64,000 nt of DNA from an uncultured Myxococcales bacterium. Its GTDB lineage: Bacteria; Myxococcota; UBA4151. The translations under genes were made by a program, and so were the position numbers. The notes beneath the pieces were generated by a model. That model was not told the origin of the DNA, ran no database searches, and saw only the letters and a list, made by a program, of their open reading frames with translations. Shown here piece by piece: positions 1 through 64,000 of the stretch; positions within the stretch are counted from its first letter, which is position 1; each line of letters starts with the position of its first letter. The stretch lies in assembly GCA_964013405.1 (NCBI GenBank), contig CAXGWI010000002.1:1-64000 (forward strand), in the 5' to 3' direction.

Positions 1-2
1 AA

Positions 3-1835
3 GACCAGAACTACCCCGACGCATTCAAGGCGGCGAACGAAGCCCTTGAGGCTGCCAGCGCGACCAACACAGCCCGAGACATCTTCTATGCGGCTGGCAA
101 CCTCTTTCGCTTTGCTGAGGAACGGGTCCAGGCCCATGACGACGCACTCCGTTCTGAGTTGGAGGCCTTGATTGCCAAGGAAGGCGCTCCCCTCGCAAGG
201 TTATGCCATTGGTCCGTGTGGCGAGAATTGCCGGATGGTGATGACTTGCGACAAAAGTTTCTGGCCGTGTCTGAACAGCCGAATGAAAACAAGGGCGACC
301 CTTACCTCATCGGCGAAGGGGCTTGTCCAGATCAACCTGGCTACCTTGCACTCAAGGAAACCGATGCGAAGACGCCCTATGGTCGCTTCTGTCGGCGCGT
401 TTTGGCGGCGCAGATTCGTGCCTATCGAGGTCGAGGGGGGCAGGGAAATCGAGAGCGGATCCGGTTTCTCTCCAATTATCTCATCGAGAACACGCTCCGT
501 GACGATATGTTCGCCGACCAGCAAGGGGGCGACGCTTACCTATACGACGCGCTGCGGGCCAACCTTCGGGAGACCTTCGAGGAGAAGCAGGTCGATGAGT
601 TGTTGGAGATGCTCCAGAAAACGCAGCAGTGGCACGAACGGTTGAAGCCCTTTGAGACCAAGAGCCCGATGGGCAAGCTCTGCCTTGAAGTGGTCAAACT
701 GTATGCTGCGCTCGCGTTGAACTTCCTTCAATCCGACGAGAAAGAGACCCAGGGCTGTGGTTATCGTCGTCTTGTACATCAGGGGGACCGTTTACTCGGT
801 CTGTGGGGCGAGAGCCCCTCGGGGGGATCGACTGGGGAGCAGGGAGTGGGGACCCACGAGGACGAAGGCGTTCGTCGTCACCGGCGGCTGCTTTCCCGGG
901 TCTTACGGGAAACCGTTCTGATCCTTGAGCGTTTTGATAGCGATCAAGACGATTGGGTGAAGCAGGTCCGCAGCTGGATTCAAGCAGCCGTGGAGCATGG
1001 TCACCTCCCTGAAAATGGGGGCGAAGATGTAAACAGCCTGGACCCGATGGCCCTGCGGAGCTGGTTGCTGGATTACGCTGAGGTCCTTGCAAACAGCGGT
1101 GGCGCCCCTGTGGCCGTCGCCGAGATCAACATTCAGCGGGCCGATCAAAAGATCTGGAAACTGCAGCGACGGCTGGATGGCGAAGCCACTGGCGATGAAG
1201 CCAGCGCCCAAGAAACCCGAGAACTCATCCGGAGGGCCTACGAAGCCTATGAACAGGCCGGTGAGGTTTTAGAGCGGAACCGTTACGAGAGCTTCCGCTC
1301 CAAACTCCGTAACACCTTCGCCAACATCAGTTGGCGTGAGGCCATGATGAAAACTGAGCAGGACCAACTGGGACGTTCAGAGGAACTTCTGAAAGCCTAT
1401 GATCGCGCCCAGCGGGCTTACGACATGGCCTGCGAGTGGGAGCGGGAGCGGGACCTGATCTATGCTGCCATCACCCTGCTCCGCTTTCGGCGCGACTATG
1501 TGAAGCGTGAGAAGCTTTTCGAGCCGAAGGACCAAAAGTTGTTTGAGGGAAAATGGGAAAAGACCTGCAACAGCTTCCAGGCTAAATCGCCCAGCGATGA
1601 AAACTGGAAGGGATCCGTCCTCTCCTCGGAGTCGATTTGGCGTGAAGTTGTGCCGAAAGATGATCACCTGAGCTTGGATTTGAAGAAGAAAATGGATGAG
1701 GCTGGGTGTACATCCGATGAATGGAGTAAATGGATTCATGGAAAGATCGCTCGTGGCCGAGATTTGCAGACGATGATCGAAGAGACCCCTGGCGCGGTAG
1801 AAGCGATGATGTACTGGTCTGACGTGTTGGATTGA
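3..1835 (+). CDS. Hypothetical alpha-helical (TPR-like) protein, 5'-partial
   Basis: The frame of ORF 159..1835 stays open back to the window edge (DQNYPDAFKAANEALEAA...). Helical, A/L/E/R-rich; no catalytic motif recognised. Confidence 0.7.
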   Translation, partial: DQNYPDAFKAANEALEAASATNTARDIFYAAGNLFRFAEERVQAHDDALRSELEALIAKEGAPLARLCHWSVWRELPDGDDLRQKFLAVSEQPNENKGDPYLIGEGACPDQPGYLALKETDAKTPYGRFCRRVLAAQIRAYRGRGGQGNRERIRFLSNYLIENTLRDDMFADQQGGDAYLYDALRANLRETFEEKQVDELLEMLQKTQQWHERLKPFETKSPMGKLCLEVVKLYAALALNFLQSDEKETQGCGYRRLVHQGDRLLGLWGESPSGGSTGEQGVGTHEDEGVRRHRRLLSRVLRETVLILERFDSDQDDWVKQVRSWIQAAVEHGHLPENGGEDVNSLDPMALRSWLLDYAEVLANSGGAPVAVAEINIQRADQKIWKLQRRLDGEATGDEASAQETRELIRRAYEAYEQAGEVLERNRYESFRSKLRNTFANISWREAMMKTEQDQLGRSEELLKAYDRAQRAYDMACEWERERDLIYAAITLLRFRRDYVKREKLFEPKDQKLFEGKWEKTCNSFQAKSPSDENWKGSVLSSESIWREVVPKDDHLSLDLKKKMDEAGCTSDEWSKWIHGKIARGRDLQTMIEETPGAVEAMMYWSDVLD

Positions 1836-1848
1836 AACGGCCGGTCGT

Positions 1849-2676
1849 CTAGGGGACAGCCGGATTCCGATTCCCTTGAATCGCCTGGATGGCTTGGACC
1901 CGCTTACGCTCCCAGGCATCGATGGGATCGGCCTTCGCCCAAGCCTCAAAGAGTTTGCGACGCTTCGCGCCGATGATGCCCCGGCCCGGATAGGCCTTGT
2001 CCATGTAGAAATAGGTACGGGCGATATCACCACGAACCGAGGGCCTCGGCTCGATCTTGCGCTCGCGAATCTCCACATCACAGGCGCCGTATTCCCGTTC
2101 TTCGCCTTCGAGTTCGGCCATCGAGTAGTTCGAGCGATCCGCATTCACCTCGCCGATGGCCGGCTGCAGGTTGTATAAGTCCGCTTCCATGCGGCGAAAG
2201 GCCGCCGAGACTTTGCGGACACATCGGCGGCCCTTATAGGCTTTGCCTTTCGTGTTGACGCAACTGGGGTGACCTTGGCGCCATTCGGGAAAGGACTGGC
2301 CAAAGGCATGGGCGGGCACCACATGCTCCCATTCGATGCGGCGGGCCCGCTTGCTGTTGGCCCGCGGGATATAGCCGCAGGAGGCCCAGTCGATGCGTCC
2401 ATCAGCCTCAAAACTGCAGCCGCAGTAGAAGCTCGTTCGCTGATCCCGGAAGACCGTCGCCATGGCTCTCTTGGCCCGTGCGAAGCCTTCGATCTTCTCA
2501 TTACCCCCATGGCTTGCCGCTGAAGATTTCCCCGGCTGTTGCTGGCGACGGGGCTGTTTCTGCTCTGCTTTATTGGGGGTGCTTGCCGGTCTTGATTTGG
2601 CCGGTTTTGGTGGCCCGGATGGGCTGCTGCAGCCGGCGATCAATGCGGCGGTGAGGAGCGGGCGGTGCCAAGCCAT
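1849..2676 (-). CDS. endA: Endonuclease I (EndA/Dns family) lipoprotein
   Basis: Motifs SFYCGC, RIEWEHVVPA, MEADLYNLQPAIGEVNADRSNY and RGDIARTYFYM; lipobox LIAGC. Confidence 0.93.
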   Translation of the reverse strand: MAWHRPLLTAALIAGCSSPSGPPKPAKSRPASTPNKAEQKQPRRQQQPGKSSAASHGGNEKIEGFARAKRAMATVFRDQRTSFYCGCSFEADGRIDWASCGYIPRANSKRARRIEWEHVVPAHAFGQSFPEWRQGHPSCVNTKGKAYKGRRCVRKVSAAFRRMEADLYNLQPAIGEVNADRSNYSMAELEGEEREYGACDVEIRERKIEPRPSVRGDIARTYFYMDKAYPGRGIIGAKRRKLFEAWAKADPIDAWERKRVQAIQAIQGNRNPAVP

Positions 2677-2679
2677 CGT

Positions 2680-3885
2680 CTATGGGTCTCCTTGACCGTG
2701 GGCTAACCAGCGGATCAGCCACATCAGCACCGGGGGAGGAAGGGCGCCGTCGGTGACTCCCCGTACCCGCCCCTCGGGGTCGTAGAGAAGCCCCCTTGAT
2801 TGGTGCCATGGCTCGCCCGTCTCTGCGGCAAAGAACACCCGAGTCTGGCCTCGCCATGATCCGGCCCGGGGCGGACTCAGTTGGCCGATGACCGGCCGGC
2901 CGCCGCTATGGGCTTCGCCCCAGTCATCTTCCAAATAGGTGATCTCCTCCATGGGCACTGGGTCAGGTCCGAACCACAGGGCAAAGGAGACGGGGGCGTC
3001 GTGATCTTTGAGGGTCAACTCCGCCTTCGCGGCGTCGTAGGTGGCCAGTAACTGATGCTCTGGCGTGGTCAGGCCGATGATCGGCGGTGTTTCACCCAGC
3101 TCTGCCAAGACTTGAGAAAGGGACCAGCGGCTCTCCATCACGTAATCCGTTAAGTCCACGAGCCAGGCGGCGGAAGCCCGCTGGGAGGGATGATCCAAGA
3201 TACGAGGGGTTTGGCTGCGAGAGTATTCGAGTAATGTGCCATCCTTGATCAAGTGTCGTTGATCAGACTGACCGCAGTCGATGCAAAAGCCATCGATGTG
3301 ATGGCGACCCGAGAGGGGGCTCCCCGCCAGGCGGATGAGACGAAACCGGCCACCGCAGGACTGACAGCGAGTGGTCATTTTCTCCTCGGACCAGGCCTGG
3401 AGGAGCTCACCGAGGGAGAAGGCTTTGGCGCCCAAGTAGGCGAGGACGATGGCGGCGTCGCCAATCTGTGCCTCGGTCCAAGCGGGCCGTTCTAAAGACC
3501 CGTGAAAGGCCGCCATCAGGGGATGGTAGAAGCGCTCAAGGAGTTTGAAGTCAGCACGATGGCCGGCTTCGCCTCGCCGCAGCAGGGCCAGTTGCCGATC
3601 CCGGTCCCGTTGTCGCTCCTTAGCGTCCTGGTCCCGCAGGTTGAGCAGATCCATGATGGCTAGATCGAGGACCTGGCCGAGGAGGACCAGTCTCTCCTCC
3701 GGGGGAAGTTTTTCACCCCGTTCCCAGCGCTGGATTTGCTGCCCGCCGCGGCTCGGGTTTCGGTAGCCCATCGCCCGAGCCAAGGCCCCTAGGCTCAAGG
3801 CCTTTTGGCGTCGGGCGTAGGCGAGAACGTCCCCCAACTGGCGACCCATGGTCGGCTCGGGGACCTCGTCTTCGAAGGTTTCCAT
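2680..3885 (-). CDS. XRE-family HTH protein with a central CxxC...CxxC (zinc-ribbon-like) region and an unknown C-terminal domain
   Basis: ARRQKALSLGALARAMG...IQRWERGEKLP is a Cro/C1-type HTH; CQSC and CIDC pairs. Start placed at ATG 3885 after a GGGAG RBS. Confidence 0.7.
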   Translation of the reverse strand: METFEDEVPEPTMGRQLGDVLAYARRQKALSLGALARAMGYRNPSRGGQQIQRWERGEKLPPEERLVLLGQVLDLAIMDLLNLRDQDAKERQRDRDRQLALLRRGEAGHRADFKLLERFYHPLMAAFHGSLERPAWTEAQIGDAAIVLAYLGAKAFSLGELLQAWSEEKMTTRCQSCGGRFRLIRLAGSPLSGRHHIDGFCIDCGQSDQRHLIKDGTLLEYSRSQTPRILDHPSQRASAAWLVDLTDYVMESRWSLSQVLAELGETPPIIGLTTPEHQLLATYDAAKAELTLKDHDAPVSFALWFGPDPVPMEEITYLEDDWGEAHSGGRPVIGQLSPPRAGSWRGQTRVFFAAETGEPWHQSRGLLYDPEGRVRGVTDGALPPPVLMWLIRWLAHGQGDP

Positions 3886-4109
3886 ATCAACTCCCGTTGC
3901 TCGTTGATCGAGCCACATCATCACCCGGTCGGGCTGCATCGTTTGGGCACCTTGGCGGGCCAGGTTGCCGGGTGGTCAACGGGGGATGCACCCCTCACAC
4001 CCTCTGGATGGTTCCGAGTCCAACAACGACCTATCCTCGGACTTATTCCCCAGAAGTCAATGGTGTGCTCCCGGGTGACAGGGAGCGTGGCTTTGGCTAG
4101 GAGCCTGCC

Positions 4110-5210
4110 ATGAGACGACCCGGATTCATTCAGGGCCAAGCAGCCCTTGCCAGTCGCTGTACCCTCGCTGTGGGCGGCGATGCCGAATTTTTGGCCCGGG
4201 CCAGCAGTGTCGATCAGGCCCGTGACGCCCTGCAGTGGGCCCGGGAGCAGGCTCAGCCCGTGACGATTCTCGGCGGTGGGAGCAACTGCTTGGTGGCCGA
4301 CGAAGGGTTGGATGGGATGGTCCTTCAGTTCCTGCCGGCCCAGCGCCGCACCATCGATCGCCAAGGCGATCATGTGCACATCGGCGTCGCTGCCGGTCAC
4401 GATTGGGATCGCTTGGTGGAGTGGTCCGTGAAGCAGGGGCTCTGTGGTATTGAGTGCCTGTCGGGAATCCCCGGCCTGGTCGGGGCCGCGCCCATGCAGA
4501 ATATCGGCGCTTACGGGCAGCAATTGGACAGCGTCCTCGAGGCGGTGACCGTCCTCGATGTGGCCACCGGACTGGAGGAGCGAATTCCCCGGGGTGATCT
4601 GGGGCTCGGCTACCGCAGCAGCCATCTCAAGGGGGAGTGGGCCGGGCGCTTTCTCGTCCTCGAAGTGGAGTTGATGTTGCGAACGGGCCGCCCCGATCAA
4701 GCCCGCTACGGGCAACTACAGGAGGCCCTCGCCGCCCATCCTGAGCCGAGCTTGGCCCAGCTGCGTGATGCGGTGCTTGGGCTCCGGCGCAGCAAGTCCA
4801 TGGTCTATGACCGGACCGACCCCAATCACCGCAGCGCGGGGTCGTTCTTTATGAACCCCCGCCTCATCGACGAAGACCTCCTCGCCCTTGAGGGGGCTTT
4901 GGCAGACCACGGTGCCGACCCTGAAGCCTTACCCCGCTATCCCGATGGCGATCGCTGGAAGGTCCCCGCGGCCTGGTTGATCGAAGCGGCTGGCTTCAAA
5001 AAGGGCTTAGAGCGGGGCCCCGTCGGCTTGTCCTCGAATCACAGCCTGGCCCTCATCAATCGGGGGCGCGCCCGGGCCCAGGACTTGATCAACTTGGCCC
5101 GGGAGATTCACCAGGGCGTCGCTGAGCGCTTTGGGGTTCGCCTCTGGCCAGAGCCGGTGTTTTTAGGTTTCGAGGACAGCGTAGAAGATTTGTTGGAGGC
5201 CCCTAAATGA
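4110..5210 (+). CDS. murB: UDP-N-acetylenolpyruvoylglucosamine reductase
   Basis: LGGGSN, GIPGLVGAAPMQNIGAYG, GYRSS, SAGSFFMNP, AAWLIE and HSLALIN motifs. Confidence 0.96.
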   Translation: MRRPGFIQGQAALASRCTLAVGGDAEFLARASSVDQARDALQWAREQAQPVTILGGGSNCLVADEGLDGMVLQFLPAQRRTIDRQGDHVHIGVAAGHDWDRLVEWSVKQGLCGIECLSGIPGLVGAAPMQNIGAYGQQLDSVLEAVTVLDVATGLEERIPRGDLGLGYRSSHLKGEWAGRFLVLEVELMLRTGRPDQARYGQLQEALAAHPEPSLAQLRDAVLGLRRSKSMVYDRTDPNHRSAGSFFMNPRLIDEDLLALEGALADHGADPEALPRYPDGDRWKVPAAWLIEAAGFKKGLERGPVGLSSNHSLALINRGRARAQDLINLAREIHQGVAERFGVRLWPEPVFLGFEDSVEDLLEAPK

Positions 5211-5881
5211 GCGAACTACTTGCCTGTGTCGAGGTGGGACCAGGTCCCGATGAGCCTGCTGAGGGGAGCGTGATTTGGCTCCATGGTTTGGGGGCCAGCG
5301 GGCATGACTTCGAGCCCGTCGTTCCCCATCTTGGGCTTCCGCAGACGCGCTTCGTGTTCCCCCACGCCCCCCAGCGACCGGTGACCATCAACATGGGGAT
5401 GGTCATGCCCGCTTGGTACGACATCCTTAGCATGGCGGGCAGCGGTGGTATTCGGGAGCCGATCGAACATGTCCGAGCCTCCCAGGCCCAAGTGGAGGCG
5501 CTGATCCAGCGGGAACGAGATCGAGGTACCGCCCCCGAGCGCATCGTGGTCGCTGGCTTTTCCCAAGGGGGCGCGATCGCCAACTGGGTCGGGCTCCGTT
5601 ATCCCGATCAACTCGCTGGCATCATGGTGCTCTCGGCCTATGAACTGTTTCCCGAGACCTTGGCTGGGGAAGCCAGCCCGGCAAACGCTCAGACCCCCAT
5701 GCTCTTTTGTCACGGCAGCCTTGATCCCATGGTCAAGATGGCCTGGGGGCGGGAGGGCTATGAACGGCGGGCAGCCGAGGACCGATTGGTCGCATGGCAT
5801 GATTGGCCTATGGGTCATCAAGTCTGTCTCGAAGAGATTGAAGTCATTGGGGCCTGGCTAAGGGACCGATTGTCAGCCTAG
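5207..5881 (+). CDS. Phospholipase/carboxylesterase (alpha/beta hydrolase)
   Basis: IWLHGLGA, MPAWYDI, GFSQGG nucleophile elbow, HGSLDPMV and MGHQVC; ATGA overlap with murB. Confidence 0.93.
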   Translation: MSELLACVEVGPGPDEPAEGSVIWLHGLGASGHDFEPVVPHLGLPQTRFVFPHAPQRPVTINMGMVMPAWYDILSMAGSGGIREPIEHVRASQAQVEALIQRERDRGTAPERIVVAGFSQGGAIANWVGLRYPDQLAGIMVLSAYELFPETLAGEASPANAQTPMLFCHGSLDPMVKMAWGREGYERRAAEDRLVAWHDWPMGHQVCLEEIEVIGAWLRDRLSA

Positions 5882-5926
5882 GTTTCATAGCCTAGGCAGA
5901 AGACTGCGTACCCGCTGGAGTTCCTC

Positions 5927-6109
5927 ATGCGCTTTTGGTTGATTGCTTGCTTCTCGTGGTCGTTGGCCGCTTGTGCGACGACCCCTGCCGCGAAGTGTTG
6001 CGGAGCCTGTGCGACGAAGAAAGCCGAAAAGAAGAAGGCATGCTGCGCTGGCGCCGATGGGGCGAAGGGGTGCAAGGGATGCGCCGGAAAAGCAGCGAAG
6101 AAGAAGTGA
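5927..6109 (+). CDS. Small Cys/Lys-rich lipoprotein (metallothionein-like composition)
   Basis: GGAG RBS upstream, signal ending LAAC, mature part with CC, CxxC and Lys runs. Confidence 0.65.
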   Translation: MRFWLIACFSWSLAACATTPAAKCCGACATKKAEKKKACCAGADGAKGCKGCAGKAAKKK

Positions 6110-6167
6110 TCTCAGCAGGTAAAGGGTGCCTGACGACCGACGATCAAGTCTGCAAGCAGCCTTTCGT

Positions 6168-7037
6168 TCAGGGCTCGCAGTAGGGGCGTTCACAGCGCCG
6201 GCCGGGACCGCAGTGCCGATCTTCCCGGCAGTAGTTCACACAGACATTGGCATTGGGATGGCAGCCCTGCCCCCGTTCGCAGTCGAGTTCCCGTTCACAG
6301 TAGCCCGGGGGTAGGCAGCGCCGGTAGCGGCGGTTGCAATTCAGGTGATCCGGGCACTCATGGTCCGTCGTGCAAGCGCCGCTACGGGGAATGCACTCGC
6401 CGGTGCCCACTTCGCAGATCTGGTCCTCGTCACAGTCTCGATCGTCGTCACAGGCGAGGGCCGGATCGCAGAGGCCTGATCCTTCGTTGCAGCGGGTGCG
6501 CACAGGGCAGGTGCCGCCGGGGCCACAGCGGATCCCCTCTTCGGCCGTACCGCAGAAAGCCCAACTGGCGATCTCACGGTGACGCTTGCATTGGGTGCCA
6601 GGGGGACAGTCTTGGGCCTCAAGATCGCAGGGTTGTAGGCAAACGCCGACGTTGGCGCAGCGGGTGCTATCGGGGCAGTGGTCATCGGCTTCACAGACGC
6701 TGAGGCAGATGCCGTTGTACTCGTCGCAATAGGCCCCTTCGTGGCAATCGTCATCGCCCCGGCAGCCATAGAGGCGGGGGACGCATTCATTGCCCTCACA
6801 GACGAGGCCTTCGTCACAGTCATCGCTATGTTCACAAGCAGGCCCCTGGGTTTCGGCCCGCCGGTCATCGGCGCCGCCGTTGCCGGTCTCGGGATCCACG
6901 GGGGTGTCTAAGCCGCCGTCCGCAGTCGTTGTGGGGTCACCCCGTTGGAGGTCGGGAGCATCCACGAACCCCGGTGCGCAACCGACGAGCAGAAGGGCCA
7001 TTGCCGTGGTGCGGATGGTGAGAGAATGCGGCATCAT
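6168..7037 (-). CDS. Cys-rich repeat lipoprotein (CxxDxxC repeats)
   Basis: Lipobox LLVGC, DGG linker, then tandem C-x2-D-x2-C-x5-C repeats. Confidence 0.8.
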   Translation of the reverse strand: MMPHSLTIRTTAMALLLVGCAPGFVDAPDLQRGDPTTTADGGLDTPVDPETGNGGADDRRAETQGPACEHSDDCDEGLVCEGNECVPRLYGCRGDDDCHEGAYCDEYNGICLSVCEADDHCPDSTRCANVGVCLQPCDLEAQDCPPGTQCKRHREIASWAFCGTAEEGIRCGPGGTCPVRTRCNEGSGLCDPALACDDDRDCDEDQICEVGTGECIPRSGACTTDHECPDHLNCNRRYRRCLPPGYCERELDCERGQGCHPNANVCVNYCREDRHCGPGRRCERPYCEP

Positions 7038-7100
7038 GGGCGGACTATAGCCCAACTCGCCCATTGCGTCCGGTTCTCGAATCCGCTTTCCTGTCTCGCC

Positions 7101-8204
7101 ATGTCCCGCCTCGTCATCCTTAGTCTCGTGATCGCCTGTCGACCCACGCCCTTCGCCGAGGGTCTCGACGGGGGTATGGGGGCGATGGATGCTGCCCCGG
7201 ATGCGGCAGAACCTCGTCTCGATGCAAGCAGAACCGACACCGGCCTAGATGGGGGCACCATGGTCGATGGGGGCGACGCCCCGCCGGATTGCGACTGGCT
7301 TGAAGACTATTTGGGCCTGCGGGAGCAAATCCTCGCCAACCCCCGTCCCGGTCGTCGCCAACTGGCAGCGCCCATTGTTTTGGCCCACGGGGCGTTCGGC
7401 TTCGATCGGGTGGGTGCTCTGGAATATTGGTCTCGGATTCCATCCCACCTTCGCAGTTTGGGCTACGAGGTTTACGTCACCCATGTCGATCCGATTGCGG
7501 GCACGGATGTGCGAGCCCAGCGTTTGGGTGAGCAACTCTATTGCCTCGGGGCAGCCGTAGGTGCCGAACGTTTTCACCTCGTGGGGCACAGCCAAGGGGG
7601 GCTCGATGCCCGCCGGTTGGCCCACGACCCTGCCTTCGGGGCAGCACGGATCGCCAGCATTACGACGGTGGCGACCCCCCACCGAGGCACGACCGCCGCC
7701 GATTTGATGATGGCTCAGGAGGATGGCAGCCCATGGATGAATGCGCTGCTCTCCGTTTATGCCGCGATCACCTCCGCTCCGGTCGAAGCGGTGGATGTGC
7801 GAGCCCAGTTCAGTCAGCTCACCACCGAGCACCTCGAGGCCTTCAATCGGGCCTACCCGGATCTCCCGGGCATCGATTATCGCTCCTGGGCCGGTCGCAG
7901 CGTACCCAATCGATTGCGGCAAGACCGAGGTGAAGCCGAATGCGCCGACGGGGTGTACCCCAATCCGGAGGGCCGAGATGTGGTGGATCCCCTCTTTGGC
8001 TTGTTCTGGCCCCGGATCCAGGAGGTGGAGGGAGCTAACGACGGCCTGGTTTCGGTACGCAGCGCCAAGTGGGGCACCTTTCAGGGCTGTGTCCCCGCCG
8101 ACCACATCGATGAGGTTGGGCTGATCGGCGACCCAGAGCGCCAGCGCTTCAGTGGTTTTGAGTACCTGGTCCTCTTTGAGCGAATTGCAGAGGTCTTGCA
8201 TTAG
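7101..8204 (+). CDS. Triacylglycerol lipase-like lipoprotein (family I lipase type)
   Basis: PIVLAHG, GHSQGG, TPHRGT, NDGLV and DHIDEVG motifs; signal MSRLVILSLVIAC from ATG 7101. Confidence 0.9.
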   Translation: MSRLVILSLVIACRPTPFAEGLDGGMGAMDAAPDAAEPRLDASRTDTGLDGGTMVDGGDAPPDCDWLEDYLGLREQILANPRPGRRQLAAPIVLAHGAFGFDRVGALEYWSRIPSHLRSLGYEVYVTHVDPIAGTDVRAQRLGEQLYCLGAAVGAERFHLVGHSQGGLDARRLAHDPAFGAARIASITTVATPHRGTTAADLMMAQEDGSPWMNALLSVYAAITSAPVEAVDVRAQFSQLTTEHLEAFNRAYPDLPGIDYRSWAGRSVPNRLRQDRGEAECADGVYPNPEGRDVVDPLFGLFWPRIQEVEGANDGLVSVRSAKWGTFQGCVPADHIDEVGLIGDPERQRFSGFEYLVLFERIAEVLH

Positions 8205-8242
8205 CCAGGCGAACCGACCCTGGGCCTCAAGGCGGCTGGGTC

Positions 8243-9487
8243 CTAGTATCGCTCTCTGCCGTTGGTGATGGGCCAGCGCTCATCCCGCCAATGGTAATAG
8301 CCCTCATCGAGGACGCCAACGAACTCGAAGCCACCATCGATCAGGGCCTGAGCCAGGCGTCCGCTGACCGCGTGGGGACAACCGCAGTAGGCGATAATCC
8401 AGGTATCTCGAGGCAAGACCTCCACAGCCTCCTCAACCAATTCATCGTAAAAGGGCAGGGAGATCGCGCCGGAGATGTGACCTACGAGATAATCGCTGGC
8501 CGCCCGGGCATCGGCGAGGATCATCCGCCGCCCCTCTGTCAATTGGTCGTAGACCTGTTGGGCCGGCACATAAAAGGTCCCCTCCCGGGGGGTGAAGCTG
8601 GCCGCTTCGCCATCGGGATTGATCAGCGGGTCGGTCAGATCGGGCTCGAAGGGAGGCGGAGGCTCCCGATTGACCGGCGTCGCCCAACTCCGCAGCAACA
8701 CGACGAGATCGTCGATTTCCTGATCTGTGAGCACCTGTTCGTAGCCGGGCATATCCGTACCCGGTCGTCCCTCGGCAATGGCGTAGCGCAAGAAGCCGTC
8801 GCTGGCGGATTCCAGCAGCCACGAGTTGCTTACCCCCGGTGCCGTGACCCCGCTTCCATCTTCGCCGTGGCAATCGTCGCAGCCCATCTCCAGGTACAGA
8901 TCCCAGCCTCGGTCTCGGTCGCCGGTGATGACCTGTTCATGGAGACCCTCGATCGGATCTGGACGCTCCCAGTGCGCCACATAGGCCATGATATCGCTGA
9001 CATCGATGGCTCGCAGGGGGCCGCCCATCTCCCGCCCCCAGGCACTCATCGGTGTCCCGGGGCGACCATAGATGATGGCCTCTTCCCAGAAGGTCCGCGT
9101 AGCGCTGCGTAGGAAGTTGGGATTACTCAGCGCATTTGCGTTGTCACTGCGGTAACCTTCTCCTTGATAGCCGTGGCAGAATCCACAGTAGTATCGGTAG
9201 ATGCGCTCGCCATAATACGCTGCCGTTCCCCGCTCAAAGCCCGCATCCACTGCGGCATCTGTGGGCCCTGCGTCGAGCATACCACCGCCATCCACGGACC
9301 CGCCACCATCGGGTCCTGAGTCTGGGCTGTGCAGGACATCTGTGGGCCCTGCATCAAAGGGTGTTGTGGTGTCTGGCCTGGGGCCTGCGTCCGTGATGGG
9401 CGGAAGACCTGCGTCGGGTTCAAGGGGGGGGGGAAACTCCGCTGGGCACGCGGCCAAAAGGGCAAGGGCAACGAAGCTCGACCTCAT
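8243..9487 (-). CDS. Diheme c-type cytochrome fused to a C-terminal rhodanese domain, lipoprotein
   Basis: CGFCH and CDDCH heme motifs each followed by GTxM; rhodanese DAR...GHISGA...YCGCPH; lipobox LAAC. Confidence 0.88.
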   Translation of the reverse strand: MRSSFVALALLAACPAEFPPPLEPDAGLPPITDAGPRPDTTTPFDAGPTDVLHSPDSGPDGGGSVDGGGMLDAGPTDAAVDAGFERGTAAYYGERIYRYYCGFCHGYQGEGYRSDNANALSNPNFLRSATRTFWEEAIIYGRPGTPMSAWGREMGGPLRAIDVSDIMAYVAHWERPDPIEGLHEQVITGDRDRGWDLYLEMGCDDCHGEDGSGVTAPGVSNSWLLESASDGFLRYAIAEGRPGTDMPGYEQVLTDQEIDDLVVLLRSWATPVNREPPPPFEPDLTDPLINPDGEAASFTPREGTFYVPAQQVYDQLTEGRRMILADARAASDYLVGHISGAISLPFYDELVEEAVEVLPRDTWIIAYCGCPHAVSGRLAQALIDGGFEFVGVLDEGYYHWRDERWPITNGRERY

Positions 9488-9530
9488 CTTCTGGCCTCCG
9501 GGGCTATCCTAGTCTGAGGTGGCGGCCCCA

Positions 9531-9911
9531 TCAAGGCACGGTCGCCATGCTGCCGTCGTCCCAAAAAGCACGCATGCTGGAAAACCGGCCGCTGTCATCG
9601 AAACAGAAGTGGTCGACGATCCGGACCGCCATGCCCATGCCGCCCTGAGTCGAGCGCATCGTGAAATCAGCAAGACATTCATTTCCGCAACAGGTCACTC
9701 GATGCAATTCACCCTGCATATCCAAGCCGAGCCCGGTGACCCGGTCCCAGAAGGCCCCCAGGGCCTCGTGTCCCTGATGGACCGGACTTCCCACCGGGTC
9801 CTCCAGGGTGGCGTCGGTGGAAAAGAGAGAGAGGAAGAGTGATTTGTCCTTCTCTTCCCAGGCTCGCAGATAGGTCTCGACGGCCTGGCGCATTTGCTCA
9901 TTTTGACTCAT
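9531..9911 (-). CDS. NTF2/SnoaL-like protein (ketosteroid-isomerase-like)
   Basis: LFSTDATLEDPVGS..HQG, VDHFCFDDSGRFSSMRAFW; ATG 9911 with GGGAGAGG RBS. Confidence 0.85.
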   Translation of the reverse strand: MSQNEQMRQAVETYLRAWEEKDKSLFLSLFSTDATLEDPVGSPVHQGHEALGAFWDRVTGLGLDMQGELHRVTCCGNECLADFTMRSTQGGMGMAVRIVDHFCFDDSGRFSSMRAFWDDGSMATVP

Positions 9912-10011
9912 GAGTGTTCCTCTCCCATGGGGAGACCATGGGTGAGGAACTTGCCGAAGGCAAGCGAGGCTCCTAGCCTGGGTCAGCCTCGCAATGAGGG
10001 TCGATAGGATC

Positions 10012-12177
10012 GTGAACCAAACGACGACCGAAACCCCCCCGGCTGGATTGAGTACGTTTCTTGGCGTTTTTACGCCGACGATTCTCACCATTCTGGGCGC
10101 GATTATGTATCTGCGCTTCGGCTGGGTCGTGGCGAATGGCGGCATTCTTGGTGCCATTGCGATCGTCGTTATCGCCAATCTCATCACCGCGGTCACGGCC
10201 CTTTCGGTCTCCGCTCTTTCGACCAATATGCGCGTAGGAGCCGGTGGCGCCTACTACATGATCAGTCGATCCCTTGGCCTGGAGATCGGTGGCGCGATCG
10301 GCCTCCCCTTGTTCCTCTCCCAGGCCATCAGCCTCACACTGTACTGCTACGGCCTTGCTGAGTGTATTCAGATGTTTTGGCCTGAGGCACCGGTCTCGAT
10401 CCTGGCTGGCGTGCTCGTCGTTTTGGTGAGTGCAGTCGCCGCTCGATCGACGGTCTTCGCCCTGAAAATGCAGATTCCGATTATGGTTTTTGTGGGGCTT
10501 TCGATCCTCAGTTTGCTGCTGGGCGCCGACTGGTCCGGCAGTCCAGATCCCAGTCTCGGCACTTATCAAGACGCGGGCTTCTGGGGCCTTTTTGCAGTCT
10601 TCTTTCCGGCCGTGACCGGCATTTTGGCTGGTGTGAGTCTTTCCGGGGACTTGGCCGACCCCGAACGTTCCTTGCCTCGAGGTACCCTTTTTGCCGTCGT
10701 TGCCGGCGCCGTGATCTATCTCATCATCCCCGTGGCTCTTGGTCTTTCTGGGGATTTCGATACCCTGTCGAAGCCCCTGGCCTGGATGGATGTGGCCTGG
10801 GTGGGGGTGCTGATCATCCCTGGACTGTGGGGGGCGGTCCTCTCCAGTGCGATCGGGTCCATCTTGGCTGCGCCTCGTACCTTGCAGGCCATGGCCGATG
10901 ATAAACTCGTGGCCGCCAAGCTCGCCGAACTTGATGCCCGTGATGGCGAGCCGAAGCGGGCCCTCTGGTTGAGTGCGGCGGTGGCCTTTGCCGCGGTCTT
11001 TTTAGGGGACTTGAACGCAGTTGCGACGACTGTGTCGATGTTCTTTCTCACCACCTACGGCATGATCAATGTCGTCTGTGCTTTGGAGGGCTTGGTCGGC
11101 GACCCCAGCTTCCGTCCTCGCTTTCAGGTGAACTGGATCTTGCCCTTCGCCGGCGCCGTGGCCTGTCTATGGGTCATGATGTTGATTCACCCCGTGGCCG
11201 CCGGGATCGCGATCTTTTGCGAAGTTCTGATTTGGGCCTGGTTATCCCGACGGGCCCTCCAAGCCAGTTGGGGTGATATGCGCGGTGGAACGCTGATGTC
11301 CTTAGCGATTTGGTCCCTCGTCCAAAAGCGCCGCCAGCGGGAGCACCCACGGAGCTGGCGCCCCCACATTCTCATCTTCACCTCCGATGTGGGTCGAAAC
11401 ATGAGAATGGTGGATTTGACCTGGGCCTTCAGTCTGCGTCGTGGCGTGGTGACGGTTTGTTCTCTAGTGGAAGGTGACCTGGACGAAGAGGAGCCCTTGG
11501 TCCAACGGGCCATGGAGGAGGAGAGCTACCTGACCCACAAGGGGGTGACCGCCTTTTGCGAGGTTCACGTTGTCCCCGATATCGAGGCGGGAATGGTGAC
11601 CGTGGCCCAGGCTAATGGGATCGCAGGCTTGGCTTCGAACACGGTGATGCTCGGCTTTCCCGATAACGATGAGTTCCTCGTGCCGGTGGTCCGAGTGATG
11701 CGCCGCCTGGATCGGCTGGGTAAGTCTTTGCTCCTGGCCCGGCTCGAGCGCCGGGAGCTGCCGACGGAGCGCAGTATCTCCATCTGGTGGGCCGGTCGGG
11801 AGAACAATGGGGACTTGATGTTGTTGTTGGCCCATTTGCTACGCCAAAACGCAGGCTGGCGCCGAAGCCGCCTGACCCTCCGGAGCATCGTCGCCGATCC
11901 AGCAGAGGCAGAAGCCCTTCATGATGAGATGAAGGCCATGGTGGAAGAGATCAGAATCCCTGCTCAAGTTCAGGTCTTACCGTTGACCGCGGGATCTTCT
12001 GTCGGTGACATCATTCAAACCTACTCCCGTCGGGATACCCTGACCATGCTCGGTCTCGGCCTGCCACCGGCCGGGGAGGAGCGGGAGTATGTGGACCGGA
12101 TCCAGAGTTTGGTTGGCGACTTAGAAAATGTCTTACTGGTGCGAAACTCGGGACCCTTCAAAGGCAAGTTGATCTGA
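10012..12177 (+). CDS. Amino-acid permease / SLC12-type cation-chloride cotransporter homolog
   Basis: [52 protein letters not shown] and WRPHIL; about 12 TM helices plus a soluble C-terminal domain. Start is GTG 10012 or ATG 9994. Confidence 0.9.
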
Positions 12178-12249
12178 CCCATCGTCTGGTTTTGCTGGCA
12201 GGGTTTCGCGGCCTGGTTTATTCCTCTATTGCCTTGATGGAGTTGAAAC

Positions 12250-14076
12250 ATGACACGTGCCACTTTAATCGCCTTCGCTGGCCTCCTGCTCGCCTGTCCC
12301 CAGCAGACGGACCCCCGACCGGACCCTGTGTGTGGGGACGGTAACGCTGAGGCCTGGGAATCCTGTGATGATGGCAACGATGTGGCCACCGATGAATGCA
12401 CCAACGACTGTAAGCCCGCCCGCTGCGGTGACGGCATCGTGCGTGAGGGCGTTGAGGAATGTGACGATGGCAATACCATCAAGACCGATGCCTGCCTCAA
12501 TGACTGCCGGGCCAGCTACTGCGGCGACGGGTACATTCACGAGGGCGTTGAAGACTGCGATGATCGCAACGAGCGAGCCACCGATGATTGCAATGCCTGT
12601 TCATTTGCAGCCTGTGGTGACGGTGCGGTCCAAGCTGGCGAGGAATGTGACGATGGCAACGAGAGCAGCACTGACGCTTGTCTTGCGGATTGCACCGAAG
12701 CCAACTGCGGTGACGGTGTGGTGCACGAAGGCGAAGAAGCTTGCGACGATGGCAACGACGCCGATGACGACGCGTGTTTGAGCAATTGTGTTGAAGCTGT
12801 CTGCGGCGATGGCGTGCTCCAGACCGGCGTCGAAGCCTGCGATGATGCGAACGAGATCGATACGGACGCGTGCCTCAGTGATTGTGTCGAGGCCCGCTGC
12901 GGCGATGGTGTGATTCAGGACGGCGTTGAGGGCTGCGATGATGGCAACACCGACACGGGGGACGGTTGCTCCGATCAATGTATGGCGGAGTCTTGCGGTG
13001 ATGGGGTCGTTCAAGAGGGTGAGGCCTGCGACGATGGCAACGAGAGCGATACGGACGCCTGCACGACGTTGTGCGTTGAGGCGGTCTGTGGCGATGGCAT
13101 TGTACGGGATGTCGTCGAAGCCTGCGATGACGGTAACGACGTGGATACCGATAGTTGCCTGAACACTTGCGAGGCTGCCAGTTGCGGCGATGGCATCGTT
13201 CAGGAAGGCGTTGAAGGCTGTGATGACGCCAATGATGTCGACGATGATGCCTGCACGAACGACTGCGAGGCGCCGATCTGTGGCGATGGCATCGTCCAGG
13301 CCGGTGAAGCCTGTGATGATGGCAATGAGCAGACGATGGATGGCTGCTCCGGCTGCCAAGTCGCGGAAGGGGGCCTGCAGTTTAGCGAGTTCGTCGTCAC
13401 GCCGACAGGCGCGGAATTCTTTGAGATCCACAACCCCAGCGATCAGGATGTCGATCTCGCCGGTCTGTATGTTGCTGATTACCCAAGCTACTGGAGCCAC
13501 GCTTACGATGGCAGTAGCGAGCCGAACCGGACGGATTTCTTCGCCCGCTTCCCGGAAGGGGCAACGATTGCACCCCGGGGCTTCACGGTTGTTTCGGTGC
13601 AGTCCGCGACCACTTATCAAGAGGCTTACAACGAATTGCCCGACTACGATCTCGATCCACAGGATGCGGAAGCGCCATCGCTGATCGGCGAGATCGGTAA
13701 CGGCCGAAGCCTAACCAATGGTGATGAGATGCTCGTCCTCTTCTCCATCGATCAAAATGGTGTGGTCACCGATCTGGACTACGTTCTGTGGGGGAATCGG
13801 GATGATGCCTTGACCAAGGGGGGCCAAGCCGTGGGTGACCACGTCTACGCGGCGGAAACCCCAGCGGATCAACAGGCTTTCATGAGAAGTCCCCGGGCCG
13901 GCCAGAGTGCCCATCGCTGTGATCCTCTGGAGGGGAACCAGGCGGCCGAGGGCGGCAATGGTGCGAATGGGGCTGACGAGACCAGTGAGAACCTGGGCGA
14001 GACGTGGAGCGTCAGCGATGCACCGACGCCTCGAGGGGCGCCGGCTCCCGCCAGTTGCCAGCCTGAAGAGGACTAG
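12250..14076 (+). CDS. Myxococcus cysteine-rich repeat (DUF4215-like) lipoprotein with C-terminal lamin-tail-like domain
   Basis: Lipobox LLAC; 11 CGDG..CDD repeats counted; then [32 protein letters not shown]. Confidence 0.88.
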
Positions 14077-14081
14077 CCGCC

Positions 14082-14849
14082 ATGCTGGCCGTCCTCTCTC
14101 CGGCGAAGAAGCTCGACTTTTGTGCTGCGCCCGATGTGTTGCCCCATACGCAACCGCAGTTTCAGACCGATACGGAGCAGCTCTTAAGGAAAGCCCGGGG
14201 TTTGAGCAGCCAGAAACTGCAAGACCTCATGGGCATCTCGGAGGCCCTGGGCACCCTCAACAGGGAGCGGTTCCAAGAGATTGAGTTGCCGGTCTCACCA
14301 CAGAAGGGGAAGCAGGCTGCCCTCGCTTTTGCCGGCGACACCTATGTGGGGCTCGACGCACCGAGTCTCAGCGCCGATGACTTAGCCTTTGCTCAAGATC
14401 ATTTGGGCATCCTCTCTGGATTTTACGGTCTGCTTCGGCCGATGGATCTGATCCAGCCCTATCGCTTAGAGATGGGCACTCGGCTCAAAACCCGTCGGGG
14501 TAAGGACCTGTACGCCTTTTGGGGGGATCGGATTCGCCAGCGGATCGAAGCCCACCTCGCGGACCATGAGCGTCCGGTCCTCGTGAACCTGGCAAGCCAA
14601 GAGTATTTCAAAGCCACTCGCCCCAAAGACTTAGGCCTGCGGACGGTGACACCGAGTTTCTATGAGATGCGTCCCGGTGGGCCGAAGATGATCAGTTTCT
14701 TGGCGAAGAAAGCCCGGGGAATGATGGCCCGATATATGATCGTCAACCGAATCGAAGACCCGGAGGCTTTGAAGGGCTTTGATGTGGAAGGCTATGCCTT
14801 TGACCCCGATGGCTCTGGGGCCGATTCGTGGCGTTTCGTCAGGGGTTGA
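14082..14849 (+). CDS. yaaA: Peroxide stress protein YaaA (DUF328)
   Basis: LSPAKKLD, AFAGDTY, ILSGFYGLLRP.DLIQPYRLEMG, NLASQEY and AKKARG motifs. Confidence 0.95.
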   Translation: MLAVLSPAKKLDFCAAPDVLPHTQPQFQTDTEQLLRKARGLSSQKLQDLMGISEALGTLNRERFQEIELPVSPQKGKQAALAFAGDTYVGLDAPSLSADDLAFAQDHLGILSGFYGLLRPMDLIQPYRLEMGTRLKTRRGKDLYAFWGDRIRQRIEAHLADHERPVLVNLASQEYFKATRPKDLGLRTVTPSFYEMRPGGPKMISFLAKKARGMMARYMIVNRIEDPEALKGFDVEGYAFDPDGSGADSWRFVRG

Positions 14850-16290
14850 GCGCTTTCCAGCGCTGTTGAAGAAGTTCCCGGGAGAGGGGCTCTTTCCTGG
14901 CCAGCATGCCCTTTAAGAACTCAGCGACGGGTTGTCGCCAGGAGCGATGTAATAGGGTGCCTTCGGGGTCGAAGCCTTTGAACTCGTAATCATTACCACC
15001 GGCGTACATGAAGGAGTTCACGACGACGCGGACCGTTGCGTCTTCGGCCATCGGATGGCCGCCAACCCAAAGGTCACCGTTGCGAAAGTCTGCCCCGGTG
15101 GTCAGGCTTTGTTTGTTTTCCATCGCCGACTTCAATTGGGCTTTCGTCAGCGTCACCACCACCAGGTCGTTGTCGAAGGGCATGATACTGCGGAGGTGGC
15201 GGCGGGTGATTTGCCCCGGCTCTAAATCTTGTCGAATGGCACCATGGTTGGTGATGGCGACCTTGGCAGCGGGCACGCTGGCCAGCCAGGAGATGCCGAC
15301 CAGTTGGCCAAGGTGAGACTCGCTGATGGTTTCACGGGCGTGGAGTGGATCCTTGAGTTCGCCAAGGACTTCTGTGTCTAACGCGCCGAGACGGGATTGA
15401 GATTTGCTGATCAAGGCCTTGAGCCAGGGGTGCTTGATCTCTCGGTCCTTTGATTCCAGCGAGCGAACCTCCAGGCGGCCCATGCCGTTTTTGACCGTGA
15501 CGACACAGATCTCCATGAGCTTGTCCTTGGGATTGCAGTAGGCGACACCACCCATCTGCGCTTTGTCGAAGCGGTGGATATGACCACCGAGAACGGCGAC
15601 GAGCCCCAGGTGCTGGAGTTCTTGCTGCATGGGCTTCAGGAGTTGTGCATCGTCGTGCATGAGAATCACGAGGGCGTCGGTCCCCATTTCCTTGAGTCGT
15701 TTCGCCTCCCGCCGGATCGCCCCCTGATAGGGCTCGAAGCGGAGCTTCTCCACATGATGCGGAGCGGTCGCTTTATGGGTTTCCGCATTGGTCAGTCCGA
15801 TGATCCCGAACTTCTTGCCCTTCGCCTCGACGATCGTGCTGCCCGCATAGGGGCGGTCTTTGCGGCTGGCATCGGCCCAACGGACGTTGGCGGCAAGCAT
15901 GGGAAAGGCAGCCCGTTCTTGATTTCGTTTGAGCACCTCAAGCCCAAAGTCGAACTCGTGGTTGCCCAGGGCTGCCGCATCGTAGTTGAGGCGGTTAAAC
16001 AGGTCGATAATGGGCTCCCCATACAACAGGGTGGACAAGGCCGGCCCCGTCCAACTGTCACCCCCTGAAAGGAGCAAGTCACGGGTCGGGTCATAGCCGA
16101 TCGATTCCAGCTCCCGCATCAGCAGTTCCGCACCACCGAGTCGCTTCTTTTCCTTCTTCTTCCATTGACCGAGTAGCCAGCCGTGTTCATCGGCGGTGAA
16201 AATGACCCGCACCGCATCGCCTTGGCTGCCCTTGGGGCTACTGGCACAGGAGGCCAGGGCCAAAACGAGGACGCTGCTCACGGCTCTCAT
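14839..16290 (-). CDS. Bifunctional UDP-sugar hydrolase / 5'-nucleotidase lipoprotein
   Basis: Metallophosphoesterase motifs DEHG, GD, GNHEFD, GGHIH; 5'-nucleotidase C-domain NHGAIR..MPFDN; signal MRAVSSVLVLALASC from ATG 16290. Confidence 0.88.
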   Translation of the reverse strand: MRAVSSVLVLALASCASSPKGSQGDAVRVIFTADEHGWLLGQWKKKEKKRLGGAELLMRELESIGYDPTRDLLLSGGDSWTGPALSTLLYGEPIIDLFNRLNYDAAALGNHEFDFGLEVLKRNQERAAFPMLAANVRWADASRKDRPYAGSTIVEAKGKKFGIIGLTNAETHKATAPHHVEKLRFEPYQGAIRREAKRLKEMGTDALVILMHDDAQLLKPMQQELQHLGLVAVLGGHIHRFDKAQMGGVAYCNPKDKLMEICVVTVKNGMGRLEVRSLESKDREIKHPWLKALISKSQSRLGALDTEVLGELKDPLHARETISESHLGQLVGISWLASVPAAKVAITNHGAIRQDLEPGQITRRHLRSIMPFDNDLVVVTLTKAQLKSAMENKQSLTTGADFRNGDLWVGGHPMAEDATVRVVVNSFMYAGGNDYEFKGFDPEGTLLHRSWRQPVAEFLKGMLARKEPLSRELLQQRWKALNP

Positions 16291-16443
16291 GGGTGACTCC
16301 AAACACTGCCTAGAGCCGTCCCCTGACATAGGCCGACGGGGTCGGTCAAAGGGTAGGCTTGGGCCACAGGGCTTTCGAGCATGAGCATGGGGGATCTTGG
16401 GGGCCATGAAGCATCAGGGAGGCAGTGCCTGGCCTTGGGCTTG

Positions 16444-17883
16444 TCAGCGCCTCCGCTTCTTCTTCTTCTTCTTCTTCTTCTTCTTCTTCTTGAACTTCTT
16501 CAGTCGCTTGCAGTTGGATTTGTGTCCGGCTCGACAGCCCCGTTCGAGGCTTTGCTCGATCAACTCATTCTCTTTCGCTGCCTTCGCCACGGACTCGACC
16601 ATTGCGAAGTGCTTCTTTTCGACTGAGTTCAAGAGACCCTGTTGGAGGATTTCCACACCTTGGGCTCGCTTGCCGGCCTGAATCAGGTAGTCGGCTCGAC
16701 GAATATAGGCCCAGGCATCATCAGGGGCCAACTCCACGAGTTTCTCGGTTGCATCGAGTACCTTTTTGGCCTGGCCTGCCTTGTCCCACTTCTGCGCGAG
16801 TTTCTTCAATTTGGCGACGTCGCCGATGTCCGCACAGGCATTGATCGCTTTTGTATGCTTGGTCTTGGCATCGGCGACTCGGCAGATGTCACCGCTGAGG
16901 TCTTTCGACTTGGGACAGCGCTTCTCTCGCTGGTGGCGCTTCATGGTCGAACCATCGTCGCCGTCGGCCACCCATGCGTAATCTCCGTTCACATAAAGGG
17001 AAAAGAGGGCACCCTCGGGTCTTGAGGTTTTCGCCAGCGGGATGCTGATCGCATCACCACGCTGGAGTCGGTGGACCATGGGCGACAAGGTTTTGGGCCG
17101 GAACCGCACCCGGTGCGCCGGTTGGCGGCCCAAGCAGTGAATCCAGTCGGCGCTGTCGGTGAGGAACATGTCCGAGATCCGACAGTGGAAGCGCGCCTGG
17201 GTGCCGACCTTCGACTCGGTCATGCGTTGCATGAGCTCGGGTTTCCACGGTTCGTTACTCGCCGAGTAAAGGAAGCTCTTGCTGTCGGGCTCAAGAGACC
17301 AACCATGGGAGAGCCATTGGCCCTTGAGTAGGTCTTCGCAGGCGGCCTGGTCGGCACAGCAACCACGGTTCACAGCGTCGCTGGGGCGATACCACTGTTG
17401 ATCCGGGGCGAGACAGGCTTTCTGGGCAACCCATTTATGGCCTTTGCGCTTCGCCCAATCCACGTCGATGCGATAGTTCAGGGGATAGACCTGCTCCCGC
17501 CAGACCTGAAGAGCTTCCATATTGGCGATTCGCCCGCCTTCAATTCGACGGGCCAGGTCCTTCTCGACCTTACGCAATGCCCGGGTTTTCGTCATTTGCG
17601 CGTCGGTGGTGCAGCGTAAGGGATTGGCCGGATCGAGAAATTCGGGGGCCTGCTGTCGGTAGTTGAGCATCAGCCCATCGAGGCGGTGCAAGAAGGCGAG
17701 GGTGCCGTCTGGACTGTCTTCAAAGTCGTCCCGCCGTTTTTGTCCCTTACGCTCTGCAGCCAAGACTTCTTGAATTCGCTGATCGACTAAGGACTGGGCC
17801 TCATCGGCATCGATGCCACAGCCCCCGATCATACCGAAGGCAGCGAGCAGATAGCATGTACGCGATGCCGTGGCCAAACTCAT
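16444..17883 (-). CDS. Hypothetical lipoprotein with C-terminal TPR-like repeats and a poly-Lys tail
   Basis: Lipobox-like IGGC; TPR-like ELAPDDAWAYIRRADYL; ends KKF-K12-RRR. Confidence 0.75.
   Translation of the reverse strand: MSLATASRTCYLLAAFGMIGGCGIDADEAQSLVDQRIQEVLAAERKGQKRRDDFEDSPDGTLAFLHRLDGLMLNYRQQAPEFLDPANPLRCTTDAQMTKTRALRKVEKDLARRIEGGRIANMEALQVWREQVYPLNYRIDVDWAKRKGHKWVAQKACLAPDQQWYRPSDAVNRGCCADQAACEDLLKGQWLSHGWSLEPDSKSFLYSASNEPWKPELMQRMTESKVGTQARFHCRISDMFLTDSADWIHCLGRQPAHRVRFRPKTLSPMVHRLQRGDAISIPLAKTSRPEGALFSLYVNGDYAWVADGDDGSTMKRHQREKRCPKSKDLSGDICRVADAKTKHTKAINACADIGDVAKLKKLAQKWDKAGQAKKVLDATEKLVELAPDDAWAYIRRADYLIQAGKRAQGVEILQQGLLNSVEKKHFAMVESVAKAAKENELIEQSLERGCRAGHKSNCKRLKKFKKKKKKKKKKKKRRR
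16456..16491 (-). repeat. Perfect (AAG)12 trinucleotide tract encoding 12 lysines
   Basis: (CTT)12 read directly on the + strand. Confidence 0.97.
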
Positions 17884-17925
17884 CTCCTGCGCTCCGAATA
17901 CCTCGCAGGCGAGGAAGGCGCAAAA

Positions 17926-18261
17926 TCAGAGGTTGTCCACGTGTAAGGCAGCGAGCATGACACTGCCCAAATAAGCGGTCAGGCCGAGGGCGACAAAGAC
18001 GGCACTGACCACCAACTGGCGTTGCTGTTGGTTGCGTCGCTGGAGGACCTGCTGGGCCGTCTGAGAGAGATCATCGCTGAGGTCCTGGGTCACCCAGCGA
18101 ATGTTGCCGAGGCCGCAGAGTCCAAGTTGCATTTGCGCTTGGGATTTTAAGACGCTGAGTTGGCCGCTGAGAAAGGTGACCAGCGCCACGGGGCGGCCTT
18201 CGAAGAGTTGGGCCAATCTCTGGGCTTCGTCACGTTCGGTCAAAGCGGCTCTCCCCGCCAT
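17926..18261 (-). CDS. Small hypothetical membrane protein, possibly internally deleted
   Basis: 111-aa ORF directly downstream of the TetR gene, with a hydrophobic C-terminal helix. Confidence 0.6.
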   Translation of the reverse strand: MAGRAALTERDEAQRLAQLFEGRPVALVTFLSGQLSVLKSQAQMQLGLCGLGNIRWVTQDLSDDLSQTAQQVLQRRNQQQRQLVVSAVFVALGLTAYLGSVMLAALHVDNL

Positions 18262-18285
18262 GCATCGGCCCGTCGGCTCGCGAGC

Positions 18286-18918
18286 TTAAGGTGTCGAGCC
18301 CTTGTGGAGGCTGAGCATGATCGACTCGATCCGGAGCATGACGTAGGCCCGCATCTCGTGCAGGGATGAATCCAGCCTCGCCTCGTCCGGATCGGAGAGA
18401 TAGCGAAGCAGCATGCCATCACCCATGTGGATGAGCATCTCGCACAGGGGAACGAGGCGCTTTTTCGGGAGGCCGGTCGACGCGAGGAATCCATCGACGA
18501 GCGCGTCCCGGCGTTCTTCGAAGAGTTTGGCAACCATGCCCCGAATCTCTGGGTCTTCGTGCCCTCGCTCCAGCAGCAGCGAGAAGATCATGCGACGATG
18601 ATCTGGATGCTCGACGATCAATCGGCGGGCCCGGTTGATCAGGGTGTCGAGTCGCTCCGTTGGGCTGGCCCCTTTAGAGACATGGGCTTGGAAGTCAGCA
18701 ACCCAGCGGCTGCTCTGATCCGCAAGACAGGCGAGGAGCAGACCATTCTTGGAGCCAAAGTGCCAGTACAGTGCGGATTTGCCGACATTGGCTTGCCGGG
18801 CGATCGCGTCGACGCTGGCCGAGCTATAGCCGCCTTGGCCCATGATTTGAGCGGCCGCCTCGAGTAGTTTCTTTCGGCTCTCTTCGCCTTGGGCGATCTT
18901 TGATCGGGTGGCTGGCAT
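18286..18918 (-). CDS. TetR/AcrR family transcriptional regulator
   Basis: N-terminal HTH: LLEAA..GYSSASVDAIARQANVGKSALYWHFGSK. Confidence 0.93.
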   Translation of the reverse strand: MPATRSKIAQGEESRKKLLEAAAQIMGQGGYSSASVDAIARQANVGKSALYWHFGSKNGLLLACLADQSSRWVADFQAHVSKGASPTERLDTLINRARRLIVEHPDHRRMIFSLLLERGHEDPEIRGMVAKLFEERRDALVDGFLASTGLPKKRLVPLCEMLIHMGDGMLLRYLSDPDEARLDSSLHEMRAYVMLRIESIMLSLHKGSTP

Positions 18919-18987
18919 GATTCATCCTCGCAGGTCGTACGATAGCAGTTTTTTTGGGCTCGAAGCAGGTCTCTTCGGGCTGCCAAT

Positions 18988-19800
18988 CTAATCGGCGGGT
19001 ATCAGGGCATCGGCAAGCCAGGTTTGCAGAGCATCTGCTAACTCGATCGCCATGGTCTTTTGGAGGTTGTGGCCGCCCGAAGAGAACCGACATCTCGGTC
19101 CCTCGTTGGCCGCGCTGGCGAGGGCTTCGCTGATCGCCGTCTCCACCAGCGGGTCATCTTCAGCCCACGCGACGAGGCAGGGGGCGCGCATCTGCTGAAG
19201 ATGTTTTTGGTGCGCTGCAAAGTCGATGGATGCCACCATGTGCATGGTCTCGACGTAAGCCGAATCCGGGGTGCTCTTTGGAAAACCGCTGCGAACAAAC
19301 CCGGCCCTCAAGGTGGGCATCGCCAGTTGGCGGAGCCACTTGACCCGGAGCAGGGGAGAGATGAACTGAGCCAGCGTGGCGGAGCGCATGCCTCGATGCT
19401 TGCTCAGGCCTAGGGCGGCGATCATGGCGACGCCGCGCACTCGATCCGGATGCCGGGCCGCCAGGGCAGCACCATAGCCGCCCCCGAGGGAATGGCAGAG
19501 TAAAATGGCCTGGTCCACATTGAGGTGGTCAAGACAAGAGGCCAACCAGTCAGCGCGGGATTCGAAGTCGACCTGTGGGCAGGCAGAGATGGGGGTCCCG
19601 CCAAAACCAGGCTGCTCGGTGCGAATGACCCGAAAGGTCTTGGACAGGGCGGGGGCGATCCAACGAAAATCCCGCACGGAGCCGGGCCCGCCATGGAGAC
19701 AGACGATGACGGGCCCCTGACCCTCATCAGTATAGGACAGACCCCCTGCTTCGAAAGCAAGTTGTTGAAGGGGTGGGTCACTTGGGTCATCGGGACGCAT
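18988..19800 (-). CDS. Alpha/beta fold hydrolase
   Basis: LHGGPGS, PGFG, CHSLGG elbow, WAEDD and GGHN motifs. Confidence 0.9.
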   Translation of the reverse strand: MRPDDPSDPPLQQLAFEAGGLSYTDEGQGPVIVCLHGGPGSVRDFRWIAPALSKTFRVIRTEQPGFGGTPISACPQVDFESRADWLASCLDHLNVDQAILLCHSLGGGYGAALAARHPDRVRGVAMIAALGLSKHRGMRSATLAQFISPLLRVKWLRQLAMPTLRAGFVRSGFPKSTPDSAYVETMHMVASIDFAAHQKHLQQMRAPCLVAWAEDDPLVETAISEALASAANEGPRCRFSSGGHNLQKTMAIELADALQTWLADALIPAD

Positions 19801-19909
19801 TAATCTCCCCTTTGCAAATTGCGACTCATGACGTCACCACAGGACACTCGATACATAGCTAGCATCGAAGAAGGCCCTCGACGAGGTAGTGAGTCAATCA
19901 AAGCTTGCC

Positions 19910-19946
19910 TGATGAACTGAAATTTCCTTGCGTCATCAGTTCGTCA
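19910..19946. promoter_or_regulatory. Imperfect 11-bp inverted repeat in the divergent hydrolase/fumC intergenic region
   Basis: TGATGAACTGA-N15-TCAGTTCGTCA, one mismatch. Confidence 0.35.
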
Positions 19947-20084
19947 TCTGGCTTGGCTCAATCCTGCCTTTGATCACGTGAATTGCCGTCGCCGAACTGT
20001 CAACAATGCCCGTTCGTTTCGCTGGATTCTCAGGCCAAGCTGTATAAGGTCCGCCGCAGATAGACACGGGAGGCATGAAGGATC

Positions 20085-21476
20085 ATGTCAGCCATTCGCA
20101 TCGAGTCGGACAGCTTCGGTAAAATCGAGGTTCCTGGGGACAAGTACTGGGGGGCTCAGACCCAACGATCATTGAAGAACTTCCCGATCGGTTGGGAGAG
20201 ACAGCCTGTCGCCATTGTTCGCGCCTTGGGTGTCGTCAAACAGGCTGCTGCCGAAGTGAACAGGGCACAAGGGAAGCTCTCGGATGAGTTAGCGGAGGCC
20301 ATCATTGCGGCCGCCAAAGAGGTGGTCTCAGGGACCTTTGACGATCACTTTCCTTTGGTGGTTTGGCAAACCGGTTCGGGGACCCAATCTAACATGAATG
20401 CCAATGAGGTGATCTCCAATCGAGCGATCGAATTGCTCGGAGGTCAACTGGGTTCGAAAGAGCCGGTGCATCCCAATGACCACGTCAACATGTCGCAAAG
20501 TTCCAACGATACCTTTCCGACTGCCATGCACATTGCGGTGGCGATGACTGCTCGAGATGTCTTGTTACCGGCGCTTCAACACTTGCACGGGGCGCTGGAC
20601 CAGAAGGCGAATGATTTTGCTGAGATCATCAAAATCGGCAGGACGCACACTCAGGATGCTACGCCGATTACGCTCGGGCAGGAGTTTGGTGGTTATGCTC
20701 ACCAACTCAGTCAAGGCATCGGCCGAATTGAAGCAGCGCTTGAGAATATTTACCCCTTAGCCCAGGGCGGGACGGCAGTCGGGACAGGACTGAATACGAA
20801 AGTCGGTTATGCAGAGGCCATTGCAGCGGCGATCGCCCGCATTACTGACCTGCCTTTTGTCACCGCTCCCAACAAGTTCGAAGCACTCGCTGCCCATGAT
20901 GCGCTGGTGGAAATGTCAGGGGCCTTGAAGACCGTCGCCTCCAGTTTGTTTAAAATCGCTAATGATATTCGATTTTTGGGATCCGGACCGCGTTGTGGAC
21001 TCGGCGAATTGATTCTTCCTGCCAATGAACCTGGAAGTTCGATTATGCCGGGCAAGGTCAATCCGACCCAAGCAGAAGCGTTGACGATGGTGTGTGCCCA
21101 CGTGCTGGGTAACGATGCAGCGGTCGGCTTTGCTGGCAGCCAAGGGCATTTTGAACTCAATGTTTTTAAGCCGATGATGGCCTACAATGTTCTTCAGTCG
21201 ATGCAGTTGCTGGCGGATTCATCGGTCGCATTTACTGACAATTGTGTTGTCGGCATTCAAGCTGATGAACAGCGCATTTCAAAACTGATGTGGGAAAGCC
21301 TCATGCTGGTCACAGCATTGGCACCAGAGATCGGTTATGACCGGGCCACGACGGTGGCGAAAACAGCCCATAAGAATGGCACGACGCTCAAAGAGGAGGC
21401 CATTCGCCTCGGCTTCGTGGACGAGGAGACTTTTGACCGTGTGGTTCAGCCTGCCGACATGGTTGGCCCCAAATAG
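20085..21476 (+). CDS. fumC: Fumarate hydratase class II
   Basis: [28 protein letters not shown] and [13 protein letters not shown] signature. Confidence 0.98.
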
Positions 21477-21974
21477 CTCCCAAGCCCTTCTAGGTGGTGC
21501 TCTAAGCCCCCGAGAAAGACTCCGTCGCTGGTGATGGCTGGCGGCACAACCCACCGCCAAGAGACCGGACTGGAAGCGCCATGCCGTGTCGTTTCCAGGT
21601 TCCGCCAGTCTCGGCAAATGGTCTGAACGCAGTAGTGGCTTGACGTCGGTCGTGGCTGTCCTGGCTCGTTGAGTCAAAGCCTTGGATCCACCTGCAGAAT
21701 ACTTGACCCGTTAAATTCGGTCATACGCGCCCAAGCGCGATCAAGCCGGCGCTAAGCGGTCTCATCGGCTCGGCCCTGCAGGAGAGGCTTATCGTCGACT
21801 ATCGGGTCTCCTCGCGAATCGCATAAACCCAGAGGCTTCACAGCACCCAGTCCCCCCATAAGAAACCAACAGAACGTTTAGTACGGAGGTTGACCGATGT
21901 CGCACAACCCTGCGGCTGAACTACCGAAACAATCGTTCGGGTGCTTTTGCCCCTCTGAACCTCGGGAGACTGCC

Positions 21975-22877
21975 ATGATTCGATCTCATCTCGTCCTTGC
22001 CTCGCTTTCCATTCTGACCATCGCGTGTGGTCAGGGGAGTGAAGGTCAACTTCACCATGACCTGGGCGATCGTCCGGCGCCCGTCCACCCCGGTGAACTC
22101 CATGGGGAGGGTGATGGGAGCAGTCCCAATGGTGAGGCACCTTATAGTTGCGAGGAGCCCCCCCAGGCCGATGAACTGGTCGATCTGAGTCAATTGACGC
22201 CGTGTAAGTCCGGTGGCCACTGTATCGAGGCCGAAGACGTAGAGCCCGATTTACAGGCCCGTTTGGATCGTTGCGAGGACGGTGTCAGCTTCTGTGTGCC
22301 CGATGAAATCATCTTGTACCGGGGCTTTTACATCCCCGAGACTTGCCGCTTTGTGAACGGCTTGGAAGGGCGCTGCCTGTCTACCGTGCTGCCTGAGATA
22401 GGGAGAACGGCCGACACCATGCCGGTAAGCAACTGCCAGCCACATGAGCGTTGCTCACCCTGCTGCGACCCCTTCACGGGTGAAGCCTCCGGAGCCTGCG
22501 ACGTCGGCTGCGATATCGGTCCCATCGAAGCCCAGTGTGGTGAGCCCGCCTTTCGAGCCTGCTGTGGTGGGCGAGGACATTGTGCTCCTCCCAGTTTAAT
22601 CAAGCCGGAGGATCGAGAAAAGCTGAGCGGTAGCGGCTGTGCTGGGGAGAACCTGTGTGTTCCCGACGTCCTTAGAGATCCCGACTACCGGGCCCCTCGC
22701 TGCCAAGGGCGTGTTCTGTTCCGAGATTATGAAGGTGTGTGTTTGCCTGGTTGCCTCGATCTACCCATGGACTTTCTGATCGGCCAGGGAAGTTGCGGTA
22801 ATCCTAACGATGAGTGTGTCCCCTGCACTGACCCCCGGACAGGGGAGGCAACGGGGGCCCCAGGCTGCCCCGAGTAG
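21975..22877 (+). CDS. Cys-rich hypothetical lipoprotein
   Basis: GGGAGA RBS, ATG 21975, lipobox LTIAC, internally repeated Cys pattern (CVPD..., CxDPxTGE). Confidence 0.8.
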   Translation: MIRSHLVLASLSILTIACGQGSEGQLHHDLGDRPAPVHPGELHGEGDGSSPNGEAPYSCEEPPQADELVDLSQLTPCKSGGHCIEAEDVEPDLQARLDRCEDGVSFCVPDEIILYRGFYIPETCRFVNGLEGRCLSTVLPEIGRTADTMPVSNCQPHERCSPCCDPFTGEASGACDVGCDIGPIEAQCGEPAFRACCGGRGHCAPPSLIKPEDREKLSGSGCAGENLCVPDVLRDPDYRAPRCQGRVLFRDYEGVCLPGCLDLPMDFLIGQGSCGNPNDECVPCTDPRTGEATGAPGCPE

Positions 22878-22899
22878 ACTGGGTTCCCTGGCATGGTCA

Positions 22900-22940
22900 G
22901 TGCTGCCTCCCTGTGCCCTTCGGGGACCGGGGGGCAGCGC
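22900..22940. terminator. GC-rich hairpin with a cUUCGg loop between convergent genes
   Basis: GTGCTGCCTCCCTGTGCCC-TTCG-GGGACCGGGGGGCAGCGC; no clear U-tract. Confidence 0.5.
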
Positions 22941-22957
22941 TGCCGTCTGCCAACGTT

Positions 22958-23776
22958 CTAGCCGTAGGGCGCCTGCTCTAGACCATCGAGCTCCCAGGGC
23001 TTCTCCAAGACCCGTCGGATGGTCTTGGCGAACTTCGCCGCGTCCATCCCGTCGATGAAGCGATGATCAAGGGTTGCGGTCAAGGTCAGCATGGGGCGGA
23101 TGACGACCTGTCCATCGACGGCAACAGGTTCATCCCGAATGGCGCAAATCGCCGCGTAGACGGGCACATGAGCCCACGGCGTCGGTGGTGCATAGCCCAC
23201 TTCAATACCGAACATGCCGACGGAGGTGAGGACCGCACTGCCAAAGGGGAAGGCCTCGATGCCGAGGGCGGGGATATTCCAGCCGTAGCCGCTGGCGATC
23301 TTACCCGTCAGGTGAATGATTGGCCTCAGGATCCAGGTGGGTAGCAGCCGCAACAGGCCTTTGGATTTATTGAATTGATCGTCTTTGCCTGCCCGCAACC
23401 GCTGGGCTTCCGCGTCCAATTGCTTGGTGATTTCAACGACGGTTTTCTCTTCGGCGCGCTCGACCTTCACTTTCGCCAAATCACCTCCGTCCTCGAGGGC
23501 CACGAGGAAGGCGAACGCGACCTCTTCGAAGGGGATAAACCGACCGCGATGAATTCGGCCATTAAGGCCTGGTGAAGCCTTCAATCCCAAGGCCAATGCT
23601 TTGCCGACCAGATGGGTGATCGAGACGCGTAAGCCGCTTTCATCTCGAAGATAGTCGATGTAGCGCTGGGCCTCCGTCGTGTCGATACTGAGGCTGCCAT
23701 AGATGAGGCCTTCACGGGGCGCGGCCCACGTGGCGATCGCAAGTTTGCGCCGAGTCGAGTTGGTATGGCGAGTCAT
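22958..23776 (-). CDS. Stand-alone 2-oxo-acid dehydrogenase E2-like acyltransferase catalytic domain
   Basis: LTATLDHRFIDG catalytic motif; no lipoyl or E3-binding domain. Confidence 0.88.
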   Translation of the reverse strand: MTRHTNSTRRKLAIATWAAPREGLIYGSLSIDTTEAQRYIDYLRDESGLRVSITHLVGKALALGLKASPGLNGRIHRGRFIPFEEVAFAFLVALEDGGDLAKVKVERAEEKTVVEITKQLDAEAQRLRAGKDDQFNKSKGLLRLLPTWILRPIIHLTGKIASGYGWNIPALGIEAFPFGSAVLTSVGMFGIEVGYAPPTPWAHVPVYAAICAIRDEPVAVDGQVVIRPMLTLTATLDHRFIDGMDAAKFAKTIRRVLEKPWELDGLEQAPYG

Positions 23777-25392
23777 CGGATCATCTCCTTTGTCACATGG
23801 CGGCCGGCTCGGCGGCCCGAAAAGACGCAGTCGGCCAGGGAGAGGCCGCTGACATATTGGCGACTGCAGATCCCCACTGCTGCTCGTCCTGCAGCATACA
23901 GGCCCGGTATCGGACTGGCATCGGCAGCCAATACTTGGCCACTGTCTTCATCCACACACAGTCCCCCCAAGGTGAGGGTCGGGCATGGAAAAGATCGAGC
24001 ATCCAAGGAACAATCGATGGCGTAATAGGGGGGCTGGTCGAGGAGCTTTCGGCTTTCAGGGTCCTTGAGAAAGGGATCTGTTTCGTTGCCCTTGATCTGC
24101 TCGTTGTAAGCGGCCACTGATGCCTTGAGTCCGGCGGCATCGATACGGGCGGCTTGGGCCAGGGCCTCGAGGGTGTGCCCCTTCTTGCGTGCGAACCAAA
24201 GATTCAGCAGCGCCGGCGCTGTTTGGAACCACTGGCTCTTGCCTCGCCCTAACTGGGCCCGGGCCGCATCATACAGGGCTTGGTCGATGATCAGGATCCC
24301 CTCTCCATCTTGAGTTTCAACCATCGCCTCGCCGATGGCCGCACCGTAGAGCGCCTCGTTGACGTAGCGCTGCCCGGATCGATTGACGAGGATCCCTTGG
24401 GTCCAGGCCTGGGGCGGGTTGATAAAACGCCAGGCACTGATTCGGTCCATATGCTGGGTGTTGGCGCCGGTTTCACGCCCCATCAAGATCCCCGACCCAT
24501 CGCAGCCGGCGGTACCCAAAGGCATACCACGACGATACTTGGGTGCCTCCTCTTGGACGAGGTCCCGGTTGTAGATGAAGCCCCCCGTTGTGATAATGAC
24601 GCCTCGGTGGGCCTGAATTCGGATCGGCGCCCCCTTCTTCTCGATCGAGCGACCCCAGCGCCTGAGTGTTTTCGCCCAGCGGGGGCGGTAGGGGTTCATC
24701 TTCACAGCAAGCCATTCCATCGCCTGGTGGAGCCGAGCGCTCAGGCCGCTCAGTTGCCGAGCCTCGACACCCAGGATCGCCCCCGTCTCCCCTTTGATCA
24801 GTCCGGTGACTTGGCACTGCAGGCGCAATTGGGCGCCTTGTTCTTTTAAACGTCGGAGGAGGGGGTCAAAGAAGTTACGTCCAGGGAGCCCCCGGCCCTT
24901 GGCTCGGTGGCCTCGGGGCGCGGGGGTGGCTTTTGCTCGATAGGGCATGAGGGCTTCATTGCCCGAGTAGTAGAGATAGAAATCATCGGTAGGATAGGAG
25001 GTTTTCACCGGACATAGCGAAGCCTCGAACGGCACCCCTTGGTCTTGTAACCATTGGATGTTTGCGGCGCTTTCATGACAGAATTTAGAGAGTGTTTGTT
25101 CGGTGACGACGTCGCCCACTTCCTGGCGCAGATAGTTGAGCATATGCGTTGGAGAATCGGCGACGCCAGCGGCCTCTTGGATGGCCGTGGCTCCAGCATA
25201 GACGACACCTCCACTGATGGCCGACGCACCACCGCCACGGAAGCGGTCCAGGACGAGCACGCCCGCCCCACACTCAAGGGCTTCGAGGGCTGCACATGCG
25301 CCAGCAGCGCCTAGTCCGACCACGATCACGTCGGCGCTTTGATCCCAGTCTTCCATGGGGGCAGCCTGCGCTGGAGATGCCTCGATGGGCAA
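23773..25392 (-). CDS. FAD-dependent oxidoreductase, 3-ketosteroid dehydrogenase-like (FAD_binding_2)
   Basis: VVGLGAAG, GGASAISGG, TTGGF, TLGGL and IPGLYAAG..YVSGLSLADCVFSGR motifs. Confidence 0.82.
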   Translation of the reverse strand: MPIEASPAQAAPMEDWDQSADVIVVGLGAAGACAALEALECGAGVLVLDRFRGGGASAISGGVVYAGATAIQEAAGVADSPTHMLNYLRQEVGDVVTEQTLSKFCHESAANIQWLQDQGVPFEASLCPVKTSYPTDDFYLYYSGNEALMPYRAKATPAPRGHRAKGRGLPGRNFFDPLLRRLKEQGAQLRLQCQVTGLIKGETGAILGVEARQLSGLSARLHQAMEWLAVKMNPYRPRWAKTLRRWGRSIEKKGAPIRIQAHRGVIITTGGFIYNRDLVQEEAPKYRRGMPLGTAGCDGSGILMGRETGANTQHMDRISAWRFINPPQAWTQGILVNRSGQRYVNEALYGAAIGEAMVETQDGEGILIIDQALYDAARAQLGRGKSQWFQTAPALLNLWFARKKGHTLEALAQAARIDAAGLKASVAAYNEQIKGNETDPFLKDPESRKLLDQPPYYAIDCSLDARSFPCPTLTLGGLCVDEDSGQVLAADASPIPGLYAAGRAAVGICSRQYVSGLSLADCVFSGRRAGRHVTKEMIR

Positions 25393-25445
25393 GCCCGGTT
25401 GCCCTCAGAGCCCTCCAGCCGTAGGCTGCGCCGACGGAGTCGCCT

Positions 25446-25601
25446 ATGAGTGAGATTGAACTTCAGGTGAATGGAGATGTTGTTTGCCTCAAGGACCAGA
25501 CCGATTCGACGCTCTTGGGAGCGCGTCGAGACCGCCTTGGCCGCAACCAGAACTACTTGCCCAGAAGCTGGGCGAAGAGGGTCACGCCTGATTTCGTATG
25601 A
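25446..25601 (+). pseudogene. 51-codon remnant resembling the N-terminus of a CoxS/XdhA-type (2Fe-2S) subunit
   Basis: Hand translation MSEIELQVNG...STLLGARRDRLG; GGAG RBS; ATGA overlap with the next gene; Fe-S Cys motifs absent. Confidence 0.55.
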
Positions 25602-26905
25602 GCCTGCGACTGCTTCTCGTTGGTGATATGCACCTGGGCAAACAGCCTCGGTTGACGCCCAGCCTCCGGGCGCTCGGCGTGGAGGGCGCAACCATCTCAC
25701 CGGCGGCGGCCTGGCGCCGGGCGGCGGAACTCGCTGAGGAGCATGCTGTTCACGGCGTGCTCTGTGCCGGCGACCTAGTGAACCAGAAAGAGAACTGTTT
25801 TGAGGCTTTGGCCGAACTCATCGGCCCCCTCAAAGCGCTCCACCGGGCCCAGATTCCCGTCTATGCGGTGGCTGGAAACCATGACGTGGAAGCCCTGCCG
25901 ATGTTGGCCCAATGGACTGATGGCGCCGGTTTTCACCTGCTTGGTGCCAATGGCCAATGGCAGGCGGTGGAACTCCATGGCGACGAAGGCGTCAAAGCTG
26001 AGCTTCTTGGCTGGAGCTTTCCCACCCAGGCCTATTACGAATCGCCACTGCCAGGACTCCCAGATCGGTCCGATTTAAAGGTGCCGCGCATCGGTTTGCT
26101 CCATTGCGATCGGGATGGGCACTCCAGTCATGCACCCGTCCCCTCTCGGGAACTGCTGGATGCCCCCGTCGACGCCTGGTTTTTGGGGCACATCCATATC
26201 CCTGATCGGGAGGGTTTAAGTCAGCCTCAACCCCTGGGCTATCTCGGTTGCCTCAGCCCCATCCGCAGTAAGGAGTTCGGTTGGCATGGGCCCTGGCTTG
26301 CCACCTTGGATCAGGCCGGCACGTTCACTTTGGAGCCCCTCTCGTGCAGCCCCCTTCGTCTCGAGCATGTCGACTGTGATTTGTCCGGCTTGTCCGGTAC
26401 CCCCCAGCGCCTAGAGTCACTGCTTCAGGCGCGCACCCGGGAAGCCCTTGAGGCGGCCGACGAAAAGCTCGAACTCAAGGACGACCTCCGTGTGGTCCGG
26501 GTTCGGCTTCGCCTTGTGGGGGCAGTTGCTGACCCGCTCCAAATAGATCAAGTCATCGAGGCCGCAGACTACCATAACTTGAGCGTACCCATCGGTGGAC
26601 GCAACTGGGTCGTCGACCGGCTGACCAATGAATGCCGGCGTCAAGTGGACCTGGAAGAGCTCAGTCGAGGGCATGACCCACCGGCCCACTTAGCCCAACA
26701 ACAACTGCGGCTGGAAGCCGGCGACGATGAAGACCTCATCGACGCTTTTCGAGCCTTTCTACGCCAGAGCGAGCTCGGCACTGGGCGCTGGTCTCGGTGG
26801 CCTGAGCCCAGCGACGAAGCGATTCGCGCCTTGTTGCTACGACGGGGGGCTCGGCATTTGGCCCAACTCCTGGGCCAAAAGGAGGAGGTGCCCTTTGAAG
26901 CTTGA
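25598..26905 (+). CDS. SbcD/Mre11-like DNA repair metallophosphoesterase (YhaO-like)
   Basis: GDMHLG, AGDL, GNHD, LLH and LGHIH motifs. Confidence 0.9.
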   Translation: MSLRLLLVGDMHLGKQPRLTPSLRALGVEGATISPAAAWRRAAELAEEHAVHGVLCAGDLVNQKENCFEALAELIGPLKALHRAQIPVYAVAGNHDVEALPMLAQWTDGAGFHLLGANGQWQAVELHGDEGVKAELLGWSFPTQAYYESPLPGLPDRSDLKVPRIGLLHCDRDGHSSHAPVPSRELLDAPVDAWFLGHIHIPDREGLSQPQPLGYLGCLSPIRSKEFGWHGPWLATLDQAGTFTLEPLSCSPLRLEHVDCDLSGLSGTPQRLESLLQARTREALEAADEKLELKDDLRVVRVRLRLVGAVADPLQIDQVIEAADYHNLSVPIGGRNWVVDRLTNECRRQVDLEELSRGHDPPAHLAQQQLRLEAGDDEDLIDAFRAFLRQSELGTGRWSRWPEPSDEAIRALLLRRGARHLAQLLGQKEEVPFEA

Positions 26906-29900
26906 GCGCTTGCACCTCTGCCGAAGCGTCGGGCTTCCCGAAGGTTTAGATGCGATCGTTCCCGGTCCTGGCCTCAACCTGATCTTAGGGGCCAATGGTT
27001 CGGGAAAGTCGAGTCTGACCGCCGGCGTGCTTCAGGCCCTCTTCCACGAGATTCGGGATGACCAACTGGTGATGAACATCAGTCTCGCCGGCGGTGTGGA
27101 CCTGAGCCATGCCCACGGCAAGAGTCATTGGAATGGTCCGGTGCCCGCCTTGCCACCGACCCATTTCGCCAGCAGCTACCGCCTTGGGCTTTTGGATTTG
27201 GGGGAGGAAGGGGACTCAGAGGCCGATTTGGTCCGGCGGCTCAAGCGAGAGTTAGCTGGAGGCTACGATCTCCAATGTCTGTCTGAAGGACGCCGGGTGA
27301 AGCAGAGCCATGGTCGAAAGGCCTGGCTTGAGCGGCAGCGGGCGGAAAAGGAGCGGCAGCGGGCGCTGAATGGCTATGACGAGTTACAGCGGCGACAAAA
27401 AGGACTGGTCGGACTGCGGGAGGAGTTGCGTCTCGCCGAGCAGGGACAAGGGCGATTGCAGGACCTTGGTCGGGCCAAGCAGCATTGTCAGCGCCGCGGG
27501 ACCATCACCAAGGATGAGGGGATTCTCGCGGCAGCTCCCAGCGATTGGCGGGAGATACCACTGGATGCTGTCGAACAGGTACAGAGTGCCGACGAGCAGT
27601 TGCTGGCCTTCGATGCGCGCCGCCGTGAATTATTGATCGAACTGGAAAGCAATGGGCGGGAGACCGAGGCCCTTGGTTTGACGGCACCCCTGAGCGAGGA
27701 CGAATTGGTCGCCTGGCGTCGGCGAGCGAAGAAACTCGAAGGATGGGAGCGGGAACAGAGTGACCGCCATCGTCGCCGGGCCACCCTGCAACCGGCCATT
27801 GTGATTGAAGACCAGGGGCAATTACTGCCCAATATCGATGCCCTCGAAGCGAAAATCCTCCAGCGATCAGCCCTGATGCAGGACCTCCAAACCCTTGAAC
27901 GCCAAGGAGGGAGCGAAGCCCCTGCTACGGCGAAGCTGCCCGAGTCGATTCATATCGGCCGGGAGTTGCTTGCCCAGTGGTTGCAGGTGGTTCGACCCCG
28001 GCAGCTGCCCGGTTGGTTGCTCTTCGTGTTGGCCTTGTTGCTGCTGATGGGCATGGTGGTGGGCCTTCAAGGGCAGTGGTTGGGCTACGGCGTTGCAGGC
28101 ATCGCATGTCTTCTCCTCGTTTGGACCCAGCAGGAACCCAAGGACAGCCGGGACCAACTCCAGCGTCGCTATGAGGACACGGGCTTGCCCCGGCCTGAAT
28201 CCTGGGATCCCGGCGCGGTCGGCGAAGCCATGGAGCGTCTCAACGATCAGGTCGCGGCCGACGATCAAGCCCGGGCTGAGGCTCAAATACGTTCTCAAAA
28301 CGAGAAGGCTCGCCAGCAGGCTCTGCAGGGCCTGGAGGAGTTGAATGGGGAATTGGCTGAGATCGCCCGCAGTCTCGGACTTCCTGAGGACGTATCGAGC
28401 ATGGGCTTGAGGGAAGCGGTGGAAGCTCTGAAAGATCGCCGAGACCTTGAGGAGTTGGAAGCCCTCATCGCGGTGGCTGATGATGAAGCGGACCAGCTGC
28501 GCAGCCAAGCCTTGGATGCACTGCAGTCCTACGGTTTGAGCGCACCTGTGGATGGCCACGGACTTGAGGCTTTTGTCGAGAACCTGGGCAACCGCTGCCG
28601 GGAGTGTCGTCACCTTCACAAGGAGAGGTCACAGTTAGAGGATCGAGTGGCAGCCCACGATCGAGAACGGATCGAAATCGTCGCTCGCCGTGATGCGCTC
28701 CTTGGTGGCGGAGACTTGGTCGAGTTGGCGGCCCGGGTTCAGGTTTCCAAGGACGCTCACGAGGCGGAGATCCGCTTGGTTCGTGACCGGCAAGAACTCG
28801 CCCAGTTGGCCACACAGATCGAAGACCCCGAACTGTTAGCCTGCGATCAGGAACTCTTGGCGGTCTTCACCCGTGAGAGCGAAGGGGCCCTAGAGAATAT
28901 GAAGGTCCTCATGGACCAGATCAGCAAGACGGAGCAGGCCATTCTACAGGCTCGGGAGCAGGCCCCGCTGCGCCAGGCGGACCAGGCCTTCGATGCGGCT
29001 CAGGAAGCCCTGGAGTCCGAGTATGACCTGGGCCTGGACTGTCTTGCCGATACCTTTCTCGCTCAGCAACTCCAGGCCGATTATGAATCCAAGTCATCGC
29101 CCCAACTCTTTGGTCGTGTGCGGCGCCGACTTGAGGCCTTTACCTTGGGACGATACGAGTTGGAGATACAAGGGAGCGAACTCAGAGCCATCGACCATAG
29201 CGGCTTGGGCAGCCAGGCCTTGAGCGAGCTCTCCCATGGCACTCGAGTCCAACTCTTGTTGGCGGCTCGCTTAGCCTTCATCGAAGAGCATGAGGACGGT
29301 GTCCTCCTGCCCCTCTTTCTCGACGAGGCACTCTCGATTTCAGATCCGGAGCGCTTTGAGGCGGTGGCGAAGGTTCTGATGGACCTCGTCGCCGAGGGCC
29401 GCCAGGTCTTTTACTTGAGTTGTGATGGTGCGGATGCCCATCGATGGCAGCGCACGGCAGAGAGTCTAGGCCAACCGGCCCCTGAGGTGATCAGGCTGGG
29501 GAAGATGGCGTCCTTGGTGACCTACGAGGAAGTGCCGGAGTTACAGGCCCCGGGTCGCGATGAGTCTGCCGAGGCCTATGGCCGCCGAATTGGGGTGCGA
29601 GACCTTGATCTCTGGTCGCCAGCCGAGTCTTTGGATCTGTTCTACCTCCTCGAAGACCGATTGGATCTCGTGCACCGGCTTCGCCAAGCGCAGCAGCGAC
29701 AACTAGGGCCTTACAGCCTGCTCCGGACCCGGGCCCGGAATCCAGCCCAATTGACTGACGACGACCTGCGTCAATTGGACCTTCGAGTTGCGCTCTTTCA
29801 GGACTTTCTTCGCCTCCAGCGCGTCGGCCGCGGGTCCCCGGTTCGCCGGGAGATGTTTGAAGATGAGCGCCTCAAACCTTCATCAAGAGCGCTCCTCGCA

Positions 29901-30179
29901 GATCTTCTGGATGCGGTCGACGGAGATGCTCAAGCGCTCATGCTCAAGGTGGAACAACGGCAGGGTGATGCCTTTCGACGTAAGCAAAGAAACCTGGCAG
30001 AAGTGCTCGCTCAGATCCTCGAGGAGCACGGTGCGCTGGATACCCGTCCGGTGATGGATGCGACCGAGCGGTTGGGTCAGTTGGTCGACCAACACGGGCA
30101 GCGGGTCGACTTGGACGTGATCGCGTGGCTCGATGGACTCTGGAGCCATCGGATCCGCGGGATCGAAGGGGAAGCATGA
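26895..30179 (+). CDS. SbcC/Rad50-like coiled-coil ATPase (YhaN-like) with an internal TM hairpin
   Basis: TTG start after GGAGGAGG; Walker A GANGSGKS; signature LSHGT; Walker B LFLDEAL; two hydrophobic helices mid-protein. Confidence 0.88.
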   Translation: MKLERLHLCRSVGLPEGLDAIVPGPGLNLILGANGSGKSSLTAGVLQALFHEIRDDQLVMNISLAGGVDLSHAHGKSHWNGPVPALPPTHFASSYRLGLLDLGEEGDSEADLVRRLKRELAGGYDLQCLSEGRRVKQSHGRKAWLERQRAEKERQRALNGYDELQRRQKGLVGLREELRLAEQGQGRLQDLGRAKQHCQRRGTITKDEGILAAAPSDWREIPLDAVEQVQSADEQLLAFDARRRELLIELESNGRETEALGLTAPLSEDELVAWRRRAKKLEGWEREQSDRHRRRATLQPAIVIEDQGQLLPNIDALEAKILQRSALMQDLQTLERQGGSEAPATAKLPESIHIGRELLAQWLQVVRPRQLPGWLLFVLALLLLMGMVVGLQGQWLGYGVAGIACLLLVWTQQEPKDSRDQLQRRYEDTGLPRPESWDPGAVGEAMERLNDQVAADDQARAEAQIRSQNEKARQQALQGLEELNGELAEIARSLGLPEDVSSMGLREAVEALKDRRDLEELEALIAVADDEADQLRSQALDALQSYGLSAPVDGHGLEAFVENLGNRCRECRHLHKERSQLEDRVAAHDRERIEIVARRDALLGGGDLVELAARVQVSKDAHEAEIRLVRDRQELAQLATQIEDPELLACDQELLAVFTRESEGALENMKVLMDQISKTEQAILQAREQAPLRQADQAFDAAQEALESEYDLGLDCLADTFLAQQLQADYESKSSPQLFGRVRRRLEAFTLGRYELEIQGSELRAIDHSGLGSQALSELSHGTRVQLLLAARLAFIEEHEDGVLLPLFLDEALSISDPERFEAVAKVLMDLVAEGRQVFYLSCDGADAHRWQRTAESLGQPAPEVIRLGKMASLVTYEEVPELQAPGRDESAEAYGRRIGVRDLDLWSPAESLDLFYLLEDRLDLVHRLRQAQQRQLGPYSLLRTRARNPAQLTDDDLRQLDLRVALFQDFLRLQRVGRGSPVRREMFEDERLKPSSRALLADLLDAVDGDAQALMLKVEQRQGDAFRRKQRNLAEVLAQILEEHGALDTRPVMDATERLGQLVDQHGQRVDLDVIAWLDGLWSHRIRGIEGEA

Positions 30180-30333
30180 TGGTCACGGTCATGATCTCGG
30201 AATTCGATTTGAAGGGGCTATCTCACCCCGATTCGAGTGGTTTGGGCCTTGTAAGGGATGGTCGGCGGCTGTGACGACTCTACAGGCCCAACCTGAACAT
30301 GCTATGGAGCCAGAGCGACAGGGATGCTCAGTC

Positions 30334-31119
30334 ATGGGACGCGCACTTGTTTTAGCCGCAATGCTGACGACGGGCTGCCACTCGGCCGTAGAGGCTCCTA
30401 CCGACTTCGATGCTCTGCTCATCTTTCTCTTTGACCATTTTGACGACGAAGAGCCCGATCACCTCATCGCGGGTGTGGAGAATCTGATGGCGTATGTTGA
30501 TGGTCATCGCCTTGAACTGAAACAAGGTTACGTGGTGGACAACCTGACCCCAGCGGTTGTGGAGCGAATCGAAGGGGAGGAGCACGATTTAACCGACCTC
30601 CTGGGCGTGGCGTTCACCCACGACTTTCAGCATCCGCTGACCACCATGATCGATGCTCAGGTTCGGGATGATCCGATGGTCTATTGGCCGGGGAAATACG
30701 ACAAGTACGACAAGACCCCTGTCACGGATCGGGATTGCTTTTTGACCAGTGATTGCCCGAGCTATGTTCAAGATACGGCGTCCATCAACAACCTCCCCCT
30801 CGGGCTGAAAGCCGATGTGGAATATCGAGCCGTCTATCGGTGGATTGAAACCTCGGTGGGGCCAACCATGGTGCAGAGGAACCACCTCTTAAGGTTGGCC
30901 GAGTTCAACTGGGATTGGATCGAGATGAAGTTCCAGTACTATCTGGGGGTGCAGGTTCAGTTGGAGCCAAACTGCACAAATCGGACAGAAGCCTCCTGGA
31001 TGTTGGCCAACATGGGAGATTCGCCCATCCCCGTCGATCTAGGCATTCAGATGGCTCTCGATTCCATGCGCGGAAGTGCGGAAGCTTGGGACGTCTATCT
31101 CGAGACACGGGAAGAGTAG
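30334..31119 (+). CDS. Hypothetical lipoprotein (first gene of the putative lipid-biosynthesis operon)
   Basis: Signal MGRALVLAAMLTTGC; 38-bp gap to the MMPL gene. Confidence 0.75.
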   Translation: MGRALVLAAMLTTGCHSAVEAPTDFDALLIFLFDHFDDEEPDHLIAGVENLMAYVDGHRLELKQGYVVDNLTPAVVERIEGEEHDLTDLLGVAFTHDFQHPLTTMIDAQVRDDPMVYWPGKYDKYDKTPVTDRDCFLTSDCPSYVQDTASINNLPLGLKADVEYRAVYRWIETSVGPTMVQRNHLLRLAEFNWDWIEMKFQYYLGVQVQLEPNCTNRTEASWMLANMGDSPIPVDLGIQMALDSMRGSAEAWDVYLETREE

Positions 31120-31157
31120 GAATACGTGTGCGTCGCCGCCGCTGATCATCGGGCACC

Positions 31158-33686
31158 GTGCGGATGAATAGAGCCCTTTCATGGTTGGCCCACCATGGTT
31201 GGAACCACCCTTGGCGAGTGCTTTCCATCTTGCTGCTGCCGACGCTGGTGCTTGGCTTCTTCGCGAGTCAACTTCGACTCGATGGTAGCCTGCTCGGTGC
31301 GGTCAACGACAATGACCCCCAGGTGGTTCGGCTCAAGCAGCTCAAAAAGCAATTCCCCGCCGGTGGCACCATGGCCTTGTTGGTGGAGGGGGGCACAGAA
31401 GCCCAGCGGCGGGCCGGTGTTCGACAGGCAGCGGAACAACTCGTCGAGCAGCCATCGGTACTTCAAGCAGCCTACCGCCTGGACGCGTTCATCGCCTATG
31501 GTCACGGCATTTTACTGATCAAAGACGAGACCTTCGAGCGATTGAAGCGCCGTTTGGAGGGATTGGCCTTCGTCCTCGAAGTCGCCCAGCATCCGGAGGC
31601 CCAGGAGACCCTCTCCACCCCCCAGGAGTCCAGTCCTGCGAAGGCGGAAGAGATGGTGGATCTGGCCGAAATGATTGCGGGTGATCTACCGTCGGGCTTG
31701 GTGGCCGAGGGGCTCTCGGACTTGCCCCTTCGAAGCGGCTGGTTCGCCAGTCCCGACGGACGCATCTACGTGCTGGACCTCCGGACCACTCTGGACCCCA
31801 TCGCCGATGATGTTGGGGGCGCAGCCTTCGTACCCATCGACCAAGCTTTAGCGTCTGTCCGGCAAGCTTACCCCGACTTGACCTTTACCTTCGCTGGCAT
31901 GGCTGCAACGGCCCACGAAGACCAGGCGAATGTCCTCAGTCAATTATTACCTCTGTCCTCGATTTCGCTGCTCTTGGTTCTCTTTCTATTGAGTCGATTG
32001 AACCGAAGTATTTGGTCGGTTGGGCTCACCGGGTGCGCCCTCGCAGTCGCCTTGGTTTGGACCTTCGGTTTGGTGCACCTCGTCATCGGCTATGCCTCGG
32101 TGATGGCTGCCGGCTTTGCGATTCTCCTCTTCGGTTTGGGGATCGACCACGCTGCCCATCTCCTGTTGCGCTTCGACCGGGAGCGCCGGGCAGGCTGCGA
32201 TGGCGCCGAGGCAACGAGGAGGATGCTCGTTCAGACGGGCCGAGGGGTCCTTGTGGGTGGACTGACCACCGCGTTGGCCTTCGGCTTGATGGCCTTCATC
32301 GATTTTAAAGCGGCGGTCCATCTCGGGATCACCGCCTGTATGGGGATGGTCGCGACGCTCATCACCGTGATGACGGTGTTGCCGGCCGGATTGCGTTTGA
32401 CCGTGGCTAAACGCCAGGTACCGCCGGAGGCTGCGCCGGTGGCGGTCCTCGAAAAGATCACCCAGGCCAGCCTCGCCTCGCCGAAGTGGGTGATGGGCCT
32501 GAGTGCTTTCATGCTGCTCCTGGGCCTTGCAGCCTTTCCCCGCTTCGAGTTGGAGACTGATCTCGAAGCGGTGATGACCCAAGATCTGCCCTCGATGATC
32601 GCATTGCGCCGTTTGAAAGACCAGGCGGGGATCACCACCGAAGCGGTGCTTTCTGCGGCACCGGACCTCGCAACGGCGCGGGCCCGAGCTGAGCGCCTTG
32701 AAGCGTTGCCTCAGGTGGCCCGAGTCGAGGGTGTTCACCGACTGCTGCCCCCGAACCTCAAGGAGCGGGTGGCTCGAAACCAGGCGATGCTGCCCATCGT
32801 AGAGGCCTTTGAAGACCTGCGCATCGAGGGGGTAACGTCGGCCCAGTTTCGTCAGGTGACGGCGGCCTTGGAGCAGCGGATTGAAGCCTGGCCCGAAACG
32901 GGCGAGTGGCGGGCAGTGAAGGCTCGGGCCCGGGGCGTCCTGGAGCGGATTCGTGCCCAGGACCCCAAAGCGCTTCAAGCCCACTTGGTCGCTGCCCAAA
33001 AGGCCCTCAAGCAGGGGCTGACCGATCCGGTGCTTCAACCGGAGGACCTACCGGAGCCCTGGCGGTCTCGTTATCTGGGCGACGGCGAGTACCTGAGCCT
33101 TATCTTTCCCAAGGACGAACGTCTTGCCGCCGATTCGCTCAGCGAGTTCCGGGCTGCTGTGACCGCGGTCGACCCCCAGGCCGCTGGAGGCCTCTTCGTT
33201 GTCGACTACTTGCTGGTGGGGGGCGTGGAGCGAATGAAGGGCAGCCTGGGGCTCATCTTGCTCGTCTTGTTCGTGGTCCTCTTCTTGGATTTGCGGCGCC
33301 CCAAACAGGTCGCGGTCGCCTTGGTTCCTCTGCTTTGTGGTTCCATTATCGGCCTCGGCGCCCTTCTTTGGCTGGGCCGGCCGATCACTTTGGTGATGTT
33401 GAGCGCATTCCCCCTCATCTTTGGCATTGGGATCGATGATGGCGTGCATCTGCTGCATGGGTGGAGAGAGGGGGGCGACATCAGCCGTTCGGTCAGTCAA
33501 ATTGGCGCTGGCATCCTCTTTACATCCCTGTCGACAGCCCTCTCTTTTGGCGTGTTGCTTGGCCTTGACCACAACGGCTTCGAAGGGCTCGCCCTTCTCG
33601 TGATCATCGGGGTTGGAACCTGCTTTGTCGCTTCGATGACGCTGTTGCCCGTGTTGGCGAGTCGTTTTCTGGAGCCGCCGACGTGA
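31158..33686 (+). CDS. MMPL/RND-family lipid transporter (HpnN-like)
   Basis: Two RND repeats with FGLGIDHAAH and FGIGIDDGVH; two large periplasmic loops. Confidence 0.9.
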   Translation: MRMNRALSWLAHHGWNHPWRVLSILLLPTLVLGFFASQLRLDGSLLGAVNDNDPQVVRLKQLKKQFPAGGTMALLVEGGTEAQRRAGVRQAAEQLVEQPSVLQAAYRLDAFIAYGHGILLIKDETFERLKRRLEGLAFVLEVAQHPEAQETLSTPQESSPAKAEEMVDLAEMIAGDLPSGLVAEGLSDLPLRSGWFASPDGRIYVLDLRTTLDPIADDVGGAAFVPIDQALASVRQAYPDLTFTFAGMAATAHEDQANVLSQLLPLSSISLLLVLFLLSRLNRSIWSVGLTGCALAVALVWTFGLVHLVIGYASVMAAGFAILLFGLGIDHAAHLLLRFDRERRAGCDGAEATRRMLVQTGRGVLVGGLTTALAFGLMAFIDFKAAVHLGITACMGMVATLITVMTVLPAGLRLTVAKRQVPPEAAPVAVLEKITQASLASPKWVMGLSAFMLLLGLAAFPRFELETDLEAVMTQDLPSMIALRRLKDQAGITTEAVLSAAPDLATARARAERLEALPQVARVEGVHRLLPPNLKERVARNQAMLPIVEAFEDLRIEGVTSAQFRQVTAALEQRIEAWPETGEWRAVKARARGVLERIRAQDPKALQAHLVAAQKALKQGLTDPVLQPEDLPEPWRSRYLGDGEYLSLIFPKDERLAADSLSEFRAAVTAVDPQAAGGLFVVDYLLVGGVERMKGSLGLILLVLFVVLFLDLRRPKQVAVALVPLLCGSIIGLGALLWLGRPITLVMLSAFPLIFGIGIDDGVHLLHGWREGGDISRSVSQIGAGILFTSLSTALSFGVLLGLDHNGFEGLALLVIIGVGTCFVASMTLLPVLASRFLEPPT

Positions 33687-33732
33687 AACTTGGACCTCGC
33701 TCACAGCCGGGCCCGCACGGGGGTGCCCTTTA

Positions 33733-34524
33733 ATGCTGTGGGTCTGCCTGTGGTTCCTGTGGTTTGCCCTGGTGGGTGGGGCGGTCTCGATTACCTATCA
33801 TCGGATGCTCGCCCACCGAGCGTTCCGGGCCCGCCCGTGGTTTCGCTATACACTGGTGGTCCTGGCCGCAACGGCAGGCCCGCCCATTCAATGGGCCAGC
33901 AATCACCGTCGACATCATCGGTATGTGGACCAGGAGGGTGATCCCCATTCACCGATCCAGGATGGTTTTTGGTGGGCCCACTGCGGGTGGTATTTGGGCC
34001 GGCGTGAGCCGTGGCTGTGCCTCCTCTTCGCCTTATCCGGGCCCTTCAGGCTGATCATCGATCCCTTTCTCTGGCCGTCCCTTGAGGCCATGGAACGGGT
34101 CCCACAGGATCTCGGCAAGGATCGGGGCCTGGTCTTCCTGTCCCAGCACTCGGTGCACCGCGGTATGATTTTGCTCCACCTTCTTCCTGTGGTCGGCTTT
34201 TGTTGGGCCTTGGGGTGGCCGGGGCTGTTGATTGCGTGGGCCAGCGCCGTCTTTTTCTACAATCTGGGCGATGGGGTGAACTCGTTCGGTCATCTCTATG
34301 GCGAGCGTGACCCCGCCAACGCCGGTGAGGCGCGAGACACCTGGTGGTTGGCCCTTTTGACTTTCGGCGAAGGTTGGCACGGTTTCCACCACGCCCATCC
34401 CCGGTCGCCCCGGATGGGACCCTTCGACTTCGGTTGGTGGGCGATTTGGGTCTTTGATCGAATCGGCTTAATTGAAGCACGACGCCCCGAGCAGGGGCAG
34501 CAGGGGGAGCGACAGCATGCCTGA
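33733..34524 (+). CDS. Membrane fatty acid desaturase (delta-9 acyl-CoA/acyl-lipid type)
   Basis: His boxes HRMLAH, HRRHH (followed by DPHSP) and GEGWHGFHH. Confidence 0.92.
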   Translation: MLWVCLWFLWFALVGGAVSITYHRMLAHRAFRARPWFRYTLVVLAATAGPPIQWASNHRRHHRYVDQEGDPHSPIQDGFWWAHCGWYLGRREPWLCLLFALSGPFRLIIDPFLWPSLEAMERVPQDLGKDRGLVFLSQHSVHRGMILLHLLPVVGFCWALGWPGLLIAWASAVFFYNLGDGVNSFGHLYGERDPANAGEARDTWWLALLTFGEGWHGFHHAHPRSPRMGPFDFGWWAIWVFDRIGLIEARRPEQGQQGERQHA

Positions 34525-35098
34525 ACCTACCGAAAGCCAATTGGTTCTCTACCTCATCCTCTATGTGATCCTGCCCATCTGGACCATCGCCGGCACGGTG
34601 GACTGGTGGTGTCACCGAAGGACGAAGATCGAGGAGACCAGTGGCCTGAAAGAGAGCATCATCCACAGCATCATGGGCATTCAGGTGGGGCTCCCCATCC
34701 TCGCCTGCCTCATCTTCGAGGTGAACGTCCTCTTGATGCTCTTTTGTTTCTTCATCCTCATCACCCACGAGTACGTGGCCCATCAGGATATTGTTTGGGC
34801 GACGCCGAGACGGGAAATCTCCCACCTCGAAATCCATGCCCACAGTTATCTCTCGACCGTTCCCTTCTACCTCATCGGTCTGATCGTGGTTCGGCGCTGG
34901 GATACCTTTTTGAAGATGATCACCTTCGACTGGTCCGGCGAGATGAGTCTTGTCCTTCGCAGCGAACCCATTGGAGGCACGCCCTACTATTTGCCCTATT
35001 ACTTAACCTTTGCTCTTTGCGTGGGCGTGGTTCCCTACGTTGAAGAGAACATTCGCTGCTGGAATTATCAGCGGCGCCAGCGAAAGGCTCAGGCATGA
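34517..35098 (+). CDS. His-rich integral membrane protein of unknown function
   Basis: About 5 TM helices; DWWCHRRTKIE, HEYVAHQD and EIHAHSYL motifs; overlaps both neighbours. Confidence 0.78.
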   Translation: MPEPTESQLVLYLILYVILPIWTIAGTVDWWCHRRTKIEETSGLKESIIHSIMGIQVGLPILACLIFEVNVLLMLFCFFILITHEYVAHQDIVWATPRREISHLEIHAHSYLSTVPFYLIGLIVVRRWDTFLKMITFDWSGEMSLVLRSEPIGGTPYYLPYYLTFALCVGVVPYVEENIRCWNYQRRQRKAQA

Positions 35099-36231
35099 GC
35101 GTCTATATCACCCAGACGGGGTCATACCTCCCCGGTGATCCGGTGGACAATGAACGGATCGAGACGGTCCTGGGATTTGTCCATGACAAGCCGAGCAAGC
35201 TCAAACGGCGGATCCTCAAATCCAACGGCATTCAGACCCGTCATTATGCCATCGACGCGGCCCAGGAGACGCAGGTTCAAAATGAAGAGATGGCGGTGGC
35301 TGCCGGTCAATTGGCCTTGGAGCGATCTGGTCTCGAGCCCCAGGACATTGGTTTGCTGAGCGTGGCGACGAGTCAGGGGGACTATGTTTTACCGGGGTTC
35401 GGCAGTCAGGTGCAGGCCGGTCTCGAGATTCCCCGGGTGGAGCTGGTCACCACCCATGGCATTTGCTCCTGTGCGATGATGGCTCTGAAGGCTGCGGTGA
35501 ACGGGGTGAAAGTTGGTGACCAACAACAGGCGCTGGTCGTCTCCTCTGAATTGTCGAGTCGCTTACTCAAAAAGCAGCGCTACGAGGCGGCGATCGGCTC
35601 GATCGGCGCACAGAGAGGCTTGGATTTTAATGCAGAATTCCTGCGTTGGATGCTTTCGGATGGGGCCGGGGCCATCGTTCTTTCCGATCGGCCCCGGGCC
35701 AATCAACTGAGTTTTCGAGTCGACTGGATTCGATCCTTCTCCCATGCGGACAGTTTTCCCGTTTGTATGAGCGTTGGTCACTCCGGCAAGGGGGAAGATG
35801 CCCCGAAGTCCTGGCAGGATTACAGCACCTATGGCGAGGCCGAGGCCGATGGTGCCCTGCTGATTCGCCAGGATGTCCGTCTGCTGGAAAATATCGTCAA
35901 GCTGGGGGTTGATGGCTTTCTGGGCCTCATCGAAGAAGGCACGGTGGCCGTCGACGAGATCGATCACTTCCTCTGCCATTACAGTTCCCATTATTTCCGT
36001 GGAAAAATCGTTGAGATGCTGACCAAAGCCGGGGCGATGGTGCCCGAAGAGCGCTGGTTCACGAATCTCTATGACAAGGGCAATACGGGCTGTGCGGCCA
36101 TGTTCATTATGATCGATGAGTTTTTCCAGTCAGGTCGGGCGAAGCCTGGCGAGACCATCTTTTGCCATGTGCCCGAATCCGGGCGCTTTAATACGGTCTA
36201 CATGCAACTGACCTGTGTGGAGGGCACATGA
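35095..36231 (+). CDS. StlD/DarB-family beta-ketoacyl synthase III-like enzyme
   Basis: Cys in HGICSC, His in HYSS, Asn in GNTG; AEFLRWMLSDGAGA and VPESGRF motifs typical of DarB/StlD. Confidence 0.9.
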   Translation: MSVYITQTGSYLPGDPVDNERIETVLGFVHDKPSKLKRRILKSNGIQTRHYAIDAAQETQVQNEEMAVAAGQLALERSGLEPQDIGLLSVATSQGDYVLPGFGSQVQAGLEIPRVELVTTHGICSCAMMALKAAVNGVKVGDQQQALVVSSELSSRLLKKQRYEAAIGSIGAQRGLDFNAEFLRWMLSDGAGAIVLSDRPRANQLSFRVDWIRSFSHADSFPVCMSVGHSGKGEDAPKSWQDYSTYGEAEADGALLIRQDVRLLENIVKLGVDGFLGLIEEGTVAVDEIDHFLCHYSSHYFRGKIVEMLTKAGAMVPEERWFTNLYDKGNTGCAAMFIMIDEFFQSGRAKPGETIFCHVPESGRFNTVYMQLTCVEGT

Positions 36232-36932
36232 CCCAAGACGACCCGATCGGTGGGCAGGAGGCCCTTCAACCCCTGGCCCAAGAAGCCTTGAGAGGCTTGT
36301 TGCGCACTTGGATGGAGTTTGAACGCAAGCTCGCAAAGGTGCCGGTGCTACGGCGCTTAGATACGGGCACCTTTTCCCAGTCGGATTATCAGCGTCTCCT
36401 TTTCAACCTGCGGGCCCAGGTGGTGGAAGGGGCCCGCTGGATCACCCGAGCAGCCTCCAGTTTTGACCGGGACCATGCCGAGGTTCGTAGCATCGTGATC
36501 AGTCATGCCAAAGATGAGCATCGGGATTATGAGATCCTAGAGCAGGATTATGTCCGTGCCGGTGGCGAACTCGAGGCGATCCAGGCTGGCCAACGCAACA
36601 TCGGCAGCGAAGCCTTGGCGGCCTTTCTCATGCACCGAGCCAGCCAACCCAACCCGGTGGATATGCTCGGGGCGATGTTCATCATCGAGGGCTTGGGCGA
36701 AAAGATGGCAGCCAGCTGGGCGGAACGTATCTGTGAATTGACCGGCCTACCTGAAGAGGCGACCACCTTTCTCCGTTACCACGGCGAAAATGACGAGAAC
36801 CATATGGAGCGTTTCTACGTCATGCTGGACACGGTGGCGACCAGCCCGGAGCGGGTCGCAGCCATACAGAAAACAGCCAAGGTGGTGGCCCGCCTCTACG
36901 CATTACAACTGGAGGAGTTGGACAATGTCTGA
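36228..36932 (+). CDS. Heme-oxygenase-like diiron redox enzyme (HDO, TenA/PqqC superfamily)
   Basis: HAKDEHRD, FIIEGLG and YHGENDENH metal-ligand pattern; ATGA overlap with the ketosynthase. Confidence 0.85.
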   Translation: MTQDDPIGGQEALQPLAQEALRGLLRTWMEFERKLAKVPVLRRLDTGTFSQSDYQRLLFNLRAQVVEGARWITRAASSFDRDHAEVRSIVISHAKDEHRDYEILEQDYVRAGGELEAIQAGQRNIGSEALAAFLMHRASQPNPVDMLGAMFIIEGLGEKMAASWAERICELTGLPEEATTFLRYHGENDENHMERFYVMLDTVATSPERVAAIQKTAKVVARLYALQLEELDNV

Positions 36933-37770
36933 GCGGAGTGCAGCCACTCTTTATGAGGCTTTGCTCGCCGATGACAGCCATCCCATCGATCCGGTGGCCA
37001 AAAAATATTGGCTTCAGGACCTCCAGAACCCACTGCGCTTGAGTCTGCTGCCGCTGATGCGCATTGGCTGTACGCTGACGCTGCACACGGTCTACTTTTT
37101 GAAGCGATTGATCCCGATCCAGTTCCGGGCCCATCGGTTCCTGCAGTGGTTGATCTGCTTCTTCATGAAATACTTCGTTCGACCGGAGGCAAACATCCTC
37201 ATCATTCGTCACTTTGCTGTCGAGTCGAACATCCTTAACCTGCTGATCCGCAACTCGAAGGGCGGCGAGAACGTCCCCCTGGTGGACCTTTACCCCAGCA
37301 TGATCCGGGACTTGATGGACGCCACATTTGTCGATCACGACCAAGGGGTTTTGATGACGTTTCGCGATCTGGGCAGTTGCCGAGATGAGGCCTGGCCGAT
37401 GGCCGAAGCGTCCCTGGACTGGAGCGGATGGCGTGACTTTGAGGTCCAGTACGATACGTTCCACAAAAAATGGACTCAGTTTCTCGATTTTGAAACGGCT
37501 CATGAACTCTTCAAGACGACCTTTTGCCTCCTCTTGACCGCCCGAGAATATGAGGCGGCGATCAACTCCTTCCAATTCGATGAGTCGATGGCGCTGCGGA
37601 TTGGCCGAATGATCGACGAGCCGAATCTGGTGGAGATGACCGCGAACAAGTTCCCGCTGGTCTTGGTGAGCACCCGCAACTTAAGTCGGCGGTTTGTGCT
37701 TCATGGCATCTTTACGGAGCACCTACATGCTCATCTACAGGAGATTAGAGTTCGCCATCACGGAAGGTAA
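36925..37770 (+). CDS. DUF6999-like hypothetical protein
   Basis: FVRPEANILIIRHFAVESNIL and EYEAAINSFQFDE; position after DarB-like and HDO genes matches my recollection of this family. ATG 36925 follows GGAGGAG. Confidence 0.7.
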   Translation: MSERSAATLYEALLADDSHPIDPVAKKYWLQDLQNPLRLSLLPLMRIGCTLTLHTVYFLKRLIPIQFRAHRFLQWLICFFMKYFVRPEANILIIRHFAVESNILNLLIRNSKGGENVPLVDLYPSMIRDLMDATFVDHDQGVLMTFRDLGSCRDEAWPMAEASLDWSGWRDFEVQYDTFHKKWTQFLDFETAHELFKTTFCLLLTAREYEAAINSFQFDESMALRIGRMIDEPNLVEMTANKFPLVLVSTRNLSRRFVLHGIFTEHLHAHLQEIRVRHHGR

Positions 37771-37803
37771 TGCCGGTGGGGACCGACCCGTAACCGACTG
37801 CTA

Positions 37804-37820
37804 TAAGACTTAAAGTCTTA
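37804..37820. promoter_or_regulatory. Perfect AT-rich palindrome, candidate operator
   Basis: TAAGACTT-A-AAGTCTTA (8-bp arms), intergenic. Confidence 0.55.
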
Positions 37821-37899
37821 GTTGAGGGAGGTCCTCCTCGGGGCCTTGCAGTGTGAGGGATTCCTTCAGTACAGTTGGATGTCCAACCGGAGTAAAACC

Positions 37900-38436
37900 A
37901 TGCCTGAAGAACCGATGGAGCCCTTAAGAAATGATCCCAACAGCACCTGCCATGACGAGACAGTCACCTGGCTTGCGAGCGGTGATCAACCCAATCCACT
38001 CACAACGATGGAGCGGGCCCGCCGGGAGCGACAATTAAGAAGATCCAGCGCATCGCCCCGGCCCGAACTCCTCGAGCAGGTTCGCCATGGGTTTCTCAGC
38101 TTTAATCCCCACGATGACGGGGAGATGGAGGCTGATGTCTTCCGGATGGATGTCGCTGAGATCCGCGACCGACTCCCCGAATCGGTCCTCTCGTCTTTCG
38201 ATCATTACCGGCATTTTGTGGAGGGGCATCGCTGGGGCTTTGTTCGCCTCTTGGCCCGCTACATGAACGAGGACCGGGTGCTGGTCGTGGCTGTTCGGGC
38301 CACCCATGGCGGCTATCTAGAAATCTTCGATGCTCACGGGATGCCCCTGCTTAGTGGCCGCAAGTTCCAAGATGAAGCCATTTGCTGGGATGGGGAGTTT
38401 GGTGCCTGTCGGGAGTCCGTCATTTACGACGACTGA
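37900..38436 (+). CDS. Hypothetical protein
   Basis: GGAG RBS before ATG 37900; ORF fills the gap; no motif recognised. Confidence 0.6.
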   Translation: MPEEPMEPLRNDPNSTCHDETVTWLASGDQPNPLTTMERARRERQLRRSSASPRPELLEQVRHGFLSFNPHDDGEMEADVFRMDVAEIRDRLPESVLSSFDHYRHFVEGHRWGFVRLLARYMNEDRVLVVAVRATHGGYLEIFDAHGMPLLSGRKFQDEAICWDGEFGACRESVIYDD

Positions 38437-39731
38437 GCTAAACCAGCCCCATCGGGAACTGACTCGGGGGCGACGGCTAGGCTCACAACAAACCTCGAAC
38501 CTTGGGGCGCACGGTCTTCGAAGCGAACGCTGCCGTTCATGGCCTGGCAGAGGTGTTTGACAATGGCCAGGCCAAGTCCCGAGCCACCTCGGTCTCGACT
38601 TCGACCCCCATCCACCCGATAAAATCGTTCGAAGAGCCGGTCTTGATGCCTCGCTTCGATGCCCTGGCCATCATCTTCGATCAGGATCTCGACGTGGTCA
38701 CCCGCTGGCCGCGCGGCCACAAGGATGCTTTCACCACCGTACTTTAGGGCGTTGTCGATGAGATTGACGAGGACCTGTTCGAGGGCTTGGCGGTCAGCCA
38801 GAATGCGGAGGTCGCCGGCCTGCTCATGGCGAATCTTCGCGCCACTTGCCTCGGAATGGGCCTGACAGAGCAAGAGGCTTCGTTCGATCTCCTGGTGGAC
38901 ATCGATCGGGCCGAGGGCCGCGCTGAATTGACCTGCTTCGAGACGGCTTAACTCCAAGAGACTTGCGATGAGTGAGCCAAGTCGTTCCGCATGGCGGTGA
39001 ATCGCTTTCGCAAGGTCGAGGCTACGACCTTCAAGAGCCCCATGGGTCACGAGGACTTCGCTGCTCGATTGAATGACCGCAACAGGCGTCCTTAGCTCAT
39101 GCTCGACGTTGGCGACGAAATCCTTTCGCACCCGCTCCAGGCGCCGGACCTCGGTAAGGTCCAGCACCACCAAGACCGCACCACCTTGTTGAAGGGGGCG
39201 GACACGGGCCAGGTGGTTGCGGCCGTCGGGGCGCTCGAACTCGGCCTCCCCCCCGTGCCCTTGAAGCGCCTGCCGAACAACCTCATGGAGTGCGGGAACC
39301 CGCAGGACTTCGATGAGTCTCAGCCCAAGACTGTCGCCTTGGCTATCCAAAAGGCTCTGGCCGGCATCGTTACATGCATTGATTCGGCCTTGAGCATCCA
39401 GGCTGATCACCCCCTCTGCCATGCCTTCGAGGAGAACACCCAGCCGGTCCCGTTCTGCAGCGAGTCGGTCGATACGCCCGGCGAGTTTTTTCTGCCCGTC
39501 TCTGATGGCCCGAGACAGGAGATCCAACTGATCACTGCCCGTCGTCGTTTGCCCCTGGAAGGCCCAATCCGGATCGACCAGTTGCTGAAGGCGATGGCGC
39601 AAGAGCAGGCTGTGGAGAATGCTGGTGATCATCACGGCTGAGGTGATCAAGGCGATGGTCTGGGACCAACCCGTGGTGAAAAAAGCCAGCGAGATCCCAA
39701 GGATCCCGATGACGCAACGCAGGATGTTCAT
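38424..39731 (-). CDS. phoR: PhoR-like sensor histidine kinase (TM, PAS, HisKA, HATPase)
   Basis: RRLERVRKDFVANVEHELRTP, NLIDNALKY and LFERFYRVD..RSR..GGSGLGLAIVKH. Confidence 0.85.
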   Translation of the reverse strand: MNILRCVIGILGISLAFFTTGWSQTIALITSAVMITSILHSLLLRHRLQQLVDPDWAFQGQTTTGSDQLDLLSRAIRDGQKKLAGRIDRLAAERDRLGVLLEGMAEGVISLDAQGRINACNDAGQSLLDSQGDSLGLRLIEVLRVPALHEVVRQALQGHGGEAEFERPDGRNHLARVRPLQQGGAVLVVLDLTEVRRLERVRKDFVANVEHELRTPVAVIQSSSEVLVTHGALEGRSLDLAKAIHRHAERLGSLIASLLELSRLEAGQFSAALGPIDVHQEIERSLLLCQAHSEASGAKIRHEQAGDLRILADRQALEQVLVNLIDNALKYGGESILVAARPAGDHVEILIEDDGQGIEARHQDRLFERFYRVDGGRSRDRGGSGLGLAIVKHLCQAMNGSVRFEDRAPQGSRFVVSLAVAPESVPDGAGLAQSS

Positions 39732-40426
39732 GGGGTCTCTTGACTACGGAAGCGGTAGCCGACGCCGCGAACCGTCTCGATATAGCTGCCGGCCGACCCC
39801 AGTTTTTCCCGCAGTCGTTTGATGTGGGTGTCGACGGTCCGGTCACTGACAAATGTTTCCGTGCCCCAAACATCGTCGAGGAGGACCTCTCGACTTTGAA
39901 CTCGGCCTCTGCGCTCAAGAAGGGTGACGAGGAGTTTGAACTCAAGAGCTGTGCAGGCCAGCTCTTGGTCATCGACCAACACCCGGTGTCCTGGGAGGTC
40001 GACGACGAGACTGCCGAACTCAATGGCATCCTCCTGCTGAACCGACGTTTCAGTCCGGAGGTTCGGTCGCCTTAAGAGAGCCCGTATGCGCAACTCCAAT
40101 TCTCGCATTGCGAAGGGCTTCACGAGATAGTCATCGGCCCCCGCCTCAAACCCAACGACCCGGTCATAGGTTTCGCCTCGGGCCGTGAGCATGAGCACTG
40201 GGAGGTTTTGGTAACTTGGATCTCGCCGCAGTTGCCGACAGATTTCGAGGCCTGTGAGGTCTGGCAGCATCAGGTCCAAAATGACCAAGGCGAATGTTTC
40301 GTGCAGGAGCACGTCGAGTCCGGCCCGGCCTGTGGTTACGTGGGTCACCTGAAAGCCAACAGCCTCAAGACCAAGGACAACACCCTGGGCCAGATCCTCC
40401 TCGTCCTCCACAAGCAGAAGTTTCAT
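39728..40426 (-). CDS. phoB: PhoB/OmpR-family response regulator
   Basis: LLVEDE, LDLMLP, GADDYLVKPF and RTVDTHIKRLREKL..IETVRGVGY; GGAGG RBS. Confidence 0.85.
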   Translation of the reverse strand: MKLLLVEDEEDLAQGVVLGLEAVGFQVTHVTTGRAGLDVLLHETFALVILDLMLPDLTGLEICRQLRRDPSYQNLPVLMLTARGETYDRVVGFEAGADDYLVKPFAMRELELRIRALLRRPNLRTETSVQQEDAIEFGSLVVDLPGHRVLVDDQELACTALEFKLLVTLLERRGRVQSREVLLDDVWGTETFVSDRTVDTHIKRLREKLGSAGSYIETVRGVGYRFRSQETP

Positions 40427-40464
40427 GGAACCTCCGGAGCCGTCTCTAATGGACGGGACACTCC

Positions 40465-40493
40465 ATGTCACATGCCTGCCATCTAATTGTTGC
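40465..40493 (+). promoter_or_regulatory. Pho-box-like 11-bp-periodic direct repeats
   Basis: TGTCAC (40466), TGCCAT (40477) and TGTTGC (40488), spaced exactly 11 bp, upstream of phoB. Confidence 0.45.
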
Positions 40494-40570
40494 GATTCAA
40501 AGGCGACAGTGGGCGCGGCCTCGTTCGTTGAGCCCTTGACCGGAGGTCCTAGTTATTCCAATCCCCGGCC

Positions 40571-40978
40571 ATGGATTTAAGTGAACTTGAAGACAACATG
40601 GGGTGGCTGGAGTGGGAAGACCGCTATCGCTACCTCATCGAATTGGGTGAAGCCTTGGAGCCCATCGACGAGGTGGCTCGCTGTGAGGCCAACCGCGTTC
40701 AGGGCTGCATGAGTCAGGTCTGGCTGCAATTGGAGCCATCAGAAGGTCGCCTTCATTTTCGTGGCGACAGCGATTCAGCCATCGTTAAAGGGCTCGTCGC
40801 TGTCTTGCGAATTGCCTATTCGGGGCAATCTCCCCAGCAGATCCTCGATTTTGATCTGAAAGGGGCCTTTAGCCGCATGGGGCTCGATGAACACCTGAGC
40901 CCTAATCGTCGCAATGGGTTCTATTCGATGGTGGGTCTGATCCGAGGTCGGGCCCAGGGCATGTTACAACGAGTCTGA
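40571..40978 (+). CDS. sufE: SufE family cysteine desulfuration protein
   Basis: WEDRYRYLIELG, NRVQGCMSQVW, DSDSAIVKGL and LSPNRRNG motifs. Confidence 0.95.
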   Translation: MDLSELEDNMGWLEWEDRYRYLIELGEALEPIDEVARCEANRVQGCMSQVWLQLEPSEGRLHFRGDSDSAIVKGLVAVLRIAYSGQSPQQILDFDLKGAFSRMGLDEHLSPNRRNGFYSMVGLIRGRAQGMLQRV

Positions 40979-42613
40979 GCTTGTTTCAGGCCGGGTGGTT
41001 GAGCGCCCCTTCTTAAAGGCATGGTCCCAAATCGGACGCAGGTCCAAATAGTCCTGCTCTTCTCGCTCGGGCACGGAAAGCCCTTCTCGGCTCAAGGTCC
41101 GTTGATAGGTCTCCCAGCCATTTTTAACTTCGATGAGCTCGAGTTCGGCCAGCAGTCCATGTTCTCGAGCCGAGCGATACCCATCGATTTCCTGCAACTG
41201 GCGCTCCAGGCAGAACTGGAAGTCCGCTAAGTCTCCCTCATCGCCCCGTCGCTCCAGAAAGATGCGATACCGGGCTTTGGGGCCGGAGACCGGCGTGACC
41301 AAAAAGAACCGGGGTTTTAGGTTCGTCTCCCAGTGGGCCACCTCGACGGCGCGACGGATTGCTGCTTCACCGACTTTCTCGCCAGCCAGATTGGCGGCCA
41401 TATCCAGCCGGCCGAGAAACTCAATGCAAGGGGTTGCGCCGTGAAAGCCGACGCAGCGCACCGCATCTCGGAGGTGGTAGCGGGTGAGACCACCGGCGGT
41501 GGTCACGATGGGCGAATAGGTGCCACCGAGTCGTAGTTCATCCACTAAGCAGGGCCGGGCGTCCGGGGCTTCAAGGTCTTGGAACTCTAGGAAATGACTC
41601 GTCACGGCCAGGACACTGCCGGTGCCGCTCCACAGTGGAAAGCTGACAATACCCTCGGTCGCAATCAGTCCTTTTGCTTGAATTCGAGTGTTGGGAAACC
41701 AGGCCTTCAGGTTCGGTAGCAAGGCAGCCGATGGCCCCTCGCCATAACAGGACAGCAGTTGGAGTCGTGGCCATAGGGCGCTTCCCACGAGATCCCCGGC
41801 CTCATCGAGCCCAGCCATGATCGCTGCCCGGCGGCTGGGCTTGAGGGTGTCGAGAAGGGGTTCGAGATTCTGCGCCAGTTCTTCCATCAGCGCGACCAAA
41901 AAGGTGGGATGCCAGATGGAGATAAAGCCCAAGTCCTCGCAGGCCAGAAGTTCCTGGATGGTCTGTTGGCGCCAGGCGCTTGGGTCGGCGATCCGACGAA
42001 CTCGGCTGCGGACAGCGCGGGTGCGACGCAGGGCAAAACGGGCCAAGGGGCTAAAGAAGTCGGTATCGTCGTCCATACCGATAGGGATGCCGCCCGGTGT
42101 GCTCTCTCGCTGATGGGGCAGGGGCGCCATGCCCCAGTAACTACGGGTTCCCACCAGATCGGGACAACCGATGGACAACTCTCGAAGCCAGGGAGCGGTC
42201 GCCGCGGCAAACTCGCTAAAGAGACCGTCGGTATAAGGGATCAGTTTGATCTCTCCAGCGGCACCTCGGCTCCGCTCCATGAGTCGAACCGGCGCCCGGG
42301 TCAGGACACGTCGCTCCCCATTGGCGATTCGGTTGATCCATTCAGAAAAATCGTCATAGCTGCGGACCGGAACCCGATCCTGAAAAGCGGCAAACGAATC
42401 GATGCCATCCAGTTGGTGAGTTTTGGCAAAGGCTGTGTCACGACGGCCGGCCAGCAGAGAGCGCAAACGAGCCTCTTGGGCTTTGCGCGGTTTGTTGGCA
42501 GCCCGTTGAAATTGCCGCCATCGGCCACGCAGGCTCATCACGTAAGCATGGTGAATACCTTTAACGACCGGTTGAAACACGGCTCGACTCCCACGATCGA
42601 TCGGGCCGAGCAT
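40964..42613 (-). CDS. GH3 auxin-responsive-promoter family protein (acyl-adenylate-forming)
   Basis: FQDRVPVRSYDD, KLIPYT, KGLIATEG, TTAGGLTRYHLRD and FLGR..GEKV motifs. Confidence 0.85.
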   Translation of the reverse strand: MLGPIDRGSRAVFQPVVKGIHHAYVMSLRGRWRQFQRAANKPRKAQEARLRSLLAGRRDTAFAKTHQLDGIDSFAAFQDRVPVRSYDDFSEWINRIANGERRVLTRAPVRLMERSRGAAGEIKLIPYTDGLFSEFAAATAPWLRELSIGCPDLVGTRSYWGMAPLPHQRESTPGGIPIGMDDDTDFFSPLARFALRRTRAVRSRVRRIADPSAWRQQTIQELLACEDLGFISIWHPTFLVALMEELAQNLEPLLDTLKPSRRAAIMAGLDEAGDLVGSALWPRLQLLSCYGEGPSAALLPNLKAWFPNTRIQAKGLIATEGIVSFPLWSGTGSVLAVTSHFLEFQDLEAPDARPCLVDELRLGGTYSPIVTTAGGLTRYHLRDAVRCVGFHGATPCIEFLGRLDMAANLAGEKVGEAAIRRAVEVAHWETNLKPRFFLVTPVSGPKARYRIFLERRGDEGDLADFQFCLERQLQEIDGYRSAREHGLLAELELIEVKNGWETYQRTLSREGLSVPEREEQDYLDLRPIWDHAFKKGRSTTRPETSSDSL

Positions 42614-42656
42614 AGGGGAAGAAGGGTCTCAAGGGCAAAGGGGGCGGGCAGACCCC

Positions 42657-44489
42657 TTATTGTGCGTCCTCGCAGATGATATGAAAGCGTTCGCTGCAAC
42701 GCTTATCGTGTAAGACGCGGCCCGAGTTTTCCCGCAGACGGAAGCAGCGGCGACCGTTTTCGTCAGCGTAATAAAGAATGTCATCGCCAGCCCAATTGTT
42801 GATCCAAGTGGGCGGTGGGTTTCTCCCGACCCCATTTTCATCGATGAGCCCGGTCCAAAAGTCCCAGCCCCAATCATCGTTCCTGCCGATCAGTTGCCGG
42901 ATCGCATCCAGATCAGCATTGCTCTCAAACGAGATGAGGTCGGCGCCGGCATGGATCTCATCGCAGCGTTCCCTGGCCCCATCCCAATTGAACCGCTCGG
43001 TACAGTAAAAAGAGAGCCGGTTTCGTCCCTCGATCTCGACGCAGCGATCCGGTAGATCAAGCCCTTCAGATCGACAGTCTCGGTCACAGCCGTCCCCGTC
43101 GACCCGATTGCCGTCATCACAGGCCTCGACCCCGGCCTGCACGTGGCCATCGCCACAGCGAGCCTCTTGGCAGTCGTTCAAACAGGCATCCGCCTGGTTC
43201 TGGTTGCCGTCGTCACATTGCTCAACGCCGACATATTGTTGTCCGTCGCCACAACGAGCGAGATTACAATTGTTCAAGCAGCCATCATGATCGGCTTGAT
43301 TGCCGTCGTCGCAGGCCTCCGCTTGAGGATTGCGGAAGCCATCTCCGCATCGATTGGCGACACAGTTGTTCAGGCAGGCGTCTTCTTGCGCTTGATTGCC
43401 ATCGTCACAGGCCTCTCGGCCTTGCCAGGTGTGCCCATCACCACAGCGGGCCAACATGCAGTTGCTCAGGCAGCTGTCTCGGTCGTTTCGGTTGCCATCG
43501 TCGCAGGCCTCCTGTCCCACTTGAACAAAGCCGTCGCCGCAAACAGCGATCTGGCATTCGGGGGTGCAGGCATCTGTCCCGTCGTCGTTACCGTCGTCGC
43601 AGGCTTCCACCTCACCGTTGACGATTCCGTCGCCGCAAACGTTGCGAGTGCAGTCGTTGAGACAAGCATCCTCCTGAGTCTCGTTGCCGTCGTCACAGGC
43701 TTCGACATTTCGCTGCACAAAGCCATCACCACATGTTGCCCGCCGACAGTCATTCAGGCAGTCATCGCCATTGTCTTGATTGCCGTCATCGCAGGGCTCG
43801 ATGCCTTCCTGGACCTGCCCATCCCCACAGCCAGCGGAGGTGCAGTTGTTGAGACAGAGGTCGGTCTCAATCTCGTTGCCGTCATCACAAAGTTCGACGC
43901 CTTCATGGACAATACCGTCGCCGCAGCGAGCCAGCAGACAGTTCGTTAAGCAGTCATCGTTCATGACCGTATTGCCGTCATCGCATTCCTCGTGATCGGG
44001 GCTGCCGACCTCCAGATCGATTCGAGTGACACCATCCCCACAGATTGCGCTGCGACAGTTGTTGAGGCAGTCATCGCCGTCGGTCTCGTTGCCGTCGTCA
44101 CATTCCTCCGCACCATCGATACCCGCTTCGAGGTCGACTCGGGCGACGCCGTCGCCGCATCGAGCGATCTTGCATGAGGTCGTACAGGCGTCATCGTTCT
44201 GCTCGTTGCCGTCGTCGCAGTCTTCGTCTGCCTTCTTTAAGCCATCGCCACAGCGGGGTGGCTGGCAGCGCGTCGTGCATTCATCCTCGTTGTCTTGGTT
44301 GCCGTCATCGCACAGCTCATCCAGTTGAATGATTCCATCACCACAACTCGCGTCGACACAGAGCCCCGAACGACACTGTTGGTTGGTGGCACAGGCCGGG
44401 CCATCATCGCACGGTTTGGCTCCATGGTAGGCGGCCGTGGGTGGGCAGCCAACGAGCAAGAGGAGCATCGGGGTTGCGAAACGCAGCAT
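42657..44489 (-). CDS. DUF4215-like Cys-repeat lipoprotein with a divergent C-type lectin-like C-terminal domain
   Basis: Lipobox LVGC; 13 repeats counted; FNWDGARERC..FWTGL..HDKRC..IICE. Confidence 0.85.
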   Translation of the reverse strand: MLRFATPMLLLLVGCPPTAAYHGAKPCDDGPACATNQQCRSGLCVDASCGDGIIQLDELCDDGNQDNEDECTTRCQPPRCGDGLKKADEDCDDGNEQNDDACTTSCKIARCGDGVARVDLEAGIDGAEECDDGNETDGDDCLNNCRSAICGDGVTRIDLEVGSPDHEECDDGNTVMNDDCLTNCLLARCGDGIVHEGVELCDDGNEIETDLCLNNCTSAGCGDGQVQEGIEPCDDGNQDNGDDCLNDCRRATCGDGFVQRNVEACDDGNETQEDACLNDCTRNVCGDGIVNGEVEACDDGNDDGTDACTPECQIAVCGDGFVQVGQEACDDGNRNDRDSCLSNCMLARCGDGHTWQGREACDDGNQAQEDACLNNCVANRCGDGFRNPQAEACDDGNQADHDGCLNNCNLARCGDGQQYVGVEQCDDGNQNQADACLNDCQEARCGDGHVQAGVEACDDGNRVDGDGCDRDCRSEGLDLPDRCVEIEGRNRLSFYCTERFNWDGARERCDEIHAGADLISFESNADLDAIRQLIGRNDDWGWDFWTGLIDENGVGRNPPPTWINNWAGDDILYYADENGRRCFRLRENSGRVLHDKRCSERFHIICEDAQ

Positions 44490-44561
44490 GGCCGTGGGCT
44501 AACACATCTGAGCGGTTTGGTCAGCGTCAGAGGTCACAGCCGGAACCCGTAGCCCATGATC

Positions 44562-46061
44562 TCAGCGCTCACAGAAGAAGGCCTTTGATTGTTCGCAGAT
44601 CGCGTCGTTCCACCGACTCCCAGCGCCGGTCCAAAGGCAAGCACAATCCTCTCTTTGCCGCCAGTTGTCTGGCTGCCCTGCGCCCCAGTTCTCATAGTCG
44701 GAATCTCGGCCCACCCATTCCCAGTCGCGTTCCTCGCCGCGATCGTTGTAGCCAATCCAGATCTCTCCGAGCTGCCAAACATAGCCGGCGAGGACGTCGT
44801 GGTCCGCTTGGTTATCGACGGTGACGAGATGGCCGCCCCAGTCCTGGCAAAAATCTTCTGCTGCGGGCCAGGACAACCGTCTACTGGAGCAGAGTAGGGT
44901 TTCCCTGCCCCGGTTTTCGAGGACCGAACAACCGTCTGGCGCCCCTTCCCGCTGGCAGTCTGCATCACAGCCATCGCCCGGGTCGCGATTGCCGTCATCG
45001 CAGGCTTCTTGGCCCTGCTGAACATGGCCATCGCCGCAGCGAGCCGGGGTGCAGTCGTTTAGGCAAGCATCCCCGTTGCTTTGGTTGCCGTCGTCGCATC
45101 CTTCCACGCCCACTTGGAGAAAACCATCTTGGCAACGAGCTGGTTGGCAGCGCGTCGTGCAGTCATCCTGGGGGTTGTCGTTGCCATCGTCGCAGGCCTC
45201 AGCCTCTGGATTCACGAGGCCGTCACCGCAGACGTTGAGTTCACAATCGTTGCGGCAGGCGTCTGCGTCGCTGTCGTTGCCATCATCACAGGCCTCCTGA
45301 CCGGAGTGCAGAACACCGTCACCGCAGCGGGCGAGAGCACAGTCGTTTAGGCAGTCGTCTTGGTTGTTTTGGTTGCCGTCATCGCAATCTTCGAGGCCCG
45401 CCTGGACGATCCCATCGCCACAGCCGGCCCACGTGCAGTCATCCAGGCATTGGTCGGTGGGGTCATCATTGCCATCGTCGCATTCTTCCTCGTCGGCCCA
45501 GTGGATGCCATCACCGCATCGGGCTGCGGTGCAATCGTTGAGACAGGCATCTTCTTGAACCGTGTTTCCATCGTCACAGGCCTCGACGCTGATCCACTGA
45601 ATGCCATCGCCGCACTTGGCCGTCTGACAGGTGTTGAGGCAGGCATCCGTGTCCTCGTTGTTGCCGTCGTCGCAGGCCTCCGCACCGTCCTGATCCAAGG
45701 GGATGTCGAGGCGCTGAATTCCGTCGCCACAAACCGCAAGCTGGCAGTTTGCGGTGCAGTCATCGCTGTCGATTTCATTACCGTCGTCGCAGGCCTCAGT
45801 GAGACCAACGAGGCCGTCGCCACAGCGGGGCGCTTGGCACAGGGTTGTGCAGTCATCATCGTTGTCCGAGTTGCCATCGTCACAACCTTCGTCCAGCTGG
45901 ACGATTCCATCACCGCATTGGGCATCGACACACAGGCCTTCATTGCACTGTTGGTTCGGACCACAGTCGCTGGCTGCCTCGCAGGGCATGGCACCATAAT
46001 AGACCGCCTCCGGTGGGCAGCCGATGAAAGCGAGGCAGATGATGGCAAAAGCAATTCGCAT
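44562..46061 (-). CDS. DUF4215-like Cys-repeat lipoprotein with a canonical C-type lectin domain (QPD/WND)
   Basis: Lipobox FIGC; 10 repeats counted; SWPAAEDFC..GGHLVTV..WIGYND..WGAGQPDN..EDC..WNDAIC. Confidence 0.9.
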   Translation of the reverse strand: MRIAFAIICLAFIGCPPEAVYYGAMPCEAASDCGPNQQCNEGLCVDAQCGDGIVQLDEGCDDGNSDNDDDCTTLCQAPRCGDGLVGLTEACDDGNEIDSDDCTANCQLAVCGDGIQRLDIPLDQDGAEACDDGNNEDTDACLNTCQTAKCGDGIQWISVEACDDGNTVQEDACLNDCTAARCGDGIHWADEEECDDGNDDPTDQCLDDCTWAGCGDGIVQAGLEDCDDGNQNNQDDCLNDCALARCGDGVLHSGQEACDDGNDSDADACRNDCELNVCGDGLVNPEAEACDDGNDNPQDDCTTRCQPARCQDGFLQVGVEGCDDGNQSNGDACLNDCTPARCGDGHVQQGQEACDDGNRDPGDGCDADCQREGAPDGCSVLENRGRETLLCSSRRLSWPAAEDFCQDWGGHLVTVDNQADHDVLAGYVWQLGEIWIGYNDRGEERDWEWVGRDSDYENWGAGQPDNWRQREDCACLWTGAGSRWNDAICEQSKAFFCER

Positions 46062-46070
46062 GGTAGCAAC

Positions 46071-46538
46071 TTAGCAGGTTTGGTCATCGGCCCCCAGGCG
46101 AAGCACCTGGAGAATCTGGTTGGGATCGGAGGCACAGTTGATTCGCGCTGCGCCACTGGCCTTGGCCATGACCACAGCCAGGGCACTGGCCCGATCCTTT
46201 AAGCTGGCCGAGGGGTTTCGACCATCGTCTTTGATAAAGACGTCCTCGACGTCGATGGCTTCGGCCAGTCGGGGGGCCTGGGACAGCAGGCTGCCACCCA
46301 CCTTGAGGCTGGGCAGTTCTGCACCCTCCGGGAGCGGTAGCAGCTCTCGATAGCGCCACATGTCGAAGGGGCGACCTGCTAGGTTTTCAGCACATGCTAA
46401 GCTGCTCTGGGGCTTGAGGTCGACCTCCATTCGAACCCGAGGCCCACAGCGGGGGCAGATCCATTGGCCTGGGTCATTCCAGGTCTCCTGGCAACCGATA
46501 CAGCGCAGTCGTTGGACGTTCTCAGGAAGGGCATTCAT
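46071..46538 (-). pseudogene. thrC: Truncated threonine synthase (N-terminal third only)
   Basis: CxxC..CxxC, MWRYRELLP, KDDGRNPSASLKDR (PLP Lys), then CAS; stops at 155 aa. Confidence 0.75.
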
Positions 46539-46688
46539 GATCGGCCTTGTAGCCTCACAGTTGGCATTTTGCCTACGGCAAGTTTGACGCTGCCCGACGT
46601 GAGTTGGCCTGAGCGGTCGCCGGGGCCCATTACAGAGTCAGCTTGCATTGGCGCAGATATCCGGTTCAATGCGTCCCGTGGAGGCTTC

Positions 46689-47720
46689 ATGCTCAATCGA
46701 TTCGCCGCCCTTTTCTTCCTGCTGGCCGTCATCGGCTGTCCCGACCCGGTGGCGCCAGTCGACTGTGACGGTCACGCCCTTGGGACGTCGTTCCCCGCGG
46801 CCGACGGTTGCAACACCTGTACCTGTGAGGCCAACGGCGCGGCTTGTACAGAGATGGCTTGCGAGGATTTAGACGCTGGCTCCGCACCTGTCGATGCCGG
46901 TGCGGGGGATGCCGGTGAGGGTGAGGAAGATGGAGGCCCTGCGGTTCCAGATGCCGGTGGTGTTTCGGACAGCGGAGCCGTGGTGGAAGATGCTGGGGCT
47001 CCTCAAGCCGACGCTGGGGCGCCTCAAGCCGACGCTGGGGTTGTGGAACCTCAGGCCTGTGGCACTCGAGGTGCGAGCCCTTGTCCGGCGGGGACATTCT
47101 GCCAGCATCCCATCGAAGCGAACTGTGGACGGGGCGATCAAGCGGGGGTGTGCATACCCATACCTGAGGGTTGCAATCGTCTTCTTCGACCGGTCTGTGG
47201 CTGTGATGATGAGACCTATGCCAACGCCTGTGAGGCCGCTCGAGCTAGCGTTTCGGTCGCTGCTGAAGGTGCCTGTGATGACGGGTGCCAGGACAACGGT
47301 GACTGCGGCCGGGCCCAGTACTGTGCTCGTCCCATGGCTCAATGCGGTGCGGTGGGAGCATGTGAGGTACGCCCTCAGGCTTGTGCTGAAATCTACGATC
47401 CCGTTTGTGGTTGTGACGGCGAGACCTATGGCAACGCCTGCGCCGCCGCGTCAGAGGGCGTCAATGTGGCTGCTGATGGTACCTGCGAAGAGGGCGGGGC
47501 CGGTGGTGATGTCTGTGATATGGAGAGGCCTTGCAGCGATGCGTTCTACTGCGACCGACCCGACGGTCAGTGTGAGGCAGAAGGTACGTGTGTGGTCAGA
47601 CCGGAACTTTGCAATCGGATGATGCAGCCCGTGTGTGGCTGTGATGGCCAGAACTATACGAATCCATGCGTCGCTCGGTCGGGTGGGACCTCGGTAAACT
47701 ACGCCGGAGACTGTAGGTAG
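46689..47720 (+). CDS. Kazal-repeat lipoprotein with an N-terminal pacifastin/VWC-like module
   Basis: GGAGG RBS, lipobox VIGC, DGCNTCTC..CTEMAC, and three PVCGCD..Y.N.C units. Confidence 0.85.
   Translation: MLNRFAALFFLLAVIGCPDPVAPVDCDGHALGTSFPAADGCNTCTCEANGAACTEMACEDLDAGSAPVDAGAGDAGEGEEDGGPAVPDAGGVSDSGAVVEDAGAPQADAGAPQADAGVVEPQACGTRGASPCPAGTFCQHPIEANCGRGDQAGVCIPIPEGCNRLLRPVCGCDDETYANACEAARASVSVAAEGACDDGCQDNGDCGRAQYCARPMAQCGAVGACEVRPQACAEIYDPVCGCDGETYGNACAAASEGVNVAADGTCEEGGAGGDVCDMERPCSDAFYCDRPDGQCEAEGTCVVRPELCNRMMQPVCGCDGQNYTNPCVARSGGTSVNYAGDCR
46992..47040 (+). repeat. 21-bp coding tandem repeat (AGAPQAD, about 2.3 copies) in a linker
   Basis: gctggggctcctcaagccgac / gctggggcgcctcaagccgac / gctgggg. 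Confidence 0.8.
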
Positions 47721-47721
47721 G

Positions 47722-49287
47722 TTGAAGCAAAAGCACTTCATTGACCTCTCAAAAGGGGTCACGCCGCTGGTCGTCCTGGCCTGCATGTTTGTCTACAATG
47801 CTTGGGACAATCCGACAGCGTGGGCCTATCTGGCGACCCATGGGACCTACGGGGTTCTTTGGGTTCTCAAGTCGCAGATTTTTCCTGACAAGAGTTGGGA
47901 GGCGCCCTGCGGAATCGGTTACGGTCTCGTTATTTTGGGGGGGCTTGCGCTCTACTGGGGAACCCCATGGATGATCTGCGCGTGGCAGATCGAAGCGCCA
48001 CTTTGGTTCCTTAGCCTCTGTGTTGCCATCTTCGGCATCGGCGTGTTCCTGCATTTTGCCGCCGACATGCAAAAAGACGCCACGCTGAAGCTGAAGAGGG
48101 GTCTCATCACCGACGGTTTGTTCGCACGCACCCGAAACCCAAATTACCTGGGTGAGTTGCTGATTTACGGCAGCTTCTCGGCCTTGGCCATGCACTGGTA
48201 CCCCTTTGTCGTGTTGGCCGTGTTCATGGCGGTGATTTGGGTGCCCAATATGTTGAAGAAGGATAAGAGTATCTCGCGGCATGAGGGCTGGGCGGCCTAC
48301 AAGGCGAGAACCGGTCTGTTGTTCCCGAAGATTTCCGGAGGAACCTACATGGCTTCGCTCGGTATCTTTTTGATGGGTGTCGGATTGGTAGACGTCCTCG
48401 GAAGTTGGAATGGCTTTGATCTTTGGCGCGGCGTGATCGGTTGGCGCAGTATGCCGGACGCGCTTTGGCAGTTTTCGGGCTACGTTGAGTTGGGAATCGG
48501 CTATATGCTGCTGCGGATGGCCGGCGGCGGCGATGAAGCGGAGGAGGCTCCGGTTGAGTCTGAGGGGGCCGCCAATCGGGCCGAGACGCTGGTGATGCTG
48601 CTTGGCACCCTCTTGGTCGCCTGTCCTTCACAGGTCACCCCCCCCGCCGAGGTCCCCGCGGCCGATGCCTCTACGCCATGCGCTGATGGGGCCTGTCCCG
48701 ATGGCGGCCAACTGGACGCGGGAGCCCAAGTCGCGGACGCAGGTCAGTCCGTGGACACCACCCCTTGCGGTGAGGGGGGAACCTATTGCCCGGAGGACCA
48801 GTATTGCCATGTGGGTTGGAGTACCTGTGGCGAAGAGCCGGAGTTGGGAACGTGCCGCTTTCGAGGGGAGTTTTGCGATGAGCACCCAGACCCAGTCTGT
48901 GGTTGCGACGGATTGACCTACACCAATCAGTGCCAGGCCCGGCTCGCCGGGGTGAACCTGAACCGGGGCGGCCCCTGTGAAGCCCGTCTGTGCGAGGTCG
49001 GTGACCGGGGCAACACGTGTCCTGATCGGATGTACTGCAGGGTGCCCGATTATCAATGCGGTCGCTCTGGCTATTGCGCTGAGGTACCGACGGAATGTCA
49101 CCCTGATGAGGGCTTGGGGCCCGTCTGTGGGTGCAACGGCGTTGGTTATCGCACGCTATGCGAACTGAGGATGACCGGCACCGGCTTTCGGCAACTCGGT
49201 GACTGCGAGGAGCTTCGCTGTGATTCCGATGCCGACTGTGCGGAGGGCCAAACCTGCGAGCGAGGTCGCTGTGTGGGCGAGGAGTGA
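47722..49287 (+). CDS. Tripartite fusion: DUF1295/methyltransferase-like membrane enzyme + small 2-TM protein + Kazal-domain lipoprotein
   Basis: LITDGLFARTRNPNYLGE..YKARTGLLFP; internal GGAGG-N7-ATG at 48349; internal LLVAC lipobox (Cys 48622); two Kazal-like units. Confidence 0.75.
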   Translation: MKQKHFIDLSKGVTPLVVLACMFVYNAWDNPTAWAYLATHGTYGVLWVLKSQIFPDKSWEAPCGIGYGLVILGGLALYWGTPWMICAWQIEAPLWFLSLCVAIFGIGVFLHFAADMQKDATLKLKRGLITDGLFARTRNPNYLGELLIYGSFSALAMHWYPFVVLAVFMAVIWVPNMLKKDKSISRHEGWAAYKARTGLLFPKISGGTYMASLGIFLMGVGLVDVLGSWNGFDLWRGVIGWRSMPDALWQFSGYVELGIGYMLLRMAGGGDEAEEAPVESEGAANRAETLVMLLGTLLVACPSQVTPPAEVPAADASTPCADGACPDGGQLDAGAQVADAGQSVDTTPCGEGGTYCPEDQYCHVGWSTCGEEPELGTCRFRGEFCDEHPDPVCGCDGLTYTNQCQARLAGVNLNRGGPCEARLCEVGDRGNTCPDRMYCRVPDYQCGRSGYCAEVPTECHPDEGLGPVCGCNGVGYRTLCELRMTGTGFRQLGDCEELRCDSDADCAEGQTCERGRCVGEE

Positions 49288-49290
49288 GTC

Positions 49291-50346
49291 CTAGCTTCGT
49301 ATGGGGCGTTGTCCCCAGGTGATGGTCCAAAGCAGTAGGTAGACGGTGAGAACCGCAGCCAGCCTGTCCCACCAGGGCATCGCTGGACCTTTTAGAATCA
49401 GCACGATGAGCGAGAGGCTGAGCCCAGCAAAGACGATCTGAATCAAGCGGGTCAAAAGGGGGCTCGACTCCGTATCGAACTTCACTTGGTCGTCAGGGCT
49501 TTGGGGCCAGGCCTCGGGCCTTGCCTCGCCCTGCCCGCGCCACTCGGGGGGCGCAAACCAAACGTAGAGCTTCTCCGACCAACGAGGCAGGCTTCGACAA
49601 CGCTGCCAAAGTTCAACCCAGTAATGGCAGTTCGCCCAAAAGGGGTTGTAGCTTCGTAGCGGTTTCGTGATGCCGAAGACGACCGGTTCGTCTTCCTCTT
49701 CGAAGGTGCCATAGAGCCGGTCCCAGGTGATCAGGAAACCGGCGTAGTTCTTGTCGATATACCGGCCGTTGATCCCGTGGTGAACCCGGTGGTGGCTGGG
49801 GGTATTGAGGACCTTTTCCAGGGGGCCGAGTTTGCCCACGAGCTCGGTGTGAATCCAGAACTGGTAGAGGGTGTTGAGGGCGTAGACGATCCCAAAGACA
49901 AAGACATCAAAGCCGAGGAAAGCCAGGGGGAGATAAAAGGGCCAACTGGTGATGTGGGTGATCAGGGCCTGGCGGAGTGCGACGGCGAGATTGTAGTCCT
50001 CACTTTGATGGTGAACCACGTGGGCGGCCCACATGAAGTTCACCCGGTGACTGGCCCGATGCCACCAGTAATATTGATGGTCGATGATCAGGTAGGCGAG
50101 GAGAAAGACAGGCAGGGATCGACCCATCTCGACCAAGCCGTATTGCCCCTGAAACCAAGCATAGGCGGCGAGGAGTGGGGCTTGGCTAAACAAGAGGAAG
50201 AGCTGCTGTGAAATACCGCAACTCAGATCAGAGATCGCATCGAACAAGCGGTAGACCCGCTGCCCTTTCACCCGGGCCCAGACCAGCTCAGCCGCGATCA
50301 GAATCATGAAGATCGGGATGGCAGCAGCAACGAGGCGAGTGTCCAT
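49291..50346 (-). CDS. Sterol desaturase / alkylglycerol monooxygenase-like membrane enzyme
   Basis: YYWWHRASH, AHVVHH, YQFWIHTE, TPSHHRVHH and WDRLYGTF motifs. Confidence 0.9.
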   Translation of the reverse strand: MDTRLVAAAIPIFMILIAAELVWARVKGQRVYRLFDAISDLSCGISQQLFLLFSQAPLLAAYAWFQGQYGLVEMGRSLPVFLLAYLIIDHQYYWWHRASHRVNFMWAAHVVHHQSEDYNLAVALRQALITHITSWPFYLPLAFLGFDVFVFGIVYALNTLYQFWIHTELVGKLGPLEKVLNTPSHHRVHHGINGRYIDKNYAGFLITWDRLYGTFEEEDEPVVFGITKPLRSYNPFWANCHYWVELWQRCRSLPRWSEKLYVWFAPPEWRGQGEARPEAWPQSPDDQVKFDTESSPLLTRLIQIVFAGLSLSLIVLILKGPAMPWWDRLAAVLTVYLLLWTITWGQRPIRS

Positions 50347-50355
50347 GTCTAGAAC

Positions 50356-52935
50356 CTAGGGTGCGACGACCAAGTCATCCCCATCCCGGGGCAGGATCTT
50401 GCGATGACCGAAGCTGAAGTGGGCCAGTCCCGTGAGGGAGACAAAGCGGGTGCCGACCTCTCGGGCAAAGAAGTCCCCTTCTTCGAGCTCTGGAAAGATA
50501 AAGTCATCGACCCAAAGGCCTTCGAGAATGGCGAACTGGCCGTAATCATTGTCCGGGCCGTCGGGGTTGGCGTTCACGATCTCCACGTCTTCGACAGTCA
50601 CGAGGACGCCCTCCCATTGTTCTGCGGTTTCCGCATCGTCGGCGAGGTCGGCCGCTTGAAGCACTTCGGGCGCGGGCAGGTCGGCCGTTTGTGGGTGAAT
50701 GGTCACGATGGGTGAGACCAACTCGGTGAGGGTGTGGTATTCGAGTAATTCGCCTTGCACGCTCACGACCTGGCCCCGGGCGAGACCTTCGGGGAGTGCC
50801 TCTCGACTGTAGATCAGAATGCCGGAGTAAGGGCCTGTTCCTTGTTGGATCCAGAACCCGCGCCCGGGCTCGACCTCGGTCACCACGGCCTCTTCCACCA
50901 TCACGTCGGAGCCCTCTTCGACTTCGCCCCGCTGCAGAGCCTGAATGGTCACGGTGGGCGCGGGGCAGCGCAGTTCACCGGGGTTCGATGCTTCGGGGCA
51001 TTCGTCGCAAGCGTCGCCGTGTCCGTCCTCATCACCGTCGGCCTGATCGGCATTCGGCACGCTTACACAGTTGTCTTCGTCGTCAGCGATGGTGTCGCCA
51101 TCTCGATCACGGATACCGGTGCATTCGGTCACATCGGGCTCAAAGGGGCAGGGGTCGCAGGCATCTCCCAAGCCATCGCCGTCGCTGTCCGGTTGCAGGC
51201 CCTCATCGAGGGGACGAATCGGGTTAAAGAGCGAGGAGCAATTGTCCTCGGCATCGGGGATACCGTCGCCATCTTGGTCGCCGTCGTTGATTTGGCCTGT
51301 GTAGGCATTGGAGTCACCGTAGCGGTCTTCTTCCCGGCGTAAGGGTTCGCAGGTGGGCTCATCGGTGGGCACACCGCAATGAACAAGGCCGTAGTCAAGG
51401 CTTGATGCCAGCTCGTCGTAGCTCCAGTTCGTTTCTTGGCGGGCGCAGACCCGATAGGCTTTGCCGCAGATCTGAACAGGGTCGCAGTTGTCGGCAATGG
51501 CGCTCATGATCTCAGCCCGGCCCGAGAGTCTCACCCCCCCTCGAAGTACCAGCAATACATCTTCCGGTTGGGCCGAAATGACCCGGCCGTAGGGGTTGTT
51601 ACGGGGCCCCGCAAAGATCGCGATGTCCCCACGCAAGCCAACCTTCAAGTCGCCGATTTCGTCCTCGGCCCGAAAGACACGAGCCGCATCGACAGTGGCC
51701 ATACGCCATAGACCGTAATCGCCGATCCGATTGCCCAGATAGCGCTCATCGAAGGCCTCGGCGCAGCGCAATTCCCGGAGCATCGAAATGGAGCCAGAGT
51801 CGACCCAGTCGGTACCGAGAGCGACGGGCACACCGCTCGCGAGGGCCAGGCCGATGGAAGCCGTGTCCCCGTAGAGGCTAATGTTACTCCGAGGGGACCA
51901 AATGAGGCCCATTTGCAGTCGGTACATGGTCTGGAAATCATCGGCAGTCAGACCGACGCCATGGATGATCGCCGCGCCATCGAGGGCATTGGCCGCCCCC
52001 TCTCTACCATTAGTGAGGCAGAGGAACTCGTTGCGTGCTTCCGCATCGATCCCCTCAGCCACATGGGGCACATAGACTGAGTCCCCCCGGTTCTCTCGTA
52101 GTTTACGATACGCGCTGCTGTTGGCGTCGGCCACGGCCACATAACCACAGCCATCGGTCCGTTGGTCGCCACTGGCATCACCCAGGGGAAAGGTGGCGTA
52201 AGTGGCCGCCGCTTGGTCCATGCCCTCCCGTTGGTTGCCCCGATCCAAGTTTCGGAGAAAGCCATCGGCACCGCCGGAGCCATTGAGACTGGTTGTGCCG
52301 CCGAGGACGAAGCGAAGCTCAGCGGCAGCCATGGCCTGTTGACTGGCGCCTCCGCCCGATGGCGAGACTCGGGGATGGCCCCGCTTGCCCCGCCGCCAGT
52401 CGTGGCGATGGCGCCAACGAAGATCCGGATCGACACCATCGTCCGCTGCTCGCCATGGATGCCCATTGGCGAAGCCGATGTGTTCGTGGGCGTTGATCAG
52501 GCCGGGACTGATGCTCGCCTGGGGGCAGTGGATGCGCGTTGCGGCATCATCGTTACAATCACAACCCACGCAGGTGATTTCACCGTCTTCGACGATGACG
52601 GAGCCATTGGAGAGCACGGTGCCATCGGCCTGGAGTACATCGCCGCTGAGCCACAGGGTGTCGTTTCCGGATGCGATGCCACAAGGGGCCCCGGTTTCCG
52701 GCTCCGGCCCCGTATTTCCTTCGCATTGCTGAGGTGTGACGGGGTCGTCTTCGCCCCGGTTTGCTGGGGCACCGGTATCCACCGGCGTGCCGGCATCTGC
52801 AGCTTCACCACCGGCATCGGCCTGCGAGCCTACATCTTCGGCCGGTGTCGCAGGGCCTGCATCCACGCCGCCGTCATCGATCCGGGGGCATGCACAGAGG
52901 AAAAGAAGGGTGATGAGCGAAGCTTTCGAGTTCAC
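50356..52935 (-). CDS. Amidohydrolase-family lipoprotein with thrombospondin type-3 repeats and a C-terminal OB-fold-like domain
   Basis: PGLINAHEH, HVAEG, IIHG and LGTDW; four DxDxDxxxDxxDxC repeats; GFWIQ..YSGI..EYHTLTEL..WEGVLV. GTG start after GGGAG. Confidence 0.85.
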   Translation of the reverse strand: MNSKASLITLLFLCACPRIDDGGVDAGPATPAEDVGSQADAGGEAADAGTPVDTGAPANRGEDDPVTPQQCEGNTGPEPETGAPCGIASGNDTLWLSGDVLQADGTVLSNGSVIVEDGEITCVGCDCNDDAATRIHCPQASISPGLINAHEHIGFANGHPWRAADDGVDPDLRWRHRHDWRRGKRGHPRVSPSGGGASQQAMAAAELRFVLGGTTSLNGSGGADGFLRNLDRGNQREGMDQAAATYATFPLGDASGDQRTDGCGYVAVADANSSAYRKLRENRGDSVYVPHVAEGIDAEARNEFLCLTNGREGAANALDGAAIIHGVGLTADDFQTMYRLQMGLIWSPRSNISLYGDTASIGLALASGVPVALGTDWVDSGSISMLRELRCAEAFDERYLGNRIGDYGLWRMATVDAARVFRAEDEIGDLKVGLRGDIAIFAGPRNNPYGRVISAQPEDVLLVLRGGVRLSGRAEIMSAIADNCDPVQICGKAYRVCARQETNWSYDELASSLDYGLVHCGVPTDEPTCEPLRREEDRYGDSNAYTGQINDGDQDGDGIPDAEDNCSSLFNPIRPLDEGLQPDSDGDGLGDACDPCPFEPDVTECTGIRDRDGDTIADDEDNCVSVPNADQADGDEDGHGDACDECPEASNPGELRCPAPTVTIQALQRGEVEEGSDVMVEEAVVTEVEPGRGFWIQQGTGPYSGILIYSREALPEGLARGQVVSVQGELLEYHTLTELVSPIVTIHPQTADLPAPEVLQAADLADDAETAEQWEGVLVTVEDVEIVNANPDGPDNDYGQFAILEGLWVDDFIFPELEEGDFFAREVGTRFVSLTGLAHFSFGHRKILPRDGDDLVVAP

Positions 52936-53016
52936 GTGTAGACTCCCTTGCGGGGGCTGTTTTACCTGCGTTGCCAGGAAGTGCCAGGCCAAGCACGCCG
53001 CCTTCGGTCGTTTAGC

Positions 53017-53445
53017 CTAGGGCGATCGGCTACCGATCACGGTGCCTTCGCCGACGCAGTTATCCCCCTCGACCTCTACACGGCCGGAAACCCCGCCGTT
53101 GTCGGAAGTGGTGAGATCGAAGGTCATGGTGAAGCCGTCCTGGCGTTCGTGGGTGACTTGCAGCCGGCAATAGGGGCCCTGGGCTTCGGAGGTCATGGAC
53201 AGCGTCTGCATCTCACCGGGGCGCTCCAGAAAGATACCGCCGCCAACGATCTGTTTGACAAAAAAGTCATCACTGCGAGGAAGATCGGCTTCATCGCAAT
53301 CACCCCCCGTCCAATCGAGGGAGAGTTGCCAATGGGCCGACTCGTAGCAGGGGTCATCGACCGGCGCTGGGGCTTCACCACTGGGGCAAGCGCCCAGAGC
53401 CAGAAGAAGACCCAGCGCGAGGTGTGGGTGTCGGTACAGCATCAT
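53017..53445 (-). CDS. Hypothetical beta-rich lipoprotein
   Basis: Lipobox LGAC; ATGA overlap with the upstream repeat gene. Confidence 0.7.
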   Translation of the reverse strand: MMLYRHPHLALGLLLALGACPSGEAPAPVDDPCYESAHWQLSLDWTGGDCDEADLPRSDDFFVKQIVGGGIFLERPGEMQTLSMTSEAQGPYCRLQVTHERQDGFTMTFDLTTSDNGGVSGRVEVEGDNCVGEGTVIGSRSP

Positions 53446-55904
53446 GGCGTCTGGTCCACATTGTGGGGTGGTTCGCGCACAAAAATCTCCAGTCCGCCGC
53501 TTTGTTGCCAGCGGGGTTGGCCAACGTTGGCATTCGATTTGGAGGCGAAGGAGCCGTCGTCGCTAAATCGAGAACTGGAAATACAAAGGGCCGATTTGGG
53601 CCCAACCCAGGTCAGCGGTCGGACGGCAGATTCTAGAGTGTCGCTACAGCTACCGTAACAGCCGATACAAAGATCGGCGTCGATAGGCTGGGAATTGATC
53701 ACTTCACCATCCCGGCCCGGCGGCACCCGAAGTTCGAGGACCTTGCGCTTTGCCACCATGAGCCAGGGCTGGAAGCCTTGATTGGGTAGCGTGCCGGAGA
53801 CCAGGGTGAGTAGCCCCGCATCCCGGCGCATGAAGCGCCATTTGTTGTTCTGGTTGAATTCATCGACGTTGGGGCGCCGGAAGATGCCATCGATTCTGCC
53901 TTGGTCGTCGACTTGGCTCGTCGGGTCCTCGGCCAGATCCACCGTCTGCCGGGTCCGAGTTCCTGGTTCGAAGACGCCGCCGTTGATGTAGACGACAAAT
54001 TCCGGGACGCCAGAGCCAGAGTCTTCGGTCTCTTGAAAGAATTTGATGAGGGCGTCACCGGAGCGCTGGTTCAGCGGACGAAGGCCCGAGCAGGTTTCAA
54101 AGAAGTGCCTTGGAACATTGCCGTCGGCCCGCACCTTGGCGCATTCCGTCCAGCCACCGGTCCGGCCCCCGGCCGTCACGTCGAAGTCGCAGTAGACTTG
54201 GCGAGTTCGCAGGATATAGCGATCCTGATTGCCCCGGGCCGGTACGAGTCGACGGGTATTGATGTAATAGAAACCGCTCTCAAGGGCATCGTCGTAGACT
54301 TGTTGTAGCGCCAGGCAGCTCGGCGCGGCCTTCGCCTCGGTGGACCCATCGGGATAGGCCCTGCATACGGCGTTACCATCGGCATCATCGAACTGGGAAC
54401 AGGGCGTCAGGTCCTGACGTGCTTCGACCGCGTCGTCCCCATCCCCCCGATTCGGTTCTAGGTAGGTGCCGTTATTGGGTCCATCATCGCAAGGCTCGTA
54501 ACCCGGTTGGCCAGCGGCAAGGTCGAGACGAGTGATCCCATCACCACATTGAGCGGGGCTGCATTCGTTGGTGCAGGCATCTTCGTCGGTGTCGTTGCCA
54601 TCATCACAGGCTTCATGGTTGGGATCATCTTCGTTGAGGATGTCGCGACGAACGACCCCATCGCCACAACTGGCGAGCACGCAATTGTTCAGGCAAGCGT
54701 CGGCGTCGTTCCCGTCGCCATCATCACAACTTTCGGCACCCTCCTCGCCGATCGCGATGTCTGTTCTGACAAGACCATCGCCGCAGCGGGCAGCGAGGCA
54801 AACACCACAGCGCCCGTCCGCATCGTCGCGACATGCATCGGGCAAGCAGATACAACGGTCGCTGCTGTCGAGGTTGCCATCGTCGCAGGCTTCAAAGCCC
54901 ACGTTGATGCAGCGACCCATGTCGCCAGCCGTGATCACGCAGACCTCGTTTTCGCCGCAGCTTTCTGTCGTTCGGCAGGGAGCTTCCGAGCCGATGGTGA
55001 TATCATATCGCTGTTGTCCATCCCCAGCCGTATTGAGCCGACAGGTTGCGAGGCACCCATCCTCGTTGGATTCGTTGCCATCGTCGCAGGCCTCGCCGTT
55101 CACATCATCTTCGGGGAGGTCACGCCGCTGGATGCCATCACCACAGCGGGCTCGACGGCAATCGATGCATGCGTCATCCTCGACCCCATTGGAGTCATCG
55201 CATTCTTCCACGCCCGTGCGCGGGATCCCGTCACCACAACGAGCGACGATGCACTCATTCGTGCAACTGTCATTGTCACTGTCGTTGCCGTCATCGCACC
55301 GCTCTTCGACGGCATAGATGACCCCGTCGCCGCAGGCGGCCGGGATACAACTGTTGCGGCACGCGTCCGATTCGACCGTATTGCCATCGTCGCACTGTTC
55401 GACGCCGGTCCAAACGACTCCATCACCGCAACTGGCCTCGTCACAGTTGTTGAGGCACTCATCTTGGTCATCATCGTTGCCGTCATCACATGCTTCGCCG
55501 TCTTGTCGGTGCCCATCGCCACATTGGGCGACCTGACAGACGGTCGTGCAGTTGTCGTCGTTGTCGTCGTTGCCATCGTCGCAGTCTTCGACGCCGGTCC
55601 AAACGACGCCATCACCACATCGGGCCGTGGTGCAGCTGTTGGTACAAGCATCCGTTGAGACCTGATTGTTGTCGTCACACTCTTCACTGTCTGTTCGCAG
55701 GAAGCCATCGCCACAGCGAGCTTCTTGGCAGGTGGCGAGGCAGGCATCGAATTCGTTGTTGTTGCCATCATCGCAGGGCTCCCCGGGCTCAACGATGCCA
55801 TTGCCGCAGACGGCGACGCCCTCCGTCGGGGTCGTGTCTACGAGGGTCGGCAGCGGACTGGTACAGCCCGTGGTCACAAAAAGCAGGAGTCCCCATCGCT
55901 TCAT
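53442..55904 (-). CDS. DUF4215-like Cys-repeat lipoprotein with a fibrinogen-like (YCD..GGWT) C-terminal region
   Basis: Lipobox TTGC; about 12 repeats; SCLALQ..SGFYYI..VYCDFD..GGWT. Confidence 0.85.
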
Positions 55905-56968
55905 GCGACGGCCTCCTGATGGGCCAAAGTCTGGAAGGCCTGGATGCTCTGCTCCAGGTCCCCATCGTCGACGTCCCGGTGGGTCACCGCCCGATAACGC
56001 CCATGCCCGCCGGTGATCAGAACTCCCTGCTTTTGGAGGGCGACCACGAACGCGTTTTCACCGGCCTCGTTGTGGTGATCGAGGGGATGGTCTGGGGCAA
56101 GGTCGAAGTAAACCAAGTTGGTTTGGACGCCGTCGAGGTCGACCTGCAGTCCCGGGATCTCGGCGATGGCCTCGGCCAATCGACGGGCCCGCTTGTGGTC
56201 TTTCGCTAAGCCATCCACGTGATGGTCGAGTGCGTAGATGCCGGCGGCGGCGACGACGCCGGCTTGACGCATGCCACCGCCATACATCTTGCGGAAGCGG
56301 TAGGCTCTTTGAATCAAGGCATTGGAGCCAGCGAGGACGCTCCCTAAGGGGGCGCCGAGCCCCTTGGAAAGGCAGATGGACACCGTGGTAAAAGGCGCTG
56401 CGAGTTCCGCGGCAGACCGCTCCGAGGCAACAGCGGCATTCATCAAGCGGGCCCCATCGAGATGCATCGGAATCCCCCGGGCCTGAGCGAGGGCTGCCAC
56501 CTTGAGGACATGGGCTTGGTCGAGCACCCGGCCGCCGCGGGCATTGTGGGTGTTCTCCATGCAGATCAGTCGGGTGTTGGCGAAATGGGGGTCATCGGTT
56601 TGGTGAATCTCTGACGCCAAGGCCGCGAGTGGAAGGTGCCCGGTGGCCGAATCGAGGGTTCGGATGGTGAGGCCCGCGAGGGCGGCGGCCCCGCCACTTT
56701 CGTAGTTGTAGATGTGGCAGCCCCGGTGGGCGATGATCTCATCGCCGGCCTGGGTGTGGGCCCTGAGGGCTAGTTGATTCGCCATCGTGCCCGTCGGAAC
56801 GTACAATGCCGCCTCTTTTTTGAGCAAGGCTGCGACCTGCTCCTGCAAGCGGATCACGGTGGGATCGTCACCGAACACATCATCGCCAAGGGGGGCGGCC
56901 ATCATGGCGTCACGCATCCCCGGCGACGGTTGGGTCACGGTATCACTGCGTAGGTCGATCGGCTTCAC
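55901..56968 (-). CDS. ltaE: Low-specificity L-threonine aldolase
   Basis: [41 protein letters not shown] and GGGMRQAG. Confidence 0.95.
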
Positions 56969-57090
56969 GGTCCTCGCTCCATCCTATCCTGAACTCAGTG
57001 TGGCGCTTCAGGCGTAGCCTGGCAATGGCCTGCTGGCTTTGCGGCCCCGGAAAAACCGGGTAACCTGCTCGGGCTTAGGGGAGTCATACC

Positions 57091-58134
57091 ATGCGAAAGT
57101 GGGTTGTTTTGTTCGCTGTGCCCGTGATGGGCTTCGGTTGTGGTCCTGCAATGGACGCCGAGAATATCAGTCTCGGTGACGATGTGGATTGGGGGGCTCG
57201 GAACGCAGCCTGGGAGGTTGACGCCTGTGCGGACTTTCAGGGGGATGGCACGAACCTGCAGGAAGCCTGCTCTTCTGATGATTCCTGGTCCATGGAGGAC
57301 AAGAACGTCCATAGTCCGACGGTAGGGCAACAGCTTCGCCCGGACACCTTGGGTAAGGTCAGTCTCTGGGCGTACTACTGGGCGAACTGCGGGACTTGCG
57401 TTCAACAACTGGCCTTCTTGCAGGTTCTGAAAGATGAACTCACCAGTCAGGGCTACGACGTGGAGATCGTCGGGGTGGCCTACCGCAGCGCGGACATCGG
57501 TCAACTCGGTGCCTCGCCCCGAGCAGCCAGTGGTGCTTGCCAGGGCGCACGGTCCGGTTACGCTTCCTGTGTTCAGGGCGAAAATGACATGATTAAACTG
57601 ACCATTCCGGTGGTTTTGGATCCAGGCAGGGTGTCTGAAATGCATGCTGTGAATCGGGGCGACTGGTTTGTGTATCGCCCCGACGGCAGGCTTCACAAAT
57701 ACATCAGCAGCGAGCACACCGATGAGATGTTCGCCAATCCGGACGGTTCGTTTAATGGGCACCTGACCATGCAGGAGAATTGGAATTACCTCATCGACCA
57801 ACTGAAAACGGCAGCGATGGCACCTTATGGTGGCAAGGAACCCTGCTCAGCCCAACACGAATGCGGCGATCCCGATCAGTGGTGCCAGTTCCCCGATGGG
57901 CAGTGCGGTGGCCAAGGTGCCTGTGTGACGACCCTGCTCCCGGCGCGGGCCAATCAGAGTGTCGGTTCAGTGAGCTCGATCTGTGGCACCGATGTGACAC
58001 CCCAGTGGGTTTGCAGTTGTGACGGCTACAGCTATCGGTCCCGGTGCCTCGCCGAGGCCTACCGCCAGACAGGCAGCGATGCGACAACTCAGTCCGGTAA
58101 CATTTCTCACCTCGGAAAGTGTGAAGGCGATTGA
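57091..58134 (+). CDS. Thioredoxin-fold (CGTC) lipoprotein with a C-terminal Kazal-like domain
   Basis: Lipobox GFGC; WANCGTCVQQL..DWFVYRPDGRL; VCSCDGYSY..C. Confidence 0.75.
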   Translation: MRKWVVLFAVPVMGFGCGPAMDAENISLGDDVDWGARNAAWEVDACADFQGDGTNLQEACSSDDSWSMEDKNVHSPTVGQQLRPDTLGKVSLWAYYWANCGTCVQQLAFLQVLKDELTSQGYDVEIVGVAYRSADIGQLGASPRAASGACQGARSGYASCVQGENDMIKLTIPVVLDPGRVSEMHAVNRGDWFVYRPDGRLHKYISSEHTDEMFANPDGSFNGHLTMQENWNYLIDQLKTAAMAPYGGKEPCSAQHECGDPDQWCQFPDGQCGGQGACVTTLLPARANQSVGSVSSICGTDVTPQWVCSCDGYSYRSRCLAEAYRQTGSDATTQSGNISHLGKCEGD

Positions 58135-58607
58135 ATTATAAACTAATGGTGTGCGCCCTCGTCGTTGGCCTGACAGCCTGCGCCGGTTGGGATGAGTCGA
58201 AACAGATGAAAGACCTCTCGGACGACGAGAAACAGGCTATCTGTTCTTTTCAATACGCGGCTCTTGGCGGTGCGCCGACGAATGCGATCTGCACGGCTGT
58301 GGAGGATGGTCAGCAAGCGCCTGTTCTCATCAGCCAGGGGGAAGCAGCCGATGCTGAAGCCGAATGCTTGGCCGACGACTCTGGAACCCGTTGGGTGGAT
58401 TGCCGCACTGCCGATTACGTGGCCTGTTTGAATGCCGTCGACGAAGCGGGGGATCTGTGTGCGACTCAAACCGCGGCCGCGTGCACGGCCTGGGCCGACT
58501 GTGTTGCCAATGCCCGTTCCGGTGGTCGCAGCGGTGGTTGTGAGGTCGATCGGGATTGCGACCGCGGTCAAATTTGTTCCGACGCACGCTGTGTCGCCGA
58601 AGAGTAG
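58131..58607 (+). CDS. Cys-rich hypothetical lipoprotein
   Basis: Lipobox LTAC; 4-bp overlap with the previous gene; C-terminal CEVDRDC repeat. Confidence 0.7.
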   Translation: MNYKLMVCALVVGLTACAGWDESKQMKDLSDDEKQAICSFQYAALGGAPTNAICTAVEDGQQAPVLISQGEAADAEAECLADDSGTRWVDCRTADYVACLNAVDEAGDLCATQTAAACTAWADCVANARSGGRSGGCEVDRDCDRGQICSDARCVAEE

Positions 58608-58617
58608 AGGCCCTCAG

Positions 58618-60867
58618 TTAAGGGGCCGAGTCCAGAGACTGGCGTAGCTGGCTCTGAAGGGCTTTGGGGTCGGCACCGCCCCGGGCAGCTCGCATGCAGG
58701 CGCCCATAAAGAAGCCAAAGAGTTGCTTTTCGCCGCTTCGGTAACGGTCCCGTTCCGCGGGGTGTTGGTCGATGACTTCACCGATTAATGCCTCAAGGTC
58801 GAGGCTGGTCTGTTCGGCCAGTCCGAGGGCTTTAGCGGCGGCCTTGGGCCCGCAGTTTTCCTTGAGCATGGTCTCGAGCACAACACTGCGTTGGTTTCGT
58901 TGTAGACCCTTCTGATCTTCCATTTCCAGGAGCTCGGTGATCTGCTGAATCGGGGGGCGCTGGTCTCCGGATAGGTCGTTCAGGATGAGGCTGGCGAGGG
59001 GCCGAGGGGCCGCACCGGCGTTCAGGCCGCTTTGGAAGTAAGCGTCTGTCGCTTCGTCTCGGGTCAGCCGCTCGGCATCCTGCAAGGGCAGGCCCAAGCG
59101 TTCCTGCAATTCGGTCATGCGAGTTTGCAGGGCTTCACTTCGCTCAGCGGGCTGGACCCGGGTCTGCGAGCTTGAGGCTGGCTTTGCTTGCGCTTTAGGC
59201 TGGGCCGGCTGGGGGGTTGTTTGTTTCTTCGTCCAGCCGTCTCTTAATTCAACGATCCGGACGAAGATCGGCTGACCGGACGGGCTGGTTTGCTCGTCCT
59301 TCATGAAATAGCCTTGGCGCTCGAACTGGAAGCGGGTCCCTGGATCAGAGGCCCCAAGCCAGGGCTCCATGCGTGCCCCTTCGATGGTGCGCAGACTGTC
59401 TGGATTCAGCTCATCCAGCCAATCAACGCCATCGGTCGTGCCGGGTTGCGGACTGCGGAAGAGTCGGTCCACCAAGTGCAGCTCCACTGGCAGACTGTGG
59501 GGCGTACTCAACCAGTGAATCGTCCCCTTGGGTCTGGCCTCATCATCGCTCAGGAGGCTGCAATCGAGGCCAGAAACCTCACCGTCTTCGGACCGTCTCA
59601 CTTGGTCGCAGCGGATCACGCCTCCGTGGCGAAGCCGCACAACGCCGCCCGGCGTGAGTCGCTTAAAGCCTTTCGGTGGGGTTTCTTCGAAGTCGGAGCG
59701 ATCGATCAGAAGTTCCCGACTGAGCGGAAGGGGCCGCGTGCCCTCTCGGGGGACATCGTGGGGCCAGAGGTCCGCGTCAAGCCACCGGACTTCGTCTTCG
59801 GGAAGATTCGTCAGCGTCACCGGGAGCGGATCCTGGACGACCAAGACCCGAGCTGCTTCATGATTTAACGTCTCACGGATATGAAAATCCAACAGGGCCG
59901 GACTGGTGAGCGCGTTCGACTTCGTCACACCTACATCCAGACAGAAACGTTGAATCGCCTCAGGGGGCACCCCGCGACGCCGTAGACCGGCCAAAGTCGG
60001 CATGCGGGGGTCGTCCCAGCCGCTGACTTCTCCTTGTTCGACCAACTGTAAAAGCCAGCGCTTGCTCATCACCGTATGGCTCAGATCCAGTCGGCTCATC
60101 TCGTACTGGTGGGGGCGATAGGGCACGGGAAGGTTGTCGAGGAACCAGTCATAAAGGGCCCGGTTGTTGTCGAACTCAAGAGTGCAGACGCTGTGCGTGA
60201 TGCCCTCAATCGCGTCCTCAAGGCAGTGCGCGTAGTCGTACATGGGGTAGATGCACCAGGCATCGCCCGTGCGGTGGTGAGGGGCTTTACGGATGCGGTA
60301 GATCAGGGGATCTCGCATGAGGATATTCGGGTGGGCCATATCGATTTTTGCCCGCAGCACCATGGCGCCGTCCTCGAAATCGCCAGCTCGCATGGCTTCA
60401 AGGAGCCGGCGACTTTCGGCCCCAGGGCGGTCTCGATAGGGACTCGGTGTGCCTGGCTCCTGCGCACTGCCTCGGTTGGCGCGGATCGCTTCCACATCTT
60501 GCTCATCCACATAGGCTTTCCCCGCATCGATCAGATGCAAGGCCCAGGCATAAAACTGCTCGAAGTAGTCGGAGGCGAAACGGACCTCGCCATCCCAGGT
60601 AAAGCCAAGCCATCGAATGTCCGCCTGAATGGACTCAACGTACTCCGTGTCTTCTGTGGTCGGGTTGGTGTCATCGAAGCGGAGATTGCATTTGCCGCCG
60701 TATTGGGCGGCCAGACCAAAGTTCAAGCAGATGGACTTCGCGTGGCCGATATGGAGGTAGCCGTTGGGTTCCGGAGGAAACCGCGTGTGCACCCTTCCCC
60801 CGTGCTTGTCGGCAGCTAGATCCCCATCGATGATCTCGGTGACGAAGTTTTTAAGGCGGTCGCTCAC
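58618..60867 (-). CDS. glnS: Glutamine--tRNA ligase with C-terminal GatB/Yqey domain
   Basis: TRFPPEPNGYLHIGH, VMSKR, WDDPRMPT and FQFERQGYF; tail YRSGEKQLFGFFMG..GADP. Confidence 0.96.
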   Translation of the reverse strand: MSDRLKNFVTEIIDGDLAADKHGGRVHTRFPPEPNGYLHIGHAKSICLNFGLAAQYGGKCNLRFDDTNPTTEDTEYVESIQADIRWLGFTWDGEVRFASDYFEQFYAWALHLIDAGKAYVDEQDVEAIRANRGSAQEPGTPSPYRDRPGAESRRLLEAMRAGDFEDGAMVLRAKIDMAHPNILMRDPLIYRIRKAPHHRTGDAWCIYPMYDYAHCLEDAIEGITHSVCTLEFDNNRALYDWFLDNLPVPYRPHQYEMSRLDLSHTVMSKRWLLQLVEQGEVSGWDDPRMPTLAGLRRRGVPPEAIQRFCLDVGVTKSNALTSPALLDFHIRETLNHEAARVLVVQDPLPVTLTNLPEDEVRWLDADLWPHDVPREGTRPLPLSRELLIDRSDFEETPPKGFKRLTPGGVVRLRHGGVIRCDQVRRSEDGEVSGLDCSLLSDDEARPKGTIHWLSTPHSLPVELHLVDRLFRSPQPGTTDGVDWLDELNPDSLRTIEGARMEPWLGASDPGTRFQFERQGYFMKDEQTSPSGQPIFVRIVELRDGWTKKQTTPQPAQPKAQAKPASSSQTRVQPAERSEALQTRMTELQERLGLPLQDAERLTRDEATDAYFQSGLNAGAAPRPLASLILNDLSGDQRPPIQQITELLEMEDQKGLQRNQRSVVLETMLKENCGPKAAAKALGLAEQTSLDLEALIGEVIDQHPAERDRYRSGEKQLFGFFMGACMRAARGGADPKALQSQLRQSLDSAP

Positions 60868-60922
60868 GGGCTCAACTCCTGGCCTGTCTTAGGGCAGGGA
60901 GCCGGGGGTTTCCAGAGCGGAG

Positions 60923-62098
60923 TCATCGTCCTGTGCGCAGGTCTTTGAGATGCTGTTGGGTCTGGAAAAAGGTCAAAACCTTCGGTGCGATCCGGCGCAC
61001 GGCCGCAGGATCGGTACGGGCCAAAGCGAAAGCTTCGGCAAATCGCTCGTCGAGGGATAGGCCCGCATATCGGGTGACAGGTAGGGCGCCGGCCGTTTGC
61101 TGTTCAAAACGGGAGCGTACCGGCCCCATATGCCGGTCCGCTTTGGCTTGGGCCCGGGCCTGGTTGTAGCTGGCGATCCGTTGGGAGACGGATTGGACAT
61201 GGGCCCGTAAACGCTCGGCATCCTCTTGCCGTAACGTGGGGTCTTTCTGGTCGACCCGACGGTTATAAGCGTCGGTGGCGGCGTTTGCTTCGCGGCGCAG
61301 GCGCTCAATGATCCGCTCCTCCTTGTCCAGGGCGCAACTGGTCGACTTGTAGGCAGCGTTTGCGATGGCATGACCGATTTCGTGTAGGAGCCCGTATTCG
61401 GCCATCGAGATGGGTGCTTCGGGGTCACCGGTAAAGACACTTGGCCGACCCTCAAAAAGGGTATCGAAGACGCGGACGTGGCTACGACAACCCTTGGAAA
61501 CATGAAGGGCTGCGTTGTGGGCTCCTTGTTCACCCACACGGTGGCGAACGAAGGAGAGATTGCTGATGAGTCGGCGTTCGCCTTCGGTCAGGCGAGCCAA
61601 GGCTGAGTGCAGGAGGGCCCGCTCTTTCGCTGACCATGCTCGGTCCCCGTCGACGGCGACCGGTTGCCGGGCACCCGTAAGGTGACGGTGTTGAAACGAA
61701 TGCCTTTGTCGGGGGTTGTAGATCAGGACGATCCGGTCATCCGGCTCGTGGAGAATCGTGGCGAAGTGTGGTGGGGATTTCGGCCGGGATCGGGGGATGA
61801 CGAGATCGGCCTCACTCCCCCTTTGGTCCCGTTTGAGGGCGATATAGAGTGCGATCAGTCCAGGTCGCGGCAGGCCGGCCAGGCGCTGGCTGTCGAGGCT
61901 GACGACACGGTTCGTGCTCGTGGTGCGCCAGTATAGTCTCTGGCCCGCCTTCGACTTCTCGATGGCTGCGAGCAATGTCTTGATGCTTGCGTCCTGGTGC
62001 CCTTGGAGTTCGATTTTGGTGCGCTCGTAAAATGGTTCGGCACCCAGTGGTGTGCCCAGGAGGAGGGCAAACAGACTGGGGATTGAGCACATGGCCAT
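60923..62098 (-). CDS. Secreted hypothetical protein with HExxH zinc-metalloprotease motif
   Basis: N-terminal hydrophobic signal; LLHEIGH and downstream YA...ERFAEAF. Confidence 0.65.
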   Translation of the reverse strand: MAMCSIPSLFALLLGTPLGAEPFYERTKIELQGHQDASIKTLLAAIEKSKAGQRLYWRTTSTNRVVSLDSQRLAGLPRPGLIALYIALKRDQRGSEADLVIPRSRPKSPPHFATILHEPDDRIVLIYNPRQRHSFQHRHLTGARQPVAVDGDRAWSAKERALLHSALARLTEGERRLISNLSFVRHRVGEQGAHNAALHVSKGCRSHVRVFDTLFEGRPSVFTGDPEAPISMAEYGLLHEIGHAIANAAYKSTSCALDKEERIIERLRREANAATDAYNRRVDQKDPTLRQEDAERLRAHVQSVSQRIASYNQARAQAKADRHMGPVRSRFEQQTAGALPVTRYAGLSLDERFAEAFALARTDPAAVRRIAPKVLTFFQTQQHLKDLRTGR

Positions 62099-62121
62099 GG
62101 TGGGAGCATCCCGATCTGCGA

Positions 62122-64000
62122 TTAGGCCTCGAGGGGTTCTAGGGGCGCTTCGGCGGGGCTTGTCTCATCGGTGGCCCCCTGACCAAGCATGGCCTTTATA
62201 TCTTCGATGACGAGGTAACAGCAGGGCACGATCGTCAGGATGAAAATGGTTGCGAAAGCGACGCCAAAGGCGAGACTCACGGCCATCGGGATCAAGAACC
62301 GAGCCTGAAGGCTGGTTTCAGTGATCATTGGCGCCAGCCCGAAGAAGGTGGTGAGGCTGGTCAAAAGGATCGGCCGGAATCGGCGCACCGCACCGACCGT
62401 TGCCGCGTGGCCAAGGGTATGCCCCTCTTTTCGATAGTCATTGATAAAGGCGACCAGGACCAGTGAGTCATTCACCACCACACCGGTCACCGCCAACAGG
62501 CCCATCATGGAGAGGATGGTGAGGGGCATGCCAAGGAGTGCATGACCCCAGACCGCACCGAGGATACCGAAGGGAATGGCGCTCATCACCGCGAAGGGTT
62601 GGAAGTAGGACTTAAAGGGAATCGCCACCAAGACATAGATGCACAACAGCGCAAAGAGAAAGCCGGTAAAGAGGGACGACATCGACTCATTGTGCTCCTT
62701 GCGTTCCCCACCAAAGCGATAGTTGAGGCCAGGGACATCGGCGAGGATGGCCGGAAGAATCTTTTCACGCAGGGCCTTGTTCACCGTTTGGGGGTCTGTC
62801 AGCGCGTCATCGACCTTGGCTTCGACGGTGAGGGTCCGCTTGCTGTCGACCCGTCGAACGGCTTTCGCCGAGCCGGCCATGGTGATCTCCGCCGCGTCCC
62901 CTAGACGCATCTCACCGCCGGTCGGCGTGCGGATCATCAGGGCTTCGAGATCAGCGAGATGACTGCGTTGCTCCCGTGGCAACGTCACCATCACTCGGAC
63001 TTCATCTCGCCCAACTTGTTGGCGTTGGGCCTCCATGCCAAAGAAGGCGCCTCGGACCTGCATGGCTAAATCCCGCTCGGTAAGGCCTAGAGAACGGGCG
63101 CCAGGCTTCAAGGAGATATTGAGCTCGGGTTTGCCCACATCGCGGCCATCTTCGATATCGACCACACCGGCCAGGCCTTTGAGTTCGGTTGCGAGAAGAT
63201 CGCTCGCTCGCTCTAATTCACCGCGGTCCGTATGGGCAAACTCAACGGAGATGGCGGCGCCGAACTGGGGGCCGATATTGCTGCGGAAGTCGATCACATT
63301 GAGGCCGGCGGGCTCACCGATCGAGGCTCGCCAGCGGGCCTCGAACTCTTTCATTGAGAAGCTGCGGGCTTCACCGGGGACAAACTTCAGTCGGGCCGAG
63401 GCGAGGTGGGCGGCTGCGGAAGAGATATCCACGCCGGGACGCTCTCGTAAACTCGAGCCCATGCGCGCATACACGCCGATCAATGGGCTTTTCGGAGGGC
63501 AGTCGGGACCATCGCAGGCCGCTGTATTTTGCCAAAGGGGGTCCTCAGCCTGTAGTTCTGCAGCGATCGCCTTCGCCTGGGTCATCACGTGTTCCAGAAC
63601 CGCTTCTGTTTGTTTCGGTGATACACCCTCGATCATCTCGATGTTCGCATCGATGCGATCTGCTTCGATCTCACTAAAGAACTTGAACTTGATATGCCCA
63701 CCGGCCACCGCAGCGCCGGTTAACACCAGACAACTGATCGCCAAGGCGATGGTGAGGTAGCGTTGCCGGGTGCACCAGCCGATCAGAGGCTGGAGGAAGT
63801 TGGCGAGAAACCATTGCAAGCCGCCGTCCACTTTGCCCTGCACCCAGCGAAAGGGCGCAAGCCAGGCCCGTTCGGGAAACTCATGACTCAAGTGTGCGGG
63901 CAAGATGAACAAAGACTCGACCAGGGACATCGCCAAAACAGCGATCACGACGATGGGAATGACGTTCATGAATCGCCCCATCATCCCGCCCATGAAAAGC
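62122..64000 (-). CDS. AcrB-family RND efflux permease, 5'-partial
   Basis: GVVVNDSLVL, RFRPILLTSLTT and PMAVSLAFG motifs; runs off the window end. Confidence 0.93.
   Translation of the reverse strand, partial: LFMGGMMGRFMNVIPIVVIAVLAMSLVESLFILPAHLSHEFPERAWLAPFRWVQGKVDGGLQWFLANFLQPLIGWCTRQRYLTIALAISCLVLTGAAVAGGHIKFKFFSEIEADRIDANIEMIEGVSPKQTEAVLEHVMTQAKAIAAELQAEDPLWQNTAACDGPDCPPKSPLIGVYARMGSSLRERPGVDISSAAAHLASARLKFVPGEARSFSMKEFEARWRASIGEPAGLNVIDFRSNIGPQFGAAISVEFAHTDRGELERASDLLATELKGLAGVVDIEDGRDVGKPELNISLKPGARSLGLTERDLAMQVRGAFFGMEAQRQQVGRDEVRVMVTLPREQRSHLADLEALMIRTPTGGEMRLGDAAEITMAGSAKAVRRVDSKRTLTVEAKVDDALTDPQTVNKALREKILPAILADVPGLNYRFGGERKEHNESMSSLFTGFLFALLCIYVLVAIPFKSYFQPFAVMSAIPFGILGAVWGHALLGMPLTILSMMGLLAVTGVVVNDSLVLVAFINDYRKEGHTLGHAATVGAVRRFRPILLTSLTTFFGLAPMITETSLQARFLIPMAVSLAFGVAFATIFILTIVPCCYLVIEDIKAMLGQGATDETSPAEAPLEPLEA

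Follow-up and report, generated by a model that had tools for sequence, protein, structure and literature searches.

The stretch of DNA analysed here (the window) comprises 64,000 nucleotides from an uncultured Myxococcales bacterium (contig CAXGWI010000002.1, positions 1 to 64,000). Between positions 30334 and 37770 it holds seven open reading frames (ORFs), all on the + strand (Table 1). Re-derived coordinates are as first described, and the last five ORFs, from the 33733 ORF to the 36925 ORF, overlap by 8, 4, 4 and 8 bases, reproducing the co-orientation and overlaps of the original prediction. Ahead of these, the intergenic gaps measure 38 bases (lipoprotein/MMPL) and 46 bases (MMPL/desaturase). 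A consensus scan of the locus returned no + strand promoter, and terminators were no more numerous than in shuffles. The family labels first given to the genes also stand: the MMPL, FA_desaturase, Haem_oxygenas_2 and DUF6999 matches all exceed their Pfam cut-offs, and the best match of the ketosynthase (KS) is StlD/DarB, at a score below the cut-off. Neither DarA nor an ACP gene is present among the seven, as had been stated.

Table 1. Genes of the locus and extent of the cassette-bearing block.
Feature	Position	Strand	Basis and remarks
Lipoprotein-like gene, 261 aa	30334-31119	+	Left flank, outside the cassette
MMPL/RND-type transporter, 842 aa	31158-33686	+	Pfam MMPL; accessory, likely lipid export
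Membrane fatty-acid desaturase, 263 aa	33733-34524	+	Pfam FA_desaturase, His boxes; frequent accessory
His-rich membrane protein, 193 aa	34517-35098	+	AlphaFold2 four-helix bundle, conserved residues; core gene
StlD/DarB-clade ketosynthase (KS), 378 aa	35095-36231	+	NCBIfam, PDB profile match, tree; core gene
Heme-oxygenase-fold oxidase (HDO-like), 234 aa	36228-36932	+	PF14518; core gene
DUF6999 protein, 281 aa	36925-37770	+	PF22523 1.7e-89; core gene
Cassette-bearing 6.7-kb block	31107-37841	.	~157 bases instead in same-genus genome G001

The host genome (3.9 Mb, 94% complete) carries the KS, the HDO, the DUF6999 protein and the His-rich protein in single copy each. Genome G001, from the same genus and 93% complete, has syntenic flanks, with the order metallophosphoesterase, ATPase, lipoprotein (83% identity), 37900 ORF, kinase, regulator, SufE and GH3 in common, but all six genes spanning MMPL to DUF6999 are missing at this site; whole-genome searches for MMPL, DUF6999 and HDO found no match anywhere in G001. 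In blastn, matches between the window and locus L067 stop at 31106 and restart at 37842. Because G001 keeps the lipoprotein gene without the other six, this gene belongs to the genomic backbone and the unit consists of six genes. The lipoprotein had originally been counted in the unit, a placement contradicted by the orthologue at the same place in cassette-less G001 and by its absence from all of the best 80 HDO loci described below. A paralogue lies on contig C101 with no cassette gene nearby, and the protein has no Pfam or NCBIfam match. The cassette occurs in 2 of 41 relatives, and the copy in G004 is differently arranged; this patchy spread and rearrangement favour movement of the cassette, the single comparison with G001 fitting gain or loss alike.

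A scan of genome contigs for DUF6999 found 33 loci at 57–64% identity, whose titles are archaeal in 31 cases (Ca. Poseidoniales and kin), 'Verrucomicrobiales' in one and 'uncultured bacterium' in one. The order His-rich protein, KS, HDO, DUF6999 recurs in 32 of these 33 closest loci, the remaining one being interrupted by a contig end, and it is therefore not a product of chance. The same four core genes are found on a Pseudoalteromonas sp. THAF3 record. A scan of metagenomes with the HDO alignment, independent of the DUF6999 scan, gave 511 relatives; among the best 80, DUF6999 is next in 76 of the 76 loci with room, KS stands ahead in 72 of 73, all 50 testable loci contain the His-rich gene, desaturases occur in 11 + 20 of 80, MMPL in 2 and the lipoprotein in none. 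As the ranking is by similarity to the window and close relatives make up many of the 80, these counts describe this clade only. The conserved core is the His-rich membrane protein, KS, HDO and DUF6999, its order kept across bacteria and archaea, and the co-conservation that the original prediction had put up for checking is borne out in both scans. What that prediction overlooked is how widely the core is distributed, archaea included, and that it is often built around a KS-HDO fusion.

The archaeal setting is genuine, judging from neighbouring archaeal genes: in locus L005 the gene immediately upstream of the cassette is PolD DP2, and in L020 prefoldin and L18Ae are found downstream of it. 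Across the Poseidoniales order, DUF6999 is present in 31 of 251 genomes, many of them incomplete. Of the 33 DUF6999 loci, 23 also match a second desaturase type and 2 match the desaturase type of the window; the metagenome locus L123 carries all six cassette genes, with MMPL at 44%. Within the phylum of the window, KS and HDO form one ORF in 21 of the 24 loci fetched, and no match to the His-rich gene was found in the 20-kb stretches examined around the fused copies. Genome G314 (98% complete) shows the arrangement P450-KS-DUF6999-MMPL with no match to the HDO alignment, and HDO is thus not obligatory where DUF6999 is present. In G436, DUF6999 lies megabases away from KS-HDO, and a copy on a Nostoc plasmid consists of KS, HDO and a partial DUF6999, with a P450 gene beside the KS.

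The KS scores 391.6 bits against the NCBIfam StlD/DarB model NF005293 (cut-off 450) and 344.1 bits against the DarB model (cut-off 550), reaching neither cut-off. Its score against the FabH model is 100.7 bits, and the StlD/DarB models are ahead of all other KAS III models by ~290 bits. Its PDB profile match is StlD (E 2e-74). Residues C124, E152, H295 and N330 line up with StlD and do not vary in any of 22 sequences; we take them to correspond to the Cys, Glu, His and Asn with catalytic roles in StlD. The StlD variant 5gk2 carries Ala in place of the His that corresponds to H295, and the StlD active-site residues and a long motif at ~178–193 are common to the cassette and DarA-linked KS groups. 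In a KS tree of 24 of 43 rows, built with outgroup FabH and near-duplicates left out and with no characterised DarB included, the window KS falls into a 100/100 clade with those of G004, G366, Pseudoalteromonas and the Poseidoniales four-gene cassettes, and five of six DarA-linked KSs form a separate 100/100 clade, together with a Prevotella KS. Forcing the window KS into the DarA-linked clade was rejected (p-AU 3.7e-43), for which reason this KS, though DarB-like in its residues, would not be classed as a DarAB member. One DarA-like-linked KS, the long-branched one of L088, groups with HDO-linked rows; the data are compatible with a monophyletic DarA-linked set (p-AU 0.35, not rejected). In the free tree, the window, G004 and G366 are sister to Poseidoniales (97/95). 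Monophyly of the bacterial four-gene copies is likewise not rejected (p-AU 0.355), and we therefore name no donor for the archaeal copy.

The two KS groups differ in their partners. In a same-phylum survey of 401 genomes, 29 match DUF6999 (two of them as fragments or weakly) and 34 match the StlD/DarB model. Where the KS is below the cut-off, DUF6999 is present in 27 of 28 genomes, the remaining one ending at a contig edge; where it is over the cut-off (6 genomes), DUF6999 is present in none and a DarA-like neighbour in five. We take these neighbours to be DarA-like from an N-terminal motif and from their position beside the KS. The DarA-like and DUF6999 partner sets were not seen together among the 401 genomes. 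A profile built from six DarA-like proteins, which as a control recovered the held-out L093 at 5e-120, detected no DarA-like gene in the 94%-complete host genome at E up to 1 and none in 139 cassette loci; DarA-like genes are also found in 0 of the best 80 of the 511 metagenome HDO loci.

These absences have to be read against the known division of labour. In the accessible parts of two reports, DarB makes a carboxy-cyclohexanedione and itself closes the ring, and DarA/StlC is an aromatase (PMC6836626, PMC13748660); carboxy-cyclohexanediones are the DarA substrates, and decarboxylation occurs during aromatisation (PMC6836626, section 3.2.3). As far as their available text goes, PMC10088813 and PMC13748660 agree with PMC6836626 on these roles. 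The original prediction had regarded DarA as a cyclase that DUF6999 might replace; since DarB closes the ring itself, there is no such role to fill. Nor is the missing ACP distinctive: according to the sections available, the bartoloside and microcarbonin DarB clusters are also without one (PMC6836626), ACP absence being ordinary for DarB clusters. DarB homologues act on SNAC thioesters, in the portion of PMC13748660 at hand, which makes a dedicated ACP unnecessary. Of the archaeal genomes with the cassette, five contain 3HCDH genes (4–6 matches each), and their ACP matches fall only inside one ORF of 2,367–3,051 aa; the notion that archaeal hosts force CoA-bound substrates is weakened, because these hosts carry a multi-ACP type I synthase.

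The HDO matches Pfam Haem_oxygenas_2 (PF14518) at 43.0 bits (cut-off 28.9), the family shared with UndA, CADD, SznF, BesC and MboA, and its closest solved relative is the uncharacterised 3dde (profile match, E 1.5e-9). E67, H93, E97, H98, D100, E154, H185, D189 and H192 are invariant in 22 of 22 homologues. The MboA ligands are given as E86, H89, E143, H172, D176 and H181 in the available part of PMC13185094. The E97-E154 spacing of 57 equals that of MboA E86-E143, and the C-terminal H-x3-D-x2-H set is alike, but E97-x-x-D100 stands in place of MboA E86-x-x-H89, Asp100 occupying the position of the first His ligand in 22 of 22. By alignment, five of the six positions are kept and the canonical 3-His/3-carboxylate set is not complete; with Asp where the first His is usual, the metal site is predicted to be altered and non-canonical, and the invariant H98 might substitute for the absent His. 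A further difference is fusion: in the accessible literature, none of the characterised HDOs (UndA, CADD, SznF, BesC, MboA) is described as joined to a KS.

The DUF6999 protein (PF22523, 299.9 bits, 1.7e-89) is predicted to be all-helical (AlphaFold2, pLDDT 95.4). Its H96, D188 and D219 are kept in 55 of 55 homologues at 19–75% identity, and H138, D139, H260 and E265 in 48–54 of the 55, a pattern from which metal binding is predicted. The His-rich membrane protein is predicted to form a four-helix membrane bundle (AlphaFold2, pLDDT 95.9) with an acid-x3-His motif on each helix (D29xxxH33, E46xxxH50, E85xxxH89 and E105xxxH109). These motifs are kept in 35–36 of 36 homologues; since the homologues are 47–84% identical, their invariance carries less weight. 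We predict that this protein, too, binds metal and is a metal enzyme. Its automatic name, 'diguanylate cyclase', is unsuitable, no GGDEF domain being present in 36 of 36 members, and none of the 36 has a significant Pfam match at E up to 1. Structure prediction and Foldseek on the 34517 and 36925 products, which had been proposed at the outset, delivered confident models of both proteins, and no Foldseek match for either at E up to 0.001. The best VIA-align rows are Z 3.7, rmsd 5.3 over 154 aligned residues for DUF6999, and Z 9.2, rmsd 3.0 over 119 for the His-rich protein (TTYH3, generic four-helix bundles); they neither place the two folds in a family nor mark them as novel. PDB profile searches with the two alignments gave no match, and Atlas look-alikes comprised self-family clusters only. 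Comparison ruled out DUF6999 as a remote HDO and the His-rich protein as a remote fatty-acid hydroxylase. A complex prediction of KS, HDO and DUF6999, with DUF6999 as the partner, scored 0.00 and gave no answer, and is neutral on binding.

The accessory genes are less constant. The desaturase (Pfam FA_desaturase, PF00487, 67.8 bits, 1.7e-18) has three His boxes at 23–28, 58–62 and 216–220; homologues at 37–46% adjoin the core in many loci, making it a frequent accessory. The transporter (Pfam MMPL, 78.7 bits, 5e-22) shares the MMPL/sterol-sensing domains and ~12 predicted membrane segments with HpnN/MMPL transporters, but it scores far below the cut-offs of the HpnN models (269.7 against 751.85 and 164.2 against 1100) and of BstA. 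Homologues at 42–44% adjoin the core in L123 and L124. The original prediction saw in it a dedicated exporter; with MMPL in 2 of the best 80 of 511 metagenome loci, it is a rare accessory. Of the lipid-biosynthesis unit first proposed, an uncharacterised KS pathway without DarA or ACP and with co-conserved oxidative partners stands, and the lipoprotein and the dedicated MMPL exporter fall away.

A tentative reading, which we judge the likeliest, is that the KS makes a carboxy-cyclohexanedione, that the HDO takes over the part of DarA and renders this ring aromatic through oxidative decarboxylation, and that DUF6999, the membrane protein and the desaturase tailor the product. By family inference, the KS would draw two thioesters, bound to CoA or ACP, from general metabolism, one a beta-ketoacyl and the other an alpha,beta-unsaturated acyl species, and condense them, joining two fatty-acyl chains as a carboxy-cyclohexanedione ring. 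By chemical analogy, oxidative decarboxylation of that ring by the HDO could then yield a resorcinol tautomer of the dialkylresorcinol type, as UndA forms a C=C bond; in the accessible text of PMC13108848, UndA carries out the O2-dependent decarboxylation of dodecanoic acid to 1-undecene. More speculatively, DUF6999 and the His-rich membrane protein may oxidise the ring further or pass the product to the membrane. The desaturase would unsaturate a chain and, in the copy of the window, MMPL would export the lipid. We place the HDO in the position of DarA because of the KS-HDO fusion, because DarA-like genes are never found beside HDO/DUF6999, and because of the published DarA and UndA chemistry. 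Counting against it are the KS scores below both NCBIfam cut-offs, the rejected grouping with the DarA-linked clade and the apparently altered HDO site, as well as the HDO-less G314 and the detached DUF6999 of G436.

The position of the KS outside the DarA-linked clade and under the family cut-offs also lends itself to a rather less likely alternative, in which the KS does not cyclise. Like OleA or NocG, it would instead join chains head-to-head into a beta-keto acid, or form some other product without a ring, and HDO together with the remaining oxidases would convert this by decarboxylation, desaturation or cleavage into a long-chain ketone, an olefin or an oxidised lipid. The available sections of PMC6836626 suggest that DarA-less DarB homologues react differently and possibly do not make carboxy-cyclohexanediones; NocG is a precedent for a beta-keto acid (PMC10088813, in part), and the UndA substrates are linear fatty acids in the accessible part of PMC13108848. 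Such a reading must contend with the retention of all StlD active-site residues and of the ~178–193 motif in both KS groups, and with the ~290-bit lead of the StlD/DarB models.

DUF6999 could instead be the aromatase that stands in for DarA, with HDO or P450 as a swappable tailoring oxidase. We consider this fairly unlikely but, like the non-cyclising KS, a serious alternative: 27 of the 28 genomes with a below-cut-off KS also carry DUF6999, the HDO-less G314 included, the protein has a conserved His/Asp/Glu set, and P450 genes lie beside the KS in G314 and on the Nostoc plasmid. Against it, profile comparison of DUF6999 with a DarA-like protein showed no similarity (hhalign probability 0.1%, E 0.6), the fusion partner of the KS is HDO and not DUF6999, and in G436 DUF6999 is detached from KS-HDO.

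It is quite improbable that the ring stays non-aromatic, ending as a hydroxylated, ring-opened or ring-contracted cyclohexanedione that would serve in signalling or in the membrane, an unusual rearrangement being carried out at the altered HDO site or by metal-free, PqqC-like O2 chemistry. The non-canonical ligand set with the extra invariant E67, H93 and H98, the multi-step rearrangements known for HDOs (PMC13108848, available in part) and a complement of up to four oxidative enzymes, more than aromatisation needs, are compatible with such a route, which would require unprecedented chemistry. That a darA located elsewhere in the genome serves ordinary dialkylresorcinol synthesis and the neighbours are unrelated, an explanation raised at the outset, is barely credible: a gene could be missing from a 94%-complete assembly, but neither the genome nor the 139 loci contain a DarA-like match, and the near-complete co-conservation, the KS-HDO fusion and the linkage data contradict it.

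The cassette is a genuine, widespread and uncharacterised variant of DarB-type biosynthesis. With the DarAB(C) dialkylresorcinol, StlCD(E) stilbene and BrtCD bartoloside systems it shares a StlD/DarB-family KS with the same catalytic residues and acyl donors that can come from primary metabolism, brt also being without an ACP. It differs in having no DarA/StlC aromatase, in a KS that lies in a separate clade under the family cut-offs, and in its partners, an HDO (often fused), DUF6999 and the His-rich membrane protein. The putative Microcystis microcarbonin cluster, as set out in the available part of PMC6836626, comprises DarA, DarB, two desaturases, an oxygenase and a DevBCA exporter without an ACP. 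It resembles the cassette as a small, ACP-less DarB system with desaturase, oxygenase and exporter, but retains DarA and has other oxygenase and exporter types, and its product assignment is putative. DarA-less cyanobacterial DarB clades are likewise aromatase-free and distant from characterised DarB; the accessible sections describing them name no HDO or DUF6999 partner (PMC6836626, PMC10088813). The cluster of PMC10849952, so far as that report was available, differs from the present cassette and was set aside. A literature search, mostly outside subscription journals and reaching primary DarB/StlD work via reviews, found nothing on DUF6999 or this gene set.

The products of DarA-less DarB clusters are listed as an open question in the available parts of two reviews (PMC6836626, PMC10088813). 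As the cassette is small, has no dedicated carrier or ligase and occurs in cultured Pseudoalteromonas, this question is directly testable. The chemistry of the cassette would cover an HDO subfamily whose metal site is altered, together with two unstudied protein families, and the copies next to archaea-specific genes (PolD DP2, L18Ae) would equip marine archaea with a specialised lipid built from fatty-acyl chains. Taken as one joint reading, the four core genes would by themselves lead to a new class of ring lipid, oxidised and two-tailed: a KS would act together with an HDO that has a new ligand set and replaces the flavin aromatase, DUF6999 and the His-rich bundle would be unstudied metalloenzyme families, and the cassette would have crossed from bacteria to marine Poseidoniales; that all of this holds together is doubtful. 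If true, Poseidoniales would produce a non-isoprenoid lipid derived from fatty acids, which could serve as a biomarker. The contribution of the window itself is modest, namely a more complete version of six genes that includes the exporter and the desaturase. Its bacterial lineage is the one nearest to the archaeal copies in the free KS tree.

All five cassette-bearing genomes tested from the Poseidoniales, an order of marine archaea (G041, G042, G071, G077 and G090), encode a multi-ACP open reading frame of 2,367-3,051 aa, and no stand-alone ACP was found among the matches listed for these same genomes. The G041 protein, arranged as KS-AT-ACP(n)-KR-DH, is an archaeal type I synthase of the PfaA-like kind. 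Across Poseidoniales loci L004-L035, the cassette occupies several differing chromosomal sites: one adjoins polC, another neighbours a putative ribonucleotide reductase, and at a further site the neighbouring gene is a putative glutamine synthetase. Because the sites differ in this way, the loci suggest movement of the cassette within the order.

Variant cassettes are found in bacteria. G314, whose genome is 98% complete, gave no HDO match. On the Nostoc flagelliforme plasmid, the KS match and the partial HDO and DUF6999 matches are absent from the record's gene table, and this copy is possibly decayed. The split cassette of G004, a genome of the window's family, is followed by an acyl-CoA synthetase-family gene. 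Among the control genomes, Caulobacter vibrioides yielded a DUF6999 match over cut-off and an StlD/DarB model match below cut-off; if the two were linked, this species would be a tractable test host.

Locations of the features discussed (G000, genome of the window; G001, same-genus genome without the cassette; G002 and G003, further genomes of the window's family)
Feature	Location	Strand	Content or context
Multi-ACP ORF, G041	L201:6937-16080 (= G041:C5)	-	KS-AT-ACP(n)-KR-DH
G314 variant	L080:6867-13124		P450 (divergent), KS, DUF6999, unrelated MMPL (convergent)
N. flagelliforme plasmid pNFSY08 copy	L087:5128-9584		P450, then KS, partial HDO, partial DUF6999 matches
G004 split cassette	L038:1138-5346		divergent halves, desaturase-DUF6999 versus His-KS-HDO
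Metallophosphoesterase and AAA/SMC-like ATPase pair	window 25598-30179	+	upstream; syntenic in G001
GH3-family acyl-adenylate enzyme	window 40967-42613	-	backbone, common to G001
DUF4215 Cys-rich repeat protein	window 42657-44489	-	backbone, common to G001
Lipoprotein family member	window 30334-31119		
Lipoprotein family member	G000:C101 11984-12760		
Lipoprotein family member	G002:C89		
Lipoprotein family member	G003:C19		

The lipoprotein family beside the cassette is uncharacterised, with no Pfam or NCBIfam match, and several genomes of the window's taxonomic family carry two paralogues each.
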